NCBI GenBank assembly: GCA_049274895.1
Contig: JBASTM010000008.1
Location: forward strand, 645 to 64,644
Origin: Minisyncoccia bacterium
Lineage (GTDB): Bacteria; Patescibacteriota; Minisyncoccia; JACQLN01
Direction: 5' to 3'
Length of the DNA stretch: 64,000 nucleotides
In this document: positions 1 through 64,000 of the stretch, one piece after another
How the letters are laid out: each line of letters starts with the position of its first letter
Position numbering within the stretch: position 1 is the stretch's first letter
Made by a program: the position numbers and the translations under genes
The notes under the pieces: model-generated
The model's database searches: none
Told to the model about the DNA's origin: nothing
Seen by the model: only the letters and a program-made list of their open reading frames with translations

Positions 1-9440: not shown

Positions 9441-9572
9441 GCAGTATTCTTGAATTAGTCCGAACGCACTTTTCCGAAAAAATTCCCCCGCGAAAATTCG
9501 GAAAGGCGGCGGAGCCGCACCGCTGACAATTTCAAGTTTTTCCCTGCCTGCCGGCAGGCAGGTTTGGCGGCA
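9441..9572. repeat. GC-rich noncoding element, copy 1 (shares ends with 58109-58370) carrying the palindrome CCTGCCTGCCGGCAGGCAGG
   Basis: 31-nt 5' block GCAGTATTCTTGAATTAGTCCGAACGCACTT and 3' block ACAA.TTTTCCCTGCC…GTTTGGCGGC are shared with the second copy; perfect 20-nt palindrome at 9542-9562. Confidence 0.6.
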
Positions 9573-9618
9573 TTCAATTCAAAGATTCGCGAAGCGAATA
9601 TAAAATGAAAATTTCAAA

Positions 9619-10275
9619 TTACAATTCTTTTCTCTCCTTTGCGTTTTTGACCACCAATTCGGCTAGTCGAAGTGTGGTTTCAAACGTCTCTTCTTTTCCC
9701 GTAATTTCCTTTCTCGCCTCAACCTCTGCACGATCTTGGGCAATAATTTCTTCTACAGTCATACCTTCTTTGATTTTTGGGACGATCCGCTCAAAATATC
9801 TTTTAACTCTCCCGTTACTAAGAACCGCTTGTATTAATTCCAGTTTTTCTGCTTCTGAAATATCTTTTTCCATTCGTTCACCATACGCACGTTTTGCCGA
9901 TTCTGTAACTCCAACAAAATCAGATACCGAGCTATCTACCTCTGGATTTTCGGGGGCAGATAATTCCTTTTCCGCGTTTTTATTATCAAAAATTGCAACT
10001 AGCTCTTTTTCATCGGCAACACCAGCCCGAGAGAACACAAGAGCATCATATTTTGGGTCATCAGAAAATCCAGTTTCTATTAAAGAGGCGTTTTTTCTTT
10101 TTTCCTCTGCCTGCTCTGATGAAATTCTACCTGCTTTTTCCATCGCAGAAAGCTCGTCATTCAATGCCCCAAGAAAAATGGCTCTTGGGTCTTCTACAAT
10201 TTTCTCTTTTTCTTCCGGCTTTGGAGTTTCCTCCTGCGGTGGAACTGGATTATTAAAAGGATTTTCTATGCTCAT
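9619..10275 (-). CDS. Hypothetical acidic protein
   Basis: 218-aa ORF with normal composition, preceded by the conserved 130-nt tRNA-distal module; the overlapping + strand ORF 9605-10543 is S-rich and likely spurious. Confidence 0.5.
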   Translation of the reverse strand: MSIENPFNNPVPPQEETPKPEEKEKIVEDPRAIFLGALNDELSAMEKAGRISSEQAEEKRKNASLIETGFSDDPKYDALVFSRAGVADEKELVAIFDNKNAEKELSAPENPEVDSSVSDFVGVTESAKRAYGERMEKDISEAEKLELIQAVLSNGRVKRYFERIVPKIKEGMTVEEIIAQDRAEVEARKEITGKEETFETTLRLAELVVKNAKERKEL

Positions 10276-10299
10276 ATATTTTTATTGGTTAATTATTAA

Positions 10300-10438
10300 A
10301 AAGAATTTTATGATTTTGATTAAAAATTTTTCTTCCCCCAAAATGCGAAATCGTGAATTCGTTTTTACCCCCAAAATTGAATACCAATTAGTCGCCGAGC
10401 GAAGCGAGGCGAACCAAAACTCTTTGACTTTTCCTGTC
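10300..10438 (-). repeat. Conserved ~130-nt module between tRNA-Arg and the downstream gene (copy 1 of 2)
   Basis: About 90% identical to 59340-59468 located after tRNA-Leu(GAG); contains GTCGCCGAGCGAAGCGAGGCGAACC and GGGGGAAGAAAAATTTTTAATC just before the ATG of the downstream gene. Confidence 0.7.
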
Positions 10439-10514
10439 TGGTGTCCCTGGCAGGAATTGAACCTGCGATCTCTTCCTCCGCAGGGAAGCGCTCTATCCGC
10501 TGAGCTACAGGGAC
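10439..10514 (-). tRNA. tRNA-Arg (anticodon GCG) with encoded CCA
   Basis: Minus-strand reading GTCCCTG…D-arm GCTCAGCGGATAGAGC, anticodon stem-loop CTTCC-CTGCGGA-GGAAG, T-arm GCAGG-TTCAATT-CCTGC and ACCA. Confidence 0.7.
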
Positions 10515-10522
10515 AAAATTGT

Positions 10523-11218
10523 TTATGTAATTTTGTCTTTTAATTGTCTGGCTATTTCTAAGAGTTCTTTTCTAATGTCACTATCCAAGTAAGATATGAA
10601 ACAGATTCCCATAAAATTTTTTCTAAACCTTCTCGTCTTACTGCGTTTCTTAAAATATATTTTTCCGAATTGATTCTGTGGAACCTCCAGTAGATTTGAC
10701 CAGAATTTTTTTGAGGAGGAGGTATTGTGGTAATGATGCAAATGCAATCTTATTCTAAATTTATCGTTGTTTATTTTATAACACCTTCTTAATAACGATA
10801 TGTAAAACAGTGCTAAATTTGGATCTGTATTAACAAATTTTAGTCCGCTTACCCCTTTATACTTTGCACCCTCGGCCCAATATAGCATTACCAGCAAAGA
10901 CTTCCAAAACCCAGGGTCTCTCAAGGGATATCTAGATATTTCAGGAGTAATTTTGTCTCTTAGAATTTTTTCCCGCTTTTTCCGTTCCGCTATCTTTACC
11001 GTTTTTGCTAGTGTCCTTATTCTAGCAAGGTGTAAAAGTTGGGCCTTTCTATCAAATACTCCAGGATACTTTTCCCCCAGCCAGCCCGATAGGGTACTTT
11101 TAGGTATATCTAATTTGTCGGTTATATCTTTGTAAGATTTGCCCTTTGAGCGGAGTTTTTCTGCTTTTCTCCTGGTATCCACACCGTAAACCTTTCCTCG
11201 CATAGTAGTTACGAACAA
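10523..11218 (-). CDS. HTH-domain protein with a possible degenerate LAGLIDADG-like nuclease domain
   Basis: N-terminal HTH (KSYKDITDKLDIPKSTLSGWL); central LLVMLYWAEGAKYKG…NTDPNLALFYISLL resembles a degenerate LAGLIDADG helix; ends 9 nt from tRNA-Arg. Confidence 0.3.
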   Translation of the reverse strand: MFVTTMRGKVYGVDTRRKAEKLRSKGKSYKDITDKLDIPKSTLSGWLGEKYPGVFDRKAQLLHLARIRTLAKTVKIAERKKREKILRDKITPEISRYPLRDPGFWKSLLVMLYWAEGAKYKGVSGLKFVNTDPNLALFYISLLRRCYKINNDKFRIRLHLHHYHNTSSSKKFWSNLLEVPQNQFGKIYFKKRSKTRRFRKNFMGICFISYLDSDIRKELLEIARQLKDKIT

Positions 11219-11265
11219 GATGATTATTTACTAAATCTTACCATCTGTAGTTCGTATACGCAAGG

Positions 11266-11721
11266 TTAAAATTTTAAGAACCTAGCTAAGGCGTCTATGG
11301 TTGATTCGCTGTGTTCCTTTTCGGGAACCGTTGGCGAAATCATATTCCGAACTGCTTCGGAGTCTATGCCGGCCAGCGGCACTTCCAGATGCAGATTAAG
11401 TATGTTTTTACCCTCCAAGCTTAAAACATTACCACTCTCGCGTTCAAAAATCCAGAACGATTTGAAGTTGTTTAAGGCGTGTTCCTTGTCGCCGATTTTT
11501 AGGGTTTCCGAATCTAAAACAAAAATATACTCGCGGGGTTCTTTTAAGGCGTAGATGTTTAAGACTCCGGCGGCCAGAATTATAAAAACAGCCAAAAGAT
11601 AGCTTTTCAAAATTACGGCCACCGCCACCACAGCCGCGGCCAGAATCCAAAGCGAAACAAACCAGTTGGTCTGCCGTTCGGGTTGTTCAAATTCGTACGC
11701 CTGCCATTCCAGCTTATCCAT
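11266..11721 (-). CDS. Hypothetical membrane-anchored protein
   Basis: 151 aa with an N-terminal pair of TM helices and a soluble C-terminal domain. Confidence 0.45.
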   Translation of the reverse strand: MDKLEWQAYEFEQPERQTNWFVSLWILAAAVVAVAVILKSYLLAVFIILAAGVLNIYALKEPREYIFVLDSETLKIGDKEHALNNFKSFWIFERESGNVLSLEGKNILNLHLEVPLAGIDSEAVRNMISPTVPEKEHSESTIDALARFLKF

Positions 11722-11887
11722 GGTTTTTCGAGGATTTTATAGGGTTTTTTGTCTACTTATTGTAGGTTTATTATAGATATTGATTTTGTCCGTATTGTGT
11801 GTATACTTAACAATGTCTTTTGGTTCTACCATGAACTGAAAGGGTATTACATCCAAGGGCCACTCTCCTCGCGGAGGGTGGTTTCTT

Positions 11888-12457
11888 TTATTGCCCATCT
11901 TTTGTTCGATGCCGAAGTTCCTTACCCCAAACATCTGTCTCTAGGTTCAGTACGTCAAAATATCCATTTCCGCCCGTTCTCAATTCTTGCGAGATATTAT
12001 TTTTTGAGGAGAAAATAAAAACTTGTTTGTTTCCTTTTTTCAAATAGGTTACAAGTGCTAGAAAATCCGAATCTCCTGTAAATAAAACGGCGGTGTCATA
12101 TTTTGATGCATGATGGATTGCGTCGATTGTTATTTCTACATCCATATTTCCTTTCTCTTGAATAGATTCGCCGTGTTCGTCCGCGATAGAGATCCTTTTT
12201 AGTTCTTTTTTCCGTACTATAAATTTAAGTCCTTTTTTTAGGTAGGTCAAAAATTTATGCTTTCCATCAAGACTGTATTTTCTCGTACCATCAGCGGGAT
12301 ATGCCGTGTAATAAAATACTTGAATTGAAGTAGCGTTTAATTTGTTTTTAATATAGCTGATCAATTTTTCGTAATCTAAAAACTTCCCTTTGGCTTTTTG
12401 TGCGGCCCATAGATTGGAAGCATCAATAAAAACATAGATTTTCTTACTCCGGAACAT
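11888..12457 (-). CDS. NYN-domain (LabA/PIN-like) putative RNase
   Basis: KIYVFIDASNLW…VLFTGDSDFLALV is characteristic of NYN/DUF88; the start is set at MFRSKK because the upstream extension overlaps tRNA-flank repeats. Confidence 0.6.
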   Translation of the reverse strand: MFRSKKIYVFIDASNLWAAQKAKGKFLDYEKLISYIKNKLNATSIQVFYYTAYPADGTRKYSLDGKHKFLTYLKKGLKFIVRKKELKRISIADEHGESIQEKGNMDVEITIDAIHHASKYDTAVLFTGDSDFLALVTYLKKGNKQVFIFSSKNNISQELRTGGNGYFDVLNLETDVWGKELRHRTKDGQ

Positions 12458-12505
12458 ATTTTTTAGGTTCGTAACTTGGATACAGTCAATATGTCTATAA
12501 ACTTG

Positions 12506-12632
12506 GCGGCGGGGGTGAGATTCCTTTCGCTCCGACTCAAGTCGGGTCGCTGCGCGCACTCGCTCCCTTCTCATCTCACTCGCACGCCAAGACTTTGGCG
12601 TGCTCCCCCATCCTCGCTCACTTTGTTCGCTG
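12506..12632 (-). repeat. Structured insert downstream of tRNA-Ser(TGA) ending in an 18-nt direct copy of the tRNA 3' end
   Basis: GCGGCGGGGGTGAGATTC at 12632-12649 is repeated at 12506-12523; the spacer shares ACAAAGTGAGC / GAGATGAGAAGGG / GGAGCGAAAG motifs with the tRNA-Glu flank. Confidence 0.6.
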
Positions 12633-12719
12633 CGGCGGGGGTGAGATTCGAACTCACGAGGGGCTTTCACCCCTAACAGTTTTCAGGACTGTCCTATTCA
12701 ACCGCTCTAGCACCCCGCC
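12633..12719 (-). tRNA. tRNA-Ser (anticodon TGA), type II
   Basis: GGCGGGG acceptor, anticodon stem-loop ACAGT-CCTGAAA-ACTGT, long variable arm AGGGGTGAAAGCCCCTC and T-arm GTGAG-TTCGAAT-CTCAC. Confidence 0.8.
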
Positions 12720-12833
12720 TTAATTTCTCGGCAAAGCCTCGGTCAAAAATATGAGCTATCGCGTTTGCCCGGGTTGCTTTTGCAACCCGTCTAACGTTAT
12801 CCCATAACGTTAGACCCGCTCTAGCACCCCGCC
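12720..12833 (-). repeat. Upstream flank of tRNA-Ser(TGA): conserved tRNA promoter motif plus insert ending in a 17-nt copy of the tRNA 5' end
   Basis: TTTTTGACCGAGGCTTTGCCGAGAAA also precedes tRNA-Leu(GAG); CGCTCTAGCACCCCGCC at 12703-12719 is repeated at 12817-12833; hairpins GTCTAACGTTATgggATAACGTTAGAC and CGGGTTGCaaaaGCAACCCG. Confidence 0.6.
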
Positions 12834-12900
12834 GTTGGTTGAAAATTATCACAAAAGCTGGATTTATTCAATATAATCTGGTAATTTATAAAAAGATAAA

Positions 12901-13025
12901 GGAGGCGTGGCCGAGTGGGCTGGGGGCTGTGGGACAGCGCCCAGCGGGTTGCAAAAGCAACCCGGGAGTCCGAGGCCACACATATTTTTGATTGAGTCCC
13001 GCCTTTGGGCGGGACGAGAAAATAC
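12901..13025 (+). repeat. Upstream flank of tRNA-Ser(GCT) beginning with an 18-nt direct copy of the tRNA 5' end
   Basis: GGAGGCGTGGCCGAGTGG at 12901-12918 and 13026-13043; the spacer contains the same CGGGTTGCAAAAGCAACCCG hairpin as the tRNA-Ser(TGA) upstream insert, in opposite orientation. Confidence 0.6.
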
Positions 13026-13113
13026 GGAGGCGTGGCCGAGTGGCTTAAGGCAGCAGTTTGCTAAACTGCGGGGGTCTAAAAAGCCCCACGAAGGTTCGAA
13101 TCCTTCCGCCTCC
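13026..13113 (+). tRNA. tRNA-Ser (anticodon GCT), type II
   Basis: Acceptor GGAGGCG/CGCCTCC, anticodon stem-loop GCAGT-TTGCTAA-ACTGC, long variable arm and T-arm GAAGG-TTCGAAT-CCTTC. Confidence 0.8.
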
Positions 13114-13164
13114 GCATTGACAACTTTTTATCGGCATGACCCGAGTGCCTATAAAAAAGTTGAA

Positions 13165-13198
13165 ACAAAAAAGAGTGGTTAATACCGCTCTTTTTTGT
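13165..13198. terminator. Bidirectional terminator hairpin
   Basis: AAAAAGAGTGGTtaatACCGCTCTTTTTT between tRNA-Ser (+) and the recombinase fragment (-). Confidence 0.5.
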
Positions 13199-13203
13199 TT
13201 TCT

Positions 13204-14112
13204 CTACTCTTCAATCATCGTTATTTTTTTATCTTTGTAGTTTAGTCTGCTTCGCAGATTTGCGAGCAGTTCACGCTTGTCTGATACGCTACCTTCTTTC
13301 AGTAGATATCTAGCATATTGGCGGATGTTCACATCATTTTCTTCGACCAGTGCTTTTCCGATCTGACCATTCACGATCTTCTGTAACTTATTGAACCGCC
13401 TAATTTCATCCTCGAGTTTCTGTCTCATGCCAAGCTCATTGATATTTACCTTATCCATAATTTTTAGAAACTCATCAATAAGTTCTTCCTCACGAATATA
13501 TTTGTTTTTGCAGTTGCGATCTCTTGCCCGACTGCATCTGTAGTAGATGTAGTGTGCCGACGTGCCATCTTTGAGTGGTTTCCATTTTTCCTCAGCTGAT
13601 ATGCCGGACTGGCAGTACCCGCAGGTGAATAATTTTGTGAAGGCGAATTCTTTATTCTCCCTGACTATTTGATCGCGCTTCAGTTGTGCTTGAGCTTTTT
13701 CAAACAACTCTTGGGTGATAAGCGGTTGATGTTTACCTTGATACCAATTACCACCCTTTCTTGGGTATTCAAACAGCCCGTAATAGAAGGGGTTATCAAG
13801 TATGCGATAAACCCCGGAGAGTGTGAGTGGCTTATTACCTCTGGTATGGAAATTCAGTTCAAACTTGAGCCAGTTGTAAATCTTTCTGCCCGAGTAATGT
13901 TCATATGCGACCTTCTCGAAAATTTTCTTTACAGTCGGCGCTCGGAGCGAATCAATGGCAATCTGACATTTCTTATCCATGAGTTTCTGATTGAGATAGC
14001 CAAGTGGTGCCACTCCCGGCCATAAACCCATCTCCACCCTTGTTCGCAATCCTCTTTTAACATTAATGCCTCGATTGTCGTTTTCGAGCTTCGCTTGTGA
14101 GCCTAAAATCAT
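13204..14112 (-). pseudogene. Large serine recombinase fragment lacking the N-terminal resolvase catalytic domain
   Basis: Begins at the alphaE-helix-like QAKLENDNRGINVKRGL, then the recombinase domain (GLWPGVAPLGY) and zinc ribbon (CGYCQ…YYRCSRARDRNC) with a coiled-coil tail; there is no room upstream for the Ser-nucleophile domain because the Nudix gene abuts it. Confidence 0.55.
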
Positions 14113-14157
14113 CAGTAAAAATTTTTCATTAGGATTGTTAGAGAATTTTTGTTACCT

Positions 14158-14595
14158 TTATAGTTTTTTTACTGCATTTTTATAACCTTCTCTCATATTC
14201 AGATCATCAATTTCAGATATCGGAACCCATTTGTATTCAATATGTTCGTCGCTATGATTGATTTCTTTTTCGTTGGAAAAACATTCGTATACTAAAACTA
14301 TAAATTGATATTCCATATCCTCTTTTTGCGAAGTAAAAGTCCAAACATCAACTATCCTGCCAACTTCTAAGTCATTCCATCCAAGTTCCTCTCTAAACTC
14401 TCTTTTTAGGGTTTCTGCCGGATTTTCACCAAAATCAATTTTACCTCCTGGGAGTTCCCAAACGCCCTTATGATCTTTAACGAAAAGAATTTCATCACCT
14501 CTTTTTAATATTCCTTTTACAGTTGTTTTTTGTGTTTTTGAGTTCATAAAATTATATTTGACATAGTAACCCGCTTTTGTTATTTTGTAAACCAT
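14158..14595 (-). CDS. Nudix hydrolase
   Basis: Nudix box GGKIDFGENPAETLKREFREELG. Confidence 0.7.
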   Translation of the reverse strand: MVYKITKAGYYVKYNFMNSKTQKTTVKGILKRGDEILFVKDHKGVWELPGGKIDFGENPAETLKREFREELGWNDLEVGRIVDVWTFTSQKEDMEYQFIVLVYECFSNEKEINHSDEHIEYKWVPISEIDDLNMREGYKNAVKKL

Positions 14596-14649
14596 TCAGA
14601 TAACAGAAGGTTCTTTAACAACAATACAGTGAGAAAGGAGTGTGTTGAG

Positions 14650-15828
14650 ATGACACAGCGAATCATCATACTTATTATAGACAGTGTCGGCATAGGAGAG
14701 CAACCAGACGCGCATTTTTACAACAGTATCGGGGCAAATACCCTGCACCATGCCGCTCAGAGTATTGATGGATTCCATGTCCCCAATCTTCAAGAATTGG
14801 GCCTTGGCAATGTATTCGGCGTCTGCGATATATCTCCAGTCTCCGAACCAAAAGCGAGCTATGGCAGGATGGTTGAGGTAACCGGCGGCAACGACACATT
14901 TGCTGGTGTTTGGGAGATGGCCGGGGTTGTTTTTGAGGGAAGATTTACATCGTTCAGTCCCAAGATCCCGGATGTCCTTGTCGAGAAACTCCAGAAAAGT
15001 ATAGGCACAGGAACACTATGCAATGCCTATATCTCGGGTTTCAAGGCATTGGATGAGTTTGCTGATGAACACTTTGCCTCTGGCGAACCTATAGTCTATA
15101 CATGCGACGACGGTGTTGTTTTAGTCGCTGCCCACGAAGATATTCTGCCTCCCGACAAGTTAAGGATTATCGGGTACAAAATGTCACGCTTTTTTGCTGG
15201 CATGAATGTTAGCAGAATAATAGCCCGTCCTTTTGTTGGCACAAAAGGACGGTTCGTCAGAACTGAAAATCGTCGTGATTTTATAGTCCCATTTACAATG
15301 CAGGGGGTGCATTTGTTTCAGAGAATCAAGGAGGTTGGAGTCAATTTTACTACAACGGAGCATCTGACATCTCTCATTGGTCAGAATTTTGTTACCGAAA
15401 CCATTCCCGGTGTCAAAGATTCGTCGGGTATCATGGATTCGGTTTGCGAATTTCTACAAAGAGATGTTTCTGGCGTATCAATGTTTGTGGTTCCAGACTT
15501 TGACATGTCTGGACACAGAAAAGAGCCCAAAACATACGCTTCTGATTTGGTTGCATTCGATCAGATGCTTGGCGAGGTCTTAGGGCTTACAAGGCAACAA
15601 GATATTCTTGTAATTGTTGCTGATCACGGATGTGATCCGGTATTGCCCATCAGAGGACATACTAGGGAATACGTTCCACTCCTGGTACTTAATCAGAATT
15701 ATCCTGGTCAAAACCTTGGCACGCGGGAAACATTTGCCGATTTAGGGCAAACTATTTGTGATTTAATTGGCTCCGACCCAATTTCGGTTGGGAAGAGCTT
15801 TGCCAGGCAAATCCTTGAAAAGGAGTGA
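14650..15828 (+). CDS. Phosphopentomutase-like (DeoB/alkaline-phosphatase superfamily) enzyme
   Basis: N-terminal IILIIDSVGIGEQPDA and C-terminal VADHGCDP match DeoB metal-binding motifs; SD AAGGAG lies 9 nt upstream of the ATG at 14650. Confidence 0.55.
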   Translation: MTQRIIILIIDSVGIGEQPDAHFYNSIGANTLHHAAQSIDGFHVPNLQELGLGNVFGVCDISPVSEPKASYGRMVEVTGGNDTFAGVWEMAGVVFEGRFTSFSPKIPDVLVEKLQKSIGTGTLCNAYISGFKALDEFADEHFASGEPIVYTCDDGVVLVAAHEDILPPDKLRIIGYKMSRFFAGMNVSRIIARPFVGTKGRFVRTENRRDFIVPFTMQGVHLFQRIKEVGVNFTTTEHLTSLIGQNFVTETIPGVKDSSGIMDSVCEFLQRDVSGVSMFVVPDFDMSGHRKEPKTYASDLVAFDQMLGEVLGLTRQQDILVIVADHGCDPVLPIRGHTREYVPLLVLNQNYPGQNLGTRETFADLGQTICDLIGSDPISVGKSFARQILEKE

Positions 15829-15834
15829 ACCAAA

Positions 15835-17001
15835 ATGTTCGATTCCAGGGAGTTAGCCATAAATGGCGGCAACGCAGTTTACCCCGATGGTCTTAAACGG
15901 GGCAGAGTTTTTGGGAAAGAAGAAAAACAAGCTGTTTGTGAAGTTATGGAGAAAGGAGTGGTCTCACGGGCAGGTTGTGGTGAAAAAGTTCAGTTATTCG
16001 AAAAGTCTTTCGCTGATTATCACGGCGTCCGCTACGCGATAGCCACTACCTCAGGCACAACAGCTCTTCATACGGCTTTGGACGCATTGGGCATCGGGCC
16101 GGGTGATGAGGTAATTGTCCCTGATCTGACTTTCATTTCCACAGCTTCTGCCGTCATGCAGACAGGAGCTCATGTTGTCTTCTGCGATATAGATGTTGAT
16201 ACGTTTAACATGTCCGCTGAAGATCTAGAACGGAGGATTACGCCAAAAACAAAAGCTGTGATTGTGGTGCACCTTTATGGAGCGCCAGCGGACATCGCGA
16301 GTATCCTTGCTGTTACTAGAAAACACAACCTTTGGTTGGTAGAAGACTGCGCCCAAGCACATGGTGCTAAGTTCGATGATCAGCTTGTCGGCACCTTTGG
16401 TGTTATTAGCTGTTTCAGCTTCTACCAAAGCAAGAACATGAGCTGCGGCGAAGGTGGTATGGTAATCACCGATAATGAAGATTTGGGTCGCCGTGCGAGG
16501 TCAATAACAAGGCACGGCCTTATCGGGGATGACCTAGCCGCATATGACTACGACAAGCTGGGGTATAACTATGCGATGACTGAGTTGCATGCTGCCATAG
16601 GAATTGTTCAGCTTGGCAAACTGGAACAAATGAACGAACAGAGAAGTATCAACGCAGCCCTATACAGAAAGGAGTTGGCGGGTGTAGGTATGAAATTCCA
16701 ACGGGATATTCCTGGGCATGCGAATCATTATCTGACGGCTGTTCTCCCGGAATTATACGGGGAACACCGCGGCAAGTTTCTTGCGGCTGTCCGCGCTGAA
16801 GGCGGTATGATCAATTGCCTATATCCAATCGCACTTTCTAGAACAAAGTTGTTTACTGCTCTATCTGATAAACCGGAAATTTCCGATAGGGTAGCCACAA
16901 CATTGTTTAACCTTTATGTTAATCCGGATGTATCCGATACATTCGTAAGAATTTGTTGTGATGCGATCAAAAAAGTTCTTAAAAGTAATAAGGGAGGATA
17001 A
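15835..17001 (+). CDS. DegT/DnrJ/EryC1/StrS-family PLP-dependent sugar aminotransferase
   Basis: Fold-type I aminotransferase with the CAQAHGAKF…SFYQSKNMSCGEGG (Schiff-base Lys) region typical of DegT. Confidence 0.7.
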   Translation: MFDSRELAINGGNAVYPDGLKRGRVFGKEEKQAVCEVMEKGVVSRAGCGEKVQLFEKSFADYHGVRYAIATTSGTTALHTALDALGIGPGDEVIVPDLTFISTASAVMQTGAHVVFCDIDVDTFNMSAEDLERRITPKTKAVIVVHLYGAPADIASILAVTRKHNLWLVEDCAQAHGAKFDDQLVGTFGVISCFSFYQSKNMSCGEGGMVITDNEDLGRRARSITRHGLIGDDLAAYDYDKLGYNYAMTELHAAIGIVQLGKLEQMNEQRSINAALYRKELAGVGMKFQRDIPGHANHYLTAVLPELYGEHRGKFLAAVRAEGGMINCLYPIALSRTKLFTALSDKPEISDRVATTLFNLYVNPDVSDTFVRICCDAIKKVLKSNKGG

Positions 17002-17101
17002 GAATGGCTATATGTTTTACAGGAGCGAGATGCTTAATTTGGTATCCGCTCCTTTTTATTCCAATAAAAAAGGCCCCACTTTTTTCAGTGAGGCCGCAAA
17101 T

Positions 17102-18259
17102 TCATTGCATTGTGGCAAACCTTTGACGCATAGTCTCGGCTTGTTTAATGATTCGGCATTCCACTTGTTGTGCGGTCATACTCTCGGCTTCCAACCAGAA
17201 AACAACTGCTCTCCGAATAAATATCAGTGAAAGGAGATCGCCACATCTTTCTCGTTGGTTCGCCGTAAGATTGCCATCCGCGAATTTGGATAAAAAACGA
17301 TAAAGAACCTCTGACCAATCTTCAGCTGAAAATACTGGTTCAGGCGCAAGCATTCTTCTCTCTATTGTTAAATAAAAGTCTTCCAGGAAAAAGAGATATT
17401 CTTCCTTGAGACGTTTAAATCTTTCCGTAGCGTCAGCCATTAACTTTTTTGCTTTTTCCTTGTGAGGGAACATGGCTTTGTCGTCTATACCAACTCGAGA
17501 TGGCGGTTTAAGATTAATATAACGAACAGTTTGATGGCCCACCCTCCAGTAAGAACTGATGCATTCAAGAGCCGTCTGGGATACTTGTGTAAACATGGGC
17601 ATGATCTTGGGAAAGCTGGGTTTATGAAACTTTTTACCAAGAAAAGACTCGCCAATTTTAAATCCTCCGCCTATTGAATGAAGAGTCATGAAGATGTCTA
17701 TGCCATATTGAAAAGCAGTAGGCGGTACCGTCCGTGACAATAGATAGTCCACCACCTCTTTGCTTAGCGCGAATTCTCCTCCGATTGGCTGGCGTATAGT
17801 GATGCCGAATACTGCGCAGATCAAGGGTAGCGCCAGATGGTTTGTTATACTGCCCTCAAATCTATTCCTACTGTATAGCGGGCACACATAATCGCAGGCA
17901 CCGTCAGTCACAGGGCTAATCAAGTTAGGAACCCACGACGGTTCTATTGTCAGTAGGTCAGCATCGAAAGTCGCTGTGACTTTTGCACCGATTGAATGGC
18001 TATACCCAAACAGCGATAGTAAGTTTTTTCCCTTACCCCTGTTCTCCCCGCCAGTATTAATGAAATGCTTTGAACATTTGGTTTCTGTGGTGAGAAAAGC
18101 AGATCTAGTACCGTCAGAACTATTATTATCAACATTAACTATGACACACTCCTGTGACATGAATGTTTTGGATAAACCCGCGTCAATGATTGACACGACA
18201 TTGCCGATAGAATCGGCCTCATTAAAAGACGGGATTCCCACAACTATCTTGGTTTCCAT
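17102..18259 (-). CDS. GT2-family (GT-A fold) glycosyltransferase
   Basis: IVVGIPSFNEADSI near the N-terminus and DxD-like TFDADL. Confidence 0.5.
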   Translation of the reverse strand: METKIVVGIPSFNEADSIGNVVSIIDAGLSKTFMSQECVIVNVDNNSSDGTRSAFLTTETKCSKHFINTGGENRGKGKNLLSLFGYSHSIGAKVTATFDADLLTIEPSWVPNLISPVTDGACDYVCPLYSRNRFEGSITNHLALPLICAVFGITIRQPIGGEFALSKEVVDYLLSRTVPPTAFQYGIDIFMTLHSIGGGFKIGESFLGKKFHKPSFPKIMPMFTQVSQTALECISSYWRVGHQTVRYINLKPPSRVGIDDKAMFPHKEKAKKLMADATERFKRLKEEYLFFLEDFYLTIERRMLAPEPVFSAEDWSEVLYRFLSKFADGNLTANQRERCGDLLSLIFIRRAVVFWLEAESMTAQQVECRIIKQAETMRQRFATMQ

Positions 18260-18534
18260 GGATCATATCCTCCTATTTTTATTGTGTTTGTAAAGGAACT
18301 TGTTAGCTAAACTAAAAATACAGACTATTATACGCTTTGTCAAATTATCCACAAATATACATACCTAAAACAATCCGATATTATGATAGATTAGTAACAT
18401 ACCTATTTAGTTATCGGCAATAAAGAGACACCCGCAATGCCTTTTTATAGTGTCTTATTTGTCTCATTTTGAAATCAGACCCCCGACCCACATGCCTAAA
18501 ATCCAGCCCTGTTCAGACGCTCAAAAAACCCTTA

Positions 18535-18662
18535 TAATGCTTGCATAGTACGGGCACTTAACCCGAGTACACCGCAATAATCCGCAAGGACAGCTGGGAG
18601 CTGTCCGAGCGGCTCGAACCATATTTTGCCTGCCTACCGGCAGGCAGGTCGGGGTTTTTTAT
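18535..18662 (+). ncRNA. Candidate small RNA (promoter-like TTATAAT followed by nested hairpins and a terminator)
   Basis: CTTATAATGCTTGCATAG, then hairpins (GACAGCTgggAGCTGTC and CGAGCggCTCG), then GCCTGCCTACCGGCAGGCAGG + TCGGGGTTTTTT; sits in a 420-nt intergenic region. Confidence 0.2.
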
Positions 18663-18719
18663 TTCCGTATTTCTCTCAAAATATATTTTGTGGTAGATTA
18701 TTTATATATTTAATTTTTT

Positions 18720-19046
18720 ATGTCCGACGCTATAGAAAGGTACCAGGGCTTAGGTAGTAAAGAAGAAACAGGGGATCTCTCCGGTCTTTTTGACGATGAA
18801 GAATCCGGTGAAACCGGAGAAAACAAAACAGAACTGACTCCCGAACGGGTCGCCCGGGTTTGGGATAAGTTAAGCGATATAGAAAAAAAGTTTGTGACCA
18901 CAACCGACGAACAGTTTGCTGCTATTATTCCCGGATACGAAGAGAAATATGGCGAGAAAAAAGCCGGCGTAATCAAAGCCCTACGCAAGCTGATATTGTC
19001 GGGCGACCCCAGAGCTGGTTTAATTCAGGCCGAGGCGAGTTTGTAA
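18720..19046 (+). CDS. Hypothetical acidic protein, translationally coupled to tgt (TAATG overlap)
   Basis: 108-aa ORF whose stop overlaps the tgt start. Confidence 0.4.
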   Translation: MSDAIERYQGLGSKEETGDLSGLFDDEESGETGENKTELTPERVARVWDKLSDIEKKFVTTTDEQFAAIIPGYEEKYGEKKAGVIKALRKLILSGDPRAGLIQAEASL

Positions 19047-20218
19047 TGTTTAAGATTCTAAAGAAAGATTCCAACTCAAAAGCGCGACTCGGCGTTTTAG
19101 AAACTCCGCACGGCGCGGTGGAAACTCCAACTTATGTAGTGGTGGGCACGCATGCCAAGGTCCGCGAACTTTCGCCTCAAGACCTTATCAATTCAAAAAC
19201 TCAAATTGTTATCGCCAATACCTATCACTTATGGCAGGCGTTGGGCGACGAGGGGCTTAAAAAATATCAAGGGCTACATCAAGCTATGAACTGGAACCGC
19301 CCGCTGATGACCGACTCGGGCGGATTCCAGGTTTTTAGTTTAGGTTTTGCCCGGGAGTTGGGTGTTGGGAAGATAGGTGATAGGTCCAATAAGACCCATA
19401 GGACCGATAAGGAAAAGAATTTGGTTAAGATTACGGATGATGGCGTCTATTTTCAAGTTGACGGCGGTGAGCAGTTTTTGGACGCCGCCAAATCAATTTG
19501 GATCCAGGAACAACTCGGCGCGGATATTATTTTGGCTTTTGACGAGCCCACTTCGCCTTTGCACGATTATAAATACAATCAAGAGGCATTAACACGCACT
19601 CACCGCTGGGCGGCGGAGTCGCTTAAAGCCAAAACATCCCAGCAATTTTTGTATGGCATTGTTCAGGGCGGCTTGTTTGAAGACTTGCGCCAAGAGAGCG
19701 CCAAGTTCACTAGCTCTTTGGATTTTGACGGTTTCGCCGTGGGCGGATCTTTCGGCGCGTCGTTCGGCGGCGAAGGGCGGTCCTTCGCGGAATTAGATTG
19801 GGTGGTGCCGCATTTGCCCGAAAACAAACCGCGCCATCTTTTAGGTATTGGCCTTGTGGAGGATTTGTTCGCGGGCGTGTCTAAAGGCATAGATACTTTT
19901 GACTGCGTGGTGCCCACGCGCGAGGGCCGGCACGGCAATTTGTACACGTCGCAAGGCGAAATTAACATCCAGCGCGGCCTGTATCGGAGCGATCAAACAA
20001 TTTTAGATCCCGATTGCCGATGCGAAGTCTGCGCCGTAAAAAAAACCAGCCGCGGCCAGCTGCGCCAGTTGTTCAAAGATAAAAACCGCGAGGCCGGCTA
20101 CTTGGCCTCGTTCCACAACGTTTATTTTTTCAACAACCTGATGGCCCAAATCCGACAGGCCATCGCCGCGGGGAGGTTTGGAAAATTGATGGCCGAGAGG
20201 TTAGCAGTCCGCTCGTAA
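19046..20218 (+). CDS. tgt: Queuine tRNA-ribosyltransferase
   Basis: LMTDSGGFQV catalytic region and C-terminal zinc site CRCEVC…H; an in-frame insertion is present. Confidence 0.85.
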   Translation: MFKILKKDSNSKARLGVLETPHGAVETPTYVVVGTHAKVRELSPQDLINSKTQIVIANTYHLWQALGDEGLKKYQGLHQAMNWNRPLMTDSGGFQVFSLGFARELGVGKIGDRSNKTHRTDKEKNLVKITDDGVYFQVDGGEQFLDAAKSIWIQEQLGADIILAFDEPTSPLHDYKYNQEALTRTHRWAAESLKAKTSQQFLYGIVQGGLFEDLRQESAKFTSSLDFDGFAVGGSFGASFGGEGRSFAELDWVVPHLPENKPRHLLGIGLVEDLFAGVSKGIDTFDCVVPTREGRHGNLYTSQGEINIQRGLYRSDQTILDPDCRCEVCAVKKTSRGQLRQLFKDKNREAGYLASFHNVYFFNNLMAQIRQAIAAGRFGKLMAERLAVRS

Positions 20219-20258
20219 TTTGGTATAATTATTTTAGTCGCTAAAATACTTTAGCTAA

Positions 20259-20822
20259 ATGAAATTCTATTTTAACCGGGCTTTAAGAATTTTGCTGGCC
20301 ACCAATGCCGCCGTTATTTTTGCCGCGGCCATGTTGACGCCGATCTACGCTATTTACGTGGAAAAAATCGGCGGCGATATTCTGGACGCCGGTTTATCCA
20401 GCGGAGTTTTTGCTTTGGTGAGCGGCATGGTGGTTTTAGTTGCCGGGCGTTACAGCGACAAAATGAAAGACAGCGAGCTTTTGGTGATCGCCGGTTATAT
20501 TGTTTTGGGTTTGGGTTTTTTCCTTTATAATTTTGTGGATACGGTGATGTCGTTATTTATGGTTCAGGCGTTGATCGGTTTGGGTTACGCTTCCACGGCG
20601 CCGGCCTACGATGCCCTTTACACCAAACACGTGGATGGCCACCGTTCGGGCTGGCAATGGAGCGGCTGGGAAGCCATGGCCTATTTCACCACGGCGGCTG
20701 GTTCGGTGGCCGGCGGGTTCGTGGTCTCATGGTTTGGCTTTAGCGCTCTTTTTGTGACTATGTCGGTCTTATGTCTGCTTAGCGCCCTATATATGTATCT
20801 CTTGCCCCGCCGGGTGCTGTAA
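20259..20822 (+). CDS. Half-size MFS-like membrane protein
   Basis: About 6 TM helices with an MFS-like GRYSDK loop. Confidence 0.4.
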   Translation: MKFYFNRALRILLATNAAVIFAAAMLTPIYAIYVEKIGGDILDAGLSSGVFALVSGMVVLVAGRYSDKMKDSELLVIAGYIVLGLGFFLYNFVDTVMSLFMVQALIGLGYASTAPAYDALYTKHVDGHRSGWQWSGWEAMAYFTTAAGSVAGGFVVSWFGFSALFVTMSVLCLLSALYMYLLPRRVL

Positions 20823-20851
20823 GCGGTTATGTTTTGTGGTAATATGCGTTT

Positions 20852-21046
20852 ATGAATACGGTTACAACTAAAGAAAAGATACTATTCAAAAACGGTAAAC
20901 CCGATGCCGTGATTTTGGATATTGGCCGCTATGAAAAGTTACTGGAAGTCGCGGAGGAGAAAGAAGATTTGGCGGAACTAAAGCGCATCAAAAAATCCAA
21001 AACCTCGTTTAAGGAACTCAAGAATTATCTAAAAAAAAGTGAATAG
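20852..21046 (+). CDS. Type II antitoxin (Phd/YefM-like)
   Basis: 64-aa protein overlapping the downstream RelE/ParE toxin by 8 nt. Confidence 0.5.
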   Translation: MNTVTTKEKILFKNGKPDAVILDIGRYEKLLEVAEEKEDLAELKRIKKSKTSFKELKNYLKKSE

Positions 21047-21290
21047 GATTTTACTGGAACGCCAAGCCGAAAGGGACTTGGACGCGCTCGATTTGTCCTT
21101 GAAGAAGAGGATAGTCGGGCGCGTTTTATTGCTAGCTAAAAACCCGAGACCGCACGGTTCAAAAAAATTGACAGGGTCAGCCAGCGCTTGGCGGATCAGG
21201 ATAGGCGATTGGAGGGTGATTTACGAGATTGATGATAGGTTGAGAGAGGTTAAAATTTACCGTATCAAACACCGGAGCAAGGCATACTAA
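21039..21290 (+). CDS. RelE/ParE-family toxin
   Basis: …WRIRIGDWRVIYEIDDRLREVKIYRIKHRSKAY is the C-terminal signature of RelE/ParE. Confidence 0.7.
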   Translation: MNRILLERQAERDLDALDLSLKKRIVGRVLLLAKNPRPHGSKKLTGSASAWRIRIGDWRVIYEIDDRLREVKIYRIKHRSKAY

Positions 21291-21340
21291 GACCCCTTTT
21301 TATTTTATGGCAGTTCGGCTATGCTTCATATGATAAAATT

Positions 21341-23464
21341 ATGCCCGCTTCAATTATAAATTGCTCTGATCTTAAAGAAGCCGATGTGGTTTTGTTGGGC
21401 GCCAATTACGACGTCACTTCGTCTTTTGGCAAAGGGGCGAGCCATGGCCCGGCGGCCATTATTGATTGCTTGCATACCCAAGTTGAATTTTTAGACCGCT
21501 ACACCGGCCTGACGCCGCGGGATCACTTGAAGATCGCTTACCAAGATTTGGGTGATCTAAATTCGCTTAGTCCCGAGGCAATGGTGGACAGAATCAAAAA
21601 CGCTTACGGCGAGCATTTGGGTTTTGGGCGTTTCAACATTCTTTTAGGCGGCGAGCATTCCGTGACCAGCGGGGCCTTAAAAGCCATCGGCCAGCGCCAT
21701 TTTCCGTCCGAAATAACCGTGGTGCAACTGGACGCCCATTTTGATTTGCGCGACACCGACGAGGATTTTAACGACCAGCCGTGGGGCAGGTATTCTCATG
21801 CCACAGTGATGAGGCGGGCCTTTGAACTCGGTTATAAAATAGTTTCGGTGGGCGTGCGGGCTTATTCCGGCCAAGAATACGATTTTGCCCGCGAGCGCGG
21901 CATTGCCTTTTTTGAATGGGGTAAAGGCAGGGTGCCTTCTCACCAAGAAATCTTAAAGGCCATTACCACCGACAAAGTTTATTTGACCATAGACGCGGAC
22001 GGTTTTGACCCGGTGCATCTGCCGGCCACCGGCACGCCCGTGCAGGGCGGGCTGGAATGGAATTACGCCTTAGGGCTGATAAGTGAAATTTTTAAGCATA
22101 AAAAAGTTGTCGGCGCCGATGTGGTGGAGGTTTCACCCAGGGCGGGCGATACGCTGACCGAATACGGCGCCGCCCAAATTTGCCATAATTTAATGGCCGG
22201 GCATTTAAGCGGGACCGATAAATTAAAAAATATGAATACAGAACCTGATTTTGGGCTTGACGGGAATCCGGGCCATCAAGTTGTTGGTGATGGCCAAATG
22301 GGCGCGCCGGTGATCGGCCGCAGCGTGGCAGAATGCGCTTCGTTAAAAGATATTTTTGAAAATGCCCTGCCGGCTTTCGGCGGAGCTTATCTTAAAAGAG
22401 TTTATAGTATTTTACGCCAGGCCATTTTAAACAACGTGCCTCTGGTAATAAGTATAGCCGGGCCGGTGACCGTGTCCGATCAGCACCGCGCCTGGCTGAT
22501 TCCCTTGCTGGAAACCGGCTGGGTGGCCTATTTAACTACCACCGACGCCGCCTGCTACCACGACGGCCACGACGCCTTGTATAAATCAGCCCCAGGGGAT
22601 CGCCCCATAAAAGAAGTTGATATTTTCGGCGACGACGGCGCTTACCGCGAAGCGGGAATCATACGCGTGGCCGATACCGGATTCAAAGAACAAGTTATTT
22701 TTGACCAGGACCGGATGATTTCGGCCGTGTTGCAACGTCCTGAATTCCAAAAACGCATGACCACCACCGAGCGCAATTATATGTTGGGTCGGTATTATCA
22801 AAATCAGGAAGAGGAAGTCGGTGTTCGGCCGGGGTTACTCTCCACTTGTTCGCGTTTGGGCCTGCCGGTGTTCGTGGGCGCCGCGGCCGACGGCAGCGCT
22901 TTTCTCAACTCCGTAAAACTGTGGGCCTTAAACCGTGTTTCCAACCGCCCCTATTGGTTTGACTATGATCTCCACGCCGACGTTTTTGAAAGCTGCGCTT
23001 ACCATTATTGGGGTCTTTTTGATTCCGAAGCCAAGGCCTTGGGCGCTTTGATTTTGGGCGGGGGCGTGCCCAAAAATTACAGTTTGCAGCCCGAGCCGAC
23101 GCTGTCGCAGATATTTTTGTTGCCGGGCATCCGCGGCTACGATTACGACGTCCAGATTGTATCTTCTCCGGTAACCGACGGCAGTTTATCTGGCTGTCTT
23201 CCGGCCGAGGCGGTGAGCTGGGGTAAGGTTAACCCCGAAACTTATCGCCAGCAAACCGAGAGCATGCAGGCCGATTATTCTATGGTAATGCCCTTCATCG
23301 TCAAAGCCCTGCTGGATGATCCCGCTCTTCCACGCCGGCCCCAGCTGGGTTTGTATCATCGCCGCCAGGAACTGGTTAACAAACTTTTTGACGCAGTGGC
23401 CCAGAACCAAGCGGCCATTGAAGAAACCTTAAATTATCCCCTTAAAATTGTAGCCAGTGCTTAG
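21341..23464 (+). CDS. Fusion protein: ureohydrolase (agmatinase/arginase family) N-domain plus deoxyhypusine-synthase-like C-domain
   Basis: N-terminal half GGEHSVT…DAHFDLRD…DADGFDP (Mn-binding ureohydrolase motifs); C-terminal half GGGVPKN…AEAVSWGKV (deoxyhypusine/homospermidine synthase NAD-site and catalytic-Lys motif). Confidence 0.6.
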   Translation: MPASIINCSDLKEADVVLLGANYDVTSSFGKGASHGPAAIIDCLHTQVEFLDRYTGLTPRDHLKIAYQDLGDLNSLSPEAMVDRIKNAYGEHLGFGRFNILLGGEHSVTSGALKAIGQRHFPSEITVVQLDAHFDLRDTDEDFNDQPWGRYSHATVMRRAFELGYKIVSVGVRAYSGQEYDFARERGIAFFEWGKGRVPSHQEILKAITTDKVYLTIDADGFDPVHLPATGTPVQGGLEWNYALGLISEIFKHKKVVGADVVEVSPRAGDTLTEYGAAQICHNLMAGHLSGTDKLKNMNTEPDFGLDGNPGHQVVGDGQMGAPVIGRSVAECASLKDIFENALPAFGGAYLKRVYSILRQAILNNVPLVISIAGPVTVSDQHRAWLIPLLETGWVAYLTTTDAACYHDGHDALYKSAPGDRPIKEVDIFGDDGAYREAGIIRVADTGFKEQVIFDQDRMISAVLQRPEFQKRMTTTERNYMLGRYYQNQEEEVGVRPGLLSTCSRLGLPVFVGAAADGSAFLNSVKLWALNRVSNRPYWFDYDLHADVFESCAYHYWGLFDSEAKALGALILGGGVPKNYSLQPEPTLSQIFLLPGIRGYDYDVQIVSSPVTDGSLSGCLPAEAVSWGKVNPETYRQQTESMQADYSMVMPFIVKALLDDPALPRRPQLGLYHRRQELVNKLFDAVAQNQAAIEETLNYPLKIVASA

Positions 23465-23506
23465 ACCGGGTCTAGACCTTAATGATATACTTAAAGAATA
23501 GAGAAT

Positions 23507-24343
23507 ATGCCTGAATTTTTCCAAGATTTATTCAAAAGAAAACAAGTACAAGTGGAGGATTCTGAAGATCATGAAGAAAAACCCCAACAACTGCCGGTTG
23601 TTGAGGAGCCGAGTCCATCCGAGCGTCTAAGATCACCTTTGGAAACACCAGAGGAAGGTGTGCTTGAAAGCCGTGAGAAAACAGATAGCAAACTCTTAGG
23701 CGGCGGGTGCAATACGACTGTATTTATTGAACTGAAAGATGACGGTTCGGGTATCTTTAAACCTAAAAGTGGTGAGAATGAGAATTTAAGGGAAAATATA
23801 AGAGCTGGGACATATTTTCAGCGTGAACGAGCTGCCTATCTACTAGACAAATTTTTAGGGTTTGATCTGGTTCCTCCGACTGTTGTGCGTGAGATAGATG
23901 GCGAGATTGGTAGCTTCCAGCAATTTATTCCCGATGCCCAGCCAGGACGTCGAGTTGAACATAGCGAACTTGATGAAGCTGCTATTAAGCAGCAATTAAT
24001 AAAGCTTTGGATTTTTGATTGTATTATTTTTAATTCGGACCGCCACTGGAGCAATTTTTTAGTTAAAGATAAAAAAGTTTACGCTATTGATAATGGGTTA
24101 TCGTTTGGTGATGAAATATTTTATCCTCATGACAGTTTTTTTGATGTCCCGATTCCTCCGGAAATAGTTGAGGGTATTAAGAAGTTTCTTTTGTGGAAAG
24201 AAGGCAGAAAAATATGCGAAGATTTGCTCGGAGAGCTTTTGAGCTCGGAAGAAGTTGCGGCCTGTATGAGGCGTATAGAAAGAATCGCCAGTATTATTAA
24301 ACAGCACGGCCAAGTGCCTCGGGAGTCTGAGTTGGTTTTTTGA
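23507..24343 (+). CDS. PI3K/PI4K-like atypical kinase domain protein
   Basis: Catalytic-loop-like FNSDRHWSNFLV and activation-loop-like AIDNGLSFG (the DRHxxN…IDxG pattern of PI3/PI4-kinase-family folds); Pro/Glu-rich disordered N-terminus. Confidence 0.45.
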   Translation: MPEFFQDLFKRKQVQVEDSEDHEEKPQQLPVVEEPSPSERLRSPLETPEEGVLESREKTDSKLLGGGCNTTVFIELKDDGSGIFKPKSGENENLRENIRAGTYFQRERAAYLLDKFLGFDLVPPTVVREIDGEIGSFQQFIPDAQPGRRVEHSELDEAAIKQQLIKLWIFDCIIFNSDRHWSNFLVKDKKVYAIDNGLSFGDEIFYPHDSFFDVPIPPEIVEGIKKFLLWKEGRKICEDLLGELLSSEEVAACMRRIERIASIIKQHGQVPRESELVF

Positions 24344-24606
24344 CAGCTATGAAATTTGTAGAGATATATAAAATTCAAAATGACGGTTCGCAAACTATAG
24401 CGGCAATATGCAAACTTGCCGGCGAGACGGTTGTCTGTGAGGGTGAGCCGGTGTTGATTAGCGGATTGGAGCAAGAGGGGATTTGGGATGATTCAAAAAC
24501 TCCACCGCAGAAAGTTTTTCCCAAAGACGGCCTGGCTTTTTTAGACCGGCTCCGTTTTACTTTTAAGTCCGGTTATCTTAATGCCTCCGAAGTTAAGGAG
24601 GAATAA
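24340..24606 (+). CDS. Hypothetical protein
   Basis: 88-aa ORF overlapping the kinase-like gene stop by 4 nt. Confidence 0.35.
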   Translation: MTAMKFVEIYKIQNDGSQTIAAICKLAGETVVCEGEPVLISGLEQEGIWDDSKTPPQKVFPKDGLAFLDRLRFTFKSGYLNASEVKEE

Positions 24607-24613
24607 ACCCACA

Positions 24614-24643
24614 CCCACAAAGGGTTACCCTTTGTGGGTTTAG
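24614..24643 (+). terminator. Rho-independent terminator
   Basis: Perfect palindrome CCCACAAAGGGTtACCCTTTGTGGG followed by TTTAG. Confidence 0.6.
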
Positions 24644-24852
24644 AAACCAAACGGCCATTGAAGAAACCTTAAACTATCCTCTCAAGATCATCACCCAATC
24701 CTAAAAATCTTAAAACGTATACCGAGCTAGCGGTAGCAAGCTCGGTATACAAATTATTGAACACCCGGTGTTTGATCGATAAAGTCTCTAATGTGGTGGA
24801 CGGATACAAGCATTTGATTTTCTAGCTCGTTTTTGGTATCTTTAGTTTTATT

Positions 24853-25044
24853 ATGATCACTCAAACTCGCACACGAACTGCCCATCTGCCGTTGGCGCTC
24901 CACCAGGCCGCGGAGAGTCTTAAAAAGTTGTCCAAAAATGAATTGGAAACTTTGGAATTGCTTTTAGACAAAGAAACCAGCCGAGTTATTAAGCGGAGCG
25001 TTTCTCAAGCTAAGAAAGGCCAGATGCGAGAACTTAAGCCGTGA
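24853..25044 (+). CDS. Putative antitoxin of a small TA pair
   Basis: 63-aa ORF overlapping the next ORF by 4 nt. Confidence 0.3.
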   Translation: MITQTRTRTAHLPLALHQAAESLKKLSKNELETLELLLDKETSRVIKRSVSQAKKGQMRELKP

Positions 25045-25223
25045 AAATTGGTGATCAGCTCTCCGGACCGCTAGATTGGCTCCGGAGTTTTCATTTTTCA
25101 AGCCGGATTGGGCCACACAGGATTGCTTACAGTCTTGATCCAAGAGCGAGTAAGATTGTGATTCATTATGCCGGTTATCGAGGTGGTTTCTATGAGAAAC
25201 TAAAACAGGCCCTGGATAAGTAA
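25041..25223 (+). CDS. RelE/ParE-like toxin (short)
   Basis: …HRIAYSLDPRASKIVIHYAGYRGGFYE resembles the RelE/ParE C-terminal core. Confidence 0.35.
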   Translation: MKIGDQLSGPLDWLRSFHFSSRIGPHRIAYSLDPRASKIVIHYAGYRGGFYEKLKQALDK

Positions 25224-25371
25224 TCTTTGGGTTATTGACTTTTGATAGGGCGATATATTACAATGGGTTTACGATTATTTTGGCGGAATTTAACAGGTTA
25301 GGGAATAGGGTAATTTTACCTTGGTTTTTCTATCGTAAAAACTTAAATAAATTAAATAATCAATAAAAAAT

Positions 25372-26565
25372 ATGGCAGACAAGTTCGAACGGAATAAGCC
25401 GCACATTAACGTCGGCACCATCGGCCACGTCGACCACGGCAAGACCACTTTAACCGCGGCGATTTTGCATGTCCTTCATATGAAGGGTTTGGTTAAGCGT
25501 CTGGAAAAAGTGGACGATATTGATAACGCGCCCGAAGAAAAGGCGCGCGGCATTACCATTGCCTTGCACCACTCGGAATACGAATCCGAAAAGCGCCACT
25601 ACGCCCATATCGACGCGCCCGGCCACGCCGACTACATTAAAAACATGATCACCGGCGCCGCCCAGATGGACGGCGCGGTTTTGGTGGTTTCGGCGGCCGA
25701 CGGCCCGATGCCGCAGACCCGCGAGCATATTCTCTTGGCGCGCCAGGTGGGCGTGCCGGCCGTGATCGTCTTTTTGAATAAGGTAGACCAGGTGGATGAT
25801 CCCGAACTTATTGATTTGGTTGAAGCCGAAGTTAGGGAATTGTTAAAGAAATATGAATATCCCGGCGATACTACGCCCATCATCAGGGGCTCGGCCCTTA
25901 AAGCCCTGGAAGCCAAATCGGCCGATGACGAAGTGGCCAAACCAATTTTGGAATTGGTCAAAGCCATGGATGATTTTATTCCCGAACCGAAAAGAGAAAC
26001 CGATAAACCTTTCCTGATGCCGGTGGAAGATATTTTTTCCATAGAAGGCCGGGGCACGGTGGTTACCGGCAGAATTGAGCGCGGCCAGGTTAAAATAAAC
26101 GAAGAGGTTGAAATTGTGGGCTTGCGCCCCACCGCCAAAACCGTTATCACCGGCATAGAAATGTTCAACCGCTCTCTGGACGAAGGCCAAGCGGGCGACA
26201 ACGCCGGTTTGCTGCTTCGGGGCACCAAAAAAGAAGACGTGGAGCGCGGCCAAGTTTTGGCCAAGCCGGGTACCATTACGCCCCACACCGATTTTGAAGC
26301 CGAGATTTACGTTTTGAATAAAGAAGAAGGCGGCCGCCATACGCCTTTCTTTAAGGGTTACAAGCCCCAGTTTTACGTGCGGACCACCGATGTTACCGGA
26401 GAAGTTTTACTGCCCGAAGGCACCGAGATGGTTATGCCGGGCGACACGGTGAAGTTGGCGGTTAAATTAATCGCCCCGGTGGCGCTGGAAGAAAAGCAAA
26501 GATTTGCCATCCGGGAGGGCGGCAAAACGGTGGGCGCCGGCGTGGTTACCCAGGTAATCAAATAA
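25372..26565 (+). CDS. tuf: Elongation factor Tu
   Basis: [14 protein letters not shown] and NKVD GTPase motifs; full-length EF-Tu. Confidence 0.95.
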
Positions 26566-26598
26566 GGCCGGTACTCGCTTTGTACTTTTAGACGAAAA

Positions 26599-26940
26599 AT
26601 GGCTACAGCAACCAAGAAAGCAGCGGTAGAGGAAATCAAGCAAAGACTGCGGATCAAAATAAAAGCTTATGATTCCAAAATTATCGATGCTTCCTCGAAG
26701 CAGATAGTGGATATTGCTTTGCGCAACGGCGCCGAGGTGGTGGGGCCGGTGCCTCTGCCCACCGAGATTCATAAGTACACGGTCAACCGATCCACCTTCG
26801 TGCATAAGGATTCGCGGGAGCAGTTTGAGATGAGATCGCATAAAAGGTTGATTGATATTCTAAATCCCAACCCCAAGATTATAGACGCGCTGATGAACCT
26901 TAACCTGCCGGCCGGAGTGGATATAGAGATTAAGATGTAA
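26599..26940 (+). CDS. rpsJ: 30S ribosomal protein S10
   Basis: [13 protein letters not shown]…GPVPLPT signature. Confidence 0.9.
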
Positions 26941-27152
26941 GGGCTTTGTCTAAAAATTTGTCCCGTACGATACGGGACAAATTTTTAGGAACAAAACCTT
27001 ACCCCGCCCTAATTCTGTTTGCGAACTGCGATTTTCCGTGAGCTCGAGCGAAGCGCTTCGCTCGAAATCATTGGAAGTATCAAGATCGTGGCTGGAATTA
27101 GGGCGGGGTTCTATATTTTACAACTATTCGCTTTGCTCACAGGTAAAATATG
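26938..27152 (+). repeat. Modular intergenic cassette, copy A (rpsJ to rplC)
   Basis: Starts TAAGGGCTTTGTCTAAAAA on the stop codon; hairpin CTAAAAATTTGTCCCGTAcgaTACGGGACAAATTTTTAG; long-range stem ACCCCGCCCTAATTC…GAATTAGGGCGGGGT; ends …CTATTCGCTTTGCTCACAGGTAAAATATG. Confidence 0.65.
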
Positions 27153-27560
27153 AAATACATCATCGGAGAAAAATTAGGTATGACGCAGTTGGTGGGCGAA
27201 AAGGGCGAAATCATCCCGGTGACTTTGATTGGAGCCGAAACCGATTTCTCCCCGGGAGATTTAGTCAAAGTCAGCGCCCGTTCCACCGGCAAGGGTTTTC
27301 AGGGGGTGGTCAAAAGACATGGCTTTCACGGCAGTCCGGCTTCGCACGGCCACCACGCCGTGTTGCGCCGCCCCGGGTCCATTGGCGGGCGGTTTCCCCA
27401 GAGAGTTTTGAAAGGCAAAAGAATGGGCGGCCGTACCGGGGGCCAGAGAGTCACCGTCAAAAACTTGAAGGTGATCAGGGTAGATGCGGCCCTTAAGGTC
27501 ATTGCGGTTAGAGGAGCAATACCCGGGAAGAAAGGGACGAGGGTGGAAATCCGGACATGA
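27150..27560 (+). CDS. rplC: 50S ribosomal protein L3 (short form)
   Basis: N-terminus MKYIIGEKLGMTQL… matches the L3 start; only 136 aa. Confidence 0.8.
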   Translation: MKYIIGEKLGMTQLVGEKGEIIPVTLIGAETDFSPGDLVKVSARSTGKGFQGVVKRHGFHGSPASHGHHAVLRRPGSIGGRFPQRVLKGKRMGGRTGGQRVTVKNLKVIRVDAALKVIAVRGAIPGKKGTRVEIRT

Positions 27561-27621
27561 TATGCGAATAACGAATCTGCCCGAATATTACGAATAAAGA
27601 TTAAGATTCGCATACAAAATA

Positions 27622-28248
27622 ATGGAAACCAAAATATACAATCAAACGGGCGAGGAGGCGGGAACAGTGACGCTGTCCGAATCAGTTTTTGGTTTGCCTC
27701 AAAATTTGGATTTAGTGCATCAAATCAGAGTGGGCATGCTGGCCAATGCCCGGCGGCCGGTGGCCCACACCAAAAACAGGTCTGAGGTCAGGGGCGGCGG
27801 CAAAAAACCTTGGCGGCAGAAAGGCACTGGGCGGGCCCGGCACGGCTCGCGCCGCTCGCCTATCTGGAAGGGCGGGGGCGTTAGCCACGGACCGCGTAAG
27901 GAAAAAAATTATTCCCAAAAAATAAATTCGGCTATGGCCCGCAAGGCCCTGGGCACCGTTTTGAGTTCTAAATTTAAATCCGGCGAGGTCAGGGTGATAG
28001 AGGATTTTAGCTGGGATGGCATCAGCACCAAAAAGTTTGCCGCTTGGGCCAATAAAGCCGCCGGGGGCGATTTTAGAAGCTTGCTTATAGTGCTGGATCA
28101 CGGCGATGTTAATCTGGTTAAGTCCAGTCGGAATTTGGGTAATGTTGAAATCAAAACCGTTGGTAATTTGAACGTTTTGGATGCTCTTAAGTTTAAGAAA
28201 ATAATTTTTACCAAATCGGCTTTGAAAACCTTAGCTAGTAAAAAATAA
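27622..28248 (+). CDS. rplD: 50S ribosomal protein L4
   Basis: S10-operon position after L3; L4-like GGGKKPWRQKGTGRAR motif. Confidence 0.85.
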   Translation: METKIYNQTGEEAGTVTLSESVFGLPQNLDLVHQIRVGMLANARRPVAHTKNRSEVRGGGKKPWRQKGTGRARHGSRRSPIWKGGGVSHGPRKEKNYSQKINSAMARKALGTVLSSKFKSGEVRVIEDFSWDGISTKKFAAWANKAAGGDFRSLLIVLDHGDVNLVKSSRNLGNVEIKTVGNLNVLDALKFKKIIFTKSALKTLASKK

Positions 28249-28249
28249 T

Positions 28250-28657
28250 ATGTTTGGATTGAAAAAAGAAAAGAAAAGCCCCGCACCAGAGCGAAGCTCG
28301 GTGCGGGGTGAGAGTCTCCGACAGGTAAAAGCCGTCGGAACGTCTGATCAGGTTGTCAAAAATCTGTCTCGGGTGGCGGCCGGGTCAGTTTTGGTGAGGC
28401 CGGTAGTTTCAGAAAAGGCCTTAGGCGGAGAGGGCGGCGGTAAATATATGTTTAGAGTTCGGGGCGAGGCCACCAAACCGGAGGTGAAGAAAGAAATTGA
28501 AAAACTGTATCGGGTTAAGGTTACTAAAATCAATATGATAACGGTTCAACCCCGGCCCGTTTTTTTTAGAGGCCGGACCAACTACCGGTCGGGTTTTAAG
28601 AAAACTGTGGTTAAATTAGCCGCCGGGCAAAAAATAGAAGTGCTGCCTAAGCAATAA
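28250..28657 (+). CDS. rplW: 50S ribosomal protein L23 (with N-terminal extension)
   Basis: Position between L4 and L2; core …KYMFRVRGEATKPEVKKEIEKLYRVKV. Confidence 0.75.
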   Translation: MFGLKKEKKSPAPERSSVRGESLRQVKAVGTSDQVVKNLSRVAAGSVLVRPVVSEKALGGEGGGKYMFRVRGEATKPEVKKEIEKLYRVKVTKINMITVQPRPVFFRGRTNYRSGFKKTVVKLAAGQKIEVLPKQ

Positions 28658-28662
28658 TTATT

Positions 28663-29493
28663 ATGAAGTTCTATCGTCCTACATCACCCTCTAGGCGCGG
28701 CATGAGCGGTATTGAATACCGTAAATTTATTACTGCCCGGGAGCCGTTAAAATCTTTGGTAACGAGGCTAAAAACCAAAAGCGGCCGCAACAATTCCGGC
28801 CGGATAACCGTGCGGCATCAAGGCGGCGGCGTTAAGAGAAACTATCGCCTGGTTGATTTTAAGCAATCGGGTTCGGCCCAAACAGCCACAGTGGAAACAA
28901 TTGAATATGATCCTTACCGGACTGCTTTTATTGCGCGGCTGCTCTATAAAAATGGGAAGAGAGGCTATATTCTGGCGCCCCAAGGTCTTAAGGTGGGTGA
29001 TGAAGTTATGTCACACCGAGACAATCCCATTGCTTTGAATACGGGCCACCGCACACAATTGAAGAATATACCCGTGGGTACTTTTGTTCACAATGTGGAG
29101 TTGAGACCCGGCCACGGCGGCCAGTTGGGCCGGGCCGCCGGCACCTCGGTTAAGATTATGGCCCGGGAGGGCGGCTATGTTAACCTGGGGTTGCCTAGCG
29201 GTGAGGTCAGAAAAGTCCAGGAAACATGCTTTGGTTCCGTGGGCGCCGTTTCTAACCCGGAAAACGCGATGGTGACCGTGGGTAAAGCCGGTCGGTCGCG
29301 TCACATGGGTGTGAGGCCGACGGTGCGCGGTACGGCCATGAATCCGGTGGATCACCCCCACGGCGGCGGCGAGGGTAAACAGCCCCGGGGTCTTAGGCGA
29401 CCCAAAAATGCTTGGGGCAAGGGCACCCGAGGCGTCAAAACCAGAAGCAGAAAAAATCGTTCCAATATATTTATAGTTCAAAGGAGAAAATAA
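28663..29493 (+). CDS. rplB: 50S ribosomal protein L2
   Basis: …GRNNSGRITVRHQGGG… and …HPHGGGEGK… signatures. Confidence 0.9.
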   Translation: MKFYRPTSPSRRGMSGIEYRKFITAREPLKSLVTRLKTKSGRNNSGRITVRHQGGGVKRNYRLVDFKQSGSAQTATVETIEYDPYRTAFIARLLYKNGKRGYILAPQGLKVGDEVMSHRDNPIALNTGHRTQLKNIPVGTFVHNVELRPGHGGQLGRAAGTSVKIMAREGGYVNLGLPSGEVRKVQETCFGSVGAVSNPENAMVTVGKAGRSRHMGVRPTVRGTAMNPVDHPHGGGEGKQPRGLRRPKNAWGKGTRGVKTRSRKNRSNIFIVQRRK

Positions 29494-29703
29494 GGGCTTT
29501 ACCCAAGAGCGGAGCGATTGGTTGTAAAACCTTACCCAGCACATAAATCAACGAGTCATGACAATAAAATATATAAAATCAAAATCAATAAAAGGTCAGT
29601 ATGCAAACAAAACCACACCCAGTGGATTTATGTGCTGGGTGCTCACTTTTATAACTAAATTTTATACGCTAAGCAGCTCTAAAATTTAGACAAAACTGGC
29701 ATG
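29491..29703 (+). repeat. Modular intergenic cassette, copy B (rplB to rpsS)
   Basis: Starts TAAGGGCTTTACCCAAGAGCGGAGCGATTGG; hairpin CCCAGCACATAAATC…GATTTATGTGCTGGG; ends GTGCTCACTTTTATAACT…TTTAGACAAAACTGGCATG. Confidence 0.6.
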
Positions 29704-30051
29704 GCGCGAAGTTTAAAAAAAGGTCCGTTTGTGGACGAAAAATTATTGCGTAAGCTAAAAGCCCTGGGCCAGGGTTCCCGTGAGGTTATTAAAACTTGGT
29801 CACGGGCCTCGACCATTACTCCGGAGATGGTGGGTTTTACCCTGGGCGTTCATAACGGTAAAATCCATGTACCGGTGACGGTGAGCGAGGAAATGGTCGG
29901 CCACAAGCTGGGCGAGTTTTCTTTGACGCGCAAGTTCGTGCGCCATGGCGGCAAGATGCAGCGCGAACTGGAAGCCGCACAAAAAACCGCCGAACTAGCC
30001 AAAACAGAAGCCGAAAAAACGGCGGCGCCGGCTCCAGCCAAGAAACCATGA
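29701..30051 (+). CDS. rpsS: 30S ribosomal protein S19 (with C-terminal extension)
   Basis: [16 protein letters not shown]… is the canonical S19 start. Confidence 0.9.
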
Positions 30052-30557
30052 AAGTTGTAGCCAAACTAAATTATCTTCATATCAGCCCCAGAAAAGTGAG
30101 AGCGGTGGCGGGTGTGGTTAAAGGTCTTAGAGCCGAGGCCGCGTTGGCGCAACTTAAATTTGTCCCCAATCGAGCGGCCGCGCCTTTATTTAAGTTGATA
30201 AAGTCGGCCATAGCCGACGCCGAAAATAATTTTTCTTTGGAACCGAGCAGTTTAAGAATTGCCGAACTTAAGGTTGATGGCGGCCCGGTGTTCAAAAGGT
30301 TCCGGCCGGGTTCCAAGGGCCGGGCCGCGCCGTTAAAGAAAAGAACAGCGCACGTGAAATTGGTTTTGGAAGGCGAGAGGACCGCGAGTCCCCAGGCGAG
30401 AAAGGCCGCAGAGAAAATTGAGTTTGAGGTTGCTCCGGACAAAGCGGCCGTCAAGCCGCGAGAGGAGGAGCATCGGCGGGATACTTTCCAGGCCCGACGT
30501 GTTCCGGTAAAAAAGACGGGGTTCGTTAAAAGAATGTTTCAACGCAAATCAATTTAA
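30048..30557 (+). CDS. rplV: 50S ribosomal protein L22 (with basic C-terminal extension)
   Basis: …[18 protein letters not shown]… L22 core. Confidence 0.85.
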
Positions 30558-31240
30558 TGGCTCACAAGATCAACCCCATAGCTTTCCGGCTCGGCATACA
30601 AAAAGATTGGAAGTCGCGCTGGTTTAACACCAAAAACTTCAAAAATTATTTGGAGGAAGATTTTGCCATCAGAAGTTGGCTGGAAAAGAAACTGGCCAAG
30701 GCTTCTTTGGAGAGCGTGGAGATAGTGAGGTCGGGCAGCTCCATTGGGGTGGTAATGAAATCGTCCCGTCCTGGTCTTATCATTGGCCGGGGCGGCAAGG
30801 GTTTGGAAGAACTTCAGCAGGGCCTCAAGCGCGAGTTGGGTAAAATTTACGCGGCTAGAAAGTCTAAATTAAATCACTCCCTTAAATTAGAAATAGAAGA
30901 AATAAAAAAACCGGAAAGCTATGCTAGGTTGGTAGCCAAGAACATAGCCGAACAGTTGGAAAAAAGAATTCCGCATCGCCGGGCTATGAAACAGATGATT
31001 GAGAAGGTTTCCGGAGAGGGCGGTATTAAGGGTGTAAAAATAAAAGTGGCCGGCCGGCTGGGCGGCGCCGAAATTGCCCGGCGGGAACAATTGGCCAAAG
31101 GCAAAATTCCGCTTCAGAGTTTAAGGGCGGATATAGACTATGCCCAAGCCGAAGCCCATACCACTTACGGCGTTATCGGTGTTAAAGTCTGGCTGTATAA
31201 AGGAGATGTTTTTTCCGATACTGCCCGCGAACAAAAGTGA
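30557..31240 (+). CDS. rpsC: 30S ribosomal protein S3
   Basis: [14 protein letters not shown]… start and KH domain. Confidence 0.9.
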   Translation: MAHKINPIAFRLGIQKDWKSRWFNTKNFKNYLEEDFAIRSWLEKKLAKASLESVEIVRSGSSIGVVMKSSRPGLIIGRGGKGLEELQQGLKRELGKIYAARKSKLNHSLKLEIEEIKKPESYARLVAKNIAEQLEKRIPHRRAMKQMIEKVSGEGGIKGVKIKVAGRLGGAEIARREQLAKGKIPLQSLRADIDYAQAEAHTTYGVIGVKVWLYKGDVFSDTAREQK

Positions 31241-31294
31241 GCGGGGTGCTCAATTTAATAGCTATTCGCTTCGCTCATAGATAAAATTGGCATG
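31238..31294 (+). repeat. Modular intergenic cassette, copy C (minimal; rpsC to rplP)
   Basis: TGAGCGGGGTGCTCAATTTAATAGCTATTCGCTTCGCTCATAGATAAAATTGGCATG — only the conserved 3' module. Confidence 0.65.
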
Positions 31295-31705
31295 CTATTA
31301 CCCAAAAGAGTAAAACACAGAAAATGGCACAAAGGCCACAACCGCGGTTTGGCCAGTCGCGGCAATAAACTTAATTTTGGCGCCTGGGGTCTTAAATCTT
31401 TGGAGACCTGCTGGCTTAGTTCGCGCCAGATTGAAGCGGCCCGCCGGGCGATGACTCATTTTGTTCAAAGAGGCGGTAAGATTTGGATCCGTGTTTTTCC
31501 TGATAAACCAGTCACCAAAAAGGGAGCCGAGGTGGGCATGGGCGGCGGCAAGGGCGCGGTGGATCACTTTGTTTTTCCGTTAAAGCCCGGCCGCGTTATT
31601 TTTGAAATGGATGGCGTCAGCCAAGAAACGGCCGAAGAGGCCTTGCGCCTGGCGGCCCACAAATTGCCGGTTAAAACTAAGATAATAAGTGCTAGCAATG
31701 ATTAA
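31292..31705 (+). CDS. rplP: 50S ribosomal protein L16
   Basis: [11 protein letters not shown]… L16 start. Confidence 0.9.
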
Positions 31706-31886
31706 AGCTAAAGATTTAAGATCCAGGGCCAAAGAGGATTTAGAGAAAATGCTCCAAGGCGAGCGGTCGAAGCTGAGAGAGCTTAATTTTAAGTTGTCCG
31801 GCGCCCGGCTTAAGAACGTAAGTGAGTTCGGTAAAACCAAACATATGATAGCGGTCTTGTTGACCATTATAAAGGAAAAAGAATAA
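31689..31886 (+). CDS. rpmC: 50S ribosomal protein L29
   Basis: Small coiled-coil protein between L16 and S17. Confidence 0.75.
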
Positions 31887-31890
31887 TATC

Positions 31891-32172
31891 ATGTCCAAAA
31901 GAATACTAAGGGGTCGGGTAGTAAGCGTTAAAATGAAAAAGACCGCGGTGGTTGAAGTGATATCTTTGAAAACCCATCCTAAATACAGGAAAAAAATAAA
32001 ATCCACCAAAAAGTATAAGGCCCATCACGAGGACCTGGTTTTGGGTGTGGGTGACGTAGTGACCATAGAAGAATCTCGCCCGATTTCTAAAGATAAACAT
32101 TGGGTCATCAAAACAATTTTATCTTCTCCGAAGACAGTCTCCCTAGATTCGGAGGTAACACAACTAAAATGA
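31891..32172 (+). CDS. rpsQ: 30S ribosomal protein S17
   Basis: …[16 protein letters not shown]… OB-fold S17. Confidence 0.85.
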
Positions 32173-32534
32173 TTCAATTGCGTTCAATGTTAAAAGTTGC
32201 CGATAACAGCGGGGCCAAATTGGTCCAGTGTATTAAAGTTTTGGGCGGAACCAGGCGGCGCTATGCCCGGGTGGGCGATATTATTGTTGTTTCGGTTAAG
32301 GCAGCCGAACCCAGAAAAACAGTTAAAAGAAAAGAGGTAGCGAGAGCAGTTATCGTCAGGCAGAGAAAAGAATACCGCCGGCAGGATGGAACGTCGTTGA
32401 GGTTCAGCGACAACGCGGTGGTTATGGTAGACGGCAAAGAGCCGCGCGGCGGGCGCATTTTTGGGCCTATCCCCAGGGAGCTTAAGGAGAAAGGCTTTGA
32501 TAAGATAATTTCTTTGGCTGAAGAAGTGGTATAA
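32169..32534 (+). CDS. rplN: 50S ribosomal protein L14
   Basis: [17 protein letters not shown]…; start chosen at the conserved L14 N-terminus rather than the ORF-track start at 32100. Confidence 0.85.
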
Positions 32535-32680
32535 GGGCTTTGTCTAAAAAATGGAACGAAGTGGACATTTTTTAGCTACAAAACCTTATCCTGAACGTAG
32601 TGAAGGATTACCCCTCGGTTTTTACCTCGGGGTGCTCAATTTAATAGCTATTCGCTTCGCTCATAGATAAAATTGGCATG
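32532..32680 (+). repeat. Modular intergenic cassette, copy D (rplN to rplX)
   Basis: TAAGGGCTTTGTCTAAAAAATGGAACGAAGTGGACATTTTTTAG hairpin … AAAACCTTA … GGGGTGCTCAATTTAATAGCTATTCGCTTCGCTCATAGATAAAATTGGCATG. Confidence 0.65.
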
Positions 32681-32983
32681 AAGATCAAAAAAGGAGACGA
32701 GATTAAAATAATCACTGGCAAGGATAAAGGCAAGACCGGCCGGGTTACCAGAGTTTTTCCCCAAGACAACAGCGTTTTGGTGGAGGGCTTGAATTTGTTC
32801 AAAAAGCATATGAGGCCCCGCCAGCAAGGTAAAAAAGGGGAAGTTATTTTGGTGCCCAAACCGGTGGATGTTTCGGCCGTCAGATTAGTTTGTCCTAAGT
32901 GCCGTAAAACAGGCCGGGTCGGGTATGATCTTTCTTCCGGCAGGAAGGCACGCATTTGCAAAAAATGCTTACAAACGGTATAA
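32678..32983 (+). CDS. rplX: 50S ribosomal protein L24
   Basis: MKIKKGDEIKIITGKDKGK… KOW domain. Confidence 0.9.
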   Translation: MKIKKGDEIKIITGKDKGKTGRVTRVFPQDNSVLVEGLNLFKKHMRPRQQGKKGEVILVPKPVDVSAVRLVCPKCRKTGRVGYDLSSGRKARICKKCLQTV

Positions 32984-32997
32984 CTAAGCCCTAGGTT

Positions 32998-33552
32998 ATG
33001 ACCAATCTAAAGGAAAGAATAAATCAAGAATCAAAACAATTGCAGCATAAACTGGGTGTTAAGAACAGCCTGGCTTGGCCGCGTTTGGAGGCGGTAGTAA
33101 TCAACATTGGCTTGGGTCGAGCGGTAACGGCCAGTGCCAAACCGGACGAAGTGATTAAAAAGGTTTCAGCTGAAATTGCAGCCATAACCGGCCAAAGACC
33201 CGTGGCCACTGTGGCCAAAAAAGCCATCGCTTCGTTTAAGACGAGACAAGGTATGGCCATTGGACTTAAAACCACCCTGCACGGCCAAAGAATGTATGAT
33301 TTTTTGGAAAAATTCATTAATGTTGCCTTACCCCGGACCCGAGATTTTAGGGGTCTTAAAGTAAGTTCCGTTGACGATCATGGTAACTTAAACGTGGGCA
33401 TTAAAGATCATACTATCTTCCCGGAATCTTCGGCTGATGCGGCCCATTCTTTTGGTTTGGAATTTACCGCAGTAGTAACAGGATCCGACAGAAATAAAAG
33501 TTTGGAATTTTTTAAGATCTTAGGTTTCCCGTTTGAAAAAAAGAGCCAGTAA
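32998..33552 (+). CDS. rplE: 50S ribosomal protein L5
   Basis: Position in the spc operon; L5-like core. Confidence 0.85.
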
Positions 33553-33557
33553 AAATC

Positions 33558-33743
33558 ATGTCTAAAATATCCGTTATAGCCCGAGCCAAAAAAACCCCGA
33601 AATTTTCCAGCCGCAAAGTTAACCGTTGTTGGAAATGCGGCCGCAAGAGAGCTTATATGAGAATTTTTGGGTTGTGTCGGATTTGTTTTAGAGAGTTAGC
33701 CAATAAAGGAGAGATACCCGGAATTAAAAAATCGTCGTGGTAA
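33558..33743 (+). CDS. rpsN: 30S ribosomal protein S14 type Z (zinc-binding)
   Basis: 61 aa with [10 protein letters not shown]…CRIC cysteine pairs. Confidence 0.85.
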
Positions 33744-33749
33744 TAAAAA

Positions 33750-34139
33750 ATGACTGACCCGATATCGGACATGCTAACCAGAATAAGAAACGCCCAAACT
33801 GTTAAAAAAGAAACAGTTGTTATTCCTTTTTCCAAAACCAAGCAGGAACTGGCGCGGGTGCTTAAAGAGGTTGGTTTTATTTTAGATTTCGAAAAAAAGG
33901 GGCGCGCTGTTTCCGGCAGGAAATTGGAGCTGAAGCTTAAATATATTAATTCCTTTCCGGCGATAACCACTATAAAGAGAATATCCAAACCTGGCCAGAG
34001 GATATATATCAAGCATAATAAAATCTTTCCCCGAGGGTCGGGTTTTTTGAGGGTTATTTCCACCTCTCGCGGTTTGGTGTCCGATAGCCAAGCTTATAAA
34101 CAAAAATTGGGCGGCGAGGTTTTGTGTGAAATATCCTAG
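33750..34139 (+). CDS. rpsH: 30S ribosomal protein S8
   Basis: MTDPISDMLTRIRNA… S8 start. Confidence 0.9.
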   Translation: MTDPISDMLTRIRNAQTVKKETVVIPFSKTKQELARVLKEVGFILDFEKKGRAVSGRKLELKLKYINSFPAITTIKRISKPGQRIYIKHNKIFPRGSGFLRVISTSRGLVSDSQAYKQKLGGEVLCEIS

Positions 34140-34185
34140 TGCGACACCAATACACGAATGCACGCGAATGACGCTAATAAAAAAT

Positions 34186-34734
34186 ATGTCTAGAATAGGA
34201 AAGAAAATTATAACTTTGCCGGAAAAAGTCTCTGTGGAAACCAGAGATAGTTGGGTGGTGGTCAAAGGCCCCCGAGGGGAACTTTCTTTTAAGTTGCCTC
34301 AAGGATTAAAAATTTCTAACGAGAGCGCCAAGGTGAGCATAGAGGTTTTGGATAAATCAGCCGACCGCAATAATGCCTTATGGGGTACAGCCAGGTCTAT
34401 TATTGACAGTATGATTAAGGGCGTGGTAGATGGTTATGAAAAGAAGCTGGAGATTGAAGGCGTTGGTTTTAAGGCGCAAGCGCAGGGCGATAAACTGATT
34501 TTGAATATTGGTTTCTCGCATCCGGTGGAGGTTAAAGCTCCACCGGGCATAGTGTTTAAGGTGGAAAAAAATACCATTGTGGTGGCAGGCATAGATAAAT
34601 TTTTGGTGGGTGAAGTGGCAGCCACTGTGAGGCGGATGAAAAAGCCGGAGCCGTACAAGGGCAAGGGCATACGTTATCTGGGTGAGGTTATACGCCGCAA
34701 AGCCGGCAAAAAAGCCACTACCACCGGAGCTTAA
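34186..34734 (+). CDS. rplF: 50S ribosomal protein L6
   Basis: MSRIGKKIITLP… conserved L6 start (the ORF-track N-extension was trimmed). Confidence 0.85.
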   Translation: MSRIGKKIITLPEKVSVETRDSWVVVKGPRGELSFKLPQGLKISNESAKVSIEVLDKSADRNNALWGTARSIIDSMIKGVVDGYEKKLEIEGVGFKAQAQGDKLILNIGFSHPVEVKAPPGIVFKVEKNTIVVAGIDKFLVGEVAATVRRMKKPEPYKGKGIRYLGEVIRRKAGKKATTTGA

Positions 34735-34763
34735 CGGTACAGCTTGGCAGCGCAAAAATATAT

Positions 34764-35150
34764 ATGAAAAACAGGAAAGAACAAAAAATGAGACGCCATC
34801 GCCGGGTTAGAGCCAAGGTTCGAGGCACCAGCGCCCGTCCGCGGTTGGCTGTTTTTAGGTCAAACCGCCATATCTACGCCCAGCTGATAGATGACCAGGA
34901 TCAAAAAACATTGGCTCAGTCTAATGATATTTTTTTGGGTCTTAAAAAAGGCAAATCGCACGGCCAAGCCAGCGGCCCAAAGACTCTCCCGAATAGGGTT
35001 GATTTAGCTAAGAACGTCGGTCTGATTTTGGGTCAGGCGTTACTGGAAAAAGGTTTTAAGCAAATAGTTTTTGATCGGGGGGGCTATAAGTATCACGGCC
35101 GGGTCAAGGCCTTGGCCGAGGGCTTGAGAGCGGTCGGGGTTAAATTTTAG
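34764..35150 (+). CDS. rplR: 50S ribosomal protein L18
   Basis: …RLAVFRSNRHIYAQLIDD… and …DRGGYKYHGRVKALAEG…. Confidence 0.85.
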   Translation: MKNRKEQKMRRHRRVRAKVRGTSARPRLAVFRSNRHIYAQLIDDQDQKTLAQSNDIFLGLKKGKSHGQASGPKTLPNRVDLAKNVGLILGQALLEKGFKQIVFDRGGYKYHGRVKALAEGLRAVGVKF

Positions 35151-35162
35151 TTTCATATCATC

Positions 35163-35672
35163 ATGGCAGAATTTACATATAATCAAAGAAGGTCTTCGGG
35201 TGGGCGATCGCAATTCAGGGAGAAAAAGGACAAGGATTTTGAGGAGAAAGTTTTGGAACTGGCCCGGGTGACTAGGGTGGTAGCCGGGGGTAAGCGTTTT
35301 AGATTTAGAGCCACTGTGGCCATTGGTGACGGCAAAGGCCGGGTGGGTTTGGGTATTGGCAAAGGCGCTGATGTGGCTCAAGCGGTCCAAAAAGCTTCGT
35401 ATCGAGCCAGAAAAAATCTGGTGAATGTTCCCATAGTCAACGGCACCATACCTGCTGAAATCAAAGTTAAGTATAGCTCGGCGGTGGTGTATTTGAAACC
35501 AGCTCCGCCGGGCCGCGGCATCAATGCCGGCGGCGCCGTTAGGGTTATTTCCAGTTTGGCCGGCATCAAAGACATTATTGGCAAGATTTTGTCGCCTTCG
35601 GTCAATAAAATAAATATTGCCAGTGCCACCTTGGAAGCTTTCAAGATATTGGCGGCCAAGTCAAAAATATAG
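35163..35672 (+). CDS. rpsE: 30S ribosomal protein S5
   Basis: …LARVTRVVAGGKRFRFRATVAIGDGKGRVGLGIGK… S5 dsRBD. Confidence 0.9.
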   Translation: MAEFTYNQRRSSGGRSQFREKKDKDFEEKVLELARVTRVVAGGKRFRFRATVAIGDGKGRVGLGIGKGADVAQAVQKASYRARKNLVNVPIVNGTIPAEIKVKYSSAVVYLKPAPPGRGINAGGAVRVISSLAGIKDIIGKILSPSVNKINIASATLEAFKILAAKSKI

Positions 35673-35702
35673 GACCTATAAGTCTTATAGGACTTAATAT
35701 AT

Positions 35703-36146
35703 ATGGATCTGCACAATCTTAAACCAAAAACTAAAACCAAAAAAATAAAAAGAATCGGACGGGGCGGCAAACGCGGCACCACTTCCGGCCGCGGCACCAA
35801 GGGCCAAAAATCGCGCGCTGGCCGCAGAATCAGGCCGGCTATTAGGGATTTGATGATGAAGATCCCCAAAGCGCGGGGCTTTAGTTTTAAAAGTTTTAAG
35901 GGAGATTTTGTGGCTGTGGATTTGGCTGTGATTGAAGCCGGTTTTGGTCCGGGTGAAAAAGTTACGCCCCGAACCTTATTGGATCGCGGCTTGGTGTCTG
36001 TTAAGAAGGGATCTTTGCCTAAGATTAAAATCTTAGGCGCCGGCCGCCTCTCTAAAAAATTGATTTTTGAGAATCTGGCTGTCACCCAATCGGCTGCCCA
36101 AAAAATTCTAGCTTTGGGCGGCGAAGTGAGGCAACCGGTTAGATAA
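35703..36146 (+). CDS. rplO: 50S ribosomal protein L15 (no L30 gene between S5 and L15)
   Basis: …GRGGKRGTTSGRGTKGQKSR… L15 glycine-rich N-terminus; rpmD absent. Confidence 0.85.
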   Translation: MDLHNLKPKTKTKKIKRIGRGGKRGTTSGRGTKGQKSRAGRRIRPAIRDLMMKIPKARGFSFKSFKGDFVAVDLAVIEAGFGPGEKVTPRTLLDRGLVSVKKGSLPKIKILGAGRLSKKLIFENLAVTQSAAQKILALGGEVRQPVR

Positions 36147-36180
36147 GACCAATAAGTCCTATAGGTCCTATCAGATTTAT

Positions 36181-37449
36181 ATGAGTAAGTTTTTACAAAT
36201 TTTCAAAATACCAGACTTAAGAAAAAAGATATTTTTTATACTGGCCATGCTGGTGGTTTTTAGATTGGTTTCGGCCGTGCCGATGCCGGGCATAGACCGG
36301 GCGAAGTTGGCCGAATTTTTCGCTTCCAACCAATTTTTGGGCTTGGTCAGCTTATTTACCGGCGGCACGCTGCAGAATTTTTCGGTGGTGCTTTTGGGTT
36401 TGGGGCCGTACATTACGGCTTCCATCATTATGCAGCTTTTAACTATGATTTTTCCCAAACTTCGAGAGATGTATTTGGAATCCGGCTCGGAAGGGCGGGC
36501 CAAGTTCAATCAATTTTCGCGCTTGCTCACGGTGCCCTTGGCGGCGATGCAGTCGGTGGGCACGGTGTCTTTGCTAAAAAGCCAGGGTATTATCAGCCAA
36601 TTGGCCGCTTTTGATTTTATTACTTTGGTGGTTACGGTTACGGCCGGTTCCGTCTTTTTGGTTTGGTTGGGCGAGATTATTTCCGAGAAAGGCATCGGCA
36701 ATGGAGTTTCTCTGTTGATCTTCGCCGGCATCATCGCTCAACTGCCGGTCAGTATCGGTCAAAGTCTGGTGGCCTTTGATCCGAGCCAGGTCTTTAGTTA
36801 TTTAGTTTTTACCGCCGTGGCGGTGGTGGTTATCGCCGGCGTGGTGGTGATCTCGGAGGGCCAGCGCAACATTCCGGTGGCTTTTGCCAAACGAGTCCGC
36901 GGCCGCAGAATGTATGGCGGCTTTTCCAGCCATATACCCTTACGCGTTAATCAGGCCGGGGTCATTCCCATAATTTTTGCTTTATCCATTTTGCTTTTTC
37001 CGGGCCTGATCGCCCAGTTTCTGTCCGGTTCCAGCATTGGCTGGCTGGCCGCCTTGGCTCAGTCGGTGGCCGCCTTTTTCCAGCAATCTTTAACCTATGG
37101 GATAATGTATTTTATTTTAGTGGCGGTGTTTACCTACTTTTACACCGCCGTCACTTTTGATCCTAAGGCCATTTCGGAGAACGTCCAAAAGCAGGGCGGT
37201 TTTATCCCGGGCATCAGGCCGGGCGAACCTACAGCCGGTTTCATCGCCCACGTGGTCAACCGCATCACTTTGGTAGGAGCTTTGTTTTTGGGCGTTATTG
37301 CGGTTTTGCCGCTGGTGGTGCAAAGAGCTTTTGGCATCAGCACGCTCACTTTGGGCGGCACGGCCCTGTTGATTGTGGTCTCGGTGGTTTTGGAAACTAT
37401 GCGCCAAATCAACGCCCAGCTGACGCTTAGGGAATATGATACTTTTTAA
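36181..37449 (+). CDS. secY: Preprotein translocase subunit SecY
   Basis: 10 TM helices; position after L15. Confidence 0.9.
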   Translation: MSKFLQIFKIPDLRKKIFFILAMLVVFRLVSAVPMPGIDRAKLAEFFASNQFLGLVSLFTGGTLQNFSVVLLGLGPYITASIIMQLLTMIFPKLREMYLESGSEGRAKFNQFSRLLTVPLAAMQSVGTVSLLKSQGIISQLAAFDFITLVVTVTAGSVFLVWLGEIISEKGIGNGVSLLIFAGIIAQLPVSIGQSLVAFDPSQVFSYLVFTAVAVVVIAGVVVISEGQRNIPVAFAKRVRGRRMYGGFSSHIPLRVNQAGVIPIIFALSILLFPGLIAQFLSGSSIGWLAALAQSVAAFFQQSLTYGIMYFILVAVFTYFYTAVTFDPKAISENVQKQGGFIPGIRPGEPTAGFIAHVVNRITLVGALFLGVIAVLPLVVQRAFGISTLTLGGTALLIVVSVVLETMRQINAQLTLREYDTF

Positions 37450-37772
37450 TGTTTGTCTGCGAGTGTAACGAGCAGCCACAAACATTAACCCCGCGTCAAT
37501 TTTGCCTCGGGTATATTGCCTAACATCCAATATCTGTAAAACTTGTATATTTTTGCGAAGCGCGAGGGCGAATAGCCCACCCCTTTGGTGGCGTAGCGCT
37601 TCGCCATCGACTATATGCAAAATTGGTGCTGGGGTAGCGGTGACTCTTTTTTATTAAAACAAGAATAAAGGGTAAATCAAATAAATAACCATAGACACGC
37701 CCACCAGCAGGGCGGCGATTATCCAAAAGAGTCTAACTATTTTTTTATGTTTGTTCACGTTATCATATTACC

Positions 37773-38216
37773 ATGCAGCGACAAGAATTGGCTACGGTTT
37801 TTAAGAAAAATTGGCTGAGCTCAAGCTTGCTCGCTGTATTTGTTTTAGCTTCGGGCTATTTGGGCGTGAGGGAATTGGGCCGGTGGTGGGCCATTGATCG
37901 CGAATATCAAAATGTCCAAAAAGAAATCAGTTTGCTTGATGCGCGCTCCGGCGAGCTTAAAAAGGAACTCGACAATTTATCGCGGCCCGATCTTATGGAA
38001 AAAGAAGCCCGCACGCGCTTGAACTTAAAACGGGAGGGTGAATCGGTTTTGATTGTGGTGAGCGAAGATAATTTTCCTAAGGAGGATTTTGGCGCGTCCG
38101 CGGCCAAGGGTTTTTGGGCTGGGTTAGGCGTCCGACTTAAGGCTGGATTGGATAATCCCGACAGTATTTGGTTTAATATTAAAAACTGGTATAGCTATAT
38201 TTTCCCCAAGCAATGA
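37773..38216 (+). CDS. FtsB/DivIC-like septum formation initiator
   Basis: N-terminal TM helix followed by the coiled coil …QNVQKEISLLDARSGELKKELDNL…. Confidence 0.55.
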   Translation: MQRQELATVFKKNWLSSSLLAVFVLASGYLGVRELGRWWAIDREYQNVQKEISLLDARSGELKKELDNLSRPDLMEKEARTRLNLKREGESVLIVVSEDNFPKEDFGASAAKGFWAGLGVRLKAGLDNPDSIWFNIKNWYSYIFPKQ

Positions 38217-38782
38217 AAAGACATCACTTTGGCATTTTGATTCTGACCTTGGCTTTTTTGGTGGGCGGCCTTTCCAGTTATACTTTGGCCCGAAACGGCC
38301 GGTTTCCAGTAGCTAAGGTAAATGGCGATTGGATCAGCTACCGCACCGTCAAAGAAAACGCCGATGTTTCCAGGCGCATCTATACCCAGGGCCTGGCCGG
38401 TTCCAGCGACGACCTTATCGATCTTTTTAAGAAAGGATCGGAAGAGGAGCTTTTTAGAAGATCGTTGGAAAATTTGATTGTGAGTTCAATAATAAAATCT
38501 TCCGTTGCGGCTTCGGTTTTGGCCCAAGCCCAAAGAGAGGTTGAGGAGAATTTTGACAGTACCACGGTGGCCAATCTCTCGGGCGTGGTCAGGAATGTTT
38601 ATAACTGGGACCCGGCCAAGTTTAAGGCCCGGATTTTGGAGCCGCAGGCCCTGATGCAAATCGTGGCCCAGGAAAAAGGCGATGATTTCGAAGTTTGGTT
38701 GAAATCGGCCAAGTTAAAATCTAAAGTCAGAATCTGGTTCGTGCCGTTTGAATGGAAGGAGGGTAGTTTAGTAAATAAATAG
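38213..38782 (+). CDS. Hypothetical membrane-anchored/secreted protein
   Basis: 189 aa with an N-terminal TM helix; overlaps the upstream stop by 4 nt. Confidence 0.4.
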   Translation: MKRHHFGILILTLAFLVGGLSSYTLARNGRFPVAKVNGDWISYRTVKENADVSRRIYTQGLAGSSDDLIDLFKKGSEEELFRRSLENLIVSSIIKSSVAASVLAQAQREVEENFDSTTVANLSGVVRNVYNWDPAKFKARILEPQALMQIVAQEKGDDFEVWLKSAKLKSKVRIWFVPFEWKEGSLVNK

Positions 38783-38841
38783 ATTAAGCTCAGCGGACCA
38801 AGCTGAGCTTGGCGGGCTTGCCCACCGAAATTTTGACGAAG

Positions 38842-38912
38842 GCGGGTATGGTTCAGTGGCAGAACGCGACCTTCCCAAGGTTGAGATACGGGTTCGATTC
38901 CCGTTACCCGCT
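38842..38912 (+). tRNA. tRNA-Gly (anticodon CCC)
   Basis: GCGGGTA acceptor, anticodon stem-loop CGACC-TTCCCAA-GGTTG and T-arm ACGGG-TTCGATT-CCCGT. Confidence 0.8.
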
Positions 38913-38928
38913 CAAAATTGTTTACAAT

Positions 38929-38968
38929 TTTGAGTATCTTTATGACTGTGAAAGATACTCATTTTTTA
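38929..38968. terminator. Bidirectional rho-independent terminator
   Basis: TGAGTATCTTTatgactgtgAAAGATACTCA flanked by AAAA and TTTTTT; sits between tRNA-Gly (+) and the DedA gene (-). Confidence 0.6.
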
Positions 38969-39588
38969 ATCTTAGATTTTACAAACTCCACGATCTGGCG
39001 GCGGTGGGCGGGGTTTTTGAGGATGTGGATTAAGGAGGGGAGGATGGATAAGAAAACAATCAGTCCAATGATGGGCAGTAGATAACGATCCACATTGGGC
39101 ACCACGCTACCCAAGTAGTAACCGGTCCCGGTGAGGCCGATGGACCACAAGAAACCGCCGGTGATGTTGTAAATAAAAAAAGATCGGTAATTCATTTTGC
39201 CCACGCCGGCCAAAATCGGCGCGAAGGTTCTTATTACCGGCATAAAGCGGGCGAGGATGAGAGTTTTGCCGCCGTGGCGGGCATAGAACTTTTGAGCGCG
39301 CTCCAGTTGGTTGCGGTGGAACAGCAGCGAATCTTCTTTGTTAAAAATCTTGTAGCCGACTCTACGGCCGAAAGTGTAGCCGAAATTGTCGCCCAAAACG
39401 GCGGCTATAAAAGTCACCGCCATCAAAGTCATTAAATCCAAAAAGCCCTGCGAGGCCAAAAATCCAGCCGTAAACAGCAAACTGTCGCCGGGCAGAAAGA
39501 AGCCGATAAAAAGACCAGATTCGGCAAAGACGATGCCAAAAAGGCCAAGGTACCCCGCGGCTTTGATTAGCGCCACCAAGTCAAACAT
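38959..39588 (-). CDS. DedA/VTT-family membrane protein
   Basis: …GLFGIVFAESGLFIGFFLPGDSLLFTAGFLAS… DedA signature. Confidence 0.7.
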   Translation of the reverse strand: MFDLVALIKAAGYLGLFGIVFAESGLFIGFFLPGDSLLFTAGFLASQGFLDLMTLMAVTFIAAVLGDNFGYTFGRRVGYKIFNKEDSLLFHRNQLERAQKFYARHGGKTLILARFMPVIRTFAPILAGVGKMNYRSFFIYNITGGFLWSIGLTGTGYYLGSVVPNVDRYLLPIIGLIVFLSILPSLIHILKNPAHRRQIVEFVKSKIKK

Positions 39589-39662
39589 AGTCTTCCAATT
39601 CTATCAGAAAGGTGTTATTTTAGTCTAAGTTTTGCTTGTCCTGCGAAACTTTGGTGAAGTAG

Positions 39663-39734
39663 GGCCGGAGTAACTCAGTGGTAGAGTAGCTGTTTCGTAA
39701 ACAGCAAGTCGCGAGTTCAATTCTCGCCTCCGGC
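39663..39734 (+). tRNA. tRNA-Thr (anticodon CGT)
   Basis: GCCGGAG acceptor, anticodon stem-loop GCTGT-TTCGTAA-ACAGC and T-arm GCGAG-TTCAATT-CTCGC; the downstream CDS ATG is 8 nt after the tRNA. Confidence 0.8.
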
Positions 39735-39741
39735 TCAAATT

Positions 39742-40518
39742 ATGAAATTATTGCTGTCCAGCTATTCGCTGGAACCATTTCCTCTGGAAGAGGTTTTTTT
39801 GTTGGCCCAAGAAATCAAGGCCGACGGTTTGGAATTGGTGCTGATGCCCGCGGTTTTTAAGCTGGGTTTAGAGAACGCCAAAAAACTTTCTCAAAAACAC
39901 GGTTTGCCAATTTTGAACCTCCATCAGCCGCCGTGGGGCGTTTTGTTTACGGGCCAGAGAGGTATCAAAAAACTTATCAATCAAGCCCAGCTGATCGGCG
40001 CTAAAAACATCGTGGCGCACTTGGCCACTATGCGGCGCGGTTTTAACAGTCCGTTTTTTGAATGGGTGAAGGATGTAGAAAAAGAATCCGGTATAAATAT
40101 CGCTTTTGAAAACGCCGCTCCGCGCGGTTTGGAAGATTGGCCCAGTTACGCCGGCCACCCCGAAAAACTGGAAAAATTTGTCGCCTCAAGAAACATCCAT
40201 TTAACCTTTGATGTGGCCAAGGCCTTTCTAAAAGGCATTGATCCTTATCAGTTTTTCCAAAGGCATCACCCCAACATCAAAGTGATTCACGTCCACGGCT
40301 TTAGCCGCGAGGGCAGTTTCCATGTCGGTTTTTTTGGCAATGAATTTGATTGGGCCGGTTTTATGTCTTTTGTGCGCAAGTTTGATTACGAGGGCGTGGT
40401 GACTTTGGAAATTTTCCCTCTGCATCGCTGGGTTTATTTCAATCTGCCGTCCCAATCCGATTTTGATCGGGCCAAAAGCATCATCAGGGAGAATTTTGAA
40501 ATTCTAAGGAGAGCATAA
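39742..40518 (+). CDS. Sugar phosphate isomerase/epimerase (xylose-isomerase-like TIM barrel)
   Basis: TIM-barrel-like pattern; starts 8 nt after tRNA-Thr with no SD. Confidence 0.45.
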   Translation: MKLLLSSYSLEPFPLEEVFLLAQEIKADGLELVLMPAVFKLGLENAKKLSQKHGLPILNLHQPPWGVLFTGQRGIKKLINQAQLIGAKNIVAHLATMRRGFNSPFFEWVKDVEKESGINIAFENAAPRGLEDWPSYAGHPEKLEKFVASRNIHLTFDVAKAFLKGIDPYQFFQRHHPNIKVIHVHGFSREGSFHVGFFGNEFDWAGFMSFVRKFDYEGVVTLEIFPLHRWVYFNLPSQSDFDRAKSIIRENFEILRRA

Positions 40519-40536
40519 TTTTGTTATACTTACTTT

Positions 40537-41650
40537 ATGACCCCAGAATTTAAGAGCAGATTGGAAGATTTATCAAATAAGCTCCGTCACCTGACGGACC
40601 GTCTTTGACCTTGCCCCCAAGAAGAATCAGCTTAATAATTTGGAGGCGGAAACAACCGGAAAAGACTTTTGGCAAAACCGCCTTCATTCCCGAAGTGTCC
40701 TCCGTGAGATTACCGACCTAAAAGATTTGGTTAGTAAGTGGGGAAATTACGAGAGCGATCTTAAACATCTGGCCGAAGTGGCCGAAATTTTTGAAGACTT
40801 GGCGGATAACGGCCAATTGTTTAAGGAATTCAAAAGATCTTTGGAAAAACTGGAGCTCGAGCTGGAAAAAGAAGAAACTTTGGTTTATATGTCGGGCCGT
40901 TACGACAAAGCTAACGCCGTTATGACCATTTATTCCGGCGCTGGCGGAACAGATGCCCAGGAGTGGGTGGAAATGCTGCTTAAGATGTATTTAAAATACT
41001 CCGAGAAAACCGGGTTCAAAACTCAAGTGATGGCGGTTACCGGTGGGCAGGAATCCGGCCTCAAAAATGCTATAATAGAGGTACACGGCCAATATGCCTA
41101 CGGCTACTTAAAACGGGAGAACGGTGTTCACCGCCTGGTTAGGGTTTCGCCGTTTTCATCGCAGAGTTTGAGGCATACCTCGTTCGCTTTAGTTGAGGTT
41201 TTGCCCGAACTGGACGGTGTTTCGGCTATAGAAATAAGGCCGGAGGATATTAGGGTGGATACCTACCGGGCCGGCGGGCCGGGCGGTCAATATGTTAACA
41301 AAACAGAATCAGCCGTAAGAGTAACGCACCTGGCCACGGGTTTGGTGGCAACTTCGCAGGCCGAAAGATCGCAGGGCACCAATAAAGACAAAGCCATGAA
41401 ACTGCTTTACGCCAAGCTTCAGCAAAGATTGGATCAAGAACATAAAAAGACCGTGGAGGAACTAAAAGGTGAGAACGTAAAGATAGAGTGGGGGCATCAA
41501 ATACGTTCCTATGTGTTGAACCCGTATAAAATGGTTAAAGACCACCGCACCGGTTATGAAACTACTCAAGCCGAAAATGTGTTGGCAGGAAATTTGAAAG
41601 ATTTTATAGAAGCTGAACTAAGGGCTTGGCCTGCGAGCGAAAGCGAGTAG
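40537..41650 (+). CDS. prfB: Peptide chain release factor 2 with programmed +1 frameshift (ORF1 40537-40608; +1 frame 40607-41650)
   Basis: ORF1 ends …GAC CGT CTT TGA C, the canonical CUU UGA C shift site; the +1 frame continues DLAPKKNQL… into the RF2 body with SPF and GGQ regions (…RAGGPGGQYVNKTESAVRVTH…). Confidence 0.85.
40603..40609 (+). promoter_or_regulatory. prfB +1 ribosomal frameshift site CTT TGA C
   Basis: An in-frame TGA after 23 codons; downstream +1 frame is the RF2 body. Confidence 0.8.
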
Positions 41651-41762
41651 TTGCCAAACCTTACCCAGCACCTTTTTGAGGTAAAGATTATTTATACATC
41701 TAAAAGGTGCTGGGTGCTCAATTTTATAACTATTTACTACGCTCTTAGATAAAATTGGCATG
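41648..41762 (+). repeat. Modular intergenic cassette, copy E (prfB to ftsE)
   Basis: AACCTTACCCAGCACCTTTTTGAGGTAAAGATTATTTATACATCTAAAAGGTGCTGGGTGCTCAATTTTATAACTATTTACTACGCTCTTAGATAAAATTGGCATG. Confidence 0.65.
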
Positions 41763-42440
41763 ATCCACTTTAAAAATATATCCAAAATCTATCCGCCGCA
41801 CATGGTGGCGCTGGAAGACGTTAATTTGATAGTCAGGCCTAAAGAGTTTATTTCGCTGGTGGGGTCTTCCGGAGCCGGCAAGTCAACTTTACTTAGGTTG
41901 TTGATAGGCGAGGAAGCGCCCACCATGGGTGAGATCATTGTGGGGGATGTAGCCATAAATTCTTTGGGCCACCACGAATTGCCGTATTTGAGGCGGAAAA
42001 TCGGTACGGTTTTTCAGGATTATAAATTGCTGGCCGCCAAGACAGTTTACGAAAACATCGCTTTTGCCATGGAGGTGGCCGGTAAGGATGAGTTGGAAAT
42101 AAAAGAAGATGTGCCGCAGGTGCTTAATTTGGTCGGCCTGGAGGATCGGGCCAATCAGTTTCCTTACCAGCTTTCGGGCGGGGAAAAACAGCGGGTGGCC
42201 ATTGGCCGGGCCTTGGTGCACCGGCCCGATATTCTGGTGGCCGACGAGCCCACCGGCAACCTGGACCCGATCAACACTTGGGAGGTCATCAACCTTTTGT
42301 TAAAGTTAAACGAGCTGGGCGCTACGGTCATTTTAGCCACCCACGACAATCAGATTGTTAATAATCTGGAACGGCGGGTGGTACTGATGGATAAGGGCCG
42401 GATTATTAAGGACGAGGAAAAGGGCAAATATTTAATATGA
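41760..42440 (+). CDS. ftsE: Cell-division ABC transporter ATPase FtsE
   Basis: Walker A GSSGAGKST, ABC signature LSGGEKQR and Walker B ILVADEPTGNLD. Confidence 0.85.
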   Translation: MIHFKNISKIYPPHMVALEDVNLIVRPKEFISLVGSSGAGKSTLLRLLIGEEAPTMGEIIVGDVAINSLGHHELPYLRRKIGTVFQDYKLLAAKTVYENIAFAMEVAGKDELEIKEDVPQVLNLVGLEDRANQFPYQLSGGEKQRVAIGRALVHRPDILVADEPTGNLDPINTWEVINLLLKLNELGATVILATHDNQIVNNLERRVVLMDKGRIIKDEEKGKYLI

Positions 42441-43357
42441 GAGAAAAAATTTTAACGGCTTTGCGCCGGGTAACTAGATCGGGTTTCAATTCTTTTTGGC
42501 GCAACTTATGGGTGTCTACGGCCACCATCAGCGTAATGGTGATAACCCTGGGTTTAATCACCGGCCTCTTTTTGATTTCGGCGGTGGCGGGCAGTATTTT
42601 GCAGGACCTGGAAGAGAAAGTGGATATTTCGGTCTACTTTAAGCTCTCCACACCCGAGGGCGACATTCTTAGAGTCAAAACTGAACTGGAAGGTTTGGCC
42701 GACGTCAAAAGCGTGGAATATGTTTCGCGCGAGGCGGCTTTGGCCAAGTTTGAAGCGGAGCACCAGGAGAATCCTTTGATTATAAAATCATTGGAGGAGC
42801 TGGGTGATAACCCTTTGGAGGCCTCGCTTAACATTAAGGCCAAGGTTATAGACGATTACGGATCCATCGCTTCTTTTCTGGAGGGCGCCAGGTTTTCGGG
42901 TTTGGTGGACGGGGTCAATTACCGCCAGAACCAGAAAGTGATAGAAAAACTATCCCGTATTTTAAGTTCCATCAGAAGATCAGGTCTGGTGCTGATAGTC
43001 GTGCTGGGTTTGGTGGCGGTGCTGGTGACTTTTAACACCATCCGCCTGACCATTTATTCTCTGCGCGAGGAAATTGGTGTGATGAGATTAGTGGGCGCTT
43101 CCAACTGGTATATCCGCGGGCCGTTTGTGGTGGAGGGGATCATGCACGGCCTGGCGTCTTCGCTGATCGCCATTATGATTTTTTACCCGTTGATGCTTTT
43201 TATCTCGCCCAAAGTGGCTTCGTTTTTAACCGGCATCAATCTCGCGGCTTATTTTGAGCAAAATTTTTGGCAGATATTTTTGCTGCAAACTCTGGCCGGC
43301 GTGGCGCTGGGGGTGATATCTTCGCTGATCGCCATCAGGCGGTACTTGAAGATTTGA
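42437..43357 (+). CDS. ftsX: Cell-division ABC transporter permease FtsX
   Basis: 4-TM permease with a large periplasmic loop, overlapping the ftsE stop. Confidence 0.8.
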   Translation: MREKILTALRRVTRSGFNSFWRNLWVSTATISVMVITLGLITGLFLISAVAGSILQDLEEKVDISVYFKLSTPEGDILRVKTELEGLADVKSVEYVSREAALAKFEAEHQENPLIIKSLEELGDNPLEASLNIKAKVIDDYGSIASFLEGARFSGLVDGVNYRQNQKVIEKLSRILSSIRRSGLVLIVVLGLVAVLVTFNTIRLTIYSLREEIGVMRLVGASNWYIRGPFVVEGIMHGLASSLIAIMIFYPLMLFISPKVASFLTGINLAAYFEQNFWQIFLLQTLAGVALGVISSLIAIRRYLKI

Positions 43358-43416
43358 CTCGTAGGATTGGAATTATAGCTTTGCCGGTCGGACGGTTTTT
43401 AATGGTTCTGCAAATT

Positions 43417-43800
43417 CTATAACTTCATATTGAGGGCGTGTTCCAGTTTGAGCAGTTTTCTTTCATGTTCATCCATTGTTTTTCTAACATCAAGTTTACT
43501 TTCCAGTTCGTCAAATCTTTTATCTAGATATTCATTTTGTTTCTCGAAAGCTTTGGCAACTATTCGGGCCAGGGTTTCCGTTTGTTGATCGGTGTAGCTT
43601 TTTAGTTCCTGTGACTGCGTAGCCAGTTGCCCGTCAACATAACCTTTCAACTCCTTGGTGTTAATCGATAATCTTCCATCGACATAACCTTTTAACTCCT
43701 TAGTGTTAACCGATAATCTTCCGTCAACGTAAACCTTAAGTTCTTTGGTTTGAACGTTAAGCAGCCGCTGTATATCTTTTTTGGTAAGGTTGGGGTTCAT
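43417..43800 (-). CDS. Hypothetical coiled-coil protein with three tandem 15-aa repeats (TKELKGYVDGRLSxN)
   Basis: The protein repeat is visible in the translation, with the corresponding 45-nt DNA repeats. Confidence 0.45.
   Translation of the reverse strand: MNPNLTKKDIQRLLNVQTKELKVYVDGRLSVNTKELKGYVDGRLSINTKELKGYVDGQLATQSQELKSYTDQQTETLARIVAKAFEKQNEYLDKRFDELESKLDVRKTMDEHERKLLKLEHALNMKL
43625..43760 (-). repeat. Three tandem 45-nt coding repeats (third degenerate)
   Basis: ccgtcaacataacctttcaactccttggtgttaatcgataatctt recurs with a few substitutions. Confidence 0.6.
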
Positions 43801-43844
43801 GATGGTGTTTTTAAGTTTATCATTGTTGTTAGGCGTGTCAATTT

Positions 43845-44540
43845 TTAATACCCAGCGAATTCTTCAAATTTTATATTGTCCTCCTTAACGCCGATTTCTA
43901 TCAATAATTGAGTGGTGCCGGCCACCATGCCGGCCGGGCCGGCCACGTAATACATCGGCGCGGCCAGGTTTTTGATGTGCTTTTTTAGGAACGGCTCGTC
44001 AATATGGCCGTCTTCTTTGGTCCAGCGGGTTATAAAGTTAAAATTAACGTTGTGGCTTTGCCATTCTTCCAAATCGTCCACGAAAGCGGCGTCTTCGGCT
44101 GCGCGGTTGGAATATATCAGTATCAGCTTTTGTTCCGAACTTTGTTCGGTGGCGTCTTTAATGACGCTTCTAAAGGGCGTGATGCCGATGCCGCCGGTTA
44201 ACATTACCGCCGGAACGGATTTATCGCTATGCAGTTTGAACGAACCCAGCGGTCCGTCCACGTGCACCAATCGCCCCAATTCCAACTCGGCCAAACTTTT
44301 TTTCATAGCGCTGTCAGTCAGCCGAGTAGCCACCATCAGGTAACTGTCTAGAGGCGAGGAGGCGATGGAAAAGGCGCGGGTGACACCTTGGTCGTCTTTG
44401 TATTTTGGGTTTTCTAAAGTAACATCCACAAACTGCCCCGGCCGGAAAGTAAATTCCTGACTGCCGTATTCAAACACGAAAGCCATAGTTTCTTGGGCCA
44501 CCGTTTTTTTCTCTTTTAAGGCAAAGGTATAATGAGGCAC
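43845..44540 (-). CDS. Ferredoxin-NADP reductase-like FAD/NAD(P)-binding oxidoreductase
   Basis: RAFSIAS (FAD site) and GGIGITPF (NAD site) motifs. Confidence 0.6.
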   Translation of the reverse strand: MPHYTFALKEKKTVAQETMAFVFEYGSQEFTFRPGQFVDVTLENPKYKDDQGVTRAFSIASSPLDSYLMVATRLTDSAMKKSLAELELGRLVHVDGPLGSFKLHSDKSVPAVMLTGGIGITPFRSVIKDATEQSSEQKLILIYSNRAAEDAAFVDDLEEWQSHNVNFNFITRWTKEDGHIDEPFLKKHIKNLAAPMYYVAGPAGMVAGTTQLLIEIGVKEDNIKFEEFAGY

Positions 44541-44719
44541 GATATAAAGTCAAAAATTAAAAATCAAATCTCAAAATTAATTGTATCATTATTTATCAAA
44601 AGGCGTAACCTTAAACACCGCTTCTTGTTTGTTTTCAAAAAACAAAATAGCATATTTAATCAACTGGTTTGATTATCTATCTTGTATTTGCTAATATGAA
44701 ATCAATATAATTTTCTAAT

Positions 44720-44995
44720 ATGTCTTTAGTCAAAGTAAAAGAAAAACATCAGATCACTTTACCCAATGTTATTCGTGAAGGGGTTGGTTTAGCTGTGGGT
44801 GATTGGGTTGATGTCAAAATTGAAAAAGGCCGGGTTACCCTTACTCCAAAGAGTATAGTGGGCCGACATATCGCCGAGGCGCTTAAGGATATAGAAGCCG
44901 GGCGGGTTTATGGACCGTTTAGTTCGGCCCAAGAACTTATAAAATCGCTTCACAGTGGAAGAAAAAAGAAAACAGTTTTGAGAAAGAAGAAATGA
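44720..44995 (+). CDS. AbrB/MazE/SpoVT-family antitoxin
   Basis: …ITLPNVIREGVGLAVGDWVDVKIEKGRVTLTP swapped-hairpin signature. Confidence 0.55.
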   Translation: MSLVKVKEKHQITLPNVIREGVGLAVGDWVDVKIEKGRVTLTPKSIVGRHIAEALKDIEAGRVYGPFSSAQELIKSLHSGRKKKTVLRKKK

Positions 44996-45237
44996 AAGTT
45001 TTCTATACCGAGCGTTTTCGTCGGAGTTATAAAGAGGTTCCGATTGAGGTTCGACAGGCGTTTGATAAACAGGTTCTATTTCTTTTACAAAACATTAGGC
45101 ACAGTTCTCTTAAAGCTAAAAAGTATGGGGTATCAGGAGATGTTTGGCAGGCCAGGGTCAACAGATCTTGGCGTTTTTATTTTACAATTAGAGGCGATAT
45201 TTATCACATTTTAGACATCTCGCCGCATCCTAAATAA
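44992..45237 (+). CDS. RelE/ParE-superfamily toxin
   Basis: …WRFYFTIRGDIYHILDISPHP C-terminal core; 4-nt overlap with the antitoxin. Confidence 0.5.
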   Translation: MKVFYTERFRRSYKEVPIEVRQAFDKQVLFLLQNIRHSSLKAKKYGVSGDVWQARVNRSWRFYFTIRGDIYHILDISPHPK

Positions 45238-45282
45238 AGCGTACCGAAAAACCAAGGTTGGTTTTGGTAATAGAGCAGGGTT

Positions 45283-46851
45283 TTATTGTTGTAAAGTCGT
45301 TTTGACGGTAAGCGGAATCTTAAACACCGCTTCTTGTTTGTTTTCAAAAACCAGCGGGAATTTGGCGTCTTGAACCCAGTAGAAAAATGTTCGGGGATTT
45401 TGGGCTTTTCGCAAAACCACGTAACTAGCTTTGAAATCATCGGCTAAAACCCGGGCGGTGTCTTCCACTTCTTCGGCGGTGCATCTTAACCGGCCGCAGG
45501 TTTGATTATAGGCCTCGTCGGTGGTGAACATAAAATGGTTTTTCCAGTAAAGCGCCGGATCATAGGTGTACTGAAAAATCGGATCCATGCCGTTAATGTA
45601 GTAATTGTTCTTATTCCAAAACATCAGCGCGCCGAACTGATCCCAGTTGGTATAGAAAACTATTTCGCCCGCGCGAGTGTTGGCTTTAAGCCACAAGGCC
45701 GACTCTTTCAGATAGGAGGGCACCCAGGCACCATCGTTATATTTTTTGAACAAAGTTAAAGAGTTTAAGCCCAGAACCCCGATGAGTATTATCAAACCGG
45801 ATAACAGCGCGTTTTTTCTGTTCGGCGCGGCGTTTTTTAGATATAAAGTTAGAGCGGCGGCCGAGGCAATTACGGCAAACGCGGTAAAAATGTCGTAACT
45901 GCGCCGGGCTACGAATACCGTCACGAAGAAAAAGATCACGGAAATTACTAAAGCCGAGAGAAATATGTTTTTTTGCGCGTTTGATTCTGGGTCGTATGTT
46001 TTTCGGGAGGCGATTCGGTATAAAAATAGGCCTGCGAGCAGAATTAAAATAACGAGCGGCGTGTTTCTTAAAAACATGTCCCAGCCCGGCGGCCTTAATT
46101 CACGACCGAAGGTTAGGGGAATGTTTTGCAGTTTAATGGCGACGATTTGAACCACCTGAATATAGGCGAGCTTAACGGCGCCCCAAGGGTGGGGCCGCGC
46201 CAGGATGCCGATAACTGACCCGGCGATTAAATAGATTAGATTTATCCACCTGACCGGTTCTCGGCGAGCTTTAAGAATCAAACTGGATACCAGCGCGATA
46301 AATATGGGCAGCCAGCTAAGGGCGATATGCAAGAAAGCCGACAGAAAACCCAAAAGCGCGAAAGCCGTTTTCCGGCCTCGGGTCAGCGCGAGCGCGAAAA
46401 CGATTAAAATTATCGCGAGCGAAAGGTTATGCGGCCGGGTCATGGTCAAGCGGTATAAAACATCGGGCGCGGCGAGCGTAAAAATAAAAATCCAAACCAA
46501 CGGCCAGGTTATTTTTAACCGCGTCAGCACCCAATAAAATCCGGTCAAAGTCAGAAAAGTTATCACAGCTCCCGCGATCTTGATGTTTAAGATGTCGCCT
46601 TTGATATAGGTGAATGGAATCAAAAACAGATGAAAGCCGTACCAGATGTCGGCTTTGAGGTTCTTGATGATTGAGAACTGGGCCCAGGGAAACTCGCCGT
46701 AAAAAACGCCGCGCTCGGCGTATATCTGGGCATGGGCCAAGTGGTAAAAAGAATCCGGATCGGCAATATTGGGTGTGGAGAATTGCAGGGCCGTTGATAC
46801 CACTAGTAGCACCACTGCAACACCGATTGTTTTTATAAAACTATTTTTCAT
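45283..46851 (-). CDS. Polytopic membrane protein, putative GT-C fold glycosyltransferase
   Basis: More than 10 TM helices with a soluble C-terminal domain; adjacent to the ArnT-like gene with a 11-nt overlap. Confidence 0.4.
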   Translation of the reverse strand: MKNSFIKTIGVAVVLLVVSTALQFSTPNIADPDSFYHLAHAQIYAERGVFYGEFPWAQFSIIKNLKADIWYGFHLFLIPFTYIKGDILNIKIAGAVITFLTLTGFYWVLTRLKITWPLVWIFIFTLAAPDVLYRLTMTRPHNLSLAIILIVFALALTRGRKTAFALLGFLSAFLHIALSWLPIFIALVSSLILKARREPVRWINLIYLIAGSVIGILARPHPWGAVKLAYIQVVQIVAIKLQNIPLTFGRELRPPGWDMFLRNTPLVILILLAGLFLYRIASRKTYDPESNAQKNIFLSALVISVIFFFVTVFVARRSYDIFTAFAVIASAAALTLYLKNAAPNRKNALLSGLIILIGVLGLNSLTLFKKYNDGAWVPSYLKESALWLKANTRAGEIVFYTNWDQFGALMFWNKNNYYINGMDPIFQYTYDPALYWKNHFMFTTDEAYNQTCGRLRCTAEEVEDTARVLADDFKASYVVLRKAQNPRTFFYWVQDAKFPLVFENKQEAVFKIPLTVKTTLQQ

Positions 46852-48253
46852 CTATCAAATGGACTAAAGTCAGATACTCCCCGCGGTAGGGAGCGGGCAA
46901 GTGGGCGAGCTCGCTATTTAATTCAAAAACCTCGGTGGGCATTATGAGCCACGAGGGAATATGCGGCGCGCGGCCGGTGTTAAATTGCAGCGAATCAGTC
47001 AGCTCGTTGGAATAATGCCTGATAGTGTTGTGATGGTTCCAGTTGAAGATATTTATCTCTTCGCTGCCGTGTTGATCGGCGAGGTATAAACCGATGGTTT
47101 TTTCATCAGCCGCGGCGCGGGTGACGTATATTTGCGGGTAAAAAAATTCACTTAAGCCGTAATATCCAAAAACAAATATGATTATTACAACCGCCGCGTG
47201 TATCAACCAGTGTCGGCGGTTTGTTATCTTTCTGATGCCAAAATAAGCGAGTCCGCCAGCGATGGCCGCAAAAGGATAAAGCGGGGTATAGTAGGTTACC
47301 AATTTGGTCTGGGAAAAAGAAAATAGGGTGAAAATAAAAACCACACTGGCTAAGGCCGCCGCCAAGTGCTTCGGCCTCACTCCGATTCTTTTTCTGTTTT
47401 TATAAAAAACAGGCAGGATGATGGTGCAGATTAAAATCAAAGGCAGGATGGGTTGGGCTAATTTCCAAAGCGAGTAGAGATAATAGCCCACGGTGATTTT
47501 GCTGCCCAGAATATTTTCGTTAAACCGTTCCAGGATGTGATAACCTAAATAATCCTGCCAGAAAGCTCTGCCGAATTTTGTGCTTTCGTAGATATGCCAG
47601 GGAGAAGCGATTAAAAATCCGGCCAGACCGCCCAGCCAGAAGAATTTGTTTTTTAACCAGTGCCATTGCTGGGTAGCGAGCGACCAGATCAAGATTATAG
47701 GGACGGCCAAGAGGCCGATAATGCTTTTGAATAAAATCCCCAAACCGATGCTTACACCTATGCCGGCCAGATATTTTGATTTGCCCGCGCCGACCAAGTA
47801 GAAATACAGAGCCGCCAAGAGGCAGGCGGTTACCGGCGTATCCATACGCATATTGCGCGTGGCCGCGGTGAAAAAAGGAATCAGGGTCAAAATCAAACCG
47901 GCCAATAGGGCGGCCGGCCGGTCTTGGGTCAGTGTGAGCACAATCAAATACGCCAGTAGCGCCGAGACGATTCCTAAGAGCGCCGAAGGGAATCTAAGCG
48001 CGAATTCGTTGAACCCAAAAACCTTTACGCTCGCCGCCGCCAGCCAAAAATAGAGCGGCGGCTTTTCAAACCAATTGTTGCCAAAATATTCAAAACTTAA
48101 AAAATCGTTCCGCTCAAAACTGCTTCTTAAAACCGAGGCGTAAGTGGCTTCGTCGTAATCTTCCAGCGGCCGCTCGCCCAGGTTGACCAAATAAAAAAGC
48201 GAAGCTATTAAAATCAGGCACAAAATAGGCCACCGCTGTTTAATTTTGATCAT
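46841..48253 (-). CDS. ArnT/PMT-family (GT39/GT83-like) membrane glycosyltransferase
   Basis: N-terminal loop RPLEDYDEATYASV (DE motif of the ArnT/PMT families) and multiple TM helices. Confidence 0.55.
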   Translation of the reverse strand: MIKIKQRWPILCLILIASLFYLVNLGERPLEDYDEATYASVLRSSFERNDFLSFEYFGNNWFEKPPLYFWLAAASVKVFGFNEFALRFPSALLGIVSALLAYLIVLTLTQDRPAALLAGLILTLIPFFTAATRNMRMDTPVTACLLAALYFYLVGAGKSKYLAGIGVSIGLGILFKSIIGLLAVPIILIWSLATQQWHWLKNKFFWLGGLAGFLIASPWHIYESTKFGRAFWQDYLGYHILERFNENILGSKITVGYYLYSLWKLAQPILPLILICTIILPVFYKNRKRIGVRPKHLAAALASVVFIFTLFSFSQTKLVTYYTPLYPFAAIAGGLAYFGIRKITNRRHWLIHAAVVIIIFVFGYYGLSEFFYPQIYVTRAAADEKTIGLYLADQHGSEEINIFNWNHHNTIRHYSNELTDSLQFNTGRAPHIPSWLIMPTEVFELNSELAHLPAPYRGEYLTLVHLIDEK

Positions 48254-48314
48254 TTTAGATAAGCTTAAATCACCCTTTCACAAATAGCAATTTTGTGTTA
48301 GTTTTCTAACTATT

Positions 48315-48719
48315 GTGGGGTCGTCCATTAAAATGAAAAAGGATTTTCAAAAATGGCATAACCAAAAACGGCATATTGAAAATGAGCGGCCGCGCGTATT
48401 TTTTAAGGAACGGGAAATTTGGTTTTGCCACCTTGGCGAAAATGTCGGTTTTGAACAAGATGGCAGGGGCGATGAATTTCTGCGCCCGATAGTGGTATTA
48501 AAAAAATTCAATAATGAAGTCCTCTGGGTAGTTCCTTTAACCAAAACCGATAAGAAAAATAAGTATTATTTTCCATTTTCTTTCAATAATGAAACAAGTG
48601 TTGCCATATTATCGCAAATACGGCTTGTTGATGCCAAGCGCTTAAAATACAAGATGGGTGATATGAAAGTTGAGTATTTTAAGGTCCTAAAGAACAAAAT
48701 CAGGCAATTTCTTGCCTGA
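48315..48719 (+). CDS. MazF/PemK-like toxin-fold protein (no obvious adjacent antitoxin)
   Basis: REIWFCHLGENVGFEQDGRGDEFLRPIVVL…VVPLTKTDKK resembles the MazF/Kid pattern. Confidence 0.4.
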   Translation: MGSSIKMKKDFQKWHNQKRHIENERPRVFFKEREIWFCHLGENVGFEQDGRGDEFLRPIVVLKKFNNEVLWVVPLTKTDKKNKYYFPFSFNNETSVAILSQIRLVDAKRLKYKMGDMKVEYFKVLKNKIRQFLA

Positions 48720-48833
48720 TTTTGTTTGTTACCCCCTTACGGGGGAGGGCCGAAGCCATTTGTAAGCATAAGTATATTCCTTACTGGTTTTGTTGTCAAT
48801 ATGTAGTGATTTTTGATATACTGCCTTTGAATT

Positions 48834-48904
48834 TGCGGGGTCATCTAATGGTAGGATACATGACTCTGAATCATGTCATCTAGGTTCGAATCCTAGCCCC
48901 GCAG
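48834..48904 (+). tRNA. tRNA-Gln (anticodon CTG)
   Basis: U1-A72 acceptor TGCGGGG, anticodon stem-loop CATGA-CTCTGAA-TCATG and T-arm CTAGG-TTCGAAT-CCTAG; the cca ATG lies 8 nt downstream. Confidence 0.8.
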
Positions 48905-48911
48905 CTGATAG

Positions 48912-50369
48912 ATGAAGAATCTCAAAATCCCCGATTACGTAAAAAACATATTAAGCCAGCTGGAGAAAGCCGGATACCAAGCGTATCTGGTGGGCGGGTG
49001 CGTGCGCGATTTACTGATGGATCGTGTGCCTTGGGATTGGGATGTAACCACCAATGCCAAACCGGAGGCGATCCAAAAGATATTTACCGACAGCGTCTAT
49101 GAAAATGATTTTGGCACGGTGGGAGTCAAAATCAGACACAGCGAGGATAGAACCGAGATCGTGGAGGTGACGCCTTACCGCAAAGAGGAATCATACAGCG
49201 ACAAGCGTCATCCCGACCGAGTCATATTTACGGAAGGCGTTGAGGAGGATTTGGCCCGGAGGGATTTTACCGTAAATGCTTTGGCGATGGATTCTAAAGG
49301 GAATATTATTGATCCTTTTGATGGCGAGAAAGACATTAAATCAAAAATCATTCGGGCGGTGGGTGAGCCGGAAAAAAGGTTTGAAGAAGATGCCTTGCGC
49401 CTGATGCGGGCGGTGCGGCTCGCGGCTCAACTGGATTTTGAAATTGAGTCCCAGACCAAATCGGCCATCAAATCAAAAGCCGGTTTGCTAAAAATGATCG
49501 CCCACGAAAGAATCCGCGACGAATTGATCAAACTGGTTGAATCGGACAACCCGGAGAGGGGTATTGTGCTGATGCAGGAACTAGGCCTTTTGAAAATCGT
49601 TTTGCCGGAAGTGGAAGAAGGTGTGGGCGTGGCCCAAAACAAGCACCATATTTATAATGTTTTTGAACATTTGGTAAAGTCGCTGGGCTGGGCGGCCAAA
49701 TACGGTTTTAACGTCTACGTTAGATTCGCCAGTTTGCTGCACGACGTGGGCAAACCCCGGGCTAAAGAAGGCGAGGGGCCGGAGGCCAGTTTCCACGGTC
49801 ACGAATTTATCGGCGCCAAGATGACGGCCCGGGCTTTGGAGCGCTTAAAATTCCCCAAGGATTTTATAGAAAAAGTTTACACGCTGGTGCGCTACCATAT
49901 GTTTTATTACAACGTGGATGAGGTTACGGAGAGGTCAGTCCGCCGGCTGGTGCGCAAAGCCGGGCCGGAAAATATGGCCGAGCTGTTGGAACTGCGGCAA
50001 GCGGAACGCAAGGGCTCGGGCGTGCCCAAAGCCGAGCCCTACAAACTGCGCCACCTAAAGTATATGATAGAGAAAGTTTCACGAGATCCGCTGACGGTGG
50101 GCATGTTAAAAGTGAACGGCGACGATGTGATGCAAACGCTCGGTGTTGAGCCCGGACCCAAAGTGGGCTATATTCTTAATGCCTTGCTGGAGGAGGTGAT
50201 TGACGAACCCGGCCGCAACGACCGCGAACATTTGTTGGATCGGATGAAAGAATTGAACCAGCTGCCGCTCTCGGAATTGGTGAAACTGGCCGAATCGGGC
50301 AAAGAAAAATTGGGGGAGGAAAAAGAAAAAGAGGATGAAGGGATAAAAGAGAAATACTATGTGAAATAA
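48912..50369 (+). CDS. cca: CCA-adding enzyme / poly(A)-polymerase family with HD domain
   Basis: LVGGCVRDLLMDRVPWDWDV nucleotidyltransferase head and an HD domain (HDVGK…H). Confidence 0.75.
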   Translation: MKNLKIPDYVKNILSQLEKAGYQAYLVGGCVRDLLMDRVPWDWDVTTNAKPEAIQKIFTDSVYENDFGTVGVKIRHSEDRTEIVEVTPYRKEESYSDKRHPDRVIFTEGVEEDLARRDFTVNALAMDSKGNIIDPFDGEKDIKSKIIRAVGEPEKRFEEDALRLMRAVRLAAQLDFEIESQTKSAIKSKAGLLKMIAHERIRDELIKLVESDNPERGIVLMQELGLLKIVLPEVEEGVGVAQNKHHIYNVFEHLVKSLGWAAKYGFNVYVRFASLLHDVGKPRAKEGEGPEASFHGHEFIGAKMTARALERLKFPKDFIEKVYTLVRYHMFYYNVDEVTERSVRRLVRKAGPENMAELLELRQAERKGSGVPKAEPYKLRHLKYMIEKVSRDPLTVGMLKVNGDDVMQTLGVEPGPKVGYILNALLEEVIDEPGRNDREHLLDRMKELNQLPLSELVKLAESGKEKLGEEKEKEDEGIKEKYYVK

Positions 50370-50370
50370 T

Positions 50371-50396
50371 TTCCCAGACGTCGGACGTCTGGGAAG
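50371..50396. repeat. Palindrome TTCCCAGACGTCGGACGTCTGGGAA (near-identical copy at 52522-52548)
   Basis: Perfect inverted repeat immediately after the cca stop; no U-run on the + strand. Confidence 0.6.
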
Positions 50397-50409
50397 AACG
50401 GGCCATCGT

Positions 50410-50445
50410 ATACCGGTAGTACGCACGTTTTGGGGTCCGTTCCTC
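50410..50445 (+). other. tRNA 5'-half-like fragment (acceptor plus D-arm) upstream of tRNA-Pro
   Basis: CGGGCCATCGTATACCGGTAGTACGCACG has the same D-arm as tRNA-Pro; its acceptor complement TGGCCCG lies after a T-arm-like GACTGGGTTCAATTCCCAGT at 50632-50660. Confidence 0.35.
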
Positions 50446-50459
50446 TGGTCGGGGAATAG

Positions 50460-50533
50460 TATACCGGTAGTACGTGCGCTTCGGGTGCGTAAAGACCGGG
50501 TTCGATTCCCGGTTCCCCGACCAGAGGAACGGA
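50460..50533 (+). tRNA. tRNA-Pro (anticodon CGG) with encoded CCA
   Basis: CGGGGAA acceptor, anticodon loop TTCGGGT, T-arm CCGGG-TTCGATT-CCCGG and ACCA; its 5' and 3' flanks form a perfect 16-bp leader/trailer helix (GGTCCGTTCCTCTGGT / GACCAGAGGAACGGAC). Confidence 0.75.
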
Positions 50534-50767
50534 CGGGAATGCTACGGATAGCATTCCCCGGAAATTTACGAAGTAAATTTGTGTAGACTGGGTTCAATTC
50601 CCAGTGGCCCGACTGACGAACGAAGGTGAACACATTCGCCGCGCTCGGCTCAGCATCTTCCTCACTCTTGTTTGTCGAGAAGTACTGAGGTCACCAGACC
50701 GAATGTACTGAACGAAAAGGACTCATAGTTAAGTGGTATAACGGTGCATTCGTCCCGCTGGATTTTC

Positions 50768-50841
50768 GGGGGTATAGTATAGCGGTAATACGCGGCATTC
50801 GCATTGCCGAGACCTGGGTTCGATTCCCAGTACCTCCACCA
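50768..50841 (+). tRNA. tRNA-Ala (anticodon CGC) with encoded CCA
   Basis: GGGGGTA acceptor, anticodon stem-loop CGGCA-TTCGCAT-TGCCG and T-arm CTGGG-TTCGATT-CCCAG; flanks GGATTTTCGGG / CCCGAAAATCC form an 11-bp helix. Confidence 0.75.
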
Positions 50842-50985
50842 TACTCCCGAAAATCCCACGGGATTGCGATTTGTAGCTCCGACTTGTCGTCGGAGACAAA
50901 TCGGGAACATTGCTTGGCAATCGGAGCGATTCCGCCGGGTCCACCGAGCTCAACTCGGTCCACTGAAACTTTTTCTCAATCAAGG

Positions 50986-50991
50986 TATAAT
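50986..50991 (+). promoter_or_regulatory. TATAAT -10 box 8 nt upstream of the ATG (leaderless start) for the C39-like peptidase gene
   Basis: caaggTATAATacttaacaATG with no SD. Confidence 0.4.
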
Positions 50992-50999
50992 ACTTAACA

Positions 51000-51764
51000 A
51001 TGGCCAGAATCAAAAAGACTCTCGTAATCCCATCGGCTATTTTAATAACGGTGGCCGGTTTTTATTTCACTCCCATCGGTGGAATAGTCGGCGAAGCCAT
51101 CAATACTTGGTCCATCAAACTGGCCCGCGTGGAAAAAGAAATAATGTACTCGGCCCAGGCGTTGCAGTTTTTTGGAGCCAAGCCCGATGTTAACCTTAAT
51201 GTCCCTTTCCACCGGCAGGAGCACGCTTTGTCGTGCGAGATCGCGGCTTTGAAAATGGCGCTTAATTATCACGGCCAGGTGGTGTCCGAAGGCGAACTGT
51301 TAAAAGACCTGCCTTTTGACACCGCGGATTCCAGAAGTTCGGGCAACATTTGGGGCGATCCGGACAGGGGTTTTGTGGGCGACATTGACGGCAAAGTGCC
51401 CCACGGCGGCTATGGAGTTTATGAAGACCCCATAGTCAATTTGGCCTTGCGGTATCGCGACGCTAAAAAATTGGAGAATGCCACTCTGTTTGATGTTTTG
51501 ACCGAAGTGGCCGGCGGCAATCCGGTTATCGTTTGGGGTTTTATCGCGTCGGGTAAGGATATTTCTTGGCGCACTAAGGAAGACAAATACATTAAAGCCG
51601 TTTTCGGCGAACATACGCGAGTTATTACCGGATTTTCCGGCACGCCCGAGAATCCTAAAACCATTACATTGTTGGATCCTATTTACGGCAAAATCAGAAT
51701 GTCGGCTAAGGGCTTTGAAGGCAACTGGGCCCGATTGGGCAATAAAGCCATAGTGGTATATTGA
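51000..51764 (+). CDS. Papain-fold cysteine peptidase, C39-like (C39_2/YvpB-like)
   Basis: N-terminal TM/signal, then Q…LSCEIAALKMAL (Cys) and a downstream His region. Confidence 0.45.
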   Translation: MARIKKTLVIPSAILITVAGFYFTPIGGIVGEAINTWSIKLARVEKEIMYSAQALQFFGAKPDVNLNVPFHRQEHALSCEIAALKMALNYHGQVVSEGELLKDLPFDTADSRSSGNIWGDPDRGFVGDIDGKVPHGGYGVYEDPIVNLALRYRDAKKLENATLFDVLTEVAGGNPVIVWGFIASGKDISWRTKEDKYIKAVFGEHTRVITGFSGTPENPKTITLLDPIYGKIRMSAKGFEGNWARLGNKAIVVY

Positions 51765-51768
51765 TCAA

Positions 51769-52308
51769 ATGGAATTCCTAAAACGGCCGCTGGCTATAAC
51801 CGACGTAGAAACAACCGGTCTTGATTACGGCTTGCACGAGATAATAGAAATCGGCCTGGTTTTAGCCGACCAAAAAAATCTGAAGGTTTTGGACGAGTGG
51901 TCGGTTAAAGTGAAACCGCGCAAAATAAAAACGGCCGCCGAACCGGCGCTCAAAGTGGCTGGTTACAACAAACTGGATTGGCTGGAGGCCATCAGTTTGG
52001 AGGCGGCGATGGAAGTGTATTCCAAAAAAACCAAAAATGCCATTCTTGTGGCGCAAAACTCTTTTTTTGATTGGTCGTTTTTAAGCGAGGCCTTCAAAGC
52101 CACCGGCGTGGAGGACCATACCGATTACCATCGGGTGGATTTGTTCACCATCGGCTGGTCAAAGGCGCACGAACTCCACGGCCTTAAAAAATTTACCTTA
52201 AAAGAGATGTGCCGGTATTTTTGCCTTGAGCCCGAACCAATGCCGCACCGCGCCATAAACGGCGCTCGCAAAGCCCTGGAGGTTTTGAGAAAATTAAGAG
52301 GTGTTTAG
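51769..52308 (+). CDS. DEDD-family 3'-5' exonuclease (DnaQ/epsilon-like)
   Basis: Exo I motif ITDVETTGL and the H-containing Exo III region. Confidence 0.65.
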   Translation: MEFLKRPLAITDVETTGLDYGLHEIIEIGLVLADQKNLKVLDEWSVKVKPRKIKTAAEPALKVAGYNKLDWLEAISLEAAMEVYSKKTKNAILVAQNSFFDWSFLSEAFKATGVEDHTDYHRVDLFTIGWSKAHELHGLKKFTLKEMCRYFCLEPEPMPHRAINGARKALEVLRKLRGV

Positions 52309-52314
52309 AAGTAA

Positions 52315-52352
52315 ACGTGTCCCGAATATACGATCGTATATTCGGGACACGT
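52315..52352 (+). terminator. Perfect palindromic hairpin after the exonuclease gene
   Basis: ACGTGTCCCGAATATACGatcGTATATTCGGGACACGT. Confidence 0.35.
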
Positions 52353-52521
52353 TAGATTTGACGAATATGATAGTGGTATGTTATCTATTAGTCAGAAGTT
52401 CTTTTTATAAACTGGCCCGCTGAAAAGCCGCAAATAGCGGCGTAAAAAGCGACGCCACAAGCAATAGGAGGACTTGCCGTGAAACAGGCAACCTTGAAGC
52501 AGTCGGCCAAGATTCTCTCAC

Positions 52522-52555
52522 CACCCAGACGTCCGACGTCTGGGTGGATTTTTCT
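52522..52555 (+). terminator. Terminator hairpin (second copy of the CCCAGACGTCCGACGTCTGGG palindrome) plus ATTTTTC
   Basis: CCACCCAGACGTCCGACGTCTGGGTGG followed by a T-run. Confidence 0.5.
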
Positions 52556-53264
52556 AAAATCTATACCTTAACAAAGTCCAAATACCCTTTATACCGTCCA
52601 TAGCCCTGATCTTTTTTCCTTCAGCGAATTTGCGGGGGTAATAATGAATCGGAACTTCTTTGATCTTGTAGCCGAGTTTGAGTGTCTTGACCGTCAGCTC
52701 CATTTCCAACTCAAAACCTTTACTTTCTATGCCTGCCCCGTCAGAAACCCCGTTTCTAACGGGGTTTATTTTTCTAATTACTTCGGCCGGAAAAAGTTTG
52801 TAGCAAGTATATACGTCGGTCAACCGGGTGCCGAAAAATAAGTTGACCAGCATATCCAGCAATTTTGAACCGATTACATAGTGCGAATAGCCCCGCCGTT
52901 CGGGCCGCAGGTTGCGCGAGCCATACACAACCAAATCTTCGCGGCCGTCCAAAGCGTCCAATAATAGCCGTATATCCGCCGGATCGTATTCCAAGTCGGC
53001 GTCTTGGACGATAACCGCGTCGCCGGTCATCGCCTCCAGGCCGGTTTTTATGGCCGCGCCCTTGCCTTGGTTGGCGTCGTGCCGCAGATATTTTATCCGC
53101 CCCAGAAACGGTTTTATTTTCTCCGGCGTGGCGTCGCGAGAACAATCGTCCACCACGATTATTTCTTTTTCCCAGCCATCAAAATTCTGATCCAGCACTT
53201 TATCCAATACTTGAGCAATCGTCTCGGCCTCGTTATAGGCCGGAATGATTATTGATAATTTCAT
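52554..53264 (-). CDS. GT2 polyprenyl-phosphate glycosyltransferase (DPM1/ArnC-like)
   Basis: MKLSIIIPAYNEAETI…DDCSRD…; start trimmed to give a 4-nt overlap with the upstream GT-C-like gene. Confidence 0.7.
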   Translation of the reverse strand: MKLSIIIPAYNEAETIAQVLDKVLDQNFDGWEKEIIVVDDCSRDATPEKIKPFLGRIKYLRHDANQGKGAAIKTGLEAMTGDAVIVQDADLEYDPADIRLLLDALDGREDLVVYGSRNLRPERRGYSHYVIGSKLLDMLVNLFFGTRLTDVYTCYKLFPAEVIRKINPVRNGVSDGAGIESKGFELEMELTVKTLKLGYKIKEVPIHYYPRKFAEGKKIRAMDGIKGIWTLLRYRF

Positions 53265-54787
53265 TTCGATTGGCCGTACTGGGCGATGATGTCTTTGTTG
53301 CGTTCGTTGTTTTTTAACAAAATCACAACCCGGCTGTCGGCGAACACGGTTTTCCATTCGGGGTCGTCCAGTATCCGCGCGAAAAAAGTTTGGCCCCACG
53401 GGGTATAATCCCGATAGGAAAAGATTATAGCATTAAATTTGTATTTCTCGTCTTGTTCTTTCCAAACCTCCTTATCTTCTTGCATAGGTATGTAGATGTC
53501 GGTAAAAAATTCGGCGGGATAGGCCTCGGGCCGGTTGTCCACGAAGACTCTATCTTGTGATGGTAGACCATAAATCAAATAACCGCCGATGTCGTAGTTG
53601 TTAAAGATTGGCCCCGCCAAATTGTTGGCCTTAAAAAATTCCAACGGCTTTTCGTTGCCTTTTTCCAAGTCCAACCCCAGGCCGGGTGATCGGGGATAAA
53701 AGGCGCGCAGTTCGCCCGAAAGGATAATAAAAATTGCCAGCGCCAAGGTGGTAACAGCCGTACGATTAAGCCAATCTTTGGTTTTTGGTTTTAAGTTAAA
53801 AGCTTGGGCCAGATTGCCCGCGGCTAGGGGCAAAACAAAGAGGCCGAAGATAGCAAAATTGCGTATAGCCAGCCAGCCAGCCGCGCTAAAACCTATGGCT
53901 AACACTAGATCGGGAATACTTAAACTGCGCTTGTTTTTAACCAACTTAAAGATGAAGCTTAATATCAAAATTACAAAGACTATTTTGAATATCAGGTAAT
54001 TGGGGTTGGGAATTATTTTTTCCATAAACCAGACCGTTTGGTTTTCGGCCAGAGGGTAGCCGAAATTTTGGAATATGGCTAGGGGCGCCAGCGCTCCGCT
54101 AAAGCCGTAGGGATTTATCAAAGTAGCCAAGAGCGTCAGGCCCAGTATAAAAGTCAAATACCGAAACGATTTCTTAGCTCCCAGGATCAAGTTTTCCAGC
54201 AAAAAAACTCCAATTACAACCGGCCCCAGGAAAAAATAAATATGCAGGTTGACCCACAGGATCTCAACAGCCGGCAGGATCAAAAGTTTCCGCCAGGAAA
54301 TTTCGCCGGCGCGGTATTTAAGCATCAGCCATAAAAAAATGCCGCTAAAAACATAACTAAAAACTTCGGGCCGGACTTCGTCGCGTTCCAAGAGGAGCGG
54401 AATGACAAACACCGCCAATAAACCCGCGAGACCCGGCCCGGCCCGACTGTGAGCCATCAGAAAGAAAATTAAAAAAGCCGCCAAACTCAAAACTATAAAA
54501 AACACATGCAAGCCGGTAAAGCCCGAAAATTTCCAAACCAAATAAAAAACCACGCCGCCCAGCCAATGGTGGTTGGAGGCGGGAAAATCGGGGTGAGTGT
54601 AGGAGTAAAAGTTGGTTTTTAGAACCTCAAATTGGCCATTCCAAATCAACTCGCCGTTTTTAATATGGCGCCCCAGATCGGCCGTGACCAAGTTTAGGGG
54701 ATGGGCCAGCAACAGGGCATAATTAGCCAGTAATAATGCGGCTATTAAAATGGTTACCAAACTGGTGGGTTTATGGATTTTAAACAT
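53261..54787 (-). CDS. Large polytopic membrane protein, putative GT-C glycosyltransferase partner of the GT2
   Basis: More than 12 TM helices; operonic with the DPM1-like GT2. Confidence 0.4.
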   Translation of the reverse strand: MFKIHKPTSLVTILIAALLLANYALLLAHPLNLVTADLGRHIKNGELIWNGQFEVLKTNFYSYTHPDFPASNHHWLGGVVFYLVWKFSGFTGLHVFFIVLSLAAFLIFFLMAHSRAGPGLAGLLAVFVIPLLLERDEVRPEVFSYVFSGIFLWLMLKYRAGEISWRKLLILPAVEILWVNLHIYFFLGPVVIGVFLLENLILGAKKSFRYLTFILGLTLLATLINPYGFSGALAPLAIFQNFGYPLAENQTVWFMEKIIPNPNYLIFKIVFVILILSFIFKLVKNKRSLSIPDLVLAIGFSAAGWLAIRNFAIFGLFVLPLAAGNLAQAFNLKPKTKDWLNRTAVTTLALAIFIILSGELRAFYPRSPGLGLDLEKGNEKPLEFFKANNLAGPIFNNYDIGGYLIYGLPSQDRVFVDNRPEAYPAEFFTDIYIPMQEDKEVWKEQDEKYKFNAIIFSYRDYTPWGQTFFARILDDPEWKTVFADSRVVILLKNNERNKDIIAQYGQSK

Positions 54788-54974
54788 TTTCTAAATTCTA
54801 TCAATAACTATGAAGCTTTGCCAAAATTTAAGATGGAGTAAAGACAGTGTGGATAACTTTATACCTAAATTGTTGTAAAATGAAGTGTATAGCGTAACTA
54901 AAAAGGTCGTTTCCTATTTATTTAATCGCAGGGTTAACCTGTTTTAGGTCGATCAGGTTGCTCCGACAAAAAAG

Positions 54975-55697
54975 GTGTCGCGAGCGCGAAACCCGCAATC
55001 TTTAGAAAAACAAATGTTTGTACAAACTTGGGGCGACACCATTGTAGCTTCACTACAAAATCTTTGGGCCTTGGTTTTGAGTTTTCTGCCGAGCTTGGTA
55101 GTGGCTTTAGTGGTTGTGATTATCGGTTGGGTGGTGGCCTCGGCGCTGGGCCGGGTGATTTGGCAAGTGGTGGCGGCTGTACATGTGGATCAGTTGTTTG
55201 AGCGGCTGGGCTTTAGAAAGCCGTTGGAAAGAGCCGGATTAAAGTTAAACACCGGCAAGTTTTTGGGAGAATTGGTTAAGTGGTTCTTGGTTTTGGTTTT
55301 CTTTATGGCCGCGGCCGACATTCTGGGCTTGAGCGAAGTCACTAGCTTCTTGCAGTTGGTGCTATCCTACATTCCCAATATCATTGTGGCCGTGCTTATT
55401 CTTTTGGCTGGAGCCGCTTTTGCCAATTTCCTACAGAAATTGGTTAAAGCTTCGGCTGATACGGCTGGCCTGACGCACACCGGTTTTGTGGGCTCGGTGA
55501 CCAAATGGACGGTTTTGATTTTCGCACTGTTTGCCGCTTTGGATCAGTTGGGCGTGGCGCGTACGTTCATCATTACCCTGTTACAGGGTTTTGTGGCGAT
55601 GTTGGCCATTGCCGGCGGTTTAGCTTTTGGCCTGGGCGGCCAGAACGCGGCGCGGTCTTTCTTGGATAAACTTCGCGACGAAATCAGCGATCGTTAG
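54975..55697 (+). CDS. Membrane protein with repeated conserved TM-helix units (MscS-associated TM_helix-like)
   Basis: Three similar hydrophobic repeats. Confidence 0.35.
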   Translation: MSRARNPQSLEKQMFVQTWGDTIVASLQNLWALVLSFLPSLVVALVVVIIGWVVASALGRVIWQVVAAVHVDQLFERLGFRKPLERAGLKLNTGKFLGELVKWFLVLVFFMAAADILGLSEVTSFLQLVLSYIPNIIVAVLILLAGAAFANFLQKLVKASADTAGLTHTGFVGSVTKWTVLIFALFAALDQLGVARTFIITLLQGFVAMLAIAGGLAFGLGGQNAARSFLDKLRDEISDR

Positions 55698-55811
55698 TTA
55701 AGGGCCTTAATCATCGAAAATCTCCCTCGGCCTTGCGCCCGGGGAGGTTTTTTGATAGAACTATAAAAGTTCGTAAAGTTTAGTACTGCGCATAAATCAA
55801 AGAAAGGGGAT

Positions 55812-56138
55812 ATGGCTATGCCGGAGCGACCACGGCAGTTGATAATCACGTTGGCAGAAGCGGTGGACCTGAGGTTCTTGGCTAACAATCCGTGCAGCAC
55901 GGACAGGCATGGGCTTTTTGGTCGATTGGAGCGGACGCGTCTGCATTACCTTATCGGAGAGCAGGATCCTTCGTTGGGTAAGGTGCTGACCGAAGCCGCC
56001 AGGTTTTTTTTGGACCAAGTGCACAGTCTCCACGCCGAAGATAGTGACAAAACCAATGGTGATTTGGTGGCGGAAGGCGAGCGCCAGAAAGCCCGGCTGT
56101 GGCGCTTTATAAGGGAGCATTACGAAGTCCAGCCATAG
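55812..56138 (+). CDS. Hypothetical protein
   Basis: 108-aa ORF followed by a terminator hairpin. Confidence 0.35.
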   Translation: MAMPERPRQLIITLAEAVDLRFLANNPCSTDRHGLFGRLERTRLHYLIGEQDPSLGKVLTEAARFFLDQVHSLHAEDSDKTNGDLVAEGERQKARLWRFIREHYEVQP

Positions 56139-56163
56139 TCGACACACTGTTCTTTTTGATAAT

Positions 56164-56199
56164 AAAAAAAGCGCCCCGACCACTGTCGGGGCGGGTTTT
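56164..56199 (+). terminator. Rho-independent terminator / processing hairpin immediately upstream of tRNA-Val
   Basis: AAAAAAAGCGCCCCGACcactGTCGGGGCGGGTTTTA. Confidence 0.55.
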
Positions 56200-56201
56200 A
56201 T

Positions 56202-56273
56202 GGGCACTTAGCTCAGTGGTAGAGCGATTCGTTTACACCGAATAGGTCGGGGGTTCAATCCCCTCAGTGCCCA
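56202..56273 (+). tRNA. tRNA-Val (anticodon TAC)
   Basis: GGGCACT acceptor, anticodon stem-loop ATTCG-TTTACAC-CGAAT and T-arm CGGGG-GTTCAAT-CCCCT. Confidence 0.8.
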
Positions 56274-56280
56274 CTGACTA

Positions 56281-56994
56281 TCAAAACTCCACTCTTTGTT
56301 TGCAATCTTTAATAATGTCAAAGGCCTCCTCGGCCGTGTCCACCAGAGTGTAGATGCCGGTGTCTTCTTTATCAATGGCCAGCATTTTTTTTAATACCAC
56401 CTTATCCACCCAGTCCAAAAGCCCGGTCCAGTATTCGCGGCCGACGATAATAATGGGTATGTGAGAATTGACCTTGCGGGTTTGGATCAAGGTTACCAGT
56501 TCAAAAAATTCGTCCAGAGTGCCAAATCCGCCCGGGAAAAAAACATAGGCCCACGAGGCATAAGACAGCATCACCTTGCGGGTGAAAAAATAATGAAAGC
56601 CGAGGGCGTGTTTGACGTAGGGGTTGGTGCGCTGTTCTTGGGGCAGTTGGATGTTTAAGCCCACCGATTCGCCGCCTTTTTCAAAAGCGCCGCGGTTGCC
56701 GGCTTCCATTATGCCCGGCCCGCCGCCGGTGATTATGGTAAAACCGTTTTCGGCCAACAGCTCGGCCAGCTTTCTTGCCTCTTGGTACCAGGGGTCATTG
56801 ACCTGGAAGCGGGCCGAGCCGAAAAAGGTGACGGTTTTTTTGTAGTCAAACAAAAACTGAAAGCCCTCCACGAATTCCGACATTATCCTAAAAATGCGCC
56901 AGTGAAAGCTTTCTCTAAAATCCTTGGCGCTATCGTGTTTATGGATGGGGAGTTTGGAAGCCGGCAGGTTGAATTTGGGTTCTTGAGGAGTCAT
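56281..56994 (-). CDS. LOG-family protein (TIGR00730 Rossmann-fold nucleotide phosphoribohydrolase)
   Basis: GGGPGIMEAGNRGA and PGGFGTLDEFFE motifs. Confidence 0.75.
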   Translation of the reverse strand: MTPQEPKFNLPASKLPIHKHDSAKDFRESFHWRIFRIMSEFVEGFQFLFDYKKTVTFFGSARFQVNDPWYQEARKLAELLAENGFTIITGGGPGIMEAGNRGAFEKGGESVGLNIQLPQEQRTNPYVKHALGFHYFFTRKVMLSYASWAYVFFPGGFGTLDEFFELVTLIQTRKVNSHIPIIIVGREYWTGLLDWVDKVVLKKMLAIDKEDTGIYTLVDTAEEAFDIIKDCKQRVEF

Positions 56995-57081
56995 AAATCA
57001 ATACTATTATATCATTGATTATATCCGGCTCGCCACAATTAAAGGGCGCTTGTCTTTTTTTGACTCGCGCCCTTTTAGCCG

Positions 57082-57414
57082 CTAGGCGGCTTTTTTACAG
57101 CAACAATCTTTCTCTCCAAGAAAAGATGTTGCGTTGGCATGGCCTTTCTTCCCCTTTGGTTTGGTGAGTTTCCGAAACTCTTGCCAGCCCGTTTCCGAGA
57201 GCCGATAGAACGAACCGAGACGGTTGCATTCCACCGGCCGCTTTCGCAGTATGACCAGCTCGGCCGCAGTCAGCCGATCCAAAATCTCTTCCATCTTGGC
57301 CCAGCTGACGCTTTGGGCCTGCAGCCGGGGCCAGATTTGGTTGTTTACCTCCAACTCGCCGGCCCGCCCGCCGAGCATCAACAGAACTTCTCGGCAAGTG
57401 CAAACCACCTCCAT
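57082..57414 (-). CDS. Hypothetical protein, possibly winged-helix; Cys-rich C-terminus
   Basis: 110-aa ORF, locally GC-rich. Confidence 0.3.
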   Translation of the reverse strand: MEVVCTCREVLLMLGGRAGELEVNNQIWPRLQAQSVSWAKMEEILDRLTAAELVILRKRPVECNRLGSFYRLSETGWQEFRKLTKPKGKKGHANATSFLGEKDCCCKKAA

Positions 57415-57582
57415 AGCTCATCACCTCCCTTCCGGTGAAGATTTTCAAAGAACCATTTATTAGCTTTTAGATTACTCCATACCGATAATAACATCAACCC
57501 GGTGTTCATAATCGAGGTTTCGTCTCTATAGTCCCCGCAATTCCCAAGCCTGGCTTAGGTAACCTAGAAAAGTGTTCCTCCG

Positions 57583-57873
57583 CTAGGGACTCGGGTGTAG
57601 ATATCGATAAGTGTTAGAAGTTCTGCGTTCTACCCAGAAAACATGTATTAATCTTTTTGAAATGTGTATTTCGTAAAAAATCCTATACGAGCCCACACGC
57701 CTCCGCCAAGTATTTTCTTCGCCTTTAATTTTATTAGTATCACCCACAAAAGGATCCATTATTAATAATTCAATGATGTCGGTTATCTTTTCAGAGTATT
57801 CTTTGGGGAATTTTTTGATTTGTCTACGAACTTTATCGTCCACTTTCAATTCCCAATTTTCGTTTGAGCTCAT
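57583..57873 (-). CDS. RelE/ParE-family toxin
   Basis: …TWRRRVGSYRIFYEIHISKRLIHVFWVERR core. Confidence 0.65.
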   Translation of the reverse strand: MSSNENWELKVDDKVRRQIKKFPKEYSEKITDIIELLIMDPFVGDTNKIKGEENTWRRRVGSYRIFYEIHISKRLIHVFWVERRTSNTYRYLHPSP

Positions 57874-58066
57874 GTATTGTTAAAAATTTGCCCCGGGCTA
57901 AATTCTTTCGTGCTTCTTTGAGAGCTTTTTTTTGAGCGGGAGTCAATTCAACTTCTCGGGTTTTTTTTAGACGAAAACTTAAAAACTCCTCGTATTCCTT
58001 GCGGGGAATTATAACAAGGTCGCCTTTTTCCACCATATTTTTAGGAATGGTTACGGAGTTTATCAT
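57833..58066 (-). CDS. AbrB/SpoVT-like antitoxin
   Basis: …TIPKNMVEKGDLVIIPRKEYEEF…; overlaps the toxin. Confidence 0.5.
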   Translation of the reverse strand: MINSVTIPKNMVEKGDLVIIPRKEYEEFLSFRLKKTREVELTPAQKKALKEARKNLARGKFLTIHELKRKLGIESGR

Positions 58067-58108
58067 ATATTATAAATTAACATACTAACGATTATAATCA
58101 AATTGGGT

Positions 58109-58370
58109 GCGGTATTCTTGAATTAGTCCGAACGTACTTCGTCCCTCAGTACCTTCGGCATTTCGCCGCCTGCGGCGGCGAGCCTGCCTGCCGGCAAGGC
58201 AGGGAAGCCCCGCCCACAAGCGCGGCTCCGCCGCGAGCCGGACAATTTTCCCGATGGCCTTGCCATCGTGGATCCTCGATTTTGTGAATTCACTTCGTTC
58301 ATACAAAATCGGGACAAGTTTTTCCCTGCCCCGTAGTGAAACGAAGTTTCTACTACTGGGGTTTGGCGGC
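58109..58370. repeat. GC-rich noncoding element, copy 2 (shares ends with 9441-9572)
   Basis: 5' block GCGGTATTCTTGAATTAGTCCGAACGTACTT, palindrome CCTGCCTGCCGGCAAGGCAGG and 3' block ACAAGTTTTTCCCTGCC…GTTTGGCGGC. Confidence 0.6.
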
Positions 58371-59384
58371 TTAATTAGTTCTTTGCCAACTTTCGCCAGC
58401 ATTTGAACTCCGATAGATTATACCATCTTCACTAGAAGCAGTAAGTTCTCTGGAATTTTTGGGATTGATGGCAATGGCAGTAATCTTGATACCATTAAGA
58501 CCGTCTAGTTTTTTCCAGTTTTGTCCAGCGTCAATCGTTTTCCAAGCCCCGGTTTGTGTGCCTGCATATATAACAGATAAATCTTTATGAAGAGTGGCAA
58601 GAGTATAAACTGTTGTGTTGTCAAAAACATTTGTTGTCTTTGTCCAGCCACAGAAACAACTGAAAGATTGGAAAACGCCGTCAGCCGTTCCCGCCAAAAG
58701 GAGACCCCAATTATCCCAGCCCATAGATTTATCCATCGAAGTTTGTACTGCCATGTATGCAAACGATCTTATTCCGGGATTCTCTGGTCCATCATCCATA
58801 CGCTTCCACGAAACGCCGCCGTCTTTACTTTTGAACACCCCATTATCAACAGAGTAGGCAAAAAGTAAATCGGGATTGCGTTGATTAATCGCCAAGCCAT
58901 GAATATCCGTACCTTTTATCCCATCATCAGAACGCATCCAAGTAATACCGCCGTCAATACTTTTTATGACACCTAAATCATGCCCACCGGCAAAAATTGT
59001 TTTCTGGTTTCGAGGGTCAACAACGATACTCATCCAATCATCAGCGTTGACACTTCCCTTTACCGAAACCTTTTGCCAAGTTTTGCCGCCATCGTCGCTC
59101 TTGAATAGACCGCCGTGTGTTCCTAAAAGTAAATTGCCTTCGGTGTCGTAGGTAATAGCATGGATATGTTGAGCTCCGGGTATTACAGAATTGCTAGAAC
59201 CACCTTCATCGCTATGAGACATTACTGTTTTATTAACCGAAGTATCTGCCGGAGTGTTAGTAGATTTGTTACTCACGCCCAAGAAATAGCCAACTACTAT
59301 GGCACCAACAATAAAAACTGGAATTAATAATTTGTTGTTCATATGATTAAAAATTTTTCTTCCCCCAAAATGCGGAACCGCCAA
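58371..59384 (-). CDS. BNR/Asp-box repeat beta-propeller protein (Ycf48/sialidase-like), membrane-anchored
   Basis: Repeated S-x-D-G-G-x-T-W motifs (SDDGGKTW, SIDGGITW, SKDGGVSW, SNAGESW); N-terminal TM helix. Confidence 0.6.
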   Translation of the reverse strand: MAVPHFGGRKIFNHMNNKLLIPVFIVGAIVVGYFLGVSNKSTNTPADTSVNKTVMSHSDEGGSSNSVIPGAQHIHAITYDTEGNLLLGTHGGLFKSDDGGKTWQKVSVKGSVNADDWMSIVVDPRNQKTIFAGGHDLGVIKSIDGGITWMRSDDGIKGTDIHGLAINQRNPDLLFAYSVDNGVFKSKDGGVSWKRMDDGPENPGIRSFAYMAVQTSMDKSMGWDNWGLLLAGTADGVFQSFSCFCGWTKTTNVFDNTTVYTLATLHKDLSVIYAGTQTGAWKTIDAGQNWKKLDGLNGIKITAIAINPKNSRELTASSEDGIIYRSSNAGESWQRTN

Positions 59385-59468
59385 TTCGTTTTTACCCCCA
59401 AAATTGAATACAAATTAGTCGCCGAGCGAAGCGAGGCGAACCAAAACTCTTTGACTTTTCCTGTCTGG
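59340..59468 (-). repeat. Conserved ~130-nt module between tRNA-Leu(GAG) and the downstream gene (copy 2 of 2)
   Basis: Near-identical to 10300-10438. Confidence 0.7.
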
Positions 59469-59551
59469 TGCGCGGGGGGAGACTCGAACTCCCAAGCCTT
59501 ACGGCATACGCACCTCAAGCGTACGTGTATACCAAATTCCACCACCCGCGC
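59466..59551 (-). tRNA. tRNA-Leu (anticodon GAG), type II, with encoded CCA
   Basis: GCGCGGG acceptor, anticodon stem-loop TACGC-TTGAGGT-GCGTA, long variable arm and T-arm GGGAG-TTCGAGT-CTCCC. Confidence 0.8.
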
Positions 59552-59660
59552 TTTATTTTCTCGGCAAAGCCTCGGTCAAAAAACTGTGGCGGGTAGGTGG
59601 CCGGGGCAGCTTTTGCTGCCCGCGGAAAGCTGCGTTCACTCGCTTTCCGCCCACCCGCGC

Positions 59661-60161
59661 TTATTTATTTTCCTCGGAGAGAGTTTCTTCTGGTCTAACT
59701 GAATCGTCTTCAGCGGCCACGGCCACGCCGAGGCCGAGGCGACGGGCGGCCTGACCGGTGCGGTTTCTTAAGAAGTAGAGCTTGGCCCGACGAACTTTAG
59801 GGCGAGAAACCACCTCAATTTTTTTAAGGGTAGGGGAATACAAGGGATATATTTTTTCCACGGCCACGCCGCCGGCCGCTATTTTTCTTACGATGAAACT
59901 GCCGCCCGGCTCGGTGCCGTGTTTTCTGGCTATGACTATGCCTTCAAAAATCTGGATTCTTTCCACCGGCCCTTTTTCTCCGCCGCCGGATCTTTCCAAA
60001 GCTTTCTTGGCGGTTTTAGAAATGTTCTTTTTGGTGGTGGTAATTTCTTTAATCATCTGATGAACCTTAACCGTATCGCCCACGCGAAAATCAGTCTGCG
60101 GGGCAGGCAGGTTCTTTAGCGGTGCGTATTCGGATTTGATGAATTCTTGCAGTTGATTCAT
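59661..60161 (-). CDS. rplS: 50S ribosomal protein L19 (with C-terminal extension)
   Basis: …[15 protein letters not shown]…[13 protein letters not shown]… L19 core. Confidence 0.85.
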
Positions 60162-60207
60162 AGGCGCGATGCTAATCCGCTAATTCGTGCGAATCATTGA
60201 TGTCGCA

Positions 60208-61155
60208 TTATGTTACCATATGCGGCAGATTTTTCAAGCTGTTGTCCAGTTCTTGAGGCAGAGGCGCGTTAAAGGAAAACTTCTCGCCGTTGGGAGCCTC
60301 AAAACTGATATATTCGGCGTGGAGGAACATCCGGCCCAAATGCTTGGGGTCAAGCCGGCTCAAGCCGTATTTTTTATCGCCGGCCACCGGCCAACCCCGG
60401 GCTTTTAGATGCACCCTGATTTGGTGCATCCGGCCGGTTTGGGGTGTAACTTCCAGCAGGGTATGGTCGGGATAGCGGCGGAGCACTTGCCAGTAAGTCA
60501 GAGCCCGCCGGCCTAAAGTTTTTGATGAAGTCACAATGTTTCTAGTCGGGTTTATTTTGGAACGGACGATATTAAGTTCAATCTTACCCGAATCGTCTGG
60601 GGGTGAGCCGTTCACCAAAGCAACATATTTTTTGATCACCCGATGTTGCTGAAATTGTTTTTTGAGCCACAAAAAAGTCGGCTGGTTTTTGGCGACAACC
60701 ATAACCCCCGAAGTTTCTTTGTCCAAGCGATGGACTAAACCCGGCCTCGTGTTGCCGTCTGCTAAAAAATCTCCAACAGATTTGATGGGCGGGTAATGGG
60801 CCAGTAGCCAGTTGACCAAGGTGCCTTTAGGTTCGGTGGAAGAAGGATGGACCGTGAGGCCCGAGGGCTTGTCTATGACCAAAAAATCGTCGTTTTCAAA
60901 AATTATCTTTATTTTCTCGCCCAAAGATTCATCCGGCTCCAACAAAATTTCGGGCGGCAGCTCCAAATCAAAGTTTATCAGTTCCCCAGTTTTTAGTTTT
61001 TTAGACGGAAGGGCAGGTTTATTATTTATGGAAACATTGCCTTTTTTGATTAGTTTTTGAATCCAGCTTCGGGAGAAATCCAAAAAACGGGCCTGGAGAA
61101 AAACGTCCAGCCGGGTTCCGGCGTATTCTTGGGTCACTCTTAGTTCCTTAGCCAT
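60208..61155 (-). CDS. RluA-family pseudouridine synthase (RluD-like, with S4 domain)
   Basis: HRLDKETSGVMVVAKN catalytic Asp motif and an N-terminal S4-like domain. Confidence 0.75.
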   Translation of the reverse strand: MAKELRVTQEYAGTRLDVFLQARFLDFSRSWIQKLIKKGNVSINNKPALPSKKLKTGELINFDLELPPEILLEPDESLGEKIKIIFENDDFLVIDKPSGLTVHPSSTEPKGTLVNWLLAHYPPIKSVGDFLADGNTRPGLVHRLDKETSGVMVVAKNQPTFLWLKKQFQQHRVIKKYVALVNGSPPDDSGKIELNIVRSKINPTRNIVTSSKTLGRRALTYWQVLRRYPDHTLLEVTPQTGRMHQIRVHLKARGWPVAGDKKYGLSRLDPKHLGRMFLHAEYISFEAPNGEKFSFNAPLPQELDNSLKNLPHMVT

Positions 61156-61327
61156 AGTAATTAATTTTCGCAGATGGTGATGATTTTGTCACTTGGGCAA
61201 AATCCCGCACCTTTTTCGGACAAAAGGTGCGGGATAAAAATCCGCCCCGATGCTTGGCATCGGGGCGGGGAACTGTTCTTAAATAAAATCTCTCTACTTT
61301 TTTTCTCTACTATCTTGATTGTCTGAA

Positions 61328-62347
61328 CTACCGACCGCCCGTGGGCGCTGACGGCTGGCCCACTGGAGCAGGTGGTGCCATAGAAGTTCCTCTCAGTATA
61401 TCTTCCCCTAAAATGAAGTTCTGTCCCGGTGGCAGAATCATCACCTGGATTTGGCTGCCCAGTTTCTGCACTAGGGTGTACTGTATCAGCGGCGACGTCA
61501 GTGATTCGCTGAGCTTGCGGTTGGCTTCGGCCTGCTTCTCGGCCACAGTCAGGATGGAGTCGCCTTGGCCGATGGCCTTCTCCACTGCCTGCTCTGCCTT
61601 GTGCCGCTCCACAGCCACTTTCTGCTCCTCCTCTAGTGCCCTCTGGGTGGCGACCTGTTTGGCCTCGATGGCTTTCTTGAAATCATCGTTAAAATCGATG
61701 TCGTCGAGGAGCATATCGACAACTTCAATGGAGTACTTCTCGCTCAATTCGCTCTGCAGCTGGTCACGCACGGCCCGGCGTATCTCTTCGCGGTTCGGAG
61801 CGATGTCCACGCTCTTGTACTTGACGGTCTCGTCCTTGAAGTTCTGGGCCACGCGCGGCGCCACCACAACGTCAAAGTAGTTTGGGCCGACCTCGCGGTA
61901 CAGCTTCTGGATGGCCACCGGAGAGACGCGGATGTTGAGCGTCGCCGCGATGAAAACTTCCTGTGTCTCCTGGCTGAAGGCGGCGAGCGTGTTCTTGTTC
62001 TCGTCGTTGAACTTGTGGCCCTGGACCTGAATGCTGGCCTCTCTTACTGACTTCCACGGCGCCACGAATTGCAGACCTTCCTCCACCTGGCCGGTGATAG
62101 CGCCGAAGGTATAGACCACCCCGACGTGACCAGCCGGAATCTGGTTCACGGAGCCGAGAATGGTGGCCAGGCCGACCCACACTACTAGAACGGCAACAGC
62201 TACCTTCTTAAACATTCTTCCTGTTCGTGCCAGATAGATTCTAACTGGAAGTTCTCTGGCTAGAGATTCTCCGGTCAGATATTTTCCAAGCAACCACAGG
62301 AAAATAAAGACCGCAACTGCCAAGATCATGCTCACGATATAGGCCAC
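61328..62347 (-). CDS. SPFH/band-7 (prohibitin/HflC-like) membrane protein
   Basis: N-terminal TM helix, SPFH core, coiled coil and a Pro-rich C-terminus. Confidence 0.65.
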   Translation of the reverse strand: MAYIVSMILAVAVFIFLWLLGKYLTGESLARELPVRIYLARTGRMFKKVAVAVLVVWVGLATILGSVNQIPAGHVGVVYTFGAITGQVEEGLQFVAPWKSVREASIQVQGHKFNDENKNTLAAFSQETQEVFIAATLNIRVSPVAIQKLYREVGPNYFDVVVAPRVAQNFKDETVKYKSVDIAPNREEIRRAVRDQLQSELSEKYSIEVVDMLLDDIDFNDDFKKAIEAKQVATQRALEEEQKVAVERHKAEQAVEKAIGQGDSILTVAEKQAEANRKLSESLTSPLIQYTLVQKLGSQIQVMILPPGQNFILGEDILRGTSMAPPAPVGQPSAPTGGR

Positions 62348-62508
62348 GGCGAATTCCTCCGCGTTAAAGGGTTAACTTCTGTTAGGTACTTTTTGCCAGC
62401 TGGCCCGCTGGCGGGGGCGCCCGTTTTTGAGCTGTTTAATGGTATAATATGACTGGTTTTGTGTCAATATTGTGGTTGTAGGGCGGGGAGGTTATTATTA
62501 AAAACAAT

Positions 62509-62724
62509 ATGCCTGCAATTTTAAGAGAAAACTTGGATAACAGAATCAAAGATGCTTCCAAGGTACTGGGAGTAGATAAAAAGGAGCTTATAGAAAGAGC
62601 CGTAGCTTTTTATTTGGATAGTGTCCAAAAAACAATGGAGTTGAAAGAAGAACTGGAAGCTTGGGATATGTTAAGTAATGAGGTTTTGGAGTTATCGGAA
62701 AAAAGCATTTCCAGAAAAATGTGA
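62509..62724 (+). CDS. Putative antitoxin (MazE-like partner)
   Basis: 71-aa ORF with a 4-nt overlap with the MazF-like toxin. Confidence 0.45.
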   Translation: MPAILRENLDNRIKDASKVLGVDKKELIERAVAFYLDSVQKTMELKEELEAWDMLSNEVLELSEKSISRKM

Positions 62725-63047
62725 AAAAAGGAGAAGTTTGGATTGTGGAGTTGCCATTAACCAGCGGGCACGAGCAGGTTGGAACAAGACCTGCTATTGT
62801 TTTGGCCGACACTAGATCGCCGGTGGTAGTGGTTGCCCCGCTTACTACTAATCTCCAAGCGCTAAGATTTCCTTTTACGCTATTAGTTTCTCCATCAAGG
62901 CTGAATGGTCTAGATACAGATTCAGTGGTGTTGGTTTTGCACCTCAGAGCTATAGATCGCAAACGATTAAAGAATAAAATAGGCCTTATTGAAAAATCAA
63001 CGTTAAAAGAAATAGACAAGGTTTTAAGACGGTTGCTTATGATTTAA
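62721..63047 (+). CDS. MazF/PemK-family toxin
   Basis: GEVWIVELPLTSGHEQVGTRPAIVL…VVVAPLTT MazF signature. Confidence 0.65.
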   Translation: MKKGEVWIVELPLTSGHEQVGTRPAIVLADTRSPVVVVAPLTTNLQALRFPFTLLVSPSRLNGLDTDSVVLVLHLRAIDRKRLKNKIGLIEKSTLKEIDKVLRRLLMI

Positions 63048-63147
63048 GCGGGTGTAAAGGTAATACACAGCCGGCTGTTGCCAAAGAAAAGATCGGTGCT
63101 ATTATGGAGGCAATTAATAAATAGCCCTAGATAAAAACTTAAAAAAT

Positions 63148-63798
63148 ATGAAGCTAAAAAGAGCGTTTTGTCTACTGGCGGCGGCGGGGTTGGCTTGGTC
63201 ATCGTTGGCCGTTCCAGCGCTGGCTCAAGAATCTTCCCCAGCGGATTCGGCTAGCTCACCGCCAGCGGATTCGGCAGGGGTCAATCTGAAGGAAGGCGTT
63301 AAATCGCGCCTGGAGCGTTTGCAGACCCAGCGCCGGGAGATAGAAAATAAGGTTAAAGAGCGCCGGGTTGAGTCGTCGGCCAAGACGGAGGCCAAAAAAG
63401 AAAAGGTCGCTGAAGCTAAAAGGAAACTGGAGGCCGCCCGAGCCGAGCGCGTTAAGACTTCGGTCAGGCGGATGTCGGCCAGATTTGAGGCGGCCCTGAA
63501 CCGTCTGGATAATTTAGCCGGCAGAATTTCGGCTCGGTTGGACAAACGGGCTCAAGACGGCCAGGATGTTTCGGCGAGCCGGACGGCTTTGGCTTCGGCC
63601 CAGGCCAAGATTGAATCGGCTAAAACCAAGTTGGCGGAAACCAAAGCCGCTTTGGAAATGGTGGCCGATTCGGAAAATCCCAAAGAAGATTTTGAAGGCG
63701 CTAAAACTAAACTGAACGAAGTAAAAACCGCCGTCAAAGAAGCTCACACCGCTTTGGTGGATGTGGTCAATTCGATTAAAGGAGCTAGTCAGAAGTAA
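63148..63798 (+). CDS. Secreted coiled-coil protein
   Basis: Signal peptide followed by a long predicted coiled-coil region. Confidence 0.4.
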   Translation: MKLKRAFCLLAAAGLAWSSLAVPALAQESSPADSASSPPADSAGVNLKEGVKSRLERLQTQRREIENKVKERRVESSAKTEAKKEKVAEAKRKLEAARAERVKTSVRRMSARFEAALNRLDNLAGRISARLDKRAQDGQDVSASRTALASAQAKIESAKTKLAETKAALEMVADSENPKEDFEGAKTKLNEVKTAVKEAHTALVDVVNSIKGASQK

Positions 63799-63940
63799 GT
63801 ATTTGTCCAAGAGCAAAGCGATTGGTGACAAATAGTTACCCAGCACCTTTTGAAGGTAAAGATTATTTATACATCTAAAAGGTGCTGGGTGTTCAATGTT
63901 GTAACTACTCGCTATGCTCATAGACAACATTGGCATATGG
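63796..63940 (+). repeat. Modular intergenic cassette, copy F
   Basis: TAAGTATTTGTCCAAGAGCAAAGCGATTGG…TTACCCAGCACCTTTTGAAGGTAAAGATTATTTATACATCTAAAAGGTGCTGGGTGTTCAATGTTGTAACTACTCGCTATGCTCATAGACAACATTGGCATATG; its 5' part resembles copy B and its hairpin resembles copy E. Confidence 0.6.
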
Positions 63941-64000
63941 ACGAGACAACAAATCAAACCTCCAACAACCAAGAAAACCAAAACGGCCGCTGGTCCTGGA
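63937..64000 (+). CDS. Start of a CDS running off the window (MDETTNQTSNNQENQNGRWSW…)
   Basis: ATG placed after cassette copy F at the same relative position as in other copies. Confidence 0.3.
   Translation, partial: MDETTNQTSNNQENQNGRWSW

Follow-up and report, generated by a model that had tools for sequence, protein, structure and literature searches.

Two tRNA-linked single-gene cassettes in a Minisyncoccia genome are probably recombinase-less members of a CPR-wide integrative element family

The window analyzed here, a 64,000-nucleotide stretch of Minisyncoccia DNA, carries on its minus strand two loci at which a tRNA gene is followed by a conserved module, a single protein-coding gene, and a 3' element. 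At the first locus, tRNA-Arg(GCG) (10439-10514, called by both ARAGORN and Rfam, with its terminal CCA at 10441-10439) precedes module copy 1 (10316-10438), which comprises, in this order, an NNN triplet (here GAC), a segment M5 (10356-10434) with a core hairpin TTCGCC..GGCGA, and a putative leader, M3 (10318-10344). The adjoining cargo gene 1 (9619-10275) encodes 218 aa rich in Glu and Lys, matches no Pfam family, and has its first 25 aa in common with a cassette cargo in the genome L059; the long plus-strand open reading frame at 9605-10543 is the mirror of this Glu-rich gene. The 3' element that follows (9439-9618) holds a terminator-like hairpin (ATTCGC-TTCG-CGAAT, 9585-9599), a family-conserved block GCCGCCAA..AGAAAAACTTGAAATTGTCAGCGGTGCGGCTCCGCCGCC.. 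into which a palindrome is inserted (9543-9562), and a terminal arm, P (9439-9467), bearing the tRNA-end mimic GCGTTCGGACTAATTCAAGAATACTGCAC. At the second locus, tRNA-Leu(GAG) (59466-59551, called by the same two tools) is followed by module copy 2 (59343-59465, again GAC, M5, and M3, the latter at 59345-59371), whose AATCAT end abuts the ATG of cargo gene 2 (58371-59342), the 323-aa product of which has BNR/Sortilin-type repeats behind an N-terminal membrane anchor or signal. The sequence-only reading had started this gene at 59384, which is a TTG, but the ATG at 59342 is most likely the true start. The second 3' element (58107-58370) has the frame of the first plus four to five extra GC-rich hairpins, because of which it reaches 264 nt and among which the palindrome lies (58183-58203); its P arm (58107-58135) shows one T>C change. 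An exact-protein look-up of both cargo proteins and of RecG, encoded next to the Arg locus, returned no identical record.

The near-identity of the two post-tRNA modules, claimed on first inspection, holds over 117 of 123 positions, and a 28-nt piece of the module occurs at only two places in the window, when 0.00 are expected from shuffled sequences. The claimed sharing of 3'-element blocks is likewise confirmed, by a 33-nt end block identical at 31 positions (9439-9471 and 58107-58139), to which the blocks GGCAGGGAAAAACTTG and GCCGCCAAACC and a near-identical palindrome can be added; the stretches that lie between these blocks cannot be aligned from one 3' element to the other. Two of the initial claims stand in part: the palindrome is found in both window copies but is not a family-wide feature, being a hairpin inserted in this genome, and the module runs directly into an ATG at the Leu locus (2 nt between), whereas a further 42-nt spacer intervenes at the Arg locus. 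Private to the two window copies are an A5T5 tract in M3 and the hairpin, inserted into both 3' elements at one and the same position, variants that would be consistent with a segmental duplication within this genome, with gene conversion between the two loci, or with an assembly artefact. However, the genes between the conserved ends are unrelated, the flanks and the tRNAs differ, and the same ends recur in hundreds of assemblies that many laboratories produced independently from many habitats. Such an origin is refuted as the sole explanation, and we regard it as extremely improbable, even if gene conversion may have contributed to the private similarity of the two copies.

Beyond the window, a 27-nt core of the module has, among the matches listed, an exact match in more than 120 species-representative CPR genomes, where its start nearly always follows a tRNA 3' end of the form ..GCACCA+NNN+AGGAAA. 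In 89 cases, the core lies at a fixed distance past the tRNA end (..CACCA+NNN+AGGAAA), so that other copies do sit behind tRNAs, of 19 anticodon types. The proposal of an integration or expression cassette residing beside tRNAs with differing cargo is thereby strongly supported (at least 19 anticodon types, more than 120 CPR genomes), and the counter-possibility of two copies only, born of a segmental duplication, clearly fails in view of these genomes and of the diversity of the cargo, which includes secreted proteins, methyltransferases, CYTH and HIT proteins, and asparaginase. The family ends are far more conserved than the housekeeping genes of the same genomes.

In the genomes bearing the 27-mer, the core flanks a large serine recombinase (LSR) of about 490 aa with Resolvase, Recombinase, and Zn_ribbon_recom domains (PF00239, PF07508, and PF13408 at 4247-5704 of L024), which forms at least 7,813 clusters at 90% identity. 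Its best relatives among solved structures are the A118 and SPbeta integrases, with a weak match to 3g13, labelled "putative conjugative transposon recombinase." Module copy 1 is 97% identical over 126 nt to a copy in the LSR 5' UTR of L024 and 99% identical over 101 nt to the LSR 3' end; indeed, the 5' 80 nt of the module, and M5 with it, are also the antisense of the LSR C-terminal coding sequence (the last ~30 codons). The 3' element of the Arg locus for its part matches the cargo-side 3' element of L096 with 97% identity over 106 nt. A census of junctions (marked here by a slash) counted 36 of the type tRNA/M5-LSR(antisense), 23 of the type tRNA/M5-M3-cargo, and 20 of the type P/M5-M3-LSR, and no tandem array of cargo cassettes (direct P/M5-cargo). 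Cassettes measure 0.65-1.4 kb and composites about 3 kb, for a payload of one or two genes. The autonomous, LSR-bearing copies also carry one divergently oriented cargo gene behind an M3 leader, and they always have an extra inverted attP-like site beside the LSR, in its 5' UTR, which a simple attP x attB model leaves unexplained. No conserved small ORF that could be a candidate directionality factor was noticed in the composites, and the 27-mer has no match in IMG/VR, by which phage carriage is rejected. Among the ~1.8-kb LSR contigs, considered as excised circles, L201 is an ordinary integrated copy cut by assembly, with no terminal overlap; neither an excised circle nor presence/absence of a cassette within one population was seen.

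No family LSR is found within the 64-kb window, and the window copies are therefore non-autonomous derivatives, whose mobilization would either depend on a copy elsewhere or be past. A third trace of the family probably lies at 18610-18648 on the plus strand, where a 20/20 match to a block "Q" of the LSR 3' region is fused to the same palindrome (CCTGCCTACCGGCAGGCAGG) and then to a T-run; the blastn match is borderline (E-value ~1e-3) and no tRNA is found nearby, so this stretch is best described as probable element debris.

The arrangement of the conserved pieces differs between LSR copies and window cassettes. In LSR copies, P (the 3' block of the 3' element) directly abuts the start of the module (P'), forming an attP-like site, when in the window the same two pieces lie at opposite ends of one cargo gene, in the order tRNA/module–gene–3' element/flank, which is an attL…attR layout without a recombinase. 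Positions 1143-1246 of L024c correspond to window 9530-9439 and positions 1244-1369 to window 10443-10318, the two pieces overlapping by 3 nt (CAC), with the same result for L069c. P and the module thus map onto both ends of both window cassettes with an overlap of 3-5 nt, as hybrid attL and attR sites do. Unoccupied tRNAs mostly have no encoded CCA and read ..GCAC/AA.., and attR junctions read P..TGCAC followed by AA, AG, TA, or CA, with flanks resembling native tRNA trailers. At three attR sites the sequence is GCAT, and the assignment of the crossover is not exact for this reason. The motif GTTCGA occurs at -20..-15 in tRNA arms (101 cases), and the P arms (25 cases) have GTTCGGA at -25..-19, so that GTTCG is displaced outward by 5 bp in P. 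The distal end, a pseudo-tRNA mimic, does not copy the resident tRNA, its GTTCG being 5 nt out of the tRNA register. A 5-bp offset between attP and attB of the motif read by the zinc-ribbon domain (ZD) has been described for LI integrase (PMC3783163), and by analogy GTTCG may be the motif that the zinc-ribbon domain of the CPR LSR reads. No clear two-fold symmetry of P' with P was seen.

Empty sites and the recurrence of one cassette in different contexts point in the same direction. tRNA-Arg(GCG) lies within 150 nt of recG in 44 of the 50 RecG relatives having that tRNA upstream, when the gap in the window is 1,443 nt, and an independent composite element occupies this very tRNA-Arg–recG site in L160. 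In L121, the closest relative (RecG identity 90%), another gene lies upstream instead of a clean empty site. An LSR-less cassette with a CYTH gene is 88% identical in L058 and L029, in different contexts, and its homology stops at the module start and at the end of P. These observations bear on the idea that the architecture is host-encoded and vertically inherited, the module being a tRNA trailer and leader, and the 3' element a 3' UTR, for genes co-transcribed with tRNAs without any mobility. In its favour, the cargo directly follows the tRNA in the same orientation, M3 is conserved and in many cases reaches the ATG, and a consensus promoter is absent inside the module. The empty orthologous sites, however, largely refute this idea, against which also speak the near-identical ends in L160 despite a RecG only ~48% identical, the tight linkage of the module to a recombinase gene with an overlapping coding sequence, and the module's presence behind 19 different tRNA types; we consider it highly improbable.

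On this basis, we interpret the two loci as recombinase-less single-gene cassettes belonging to a CPR-wide family of integrative elements moved by the LSR, a reading to which we give a probability of about 0.85. The attP site would be the junction ..GCGTTCGGACTAATTCAAGAATACTGCAC/CA-NNN-AGGAAAAGTCAAAGAGTTTTGG.., with P as its left arm and the module start, P', as its right arm, and the LSR would recombine it with attB, the 3' terminus of a tRNA gene, recognizing the T-loop GTTCGA and the ..GCA(C) end. The crossover is predicted to lie inside GCAC, with the discriminator A plus C as its most likely position, and its product would be tRNA/module...gene...3' element/old tRNA trailer. tRNA-Arg(GCG) is thus the predicted integration target, as the B arm of attL, and tRNA-Leu(GAG) a second predicted target, with putative attL sites at 10441/10438 and 59468/59465 and putative attR junctions at 9439/9438 and about 58107/58106. 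An empty tRNA-Arg site would be expected to read ...GGGACAC/AATAAAAACC, and a circular form to have the junction ...GAATACTGCAC/CAGACAGGAAAAG, continuing into the cargo side. The element would also supply the encoded CCA of the tRNA gene: it is probably the donor of the terminal CCA of tRNA-Arg(GCG), since the tRNA-Arg of relatives ends in ..GGGACAC or ..GGGGCAC without CCA, whereas the occupied tRNAs end in ..CACCA in 89 of 89 cases. In the window copies, the LSR may have been lost by deletion between two direct M3 repeats, or the cassettes may have been mobilized in trans.

With regard to expression, the first reading had assigned a leader role to the module and a terminator role to the 3' element. 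Primarily, the ~30 nt that open the module and the ~30 nt that close the 3' element are better read as the P' and P arms of the LSR site, but a leader role is plausible for M3, the last ~30 nt of the module, because it is conserved and often abuts the ATG. No sigma-70 consensus promoter was found in the module or in M3, and the cargo could be expressed through tRNA read-through and/or signals in M3.

The cassettes could be dead fossils, composite LSR elements that integrated and then lost their recombinase, leaving an inherited architecture that is no longer mobile. Consistent with this, the window has no LSR, cassette arrays are not found, the Leu 3' element is riddled with hairpin insertions, and truncated intermediates exist, of the form tRNA/M5-M3-LSR(1-54/73)-Q-M3-cargo-P in L074 and L075 and with a 43-aa LSR stub in L007, while the composites contain direct M3 repeats that could mediate LSR deletion. 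Yet LSR-less cassettes show hardly any variation in their P arms and 3' block across 36 attR sites, though these parts would be functionless in a fossil, the LSR-less CYTH cassette has sharp homology ends in its different contexts, and the window cassettes combine shared private derived features with differing cargo. We hold this fossil reading to be possible but less likely than not.

The module and/or the 3' element could alternatively be functional as a structured non-coding RNA, such as an sRNA, a riboswitch, or a processing signal. Both 3' elements are rich in GC and in hairpins, with a fold of z = -6.95 for the Leu copy, and the core hairpin of the module is retained with a different stem sequence in the variant L201. 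However, Rfam matched only tRNAs at gathering as well as permissive thresholds, which excludes a known RNA family; neither the modules (z = +0.55 and -0.15) nor the Arg 3' element (z = -0.88) exceed shuffled sequences in folding stability, and the strong Leu fold stems from copy-specific inserted hairpins absent from the family consensus. We find an RNA function as the basis of the unit very unlikely. Several other identities were rejected. A group II intron on the plus strand, suggested by a GTGCG 5' end, has neither a reverse transcriptase ORF nor a domain V-like hairpin of adequate length; an rRNA-style processing stem between module and 3' element would have weak complementarity only, as judged by eye; and a MITE or IS-type transposon is contradicted by a module and a P arm that are not inverted repeats and by the lack of a target-site duplication beyond the CAC core.

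The ultra-small CPR bacteria (Patescibacteria) account for a large part of bacterial diversity; their genomes are tiny, and mobile elements as well as genetic tools are held to be scarce in them. The LSR element family targeting their tRNAs is very widespread and apparently undescribed, no prior description of such a cassette element having been found in the open-access literature searched. Two copies lie in one 64-kb window, and single accessory genes are delivered to defined, highly transcribed spots; from this abundance, the highly conserved ends, and the delivery of accessory genes, the family is likely a major route of gene flow among CPR bacteria. It would also account for many tRNA-adjacent contig breaks, for the C-terminal variability among the "recombinase family proteins" of CPR MAGs, and for CCA-encoding tRNA genes in lineages otherwise without encoded CCA. 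Moreover, it offers a natural example of a serine integrase targeting a conserved RNA-gene feature by mimicry, and since the att sites can be read directly from sequence, it is testable as a multi-site integration tool. More speculatively, one LSR family may serve as a pan-CPR gene-shuffling platform, which would read the T-loop and acceptor end of many tRNAs via a 5-bp-shifted attP mimic, install promoter-proximal single-gene cassettes behind tRNAs while writing their CCA, and mobilize LSR-less cassettes in trans, as a serine-recombinase integron without arrays, the inverted attP flipping the LSR segment between a tRNA-read-through ON state and a common antisense OFF state. This extended scenario is tentative, and we would not bet on it as a whole; if it were true, it would provide a ready broad-host-range integration tool for bacteria with almost no genetics, because the ends are near-identical across CPR classes.

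Among known systems, the closest are the A118/LI, Bxb1, phiC31, and SPbeta integrases, which share the three-domain recombinase, A118 and SPbeta being sequence relatives. Like phage and ICE serine integrases, the CPR element leaves hybrid attL and attR sites around a very short identical core, and as in LI-type integrase, the distance from the crossover to the presumed recognition motif is 5 bp greater in attP than in attB (PMC3783163). It differs from the phage and ICE systems in that it targets many tRNA 3' ends instead of one unique site, with an essentially arbitrary B' half-site, carries one or two genes instead of a phage or an ICE, has an LSR reading frame that crosses the P' arm and the crossover, and always keeps an extra inverted attP beside the LSR, with no directionality factor seen. 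LSR targets are usually inside a protein gene. In Tn4451 and Tn5397, an LSR alone (TnpX, TndX) excises and inserts a small cargo element, of several kb and with resistance genes, using a GA dinucleotide and loosely defined targets that resemble the joint of the circular form. The CPR element is likewise an LSR-driven small cargo carrier, but it targets a tRNA end, which its P arm imitates, and its LSR best matches the A118 and SPbeta integrases among solved structures, its match to 3g13 being weak.

The tycheposons of Prochlorococcus are also cargo-carrying elements that insert at tRNAs in a streamlined genome and create variable regions beside them. They are multi-gene, nearly always (474 of 501) rely on a tyrosine recombinase, have integrases that each recognize a single one of seven tRNAs, leave partial tRNA duplications, and have degenerate integrase-less remnants (bioRxiv 10.1101/2020.12.28.424599). 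In the CPR element, by contrast, no tyrosine recombinase is found, which rejects a tRNA island of this type; one LSR family acts at 19 or more tRNA types, the units hold single genes, and no tRNA sequence is duplicated beyond the 3-4 nt core. Finally, integron cassettes are similarly small single-gene units with a conserved 3' recombination site, a fixed platform, and diverse cargo. Identity with them is rejected, as the CPR enzyme is a serine and not a tyrosine recombinase, no attC-type folded single-strand site (the Arg 3' element being no stabler than shuffles) or attI/Pc platform exists, and, where integron cassettes form arrays, the CPR cassettes appear singly, each with its own 5' leader.

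On the minus strand of the window, tRNA-Arg(GCG) (10439-10514) and tRNA-Leu(GAG) (59466-59551) are each followed directly on their 3' side by a 123-nt module (10316-10438 and 59343-59465, 117/123 identical), then by a cargo gene and by a GC-rich tail, the 3' element (G+C 53-58%, against 47% for the window). A 28-nt piece of the module has two sites in the window, both in module copies, where none is expected by chance. The cargo genes are mutually unrelated: that of the Arg locus (9619-10275, 218 aa; cargo 1 hereafter) is without Pfam family, and that of the Leu locus (58371-59342, 323 aa) encodes a membrane-anchored protein with BNR/Sortilin repeats. The tails have in common a 33-nt end block (31/33 identical), GGCAGGGAAAAACTTG, GCCGCCAAACC and a palindrome, and cannot be aligned with each other between these blocks. 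The parallel synteny proposed by the sequence-only reading is thus borne out, and its claim that the module abuts the ATG holds for the Leu copy, the Arg copy having a 42-nt spacer in between. A known or obvious structured RNA was ruled out, as tRNAs were the sole Rfam matches at curated and permissive thresholds, leaving module and tails without a known RNA family, and as neither the modules (z = +0.55 and -0.15) nor the Arg tail (z = -0.88) folded better than shuffled sequence; the strong fold of the Leu tail (z = -6.95) is due to copy-specific hairpins. No sigma-70-type promoter was found in the module. A ParE-toxin gene (57583-57873, minus) and a 77-aa ORF upstream of it, likely its antitoxin, adjoin the Leu cassette on the outer side of attR and together span 57583-58066.

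When the 27-nt core of the module, TTCGCCTCGCTTCGCTCGGCGACTAAT, was searched as an exact match in one genome per species, at least 120 stretches were matched, the sources among the matches listed being Saccharibacteria and Nomura-, Kaiser-, Uhr-, Doudna-, Andersen-, Gottesman-, Roizman-, Portnoy-, Yanofsky- and Paceibacteria-type MAGs, and others. Many of the matches listed lie at contig ends, the few core-bearing MAGs with other labels are probably mis-binned, and IMG/VR viral contigs have no match to the core. A same-strand tRNA gene lies at a fixed distance 5' of the core in 89 cases, with 19 anticodon types represented (chiefly Leu, Arg, Tyr, Met, Lys and Gly). At several loci two inverted core copies ~1.5 kb apart surround a ~490-aa protein (MKYILYARKSTEEDDRQVLSIEAQ...) with Resolvase, Recombinase and zinc-ribbon domains, which is a distant relative of the A118 and SPbeta serine integrases and, judged from its sequence, is a large serine recombinase (LSR). 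It forms at least 7,813 clusters at 90% identity, the best 120 of which are at least 80% identical to the query (from comparison locus L024); among the clusters listed, every source name given is a CPR (Patescibacteria) lineage, and the database names are merely "recombinase family protein" or similar.

Five blocks were mapped across all loci: M5, the ~80 nt at the start of the module; M3, the ~27 nt at its end (ATTTTGGGGGAAGAAAATTTTTTAATC); Q, codons ~445-453 of the LSR; E3, which is conserved within the 3' element; and P (GCGTTCGGACTAATTCAAGAATACTGCAC), the 31-nt block of the sequence-only reading. The LSR C-terminus (..FVFTPKIEYQLVAERSEANQNSLTFPVW) is encoded by the reverse complement of M5, and the LSR 5' UTR is a second, forward M5-M3 with P immediately before it, so that the two conserved pieces are contiguous there (..GAATACTGCAC/CA-NNN-AGGAAAAGTC.., the slash marking the junction). 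The window pieces fit this junction, overlapping by 3 nt (CAC) when placed on L024c or L069c (L024c 1143-1246 corresponds to window 9530-9439, and 1244-1369 to 10443-10318); for the Leu locus the overlap is 5 nt. Every LSR copy carries in its 5' UTR an inverted, intact attP-like site, with P and P' (the module start) as arms, between which no symmetry was seen; conceivably it serves as an ON/OFF switch by inversion with respect to the tRNA promoter. The junction census gave 36 tRNA/M5-Q (LSR antisense), 23 tRNA/M5-M3-cargo, 20 P/M5-M3-LSR and 3 tRNA/M5-M3-LSR (the LSR being truncated in two, and the third cut by the locus end). Full composites (for example L098, L096, L116, L118, L069 and L076) read tRNA / M5 Q <LSR <M3 <M5 / <P <E3 <Q M3> cargo> E3> P> / flank, and window-type cassettes tRNA / M5 M3 cargo E3 P / flank, over 656-1,358 nt in 18 of the 19 measured and 2,332 nt in the other (L058). 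The M5 copies of one LSR element can also differ as sequence variants: in L201 (1-230 vs 1580-1700) the core hairpin is retained with another stem (CCGCCGCC-TTCG-GCGGCGG vs TCGCC...GGCGA) despite its position in the LSR coding region, which may reflect selection acting on the hairpin as such, perhaps for a role as LSR terminator.

The family consensus of the 3' element, from an alignment of 68 copies, runs (ATTCGC-TTYG-CGAAT hairpin) TGAAT GCCGCCAA AGAAAAACTTGAAATTGTCA GCGGTGCGGCTCCGCCGCC TTTCCGAA TTTTCGCGGGGGG, followed by a short hairpin in either of two variants and by the P arm. The palindrome CCTGCCTGCCGGCAGGCAGG, previously taken for a feature of the 3' element, is absent from this consensus and proves to be an insertion between GCCGCCAA and AGAAAAACTTG in the window copies; the Leu tail has further hairpins inserted at that point and at three or four others, and the 3' elements of L007, L008 and L103 carry different ones. 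Judged from their common insertion point and flanks (ACC...GGCAGG) and the A5T5 variant of M3 in both modules, the frames of the two window cassettes are each other's closest relatives, cargo notwithstanding, which points either to a conserved frame that exchanged its cargo or to gene conversion involving the two copies. The inserted hairpins are short, GC-rich and perfect, in otherwise conserved sequence (58107-58370; L007, L008, L103) and sometimes inside the loop of an existing hairpin, and they differ from genome to genome; taken together, these features suggest that some process seeds new hairpins or expands existing ones in these genomes. At an intergenic site away from any tRNA (18610-18648, plus), 20 nt identical to the LSR 3' Q block are joined to the Arg-element palindrome and followed by a T-run, and may be element debris or a palindrome travelling with element fragments.

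All occupied tRNAs end in ..(G/A)CACCA (rarely GTACCA) followed by three variable nucleotides (CGT 45, GAA 25, GAC 15, and others) and AGGAAA; unoccupied tRNA genes in the same loci (n=114) are mostly without an encoded CCA (..GCAC/AA.., /AG.., /TC.. etc.). At the distal end, P is invariant through ..TGCAC and then diverges (CA, AA, AG, TA, TC..) into sequences matching the native tRNA trailer spectrum, so that the shared core is GCAC. Since attL retains bases peculiar to the individual tRNA at -2 (A in tRNA-Arg of the window) and -1 (T in L008, L048 and L089), the crossover is most likely placed at the discriminator A and the following C; three attR sites have GCAT. On this crossover reading the encoded CCA would be donated by the element. 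With positions anchored on the tRNA discriminator, the T-loop GTTCGA falls at -20..-15 in 101 tRNA arms and GTTCGGA at -25..-19 in 25 P arms, an outward offset of exactly 5 bp. The zinc-ribbon-domain motifs of attB and attP stand in this very relation, which has been established for the LI integrase and suggested for further LSRs (PMC3783163). P thus appears to mimic a tRNA end while having the geometry of an attP.

A short way downstream of the Arg cassette lies recG, and in 80 RecG-relative loci taken from metagenomes the order tRNA-Ser / tRNA-Ser / tRNA-Arg(GCG) > recG is conserved. The gap before recG is at most 150 nt in 44/50 loci with a co-oriented upstream tRNA, and at most 9 nt in 32 of those 44 (range -3 to +9 nt), and most of these tRNAs have no encoded CCA; the recG ATG frequently abuts the tRNA (..GCAC/ATGAATCTC; L122-L200), in which case recG would be transcribed straight out of it. 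In the window the gap is 1,443 nt, made up of the 1,000-nt cassette (9439-10438) and a 95-aa ORF. An independent composite element sits at the same place in L160 (RecG just 48% identical), with 13 nt between its P arm and recG. In L121, the nearest relative (RecG 90% identical), recG is preceded by another and longer gene, and no clean empty site was seen; the products of the extra genes between tRNA-Arg and recG in the window (8995-10439) and in L121 share their C-terminal ~40 aa.

Each cassette behaves as a unit of its own, and the cargo varies, with CYTH, several SAM methyltransferases, asparaginase, HIT and BNR among it, as well as many secreted MNQKGF.. proteins. The CYTH cassette after tRNA-Leu(TAA) in L058 is 88% identical to one lying 2 kb from the tRNA-Leu(TAA) of L029, the homology ending at the module start and the P end, and the L036 cassette recurs beside an LSR in L022 (84% identity). 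Cargo in composites is preceded by M3 alone, and in 12 ORFs, of which 10 are complete cargo genes, 2 nt separate the end of M3 from the ATG. Cargo 1 has its first ~25 residues (MSIENPF.NP.PQEETPKPEE) in common with a Kaiserbacteria cassette cargo (L059 1068-1976), making recombination inside cargo 5' ends possible; both genes have a similar ~41-nt spacer after M3, the remaining protein being unrelated.

We consider it very probable (about 0.85) that these loci form a family of LSR integrative elements, of which the window loci are cassettes. The architecture, the junctions, the orthologous sites that are empty, the recurrence of one cassette in different contexts and the link to the LSR are matters of observation; beyond these, the LSR would bind attP (P/P') and the tRNA 3' end, and strand exchange within GCAC would yield tRNA/module...3' element/trailer. 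The window cassettes would have arisen from composites by deletion between two direct M3 copies (L074, L075 and L007 being candidate intermediates), or would move in trans. In LSR-less copies P and the 3' block are nearly perfectly conserved, which favours a function still in use or an arrival not long ago. Cargo may be expressed by tRNA read-through, possible as the module hairpin has no T-run after it, and/or by signals in M3. The earlier proposal of an integration or expression cassette next to tRNAs was essentially right, with the parts mis-assigned.

Other tRNA-linked features occur in the window. A 302-aa ORF (13204-14112, minus) with Recombinase and zinc-ribbon domains only, no catalytic Resolvase domain, and ~35% identity to the CPR LSR converges with its 3' end on that of tRNA-Ser(GCT) (13026-13115, plus), 88 nt apart, and has the look of a truncated leftover from a second family of tRNA-associated LSRs. 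Just after tRNA-Ser(TGA) (12632-12719), a ~110-nt GC-rich insert (AGCGAACAAAGTGAGCGAGG...; 12504-12647, minus), with 17 nt of the tRNA 3' end (AATCTCACCCCCGCCGC) directly repeated on either side and with its start also found after tRNA-Trp in L072 (4694-4711), is possibly another small tRNA-end-targeting element. A 37-nt block (TTTTTGACCGAGGCTTTGCCGAGAAA.TAA.GCG; 12713-12749 and 59546-59582, 92% identical) lies directly 5' of tRNA-Ser(TGA) and tRNA-Leu(GAG), as a candidate shared tRNA promoter or leader. Finally, a second repeat family without Rfam match, ..TTACCCAGCAC..(~30 nt)..GTGCTGGGTGCTCAATTTTATAACTATTCGCTTCGCTCATAGATAAAATTGGC, has two inverted-repeat stems and 5-6 copies on the plus strand (27104-27156, 29513-29657, 31242-31294, 32628-32680, 41640-41762 and 63815-63937); at 41760 its end coincides with the ATG of the ORF that follows, and GGCATG is the end of other copies too.

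We found no prior description of this CPR tRNA-end LSR element in the open-access full-text literature. It bears a conceptual likeness to tycheposons and to integron cassettes, the defining features of either being absent. Mechanistically, it is a system of the kind known from characterised serine integrases with attP/attB sites, from which it differs in using a T-loop mimic to target many tRNA genes at their extreme 3' end, in tolerating an arbitrary B' half-site, in a recombinase reading frame that crosses the crossover point, in its internal inverted attP and in existing largely in the form of one-gene cassettes.

Follow-up and report, generated by a model that had tools for sequence, protein, structure and literature searches.

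A Patescibacterial family of HTH and LAGLIDADG-like proteins tied to adjacent tRNA genes: candidate free-standing homing endonucleases in a recombination-prone region

On a contig of a Minisyncoccia bacterium (Patescibacteria), genes for an NYN protein, a small membrane protein and an HTH protein with a LAGLIDADG-like segment lie together between a tRNA-Arg and a tRNA-Ser gene. Do these three genes form one mobile element, as proposed in a first-pass annotation that read them as a candidate defense or addiction module, or were they brought together separately? The features that bear on this question are given below, with positions counted in the window, which is the whole 64,000-nucleotide stretch of DNA that was analyzed.

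9619–10275, minus strand: ORF of 218 aa, GC3 0.30, with no detectable homologs (blastn map, BLASTP, Pfam/NCBIfam)
10439–10514, minus strand: tRNA-Arg(GCG), CCA encoded (ARAGORN; Rfam tRNA, 72.6 bits)
10523–11218, minus strand: p231, the HTH and LAGLIDADG-like ORF, 231 aa when read from TTG 11218 (ORF listing)
11266–11721, minus strand: p151, the ORF of the 151-aa membrane protein
11888–12457, minus strand: NYN ORF, 189 aa, LabA/DUF88-type (Pfam NYN, PF01936)
12506–12523, minus strand: exact 18-nt copy of the tRNA-Ser(TGA) 3' end, 126 nt downstream of that tRNA and upstream of the NYN gene (repeat search)
12632–12719, minus strand: tRNA-Ser(TGA), upstream limit of the supposed island (ARAGORN)
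13204–14112, minus strand: 5'-truncated large serine recombinase beside the tRNA-Ser pair (Pfam PF07508, PF13408)

The arrangement is as first annotated, with tRNA-Arg(GCG), p231, p151, NYN and tRNA-Ser(TGA) following one another in the same orientation. A permissive Rfam search of positions 9000–14500 returned three tRNAs and nothing else, while a promoter and terminator scan of 10300–12800 found no more sites than in shuffled sequence and is uninformative on transcription units. The composition of the three genes is uneven. The GC content of p231 (0.36) and NYN (0.35) is atypical of the window (0.467), whereas that of p151 (0.45; GC3 0.52) is native.

The same division appeared in the closest relatives (L089–L093), which have kept p151, both tRNA-Ser genes, tRNA-Arg and RecG and are missing NYN and p231. 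In these genomes, tRNA-Arg comes 12–38 nt after p151 with no p231 between them. The supposed island is thus absent from relatives for two of its genes, but p151 remains in place. Homologs of p151 with 84–91% identity also occur in loci without p231 and NYN; p151 is a resident gene at this locus and not cargo. Its two transmembrane segments, recognized in the first-pass annotation, were recovered as N-terminal helices 18–37 and 41–58 in an AlphaFold model (pLDDT 74), where they are followed by a PH-like domain. The prediction fits a membrane-anchored architecture in which the two helices precede a helix-capped PH-like beta-sandwich, and P0122 is labelled 'DUF5673 domain' in UniRef.

The assignment of the 189-aa protein to the NYN family is clear (PF01936, 82 bits against a gathering cut-off of 24.2, E-value 7.9e-23). 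It has more than 2,200 homologs, called 'LabA/DUF88 family' in the source databases, which are 72–78% identical across several lineages of Patescibacteria and sit elsewhere in unrelated genomic contexts. Among 80 genomic p231 loci, the only one with an NYN gene nearby was L018, at 27% identity, whereas p151 was found within 5 kb in 49. The complete trio was found nowhere else. Judging from these comparisons, NYN is an independent insertion that is functionally unlinked to its two neighbors.

The repeat modules that had been taken to accompany the island are real at the tRNA-Ser genes, where exact 18-nt copies of the tRNA termini lie ~115–126 nt off. They bracket ~100–110 nt each, however, and do not enclose the trio, so they were rejected as island limits. 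The copy of the tRNA-Ser(TGA) end, which is missing from L089, L091 and L092, may be a recombination scar. A blastn comparison further showed an inversion here: relative to p151, the two divergent tRNA-Ser genes have the reverse order and orientation of their counterparts in these three genomes. The truncated recombinase next to this pair contains the Recombinase and Zn-ribbon domains and no Resolvase domain, and its CcrB-like match in NCBIfam starts only at position 128 of the profile. L089 has a recombinase ORF at the equivalent position, on whose flanks inverted repeats of ~43 nt can be read from the sequence. A tRNA-integrated genomic island was also considered and rejected, as the serine recombinase is 5'-truncated and no pair of tRNA-end repeats encloses the three genes. 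The recombinase remnant identifies this region as a hot spot of recombination. The interval is best explained as a composite and not as one module, in which two low-GC genes, acquired independently of each other, lie on either side of resident p151 in a recombination-prone tRNA neighborhood.

What, then, is p231? Its homologs start at a downstream ATG (11203, 'MRG...'), which is probably the true start and would yield a product of 226 aa. Three features of the protein, numbered by its residues, are central to its interpretation.

11078–11182, minus strand: N-terminal three-helix HTH, residues ~13–47, with the invariant motif PKSTLSxW
10529–10915, minus strand: C-terminal LAGLIDADG-like alpha/beta domain, residues ~102–230
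10862–10885, minus strand: LYWAEGAK motif with Glu116-Gly117

The earlier description of p231 as an N-terminal HTH followed by a degenerate LAGLIDADG-like segment holds in its AlphaFold model (mean pLDDT 90), which does not resemble an ordinary transcription factor. The HTH is of the transposase type and belongs to a DNA-binding class, and the model contains an additional helix of ~40 residues. True homing enzymes read DNA with long hairpins, whereas the model gives the LAGLIDADG-like domain a very short first beta-hairpin, and this contrast speaks against a homing function.

In the LYWAEGAK motif, none of 42 p231 orthologs varies at Y113, E116 or G117, and Y, E, G and K are invariant across all tRNA-specific paralogs and a phage copy. 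Glu116-Gly117 occupy the place that the catalytic acidic residue and its following glycine take in LAGLIDADG enzymes. An hhalign comparison aligned LYWAEGAK in register with GLYVAEGDK, the second I-DmoI motif, but the match was weak (P 0.03). No match to I-CreI was found by hhalign. Pfam models LAGLIDADG_1, _2 and _3 did not match p231 of the window, and LAGLIDADG_3 matched only three of the 42 family members below threshold (best E-value 0.039). Foldseek retrieved no LAGLIDADG proteins from the PDB, and PDB sequence searches gave HTH-type or chance matches only for p231 alone and HTH matches only for the family profile. The lack of LAGLIDADG proteins among the Foldseek and PDB matches and the weakness of those in Pfam count against a homing enzyme. 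Membership of the WhiA family was rejected, considering that p231 has a single LAGLIDADG-like domain, that its HTH is N-terminal and its Glu invariant, and that no NCBIfam or Pfam WhiA model matches it.

The family to which p231 belongs is large. Its more than 200 homologs are all annotated as hypothetical and all come from Patescibacteria, a relative is present in 435 GTDB species genomes, and the family comprises ~2,370 clusters (50% identity, E-value ≤ 1e-10), covered by no Pfam model. A literature search on LAGLIDADG, tRNA genes and Patescibacteria/CPR returned only papers on tRNA and rRNA introns, in which the family is undescribed, and it goes unmentioned in the searched passages of a survey that covers Patescibacterial tRNA introns (PMC13011429). 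Family members have a constant length of ~225 aa. Across 13 loci, the mean pairwise identity of p231 (55%) is close to that of RecG (53%) and the divergence of the two is correlated (r = 0.79), while the correlation with p151 (r = 0.33) is uninformative because p151 is short and fast-evolving. Truncated or decayed copies occur, which favors mobility, but they are few (L067, L077 and L053). Such RecG-level conservation with little decay resembles a host gene under purifying selection more than a short-lived selfish gene, and it argues against homing. A scan of viral contigs identified a single contig with a full-length homolog, located in the tRNA cluster of a 260-kb sequence (L086, whose stretch L088 seems to overlap). 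Therefore, phages are not the main reservoir of p231.

The genomic context of the family follows a strict rule. We counted a gene as adjacent to a tRNA if the tRNA began ahead of the gene's first in-frame stop or no more than 50 nt from it, and by this measure all 152 loci were linked. The 80 genomic loci included 71 with Arg-GCG, four with Ala-GGC, two with Arg-CCG and one each with Val-GAC, Trp and Ile-UAU, whereas the 72 metagenome loci, which are those with enough sequence, included Ala-GGC (36), Val-GAC (22) and Arg-GCG (14). Chance adjacency would be below 1% per locus, assuming our own estimate of one tRNA per ~20 kb. In the window, tRNA-Arg(GCG) begins 8 nt past the p231 stop codon, and none of the other ten tRNAs was found to have a p231 paralog beside it. 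The partner of p231 is thus the tRNA gene immediately downstream and not the protein-coding neighbors with which it had been grouped.

The linkage is also directional and specific. In 145 of the 152 loci, the gene lies immediately upstream of the tRNA on the same strand, and in 91 of 141 loci the tRNA contains the first in-frame stop, which in 38 of them is exactly the TAG at tRNA nucleotides 8–10. The remaining seven loci have the tRNA on the opposite strand, so co-transcription cannot be universal, an observation that weighs against the homing reading. The linked tRNAs themselves are ordinary, intron-less and 72–76 nt long. Separate subfamilies serve Arg(GCG), Ala(GGC) and Val(GAC), the latter two being monophyletic, and there is probably a further subfamily for Gly(GCC). 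Tandem ORF-tRNA units were seen in L117.

Carriers and non-carriers differ by more than the p231 gene. A blastn comparison with L089, L091 and L092 revealed a block of ~2 kb (about 9223–11290) between p151 and RecG that has no counterpart in these relatives and holds p231, tRNA-Arg and the 218-aa ORF. This ORF showed no BLASTP match to a 318-aa protein of L089 and no Pfam or NCBIfam match. The tRNA-Arg of the window is 91% identical to that of a distant carrier (L006) and only 66–68% identical to those of the closest relatives without p231. The tRNA allele travels with p231 and tracks the gene rather than the genome. In L065 and L076, a p231-family gene precedes Arg(CCG) and the junction between p151 and tRNA-Arg(GCG) is 'empty'. 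No tRNA-Arg position, such as a possible immunity change, separated carrier alleles from the five non-carrier alleles that were available, and the lack of a carrier-specific position is a further point against homing.

Considering these results together, we suggest that p231 is a free-standing selfish gene of the homing-endonuclease type that moves with its tRNA, a reading to which we give even odds (a probability of roughly 0.5). The HTH and the LAGLIDADG-like domain would recognize the cognate tRNA locus in genomes without p231, and the protein would cut this gene-less locus. Repair from the carrier genome would then copy p231 together with the adjacent tRNA allele, as in the intron-less homing and co-conversion of T4 SegB. 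With an ORF that reaches or enters the tRNA, the two would be co-transcribed, and expression would stay low because RNase P would cut off the end of the message.

A bolder and somewhat unlikely extension is that Patescibacteria harbor undescribed mobile 'tRNA cassettes', in which a G34 tRNA (Arg-GCG, Ala-GGC, Val-GAC or Gly-GCC) is fused to its own HTH-LAGLIDADG endonuclease and replaces resident alleles by homing. If so, a selfish element would horizontally exchange part of the tRNA repertoire of reduced genomes, and, with the stop codon lying within the tRNA, translation of the endonuclease would become coupled to tRNA processing by RNase P. Whatever its function, this is an uncharacterized large family in which every member examined adjoins a tRNA and whose branches are dedicated to different tRNAs. 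If its members are homing endonucleases, tRNA genes of candidate phyla would move between genomes as gene-plus-nuclease cassettes, which would bear on the evolution of codon-reading capacity in minimal genomes and would provide a source of compact nucleases naturally specific for conserved tRNA sequences.

The main rival explanation is that p231 is a domesticated, LAGLIDADG-derived DNA-binding protein that serves as a dedicated regulator or architectural factor at its own tRNA locus, without nuclease-driven mobility, and that its patchy distribution reflects gene loss. A precedent is WhiA. This bacterial transcription factor, which evolved from a LAGLIDADG endonuclease, has two LAGLIDADG domains and a C-terminal HTH and has lost the catalytic acidic residues. 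The constant length, the RecG-like conservation with correlated divergence, the rarity of decayed copies and the short first beta-hairpin all fit such a factor, and the position immediately upstream of the tRNA fits an operon-like functional coupling. Conversely, the acidic residue that was lost in WhiA is invariant across all p231 subfamilies, and one regulator per single tRNA gene is hard to rationalize in genomes of less than 1 Mb. Close relatives keep the tRNA without p231, the composition of the gene is foreign, its tRNA allele does not follow the genome, and one copy is carried by a phage. We therefore consider domestication unlikely. If true, p231 would join WhiA as a second example of a homing enzyme recruited as a host factor, here tied to individual tRNAs.

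LAGLIDADG proteins have also repeatedly turned into RNA-binding maturases. By analogy, p231 could act on RNA as a maturase- or chaperone-like protein that binds the co-transcribed pre-tRNA and affects its processing or stability. The tRNA-specific subfamilies agree with this, as does the overlap of ORF and tRNA in 91 of 141 loci, where a single transcript must carry both. However, the linked tRNAs are intron-less and ordinary, the N-terminal domain is a DNA-binding HTH of the transposase type, the tRNA is antisense in seven loci, and relatives without p231 keep an apparently normal tRNA, all of which makes action on RNA quite improbable.

The reading of the trio as one mobile module for defense or addiction, inserted between two tRNA genes and suggested by close spacing, shared orientation, flanking tRNAs, the nearby recombinase remnant and tRNA-end copies, and matches of NYN to the generic PADLOC NYN and HEC-09 models, was right to suspect something mobile but can be set aside as highly improbable, given that it fails the check on co-conservation proposed along with it, that the genes are not inherited together, differ in composition and lie outside the repeats, and that neither p231 nor p151 matches any PADLOC model. 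PHROGs likewise had no family matching p231 or p151.

Among known systems, the LabA/DUF88 NYN proteins (PF01936) include the 189-aa protein as a clear member with nothing unusual about it. For p231, the LAGLIDADG homing endonucleases (I-DmoI, I-CreI and the enzymes of CPR rRNA introns) offer one comparison. Like these, p231 has a helix ending in an invariant acidic residue and Gly, where LYWAEGxK recalls the GLYVAEGDK of I-DmoI, a size fitting a single-domain and presumably dimeric enzyme, and a sporadic presence. Unlike these, it is not recognized by Pfam models, it possesses the extra HTH and long helix, its first hairpin is reduced, and it is free-standing beside a tRNA rather than located in a group I intron or intein. 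It departs from WhiA in domain number, in the position of the HTH, in retaining the Glu and in being dispensable in close relatives. A parallel in behavior is SegB of phage T4. This GIY-YIG homing endonuclease is encoded by a free-standing gene among the clustered T4 tRNA genes and cleaves the tRNA region of a related genome, so that its own gene and the flanking tRNA genes are preferentially co-inherited (PMC2330249). Like SegB, p231 resides among tRNA genes outside any intron or intein, it co-varies with its tRNA allele, and it has a homolog in a phage tRNA cluster. Unlike SegB, which is a phage gene, p231 is chromosomal in Patescibacteria and has a predicted LAGLIDADG-like fold with an HTH instead of GIY-YIG. 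Moreover, its ORF is joined directly to one specific tRNA at the 5' edge, often with a shared stop codon, and tRNA-specific subfamilies have arisen within the family.

The locus lies in a Minisyncoccia (Parcubacteria/Patescibacteria) metagenome-assembled genome. The first-pass annotation had proposed a tRNA-bounded, three-gene mobile defence or addiction island at 10523-12457, and its description of the objects present was correct, with all ORFs, tRNAs and domain matches located:

13204-14112, minus strand, truncated large serine recombinase
13026-13115, tRNA-Ser(GCT), antisense to the minus-strand series
12632-12719, minus strand, tRNA-Ser(TGA)
11888-12457, minus strand, NYN gene, 189 aa
11266-11721, minus strand, two-TM membrane protein gene (p151), 151 aa
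10523-11218, minus strand, HTH and LAGLIDADG-like gene (p231), 231 aa, true start probably the ATG at 11203
10439-10514, minus strand, tRNA-Arg(GCG), 8 nt past the p231 stop codon
beyond tRNA-Arg(GCG), minus strand, a 218-aa orphan ORF, a 95-aa ORF and RecG

In NCBI, the p231 protein has an identical match, 'hypothetical protein WAP55_01360'. We fetched 80 genomic loci out of 435 species genomes encoding a p231 relative. The trio does not recur as such: an NYN gene lay within 5 kb (≤) of the p231 relative at one of the 80 loci. A p151 homologue was that close at 49, roughly 30 of them with it directly upstream. The genomes of the closest p151 members (84-91% identical) should have given p231 orthologues at similar identity. 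Such orthologues were missing (best non-self p231 match, 65%) because the loci of those genomes (L089-L091; L092-L093 at 68%) have no p231. The order at L089-L093 is serine recombinase (L089 only), tRNA-Ser(TGA), tRNA-Ser(GCT), p151, 12-38 nt, tRNA-Arg(GCG), other genes, RecG. Both NYN and p231 are missing from these relatives, and p151 is retained.

A nucleotide map of the window against the close relatives revealed 70-85% conservation of p151, RecG and the downstream genes, as well as an inverted tRNA-Ser pair. Nothing in them corresponds to a stretch of approximately 2 kb (~9223-11290) comprising p231, tRNA-Arg, the 218-aa ORF and part of the 95-aa ORF. Composition agrees, being native in p151 (GC 0.45, GC3 0.52) and RecG (0.49) and atypical, against 0.467 for the window, in NYN (0.35), p231 (0.36) and the 218-aa ORF (GC3 0.30). 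The AT content of p231 is reached by only 2% of 700-nt windows. Therefore, the claimed island is a resident gene, p151, between two separate acquisitions, NYN and p231. Two low-GC ORFs nearby strengthen the impression of a variable region. These are the 218-aa ORF (9619-10275, minus strand), for which neither the related loci nor the family libraries contain a homologue, and a 145-aa ORF (14158-14595, minus strand, GC 0.32) that appears NUDIX-like as read from its sequence.

The NYN gene unambiguously encodes a LabA/DUF88 NYN protein (82 bits versus a cut-off of 24.2). Its more than 2,200 homologues span several Patescibacteria lineages, and their conservation is unusually high, with 72-78% identity across Doudnabacteria, Komeilibacteria, Paceibacterota and others. 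Contexts elsewhere are unrelated: one genome has it close to a large serine recombinase, another between subunits within a restriction-modification cluster (L174, L175). The window copy is low-GC despite this conservation. NYN may be transferred often, or it may be under strong constraint.

The divergent tRNA-Ser(TGA)/tRNA-Ser(GCT) pair is inverted as a unit relative to p151 (window 12632-13115 versus L089 1586-1839, L091 189-441 and L092 5608-5968). The p151 start codon is directly adjacent to tRNA-Ser(GCT) in the closest relatives, with a gap of 0 nt (1839 and 1840 in L089), and the NYN insertion in the window is at this same tRNA-Ser/p151 junction. Exact 18-nt copies of tRNA-Ser termini lie 114-126 nt from the genes (12506-12523 = 12632-12649; 12702-12719 = 12816-12833; 12901-12918 = 13026-13043). 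A module of ~100 nt separates each copy from the real terminus; the hairpin GGGTTGCAAAAGCAACCC is common to two of the modules, oppositely oriented. L092 also has the copy that lies upstream of tRNA-Ser(GCT) (5764 and 5879), and L089 and L091 have no such copies. The copies resemble miniature integrations regenerating the tRNA end, or recombination scars. The window serine recombinase, adjoining the tRNA-Ser pair at 13204-14112 (minus strand), is without its N-terminal catalytic domain. Since the recombinase ORF at the equivalent position in L089 (1-1512) lies between near-perfect inverted repeats of ~43 nt (1-48 and ~1465-1512), this suggests a small recombinase-borne mobile element, decayed in the window.

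The real partner of p231 is a tRNA, not its neighbours in the trio. A tRNA gene directly follows the p231-family ORF at all 80 genomic loci: Arg(GCG) at 71 (on the opposite strand in 7), Ala(GGC) at 4, Arg(CCG) at 2, and Val(GAC), Trp(CCA) and Ile(UAU) at 1 each. A metagenome scan seeded with distant p231 paralogues yielded 80 further loci, and the 72 with sequence past the ORF all had a same-strand tRNA after it (36 Ala(GGC), 22 Val(GAC) and 14 Arg(GCG)). Stop codon and tRNA are never more than 50 nt apart at these loci. The first in-frame stop lies within the tRNA at 91 of 141 loci, and is exactly U8-A9-G10 at 38 loci. In L083, for instance, the ORF ends ...K-M-G-L-stop on aaa-atG-GGC-CTG-TAG (tRNA nucleotides 1-10 in capitals).

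When 142 members were placed in a neighbour-joining tree, those for Ala(GGC) (34) and for Val(GAC) (23) each formed a monophyletic clade, and the Arg(CCG) pair nested among Arg(GCG) clades. Some contigs carry two family members, each before its own tRNA (L117 940-2532; L102 3948-4666; L148 5784-6546; L070 1838-2530); the L117 tandem reads Val-type ORF, tRNA-Val(GAC), Ala-type ORF, tRNA-Ala(GGC). A further paralogue stands shortly before tRNA-Gly(GCC) in L148 and probably likewise in L102, and another stands before a tRNA assigned as Ser(ACT) by ARAGORN. G34 is shared by the four main target tRNAs, which all read four-codon boxes; dispensability alongside U34 isoacceptors and relatedness of the target sequences are possible reasons. 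In these Patescibacteria the CGY-reading tRNA-Arg carries anticodon GCG in place of the ACG usual in bacteria, which needs TadA editing. Loci L030, L063, L064, L069 and L070 carry the family under the labels Gammaproteobacteria, Pseudomonadales or Spirochaetia; mislabelled bins are the probable reason, because their tRNA and gene context resembles Patescibacteria loci.

The predicted p231 structure is confident (pLDDT 90) and has three parts, among them a linker helix of ~40 residues. The first helix of the C-terminal domain ends in the motif LYWAEGxK, whose Glu116-Gly117 is invariant in 42 orthologues and every paralogue examined. By hhalign the motif is in register with the second I-DmoI motif, GLYVAEGDK, though the signal is weak. 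Foldseek against the PDB retrieved no LAGLIDADG protein, Pfam LAGLIDADG models recognise practically none of the family, and the first beta-hairpin of the domain is vestigial in the model. We therefore label the domain only 'LAGLIDADG-like', an assignment we consider probable. No Pfam or NCBIfam model covers it, and a literature search found no paper describing the family. A full HMM scan of 1.84 billion cluster representatives gave 2,370 clusters at E ≤ 1e-10 and 4,399 at E ≤ 1e-3, and nearly all of the 150 clusters listed had lengths of 215-240 aa.

Several findings favour mobility of p231. Its presence varies among close relatives, and its composition is foreign. L006 has the closest p231 (63% amino acid identity), yet a more distant p151 (59% to the window versus 84% for L089). 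The window tRNA-Arg(GCG) is 91% identical to the L006 allele and only 66-68% identical to those of close relatives without p231; for tRNA-Ser(TGA), these relatives and the window share 95-97% identity. Because the tRNA-Arg matches L006 and not the p231-less relatives, p231 and its tRNA allele travel together. Related genomes (loci L006-L093 and window 10439-10514) have two quite different tRNA-Arg allele types, GTAGCTCAG...GGATAGAGCGC versus GTCGTTCAAC...GGATAGGACGC. In L065 and L076, p151 is directly followed by tRNA-Arg(GCG), and the ORF is found one tRNA further on, before Arg(CCG). Truncated or broken p231 copies occur in L067, L077 and L053. A p231 homologue also lies within the tRNA cluster of a 260-kb viral contig (L086, IMGVR_UViG_3300017963_000190). 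This 234-aa member (4983-5687) of a jumbo-phage-sized contig has AALYWAEGDK, starts 44 nt past tRNA-Val(TAC) and is not fused to a downstream tRNA.

We put at about even odds (roughly 0.5) that p231 is a free-standing homing-endonuclease-type gene moving with its tRNA allele. With its HTH and LAGLIDADG-like domain the protein would recognise the cognate tRNA locus and cut gene-less alleles, and repair would copy p231 in together with the neighbouring tRNA allele. Fusion of ORF and tRNA would imply one shared transcript, from which RNase P cleavage at tRNA position +1 would strip the last codons and stop codon, a plausible brake on expression.

Conservation of the p231 family equals that of RecG (mean pairwise identity 55% versus 53%, r = 0.79, n = 13 loci), decayed copies are rare, and no tRNA position was found that separates alleles from loci with p231 from those without. 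These observations speak against p231 being a selfish element of the typical kind. A tentative alternative, about half as probable as homing, is a domesticated, WhiA-like factor that binds DNA at the tRNA locus. A maturase-like pre-tRNA-binding protein is improbable. The original three-gene defence module is very improbable, as NYN is almost never near p231 relatives, p151 is kept alone in close relatives and PADLOC returned nothing for p231 or p151; of that interpretation, which is only partly supported, the domain calls stand and the module and defence role do not.

The HTH-LAGLIDADG-like genes to which p231 belongs form a large family without a name; its members are welded to tRNAs, its branches are tRNA-specific, and it shows signs of cassette-like transfer. 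For the proposed free-standing homing near tRNA genes, T4 SegB, located in a phage tRNA cluster, is a documented parallel (PMC2330249).

Follow-up and report, generated by a model that had tools for sequence, protein, structure and literature searches.

A probable phage-family remnant with a truncated serine integrase and a four-gene sugar-metabolism cassette at the tRNA-Ser(GCT) gene of a Minisyncoccia bacterium

The window, a stretch of 64,000 nucleotides from contig JBASTM010000008.1 of a Minisyncoccia bacterium, a tiny organism of groundwater type, contains an intact tRNA-Ser(GCT) gene on the forward strand (13026–13115; ARAGORN; Rfam tRNA 58.8 bits). It is followed by a fragment of a large serine recombinase gene and by genes for a Nudix hydrolase, a phosphopentomutase-type metalloenzyme, a DegT-type aminotransferase and a GT2 glycosyltransferase. 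All five, which a preliminary description of the locus had named, were confirmed with Pfam and NCBIfam profiles. Further downstream are an acidic open reading frame (ORF; 18720–19046, pI 4.6) and tgt (19046–20218), which encodes a canonical bacterial Tgt (TIGR00430, 382 bits; cut-off 307). The two overlap by TAATG, and had previously been described as translationally coupled. On the other side of the tRNA gene, the segment 12901–13025 forms a structured element of its own, whose first 18 nt merely copy the tRNA 5′ end.

The recombinase fragment lies at 13204–14151 on the reverse strand and represents the 3′ two-thirds of the gene (residues 130–444 of 444), as judged from Pfam, NCBIfam, PHROG and comparison with the full-length enzyme P0002 (locus L081). 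Its longest ORF begins with an ATG at 14112 (13204–14112, reverse strand; 302 aa) and matches the Pfam domains Recombinase (PF07508, 1e-16) and Zn_ribbon_recom (PF13408, 6e-10), as well as PHROG integrase (3e-38). The Resolvase domain (PF00239), which carries the serine nucleophile and is present in the full-length homologues, was not found in the window ORF by Pfam. Since in-frame similarity to the full-length enzymes only begins at 14151, corresponding to residue 130, the catalytic N-terminal domain is gone, rather than frameshifted, in agreement with the preliminary description. The fragment is 94% identical to P0002 in amino acid sequence and 79% in nucleotide sequence, with a third-position identity to L081 of only 0.50. 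Of 210 highly conserved columns, 4 differ in the fragment, compared to a mean of 2.4 in 102 intact homologues, and the 315 codons are free of frameshifts, stops and excess substitutions at conserved positions. The term “decayed”, used previously for the island, overstates the condition of the integrase, which is intact but for its missing N-terminus, and the truncation appears to be recent. The similarity ends only 6 nt before the stop codon of the Nudix gene (14158–14160), which places the breakpoint between integrase fragment and cargo block at 14152–14157.

The Nudix gene (14158–14547) is on the reverse strand and is followed by the phosphopentomutase and DegT genes on the forward strand and the GT2 gene on the reverse strand. 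The Nudix hydrolase (PF00293, 1e-19, 71 bits) has 129 aa as annotated at NCBI, although the ORF could extend to 14595. The protein is 100% identical to P0241, and its Nudix box, GGKIDFGENPAETLKREFREELG, can be read in the translation and conforms to the pattern GX5EX7REUXEEXGU. The next product (14650–15828) is predicted to be a phosphopentomutase-type enzyme from its active-site motifs and its score of 324 bits against NF003766 (cut-off 256); that against TIGR01696 was 299 (cut-off 341). It is 100% identical to P0121, which is named phosphopentomutase. We tested for the DeoB motif set DSVGIG, G-x-DT, DFD..GHR, ADHGNDP and HTREYVP; comparison with PDB 4lr7 showed IDSVGIG, GGNDT, DFDMSGHR, ADHGCDP and HTREYVP, and the catalytic Thr and the metal motifs are conserved relative to the Bacillus cereus enzyme (PDB 4lr7/3m8w). 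The DegT gene (15835–17001) starts 6 nt after the mutase gene and encodes a DegT/DnrJ/EryC1-type PLP-dependent sugar aminotransferase (PF01041, 1e-104, 351 bits) with the PLP-binding lysine motif SFYQSK. The solved structures closest to it are those of inosose, perosamine, Kdo8N and ArnB aminotransferases. The GT-A (GT2) glycosyltransferase (17102–18259; 385 aa; Pfam 7e-8, and NCBIfam), which has a C-terminal extension of ≈150 aa, is weakly GpgS/MGS-like, the match to GpgS in the PDB (2e-5) reflecting only fold-level GT-A similarity. By cut-off, it is not a glucosyl-3-phosphoglycerate or mannosylglycerate synthase (NF010496, 57 bits vs. 262; PF21969, 24.9 vs. 27).

The nearest block of phosphopentomutase, DegT and GT2 genes is in L179, a 4.4-kb contig without phage genes, which is 77% identical to the window in nucleotide sequence over 14557–18345 and encodes a GT2 that is 84% identical. 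The homology ends at 18345, so that the right end of the cargo block includes the region upstream of the GT2 gene (18260–18345, reverse strand), with a TTGACA-17-TATTTT site at 18343–18315. The following 102 nt (18346–18447), still inside the element, had no match among all loci compared.

The borders of the element were located by junction alignment at 13117 and 18576, giving a span of 5,460 bp. The preliminary description had set them at 12901 and 18259, but the element begins only after the tRNA gene and extends beyond the start of the GT2 gene. The attR core, CCGCA, occupies the final bases of the tRNA gene region (13112–13116); it occurs in two copies and is all the sequence that attB and attP share. 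On one side of it is tRNA sequence of the same kind as in the attB of a relative, L002, and on the other is the P′ arm of the element. This arm (TTGACAACTTTTTATCGGCATGACCCGAGTGCC...) and the terminator hairpin of the integrase gene (13163–13200) form the right end (13117–13203, reverse strand), which was identified by its conservation: the region is kept 3′ of the integrase stop codon in L081, L087, L088, L170 and L172, with compensatory changes in the hairpin, and the P′ arm adjoins tRNA-Ser in L088, L089, L174 and L175. The left end (18448–18576, forward strand) comprises the P arm and the attL core (18572–18576). BLAST aligned this end with the attP region of L087 (74% identity, 133 nt, E 9e-13) and with L172 (80% identity, 64 nt). 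Outside the element, 18577–18719 (forward strand) is the original host DNA that once lay 3′ of the tRNA gene; it contains the ATAATCCGCAAGGACAGCTG... hairpin, followed by a terminator at 18628–18660. The sequence at 18572–18607 is 94% identical to positions 7868–7903 of L002, directly 3′ of tRNA-Ser(GCT).

With the junction marked by a slash, attB in L002 reads ...CGCCTCCGCA / ATAATCCGCAAGGACAGCTG and attP in L087 ...CCCGAGATCACCGCC / AAGACAATTTTTTATCGGCAT; the window has ...CGCCTCCGCA / TTGACAACTTTTTATCGGCAT as attR and ...CCCGAGTACACCGCA / ATAATCCGCAAGGACAGCTG as attL. Both attL and attR thus consist of one host half, matching the L002 attB, and one element half, matching the L087 attP. The element is absent from two relatives. 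In L002, tRNA-Ser(GCT) is directly followed by the sequence that matches the DNA beyond attL, and in L005 by the acidic ORF and tgt; unoccupied sites were therefore found in both.

All four cargo enzymes are encoded between the att borders. Nowhere in the 64 kb does the composition deviate more than in the 4.2-kb windows over 13–18.2 kb (z = +2.7 to +2.9), and GC3 is 0.23–0.46 in the island genes, with the minimum in the Nudix gene (0.23), compared to 0.48–0.64 in the core genes sampled. By composition, the cassette is foreign to the genome. The comparisons of composition and synteny suggested in the preliminary description thus agree with its proposal of a horizontally acquired module at a tRNA gene, as do the att junctions and the attP form.

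Full-length integrases that are 82–94% identical to the fragment make up more than 100 protein clusters from metagenome-assembled genomes (MAGs) named for several Patescibacteria lineages, and the integrase was also found on three IMG/VR contigs. Family members adjoin terminase genes and abut tRNA-Ser genes, some with other cargo. Genes for a ParB-methylase and the small and large terminases lie directly upstream of the integrase gene in family loci, with terminases beside it in L087, L170, L176 and L178. One and the same protein, P0033, is flanked on either side by phage-type genes in L087, where it is in the attP form, and abuts a tRNA-Ser(GCT)-type 3′ end in L088. A 3.7-kb mini element is found at tRNA-Ser(GGA) in L172, and elements at tRNA-Ser(GCT) in L174 and L175 contain 6 kb of copper-resistance cargo. 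Apart from the window, no integrase locus that we examined carries a Nudix, phosphopentomutase, DegT or GT2 gene. Conversely, searches of the element (13117–18576) found neither virion nor packaging genes (Pfam and PHROG profiles), nor any recombinase besides the fragment, nor a small excisionase-like ORF (ORFs and Pfam).

Related cassettes occur in other contexts in L179, L180, L181 and L186, and that in the window is a reduced form of a recurring six-gene Patescibacteria module, of which the phosphopentomutase-type enzyme and the Nudix hydrolase are fixed parts. In L180, L181 and L186, where the module is complete, a Gfo/Idh/MocA oxidoreductase and a methyltransferase are encoded as well. 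Both are absent from the 64-kb window, and the pathway may therefore be incomplete. The nearest homologues of the cargo (72–84% identity) are Patescibacteria genes, at identity levels similar to those of core genes, and the nearest Nudix homologues are in chromosomal, housekeeping contexts. None of these nearest homologues were seen on viral contigs, and the cargo genes had no close relatives in IMG/VR. Tentatively, the cassette might convert a pentose or hexose phosphate to an amino-sugar, which the GT2 would transfer to a surface or lipid acceptor; our best guess for the product is an amino-sugar for the cell surface.

We consider it likely (probability about 0.75) that the island derives from an element of a Patescibacteria temperate-phage family, inserted by a large serine recombinase at the 3′ end of tRNA-Ser(GCT), and is now a remnant with a four-gene cassette. 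Insertion would have been at the extreme 3′ end, by exchange within the 4–5-nt core, which would leave the tRNA intact. Every phage function is now gone, as are integrase codons 1–129, so that the element can no longer excise. The cassette occupies the interval from the remaining integrase sequence to the opposite attachment arm. The element is a well documented, yet ordinary, sort of genomic island.

As for the arrival of the cassette, we lean towards its having been carried as cargo by a small variant of the element that was not a phage, the integrase of which would later have been clipped by a deletion of ≈0.5 kb. A less likely course of events is that a full prophage integrated first and the cassette later replaced its interior by illegitimate recombination, in which case the integrase did not deliver it. 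Typical family members have the terminase and ParB-methylase genes at the position of the cassette, whose left border is within the integrase gene. Moreover, L179 shares the right border at 18345 despite a different flank, suggesting that the cassette is a unit of its own, and the module is elsewhere also found beside tyrosine integrases and other tRNA genes. However, replacement requires two breakpoints and an insertion, as opposed to one small deletion, and small and cargo-bearing variants are known (L172, L174). There are no significant repeats or microhomologies at the two borders, where matching sequence is limited to an 8-mer, TTTATAGT, at chance level. The earlier idea that a tRNA-targeting integrase delivered the module thus holds for the targeting, but delivery is unproven.

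It is doubtful that the truncated integrase was deliberately kept, its remaining domains binding att sites and perhaps blocking related phages or holding the island in place. The intact codons and the 302-aa ORF are consistent with retention, and co-transcription is possible, as the stretch from the Nudix gene to the fragment has no predicted terminator. However, a recent deletion accounts for the same data, and no promoter-like site was found upstream of 14112. Among the 120 matches listed, the few short homologues (275–329 aa; e.g., P0053, P0085, P0103 and P0113) are all on contigs of 1.1–1.6 kb and may merely be cut off. We regard as similarly speculative a scenario in which this one highly conserved integrase family, with its synonymous sites randomised, would serve a guild of Patescibacteria phages and of mini-elements derived from phages, all of which dock at tRNA-Ser 3′ ends and shuttle accessory cassettes, such as copper resistance or a pentose-phosphate-fed amino-sugar module, between reduced genomes. 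In this scenario, the beheaded stump would be kept as an att-site blocker, locking the cargo in and excluding related phages.

An assembly chimera, in which the assembler spliced in the cassette from another organism, might explain the deviant composition of the block in a MAG contig, but is very improbable: the assembler would have had to make two separate joining errors, one leaving the element and the other returning to it at its opposite end, and the homology to L179 shows that the genes of the cassette truly belong together as one continuous block. There is hardly any case for vertically inherited host DNA with an unrelated recombinase relic; although the cargo is of Patescibacteria type, with core-like identities, such inheritance is contradicted by the att junctions on both sides of the block, the empty sites and the composition. 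Equally remote is a 7-deazaguanine modified-base or nucleoside-glycosylation pathway involving tgt, raised previously from the mere adjacency of tgt to the Nudix and pentose mutase genes, which is contradicted by the element boundaries and by synteny: the canonical tgt and its acidic ORF are outside the element, beyond attL, the pair is kept without adjoining island genes in L002, L005 and L001, and profile searches of 13117–18576 detected no tgt/DpdA paralogue and no queC/D/E, preQ0-synthesis or dpd-type genes. Neither tgt nor the acidic ORF is related to the element, and their proximity to it is coincidental, in line with the earlier preference for cell-surface glycan synthesis.

Known amino-sugar pathways that combine an oxidoreductase, a DegT enzyme and a GT2 (ArnB/ArnC, WbpB/WbpE, GnnA/GnnB and NtdC/NtdA) resemble the full module of L180, L181 and L186. 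None of them has a phosphopentomutase-type enzyme and a Nudix hydrolase as fixed parts, and the window copy differs further in lacking the oxidoreductase and methyltransferase. The window DegT matches models for ArnB, PseC, LegC, WbpE and perosamine synthase, and the GT2 shows weak similarity to ArnC and polyprenyl-phosphate glycosyltransferases, all below the NCBIfam equivalog cut-offs, none of which the DegT reached.

The full-length homologues of the integrase share the Resolvase, Recombinase and Zn-ribbon architecture of the phiC31, Bxb1, A118, TP901-1 and SCCmec Ccr recombinases. The best NCBIfam similarity of the window recombinase is to CcrB and CcrA, but with 79 and 48 bits, far below the cut-offs of 900 and 700, it was rejected as a Ccr. 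Other large-serine-recombinase elements likewise have a very short attB/attP core without long direct repeats, and the integrase gene at one end, beside an att arm. Typically, it is tyrosine integrases that target tRNA ends, while serine integrases usually insert in protein-coding genes. The present case differs from large-serine-recombinase phages in its target, the extreme 3′ end of tRNA-Ser genes, in its Patescibacteria hosts and in a copy without the catalytic domain. P4-type tRNA islands are alike in their insertion at a tRNA 3′ end that leaves the tRNA intact, in accessory metabolic cargo, deviant composition and empty sites in relatives, but use another class of recombinase (tyrosine integrases) and have a 15–50-nt direct repeat of the tRNA end instead of the 5-nt core seen here. 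Cryptic (“grounded”) prophages and island remnants without an integrase are similar in being att-flanked remnants with an inactivated integrase that have kept their cargo and do not excise; here, the integrase stump is the only surviving phage gene, and the interior is a sugar-metabolism cassette.

We show here that the region next to tRNA-Ser(GCT) (window 13026–13115) is a serine-integrase element that docked at the 3′ end of this tRNA gene and was immobilised by loss of the catalytic domain of its integrase. The host genome is a Parcubacteria/'Minisyncoccia' MAG. ORF listing and profile searches recovered all of the genes named in the preliminary description. Of the domains typical of large serine recombinases, the remnant (13204–14112, − strand) keeps Recombinase and the zinc ribbon, with the resolvase domain absent by profile search. 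The same searches identified a Nudix hydrolase (14158–14595, −), annotated by NCBI as a 129-aa protein starting at 14547. A phosphopentomutase-type enzyme (PPM; 14650–15828, +; NF003766, 324 bits against a cut-off of 256) keeps the catalytic Thr and metal motifs when aligned with B. cereus PPM, and a DegT aminotransferase gene (15835–17001, +) starts 6 nt 3′ of the mutase gene. The last enzyme is a weakly GpgS/MGS-like GT-A glycosyltransferase of family 2 (GT2; 17102–18259, −). A canonical tgt (19046–20218; profile search) shares a TAATG overlap with an acidic ORF of 108 aa (pI 4.6). The only PADLOC match within the island was a generic Nudix (PDC-S07), which counts as no evidence for a defence role.

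The 302-aa ORF of the integrase stump has more than 100 distinct full-length homologues of 443–446 aa, with the resolvase domain present, at 82–94% identity; the few with source names are from MAGs called Niyogi-, Levy-, Yanofsky- and Kerfeldbacteria. In the window, the similarity starts at 14151, equivalent to residue 130 of 444 and 6 nt from the Nudix stop codon, showing that the first 129 codons were deleted and that no frameshift was involved. The stump and the full-length integrase of locus L081 share 94% of protein and 79% of DNA positions, with a third-position identity of 0.50 and a different codon at 150 of the 298 conserved residues. Because dS was saturated, dN/dS was not computable, and codon-position identities and deviations at conserved columns were used instead. 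The retention of such protein identity despite randomised codons indicates that the integrase protein has been under very strong purifying selection. The stump deviates at 4 of 210 columns conserved to at least 95%, compared with a mean of 2.4 deviations at these columns in 102 intact homologues, 23 of which have at least four. By this measure, there was no sign of relaxed selection on the stump, which means that the truncation is recent or that the stump is still under constraint. A promoter scan gave 12 sites, where 12.2 were expected by chance, and was uninformative on expression of the stump.

All integrase copies have a terminator hairpin and a conserved arm (...TATAGGCACTCGGGTC...ATGCCGATAAAAAnTTGTC) 3′ of the integrase stop, beyond which their sequences diverge. 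Of the two end arms of the element, P′ is marked by TTGACAAYTTTTTATCGGCATGACCCGAG and P by ACTTAACCCGAG. The conserved arm adjoins the 3′ end of tRNA-Ser(GCT) in the window and in four other loci (L088, L089, L174 and L175), and adjoins tRNA-Ser(GGA) in L172. In the phage contig L087, which encodes the same integrase protein as L088, the arm runs on into more phage-type genes, which is the attP configuration. The far arm of this attP matches window 18448–18575 (74% over 133 nt, E 9e-13), and L172 matches window 18483–18546, while window 18572–18607 is 94% identical to the sequence directly after tRNA-Ser(GCT) in L002, a relative with an empty site. Aligned on the core, attB of L002 consists of CGCCTCCGCA followed by ATAATCCGCAAGGACAGCTG, attR of the window of CGCCTCCGCA followed by TTGACAACTTTTTATCGGCAT, attL of the window of CCCGAGTACACCGCA followed by ATAATCCGCAAGGACAGCTG, and attP of L087 of CCCGAGATCACCGCC followed by AAGACAATTTTTTATCGGCAT. 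This alignment places the element at 13117–18576, a length of 5,460 bp. Thus, the island itself stands, with new coordinates; the start at 12901 proposed in the preliminary description belongs to a separate structured element. The sole sequence common to the att sites is CCGC(A), as expected for a serine integrase. There is no second copy of the tRNA-Ser(GCT) 3′ end within the 64-kb window, which fits a serine rather than a tyrosine integrase. (An apparent copy of the tRNA end in the comparison locus L038 was an artefact of a scaffold gap, a run of N.) The only repeat or microhomology at the two borders of the cassette was an 8-mer, expected by chance.

The relatives with empty sites define the original neighbourhood. 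In L002, in which tgt is 72% identical, the gene order around the island is preserved, namely glycosyltransferase, RecG, tRNA-Arg, membrane protein, two tRNA-Ser genes, acidic ORFs and tgt, with one amidohydrolase gene at the position of the island. In L005 (tgt 70% identical), tRNA-Ser(GCT) is directly followed by the acidic ORF, a second ORF and tgt. These arrangements show that tgt and the acidic ORF have long stood beside the tRNA and lie outside the island. The proximity of tgt had raised the possibility of a modified-base or glycosylation pathway, which we reject on these grounds. In L005, tgt (1080–2452) is split into two ORFs, 1080–1586 and 1583–2452, and gave two separate segments in tblastn; possible causes are a frameshift, an insertion or a sequencing error. 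Further along the window (21341–23464, +) is a 707-aa fusion of an arginase/agmatinase-family domain and a deoxyhypusine-synthase-like domain, presumably a polyamine enzyme, which is kept in L002 and L005 at 57–71% identity.

All four cargo enzymes are bracketed by the integrase stump on one side and the P arm on the other. A compositional check, proposed in the preliminary description and done here within the 64-kb window, found that both tetranucleotide usage and GC3 deviate. The 4.2-kb windows over 13–18.2 kb are the most deviant in the 64 kb (z +2.7 to +2.9), with a tetranucleotide correlation to the window average of 0.71–0.73, compared to about 0.94 elsewhere, and GC3 is 0.23–0.46 in the island genes versus 0.48–0.64 in sampled core genes. 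Judged by their homologues, the cargo genes are of Patescibacteria type despite this deviant composition. PPM homologues are found at 75%, then at 54–65% in Patescibacteria and at about 40% in Firmicutes. Nudix homologues are 72–75% identical, and the two contexts examined were of a housekeeping kind, with thymidylate kinase, nucleoside phosphorylase and pyrophosphatase. One contig, L179, carries PPM, DegT and GT2 at 75, 82 and 84% amino acid identity and is 77% identical in nucleotides over window 14557–18345, beyond which its right flank differs. An exact-sequence lookup for GT2 gave no match. In the JGI metagenomes, GT2 relatives reached at most 47% identity and showed no synteny with DegT, PPM or Nudix, and neighbour clustering for the 385-aa GT2 family gave no conserved partner. 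Scans of IMG/VR viral contigs found no close relatives of DegT, GT2 or PPM.

The PPM homologues at 63–65% identity lie within the same six-gene module in all three loci examined (L180 5593–11248, L181 5646–11332 and L186 5571–11235), with different flanks in each. The module comprises a Nudix gene and, divergent from it, genes for a methyltransferase, a Gfo/Idh/MocA oxidoreductase, PPM, DegT and a GT2 of 293–304 aa. It adjoins tRNA-Thr and two tyrosine integrases in L180 and tRNA-Glu in L181, and is often found beside tRNA genes or tyrosine integrases. The window cassette lacks the methyltransferase and the oxidoreductase, no gene for either being present elsewhere in the 64 kb, and has a different GT2, of 385 aa. 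The nearest characterised relatives of DegT act on keto-sugar nucleotides or inososes. The cassette would combine a ribose-phosphate branch (Nudix and mutase) with an aminotransferase and a glycosyltransferase; the full module would make an amino sugar, which its GT2 would then transfer to a lipid or surface acceptor. With its oxidoreductase and methyltransferase, the full module resembles amino-sugar synthesis of the Arn, Wbp, Gnn or Ntd type. The pathway may be incomplete in the window copy. The module, of which literature searches returned no description, probably modifies the cell surface, which is the interface of these epibionts with their hosts.

The integrase family comprises more than 100 clusters of 90% identity (P0001–P0120; L081–L089, L170–L178) at 82–94% amino acid identity, with about 50% identity at third codon positions. 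The few records that carry names are MAGs from several lineages of Patescibacteria, and its constraint is far above that of host core proteins, such as Tgt, which is about 50% identical in amino acids to that of a Yanofskybacteria MAG. Literature searches found no description of this serine integrase family. The integrase is present in three IMG/VR viral contigs, and on other contigs, genes for a ParB-methylase and the small and large terminases lie directly 5′ of its gene. The phage-like, integrase-bearing contig L170 (1834–3246) also encodes a second serine recombinase and both parts of a diversity-generating retroelement, bAvd and its reverse transcriptase partner. The relatives of the element vary, carrying other cargo (L174) or almost none (L172). 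The mini element of L172 (≈7760–11443), at tRNA-Ser(GGA), is 3.7 kb long, and its far junction resembles a complete attP-like site. L174 and L175 have a 6-kb copper-resistance block between the integrase and the element end; in L174 (5777–11726), a CsoR-like regulator, a P-type ATPase and a multicopper oxidase lie between the integrase and the tRNA-Ser(GCT) junction.

The att junctions, empty sites and composition all support the original interpretation of an island at a tRNA gene, with corrected borders. In the simplest history, the element would have started as a small variant with cargo, comparable to L172 or L174, and a deletion of ≈0.5 kb would then have removed the 5′ end of the integrase gene up to the Nudix stop. 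A less likely alternative is that a full prophage integrated and its interior was later replaced by the cassette, which requires more events.

Smaller insertions were seen around the tRNA genes. One insertion of ≈100–125 nt precedes each of two divergent tRNA-Ser genes (12720–12833, −, and 12901–13025, +), starting with an exact 18-nt copy of the 5′ end of its own tRNA. The two are 79% identical to each other and have in common one invariant hairpin, CGGGTTGCAAAAGCAACCCG, while a second hairpin and the closing stem covary; their fold z-scores are −6.3 and −5.3. L002 has neither insertion, its two tRNA-Ser genes being 90 nt apart, and searches of Rfam and IMG/VR gave no match. A second family, of ≈95–220 nt, follows tRNA genes in the window (5115–5226, +, and 12506–12631, −) and in L002 (7480–7605 and ≈7915–8105), each member ending with an exact 17–18-nt copy of the 3′ end of its own tRNA. 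The members have a common layout, in which a hairpin that covaries is combined with GAGATGAGAAGGG and with a motif resembling GAGCGAAGCGA. The insertion at tRNA-Glu is a clean presence/absence difference relative to L002, and that at tRNA-Ser(TGA) is kept in both genomes. Genuine post-tRNA insertions were found at 6 of 76 tRNAs in the sequences compared, all six in this lineage, and might represent miniature mobile elements, tRNA-like trailers or minute scars flanked by att sites. Genes for a 218-aa ORF, a 231-aa HTH protein and an NYN-domain nuclease (window 9619–12457) have a low GC3 (0.30–0.35) and no counterpart in the syntenic region of L002, and the 9–13-kb stretch is deviant in tetranucleotides (z about +2), which together suggests that further insertions have taken place near the cluster of tRNAs.

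Little is understood of the means by which Patescibacteria (CPR), a mostly uncultured group with tiny genomes, acquire accessory functions. This locus provides a documented case, with att sites at the base-pair level, an empty site and an attP form, of a serine-integrase phage family that docks at tRNA-Ser ends and is able to carry metabolic cargo. Candidate tools for manipulating CPR bacteria genetically are the attB/attP pairs and this highly conserved integrase, which could also help to assign metagenomic phages to their hosts.

The object is a tRNA-linked genomic island, or cryptic element, of a familiar kind, and a degraded island of this type is ordinary. Two features are less usual. The first is the recombinase: tyrosine integrases are the enzymes that habitually target tRNA ends, whereas here a large serine recombinase docks at the last bases of tRNA-Ser genes. 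The second is the remarkable conservation of this integrase across the Patescibacteria contigs that carry it.

What the first reader, a model, noticed from the sequence alone, without database searches (positions are those of the whole stretch)
23404..24681. 1.2-kb cassette carrying a PI3K/PI4K-like kinase, flanked by 38-nt direct repeats of the host gene's 3' end
**Seen directly.** The last ~38 nt of the agmatinase-DHS fusion gene (GAACCAAGCGGCCATTGAAGAAACCTTAAATTATCCCC) recur 1.24 kb downstream with 2-3 substitutions. They are followed by an alternative in-frame tail and stop.

The interval encodes a protein with DRHxxN…IDNG motifs of the PI3/PI4-kinase-type catalytic loop, an 88-aa ORF and a perfect palindromic terminator.

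**Inference.** A site-specific insertion that regenerated the 3' end of the target gene (integron or integrative-element-like behaviour). The cargo is a eukaryote-like lipid/protein kinase fold that is unusual in bacteria. It could be an effector or a signalling/defence component.
Basis: partly seen in the sequence, partly recalled or inferred. Interest (0 to 1): 0.75.

Follow-up and report, generated by a model that had tools for sequence, protein, structure and literature searches.

The report
Kinase gene cassette displacing a gene tail
A 1.2-kb two-gene cassette (a type II PI4-kinase-like enzyme plus a small conserved partner) was inserted into the last 60 bases of a polyamine-enzyme gene in a Patescibacteria (CPR) genome, and the gene's original tail now sits just downstream as an unused copy; the insertion type is already known, and the cargo is an uncharacterised protein pair that phages also carry on head proteins.

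Summary
23405-23448 and 24645-24688 match at 89% around an exact 21-nt core. In frame, homology runs to both stop codons: NQAAIEETLNYPLKIVASA* versus NQTAIEETLNYPLKIITQS*.

A syntenic relative (L002) has the uninterrupted gene, so the interval is a real insertion. The downstream copy resembles the native tail (55/60 to L002). The in-gene copy is more diverged (47/60), so I infer it was imported with the cassette. This is not proven.

No recombinase or attC lies in the cassette, so it is not an integron. A related genome (L003) has different cargo at the same site, flanked by a 107-nt tail duplication.

The cargo is a conserved operon:
- a type II PI4-kinase-like kinase (AF2 pLDDT 89; Foldseek PI4KIIα E=4e-10), common in Patescibacteria rather than unusual in bacteria;
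- an 85-aa partner that follows it in 17 of 23 kinase loci.

In phage contigs the kinase domain is fused to MuF/minor-capsid proteins, and partner-like matches lie downstream in 11 of 22. This suggests a toxin/effector plus neutraliser pair.

Verdict: a real recombinase-less cassette of a known structural kind with uncharacterised cargo. Interest is moderate.

The parts
21341..23464 (+). Target gene: agmatinase / deoxyhypusine-synthase-like (homospermidine-type) fusion, 707 aa
   Evidence: Pfam Arginase 7.6e-57 and DS 1.1e-33. NCBIfam agmatinase 1.8e-60 and homospermidine biosynthesis protein 1.1e-54, the latter below its cutoff. Fusion orthologs are 64-87% identical.
23405..23464 (+). Repeat copy 1: the functional last 20 codons of the gene (NQAAIEETLNYPLKIVASA*), inferred to be the tail supplied with the cassette
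   Evidence: Identity to the L002 tail is 47/60, against 55/60 for copy 2. It shares Ala at codon 3 and Ser at codon 18 with the functional tail of the other cassette-bearing genome, L021.
23465..23506 (+). Cassette left spacer with a promoter-like site (TAGACC, 18 nt, TATACT, with TG before the second hexamer; 23462-23491), conserved as TGgTATACTT in L021
   Evidence: pattern match only; conservation in L021. Function is inferred.
23507..24343 (+). Type II PI4-kinase-like kinase, 278 aa, with a disordered acidic N-terminus of about 45 aa
   Evidence: Pfam PF00454 26.8 bits against a cutoff of 27.1. TIGR03843 E=2.6e-22, below its cutoff. The profile hits PI4K2B and PI4K2A at 6e-16 and 8e-15. 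AF2 pLDDT 89; Foldseek 4hne E=3.7e-10, TM 0.60. K85, D178 and D195 are invariant and N183 is nearly invariant.
24349..24606 (+).
24613..24639 (.). Perfect 12-bp-stem hairpin closing the cassette; a likely transcription stop, without a T-run
   Evidence: It is present but truncated in L021.
24645..24704 (+). Repeat copy 2: orphan, native-type tail of the gene (NQTAIEETLNYPLKIITQS*), not attached to any gene body
   Evidence: It matches the L002 tail at 55/60, and homology with L002 continues into the downstream hairpin.
24717..24750 (.). Native hairpin that follows the gene's stop codon in the empty-site relative
   Evidence: Inverted repeat I5; -24.2 kcal/mol, z = -6.7. The same position and sequence type occur in L002 and L021.
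24853..25223 (+). Native neighbours: a 63-aa antitoxin-like ORF plus an N-terminally short ParE-like toxin ORF (60 aa here, 98 aa in L002)
   Evidence: Pfam ParE-like_toxin 8.1e-05, matching profile positions 34-87 only. Synteny with L002.

Best explanation
**What is shown.** The 1,240-nt unit runs from the gene tail through the hairpin. It is a horizontally acquired, recombinase-less two-gene cassette joined to the chromosome inside the last 60 nt of the agmatinase-DHS gene. The gene stayed intact. A second, native-type copy of its tail was left immediately downstream, cut off from the gene.

**Inferred mechanism (tail swap).** The incoming DNA carried its own version of the gene tail ahead of the kinase operon. 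Recombination within the conserved tail sequence (the exact 21-nt core) attached that imported tail to the resident gene body. The resident tail was displaced. The cassette encodes none of the enzymes needed. I propose host homologous recombination after DNA uptake, either by single crossover of a circular copy or by allelic exchange from a relative that already had the arrangement. The first creation of such a structure may have been an insertion with long target duplication.

**Inferred cargo function.** The cargo is an active type II PI4K-like kinase plus a cognate 85-aa partner working as a pair. The most likely reading is a kinase toxin/effector and its neutralising partner, used in conflict or addiction. 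A housekeeping lipid kinase is less likely.
For: **Insertion and empty site**
- L002, L027 and L030 have identical synteny without the cassette.
- L021 has the same cassette at the same site.
- GC is 0.418 in the cassette and 0.525 in the gene.

**Imported tail**
- Copy 2 matches the L002 tail at 55/60. Copy 1 matches at 47/60. The two copies match each other at 45/60.
- I polarised the changes by hand from the alignment, using L003 copy 1 and L004 as outgroups. The unselected orphan carries about 3-4 derived changes. The functional copy carries about 11-12, including a Gln-to-Ser codon changed at all three positions. That is the reverse of what an in-situ duplication followed by drift predicts.
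- Both cassette-bearing genomes share Ala at codon 3 and Ser at codon 18 in the functional tail. The window's orphan and the empty sites keep Thr at codon 3; both orphans and the empty sites keep Gln at codon 18.

**No self-encoded recombinase.** The cassette holds only the two ORFs.

**Host route is plausible.** Patescibacteria retain homologous-recombination genes, and Saccharibacteria are naturally competent (PMC12455944, PMC10633639).

**Cargo**
- Catalytic residues are invariant or nearly so.
- Profile and fold searches both point to PI4KII.
- The partner is co-located in 17 of 23 loci.
- In phage contigs the kinase domain is fused C-terminally to MuF or minor-capsid-2 proteins, next to terminase and portal in the two contigs whose neighbours I scanned. 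ADP-ribosyltransferase domains are sometimes fused as well. Partner-like matches lie downstream in 11 of 22 viral loci; 8 are substantial and 3 are 22-aa matches at E about 0.005. This is the MuF polymorphic-toxin plus immunity layout (PMC5576092).
- The same DHS-to-tuf spacer holds ParE-like and PemK modules and a Csx3-like gene in relatives.
Against: **Against the imported tail**
- The inference rests on 60 nt. The last five codons of this gene vary among relatives (IITQA, IVSQA, IVAKP, IIAKS), so fast in-situ change of copy 1 is not excluded.
- No donor lineage with a native IVASA tail was found.
- A sliding identity profile of the gene showed no clear recombinant tract.
- In L003 both tail copies share lineage-specific states, and only the orphan is derived. 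That fits self-duplication as well as import.
- Kinase modules elsewhere are bounded by repeats of unrelated sequences (L009, L034, L007). Target duplication at insertion explains this more simply.
- No circular form or excision product was seen.

**Against the toxin/neutraliser reading**
- The partner is more conserved than the kinase: 94% against 77% between the window and L021. That is atypical for antitoxins or immunity proteins.
- Many modules sit at conserved tRNA-adjacent positions without flanking repeats, as a stable gene pair would.
Confidence: 0.5

Rival explanations
1. Insertion with long target duplication. The cassette entered without any tail of its own. The insertion event itself duplicated the last 60 nt of the gene, for example by offset joining on sister chromosomes or by break repair. 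The two copies then diverged in place.
For: - This class is described for compact gene units without mobility genes. Repeats run from 30 to more than 400 bp, some overlap gene 3' ends, and most cases are in naturally competent species (PMC2853133).
- At this same site L003 has a 107-nt duplication. Both copies share lineage-specific states. The orphan carries all 9 changes, 8 of them GC to AT, including a stop.
- Repeat length varies: 107, 60 and about 31 nt.
- Kinase modules elsewhere are bounded by repeats of other sequences. L009 has a 34-nt promoter-like repeat abutting the start and stop. L034 has a 17-nt terminal redundancy inside another gene's 3' end. L007 has a three-copy motif.
- The cassette has no recombinase.
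Against: - In the window the unselected orphan is closer to relatives (55/60) than the selected functional tail (47/60).
- By my hand count, the orphan has about 3-4 derived changes and the functional tail about 11-12. That is the opposite of the expectation for duplication followed by drift.
- Described cases show both repeats matching the target about equally (Table 2 of PMC2853133). That is not met here.
Confidence: 0.3
2. Scar of a larger integrative element (prophage, ICE or IME) that used a tyrosine recombinase with an att site in the gene's 3' end. Internal deletions removed everything except one operon, leaving attL and attR (a CIME-like remnant). Alternatively, it is a small element moved in trans by such a recombinase.
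For: - Direct repeats made of a gene's 3' end are the classic signature of such elements. SGI1 at the 3' end of trmE is an example (PMC8409611), and dusA-specific islands are another (PMC4482086).
- Kinase modules often lie beside tRNA genes.
- Orphan tRNA 3' fragments occur in L022.
- The window has a recombinase remnant beside tRNA-Ser, 9 kb away.
Against: - There is no integrase gene or fragment in or beside the cassette.
- The unit is compact: 42 nt from the stop codon to the kinase start, and the hairpin abuts the orphan.
- The same roughly 1.2-kb operon-sized unit is repeat-bounded in several unrelated contexts.
- The tRNA-adjacent modules in L005, L006 and L011 have no tRNA 3' orphan downstream.
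- The nearby remnant is a large serine recombinase. From general knowledge, that class does not generate long direct repeats.
- A degenerate search for the tail found nothing in viral contigs.
Confidence: 0.12
3. The kinase pair is an ordinary vertically inherited housekeeping or signalling operon, and the repeat is a local duplication or assembly artefact.
For: - The operon is widespread and conserved in Patescibacteria.
- Some positions are shared across classes: after tRNA-Gly in L005 and L022, and between tRNA-Met and tRNA-Asp in L006 and L011.
Against: - Empty site in close syntenic relatives.
- A GC drop of about 11 points.
- Independent assemblies and samples show the same junctions.
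- Different cargo occupies the same site in L003.
Confidence: 0.05

Closest known systems
Integrative elements that target the 3' end of a protein-coding or tRNA gene and carry a replacement end (e.g. SGI1 at trmE, PMC8409611; tRNA-targeting islands)
   Same: The gene stays intact. The element-proximal copy differs from the native allele. The displaced native end sits at the far side of the insert as a direct repeat.
   Different: There is no integrase, excisionase or mobilisation gene. The insert is only 1.2 kb. Repeat length varies between genomes at the same site.
Insertion with long target duplication (Nobusato 2000, from memory; Furuta et al. 2010, PMC2853133)
   Same: A compact cargo unit without mobility genes. 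Direct repeats of 30-400 bp that align to a single-copy sequence in the empty-site genome. The repeat may overlap a gene's 3' end. Hosts are competent for DNA uptake.
   Different: Described cargo is restriction-modification systems, and both repeats match the target about equally. Here the cargo is a kinase pair, and the two copies are unequal (47/60 against 55/60 to the empty site).
Orphan toxin-immunity modules downstream of cdiA and rhs genes (displacement of the old C-terminal end by an incoming end plus immunity gene; own knowledge, and reference list of PMC5576092)
   Same: A new gene end plus accessory genes is recombined in at a conserved stretch. The old end remains downstream as a fragment preceded by a piece of the conserved stretch.
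   Different: The target is a metabolic enzyme whose tail is not a toxin domain. The accessory genes are unrelated to the target gene's function.
MuF polymorphic toxins of temperate phages with a downstream immunity gene (PMC5576092; PMC12226406)
   Same: Relatives of this kinase form the C-terminal domain of MuF/minor-capsid proteins. Relatives of the 85-aa partner are encoded just downstream.
   Different: The window protein is stand-alone with no MuF domain. 'Kinase' occurs nowhere in the text of PMC5576092, so no kinase toxin domain is described there.
HipBST / HipBA kinase toxin-antitoxin systems (PMC10627512, PMC9325769, PMC6581861)
Eukaryotic type II phosphatidylinositol 4-kinases (PI4KIIα/β)
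   Same: Best sequence-profile and fold match. The ATP-binding Lys, DRxxxN catalytic loop and IDNG motif are conserved.
   Different: Identity is 24%. The protein is about 230 aa of core only, and the PI4KII insertions are missing. The substrate is unknown.

Membership tests
Pfam PF00454 PI3_PI4_kinase superfamily (type II PI4K-like branch) | Score at or above the Pfam gathering threshold | tested here: inconclusive
   26.8 bits against a cutoff of 27.1 for the window protein. Most homologs carry a precomputed PF00454 hit. The family profile hits PI4K2A and PI4K2B at E about 1e-15.
Pfam PF00454 PI3_PI4_kinase superfamily (type II PI4K-like branch) | ATP-binding Lys, catalytic-loop Asp and Asn (DRHxxN), and metal-binding Asp (IDNG) | tested here: met
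   K85, D178 and D195 are invariant and N183 is nearly invariant in 37 sequences. They align to the PI4K2B motifs.
Pfam PF00454 PI3_PI4_kinase superfamily (type II PI4K-like branch) | Kinase fold closest to PI4KII | tested here: met
   AF2 pLDDT 89. Foldseek 4hne_B E=3.7e-10, TM 0.60, followed by Fam20C and Vps34.
Pfam PF00454 PI3_PI4_kinase superfamily (type II PI4K-like branch) | Phosphorylates phosphatidylinositol | not testable with these tools
   The substrate could be lipid, protein or a small molecule.
NCBIfam TIGR03843 (SCO1664 family) | Score above the curated cutoff | tested here: not met
   79.4 bits against a cutoff of 172.4, although the alignment is nearly full length. It is a related family, not a member.
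Integron gene cassette | attC recombination site at the cassette end, and IntI/attI nearby | tested here: not met
   The cassette end is a perfect 12-bp hairpin, not an imperfect attC. The flanks are copies of a gene tail. No tyrosine recombinase was found among 20 larger window ORFs scanned. That scan is not exhaustive.
Integrative element using a self-encoded site-specific recombinase | Integrase gene inside the element | tested here: not met
   There are only two ORFs, and neither is a recombinase.
Integrative element using a self-encoded site-specific recombinase | Direct repeats (attL/attR) derived from the target gene's 3' end, with a single copy at the empty site | tested here: met
Insertion with long target duplication (PMC2853133 criteria) | Insert under 20 kb, no mobility gene, direct repeat over 30 bp that aligns to a single-copy sequence in an empty-site genome | tested here: met
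   The insert is 1.24 kb. The repeat is 44-60 nt. L002 is the empty site.
Insertion with long target duplication (PMC2853133 criteria) | Both repeat copies derive from the target, with similar identity to the empty site | tested here: not met
   Copy 1 is 47/60 and copy 2 is 55/60 to L002, and the tails differ in 4 of their last 5 residues. It is met for the neighbouring case L003.
MuF polymorphic toxin | N-terminal MuF/minor-capsid domain on the same polypeptide | tested here: not met
   There is no MuF domain in the window protein. The domain is present in phage relatives L040, L044, L046, L048, L051 and L053.
HipBST-type split-kinase toxin-antitoxin | HipA-family kinase, HipS (HipA N-subdomain-like) protein and HipB repressor | tested here: inconclusive
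Type II toxin-antitoxin / toxin-immunity pair in general | The toxin arrests growth, and the partner binds and neutralises it | not testable with these tools
   Only context supports this.

The most novel reading that the evidence does not exclude
Patescibacteria exchange small conflict-gene cassettes without any cassette-encoded recombinase. The method would be tail mimicry, or long target duplication, at the 3' ends of housekeeping genes: each cassette carries or creates a copy of the target's last 30-110 nt. That copy keeps the gene intact, provides the homology for re-integration elsewhere, and allows scarless loss. One such cassette would carry a previously undescribed kinase toxin plus neutraliser family that phages also deliver as a MuF-fused injected effector.
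Probability: 0.25. Interest if true: 0.75.

Novelty: new variant of a known kind. Interest (0 to 1): 0.5.

Why it matters
**Gene gain in reduced genomes.** How streamlined, recombinase-poor Patescibacteria acquire accessory genes is poorly understood. This site gives a concrete, testable case. It has a clean empty site, two different cargos with tail duplications, and no mobility gene. This points to host recombination and DNA uptake as the route.

**The cargo.** The PI4KII-like kinase plus its 85-aa partner form a large family with no described function: 557 clusters at 50% identity at E<=1e-30. My literature searches found no study of its function. It links Patescibacteria chromosomes to phage head-protein effectors. 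If it is a kinase toxin plus neutraliser, it adds a new kinase class to bacterial conflict systems.

**Evolutionary angle.** It may also offer a prokaryotic relative of the eukaryotic type II PI4-kinases for evolutionary study.

Tried and rejected
**Hypotheses rejected**
- **Integron.** There is no attC-like site and no IntI.
- **Short transposase-style target-site duplication.** The two copies are different alleles, and the repeat is 44-60 nt.
- **tRNA-type att sites for the tRNA-adjacent kinase modules.** No tRNA 3' orphan lies downstream in L005, L006 or L011.
- **tRNA origin of the L007 repeat motif.** It looks like a tRNA 3' end, but no tRNA gene lies within 16.8 kb, and the motif is absent from the other 36 loci held at that point.
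- **HipS identity by sequence.** The profile against PDB and Pfam scans of 41 partner proteins found nothing.

**Searches that found nothing useful**
- **Recombinant tract in the gene body.** The sliding identity profile against L002, L003 and L004 was uninformative.
- **Phage-borne copy of the gene tail.** A degenerate pattern search of viral contigs found none.
- **Structured RNA in 22500-25500.** There was no Rfam match at E<=1.
- **More empty or filled sites.** The metagenome pattern scan gave only 7 loci, 3 of them unrelated.
- **Short contigs as possible circles.** Of four contigs of 1.22-1.23 kb, only L034 has terminal redundancy (17 nt). L035, L036 and L037 are plain fragments.
- **Literature.** No paper found describes this kinase family's function or tail duplications in Patescibacteria.

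Full report
**1. The observation**

- The repeat finder reports 23405-23448 and 24645-24688 as a 44-nt direct repeat at 89% identity, 1,240 nt apart.
- The exact 21-nt core GGCCATTGAAGAAACCTTAAA occurs only at 23413 and 24653. None of 100 shuffles gave two matches.
- A local alignment of the cassette flanks scores 31.5, against a shuffle maximum of 14.
- Both copies read in frame to a stop after 20 codons. Copy 1 is NQAAIEETLNYPLKIVASA*, the end of the 707-aa gene 21341-23464. Copy 2 is NQTAIEETLNYPLKIITQS* at 24645-24704.
- The host gene is an agmatinase fused to a deoxyhypusine-synthase-like domain.
- Between the copies lie four features:
  - a 42-nt spacer;
  - the kinase ORF 23507-24343;
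  - a second ORF whose conserved start is the ATG at 24349 (85 aa, not 88);
  - a perfect 12-bp-stem hairpin at 24613-24639 (-19 kcal/mol), with no T-run after it.
- GC is 0.418 in the cassette and 0.525 in the gene.

**2. It is a real insertion, and the downstream copy looks native**

The window protein is annotated as coming from a Minisyncoccia (Patescibacteria) MAG.

*Empty site.* The closest ortholog of the host gene is P0122, 87% identical. It lies on contig L002 with the same neighbours: MFS protein, ParE pair, fusion gene, 63-aa ORF plus ParE-like toxin, then tuf and rpsJ. There is nothing between the stop codon and the hairpin that follows the orphan in the window. L027 and L030 repeat this empty site. 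L004, L026, L032 and L033 also lack any orphan tail.

*Tail comparison.*
- The closest orthologs end in ...NQTAIEETLNYPLKIITQA. The orphan copy 2 therefore resembles the native tail.
- Copy 2 matches the L002 tail at 55/60, and homology continues into the hairpin.
- The in-gene copy 1 matches at only 47/60.
- The two copies match each other at 45/60.

*Not an artefact.* An independent Logan assembly (L001) has the identical arrangement.

*A second filled site.* A contig from another groundwater well (L021 = L029) has the same cassette at the same place.
- Its kinase is 77% identical and its partner 94% identical. Nucleotide identity across the cassette is 85%.
- Its functional tail is ...NQAAIEETLNYPLKIIAST*.
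- Its orphan is shorter, about 31 nt, encoding YPLKIIAQA*.
- Both functional tails share Ala at codon 3 and Ser at codon 18. The window's orphan and all empty sites have Thr at codon 3 (L021's orphan does not reach that codon). Both orphans and all empty sites have Gln at codon 18.

**3. The same site holds different cargo in another genome**

In a Sungbacteria MAG (L003, ortholog 83% identical), the gene is followed by three things: an unrelated 197-aa ORF, a terminator, and a 107-nt second copy of the gene's 3' end.
- The 197-aa ORF gives a weak Csx3 match in PADLOC (E = 3.5e-6).
- Both copies share L003-specific states.
- All 9 differences are derived in the orphan. Eight are GC to AT, and they include Pro to Leu and Gln to stop.
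- This fits duplication of a self or conspecific tail, followed by decay.

The spacer between this gene and tuf is variable in general. It holds a ParE-like pair in L002 and the window, PemK in L032, remnants in L033, and nothing in L004 or L026.

**4. The cargo is a conserved two-gene module**

*The kinase.*
- Pfam PI3_PI4_kinase scores 26.8 bits against a cutoff of 27.1. TIGR03843 gives E = 2.6e-22, below its cutoff.
- A 37-sequence profile hits human PI4K2B and PI4K2A at 6e-16 and 8e-15. The motifs FKPK, DRxxxN and IDNG are aligned.
- The AlphaFold2 model has pLDDT 89. Its best Foldseek matches are PI4KIIα and β (E = 4e-10, TM 0.6), then Fam20C and Vps34.
- The family is large. The word-indexed search found 210 homologs, mostly Patescibacteria. 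The exhaustive search found 557 clusters (50% identity) at E<=1e-30 and 4,655 at E<=1e-10.
- The fold is therefore not unusual for this lineage.

*The partner.*
- The 85-aa ORF follows the kinase in 17 of 23 kinase loci examined.
- It is strongly conserved, with 59% mean column identity.
- It has no Pfam family.
- It folds confidently (pLDDT 93).
- It has no Foldseek match in the PDB.

**5. Phage context of the module**

In 22 IMG/VR loci the kinase domain is mostly internal or C-terminal in proteins of 500-940 aa.
- Six carry MuF or minor-capsid-protein-2 domains: L040, L044, L046, L048, L051 and L053.
- L050 and L053 also carry an ADP-ribosyltransferase domain.
- In the two contigs whose neighbours I scanned (L040, L050), terminase and portal genes lie directly upstream.
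- tblastn finds partner-like matches just downstream in 11 of the 22 loci. Eight are substantial (48-89 aa, E from 2e-5 to 2e-10). Three are 22-aa matches at E about 0.005.

This is the layout of MuF polymorphic toxins with a downstream immunity gene (PMC5576092). The word 'kinase' does not occur in the text of that paper.

Together with the toxin-antitoxin and Csx3-like neighbours at this site, the context favours a kinase toxin/effector plus a cognate neutraliser. I put this at about 0.5. The main caveat is that the partner is more conserved than the kinase, which would also suit an obligatory subunit or a substrate.

**6. How the insertion arose**

Three facts are shown:
- the insertion is real;
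- the gene was preserved;
- a native-type tail was displaced.

The cassette encodes no recombinase. The only recombinase seen in the window is an N-terminally truncated large serine recombinase beside tRNA-Ser, 9 kb away.

I weighed two mechanisms.

*(a) Tail swap.* The cassette arrived with its own copy of the gene tail and recombined within the conserved core.
- I polarised the changes by hand from the alignment, using L003 copy 1 and L004 as outgroups.
- The unselected orphan has about 3-4 derived changes.
- The selected functional tail has about 11-12, including a codon changed at all three positions.
- This is the reverse of what duplication followed by drift predicts.
- Homologous recombination after DNA uptake is plausible in these organisms (PMC10633639, PMC12455944).

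*(b) Insertion with long target duplication.* This class is described for restriction-modification units without mobility genes (PMC2853133). It best fits three observations:
- L003;
- the variable repeat lengths;
- kinase modules bounded by repeats of unrelated sequences.

The repeat-bounded modules are these:
- In L009 a 34-nt promoter-like repeat abuts the start and the stop of the module.
- In L034 a 1,230-nt contig is exactly the module. It starts inside another gene's 3' end and finishes with the same 17 nt.
- In L007 a three-copy motif delimits two cassettes.

The two mechanisms can be stages of one process. Duplication could create the structure. The repeats could then allow loop-out, re-integration or allelic transfer.

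My weights:
- tail swap for the window's present state: 0.5;
- pure in-situ duplication: 0.3;
- decayed or trans-mobilised integrative element: 0.12;
- other: the remainder.

The 60-nt sample is small and the last five codons evolve quickly, so this ranking is provisional.

**7. Comparison with known systems and verdict**

- *Structure.* It matches elements that integrate into a gene's 3' end and supply a replacement end. It differs in lacking an integrase and in being only 1.2 kb.
- *Long target duplication.* It meets the size, repeat and no-mobility-gene criteria. It fails the criterion that both repeats match the target equally.
- *Integron.* It is not one.
- *Kinase.* It belongs to the PI3/PI4-kinase superfamily on motifs and fold. 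It is not a TIGR03843 member.
- *Pair.* It resembles MuF toxin/immunity and HipT/HipS in logic, but it passes no membership test for either.

I rate it a new variant of a known kind, with moderate interest (0.5). 'Integron-like', 'site-specific' and 'unusual in bacteria' do not.

Noticed in passing
L003 5763-6625 (Sungbacteria GCA_016188485.1, JACPHQ010000002.1): The same gene-3'-end site holds a different cassette. It has a 197-aa ORF with a weak Csx3-like PADLOC match (E=3.5e-6), a terminator, and a 107-nt orphan copy of the gene tail. All 9 differences are derived in the orphan, and 8 are GC to AT.
   Followed up: partly
L040, L044, L046, L048, L050, L051, L053 (IMG/VR viral contigs), kinase match near 8001 in most: Phage MuF/minor-capsid-2 head proteins carry this PI4KII-like kinase domain as a C-terminal fusion. 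L050 and L053 also carry an ADP-ribosyltransferase domain. A partner-like small ORF lies downstream. The word 'kinase' does not occur in the text of the MuF toxin paper I read.
   Followed up: partly
window 13026-14112: An N-terminally truncated large serine recombinase (302 aa; Recombinase and zinc-ribbon domains only) lies directly beside tRNA-Ser(gct). It is probably the remnant of another integrated element.
   Followed up: partly
window 10317-10443 and 59344-59470: A 127-nt direct repeat at 96% identity, 49 kb apart. Each copy starts at the 3' end of a minus-strand tRNA gene (tRNA-Arg 10439-10514; tRNA-Leu 59466-59551).
   Followed up: no
window 31242-31294, 32628-32680, 41702-41763, 29632-29657, 63811-63936: A family of 53-130-nt intergenic repeats (GGGGTGCTCAATTTAATAGCTATT...GATAAAATTGGCATG). 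At 31242, 32628 and 41702-41763 the repeat ends in the start codon of the next ORF: 31292, 32678 (both in the ribosomal-protein gene region; I did not check their identity) and the ABC-transporter ORF at 41760. Two copies are 100% identical. It may be a shared leader or promoter element.
   Followed up: no
L007 7826-7860, 9170-9205, 9885-9915 and 9105-9160 / 9908-9960 (Daviesbacteria): Three copies of a tRNA-3'-end-like motif (AATCCCRCCCCCKGGKT), plus a 55-nt repeat. They delimit the kinase module and a second cassette with a 214-236-aa ORF. There is no tRNA gene within 16.8 kb.
   Followed up: partly
L022 7906-7927 and about 9508-9530 (Yanofskybacteria): Orphan 3' fragments of tRNA-Gly and tRNA-Arg lie about 150-200 nt downstream of the intact genes. 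They flank very short inserts next to the kinase module.
   Followed up: no
window 25041-25223: The ParE-like toxin ORF is only 60 aa and matches profile positions 34-87. Its ortholog in L002 is 98 aa. It is probably a decaying toxin gene.
   Followed up: no
L034 1-1230 (Logan SRR22388329): A contig that is exactly one kinase-plus-partner module. Its first 17 nt, inside the 3' end of another ORF, are repeated as its last 17 nt. Either the module is repeat-flanked or this is a circular form. Many other homolog contigs are 1.22-1.31 kb long.
   Followed up: partly
P0287 (3,184 aa) and L037 / L016: A giant protein has four kinase-domain stretches. Two loci have a second kinase copy: tandem in L037, and about 6.7 kb away on the opposite strand in L016.
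   Followed up: no
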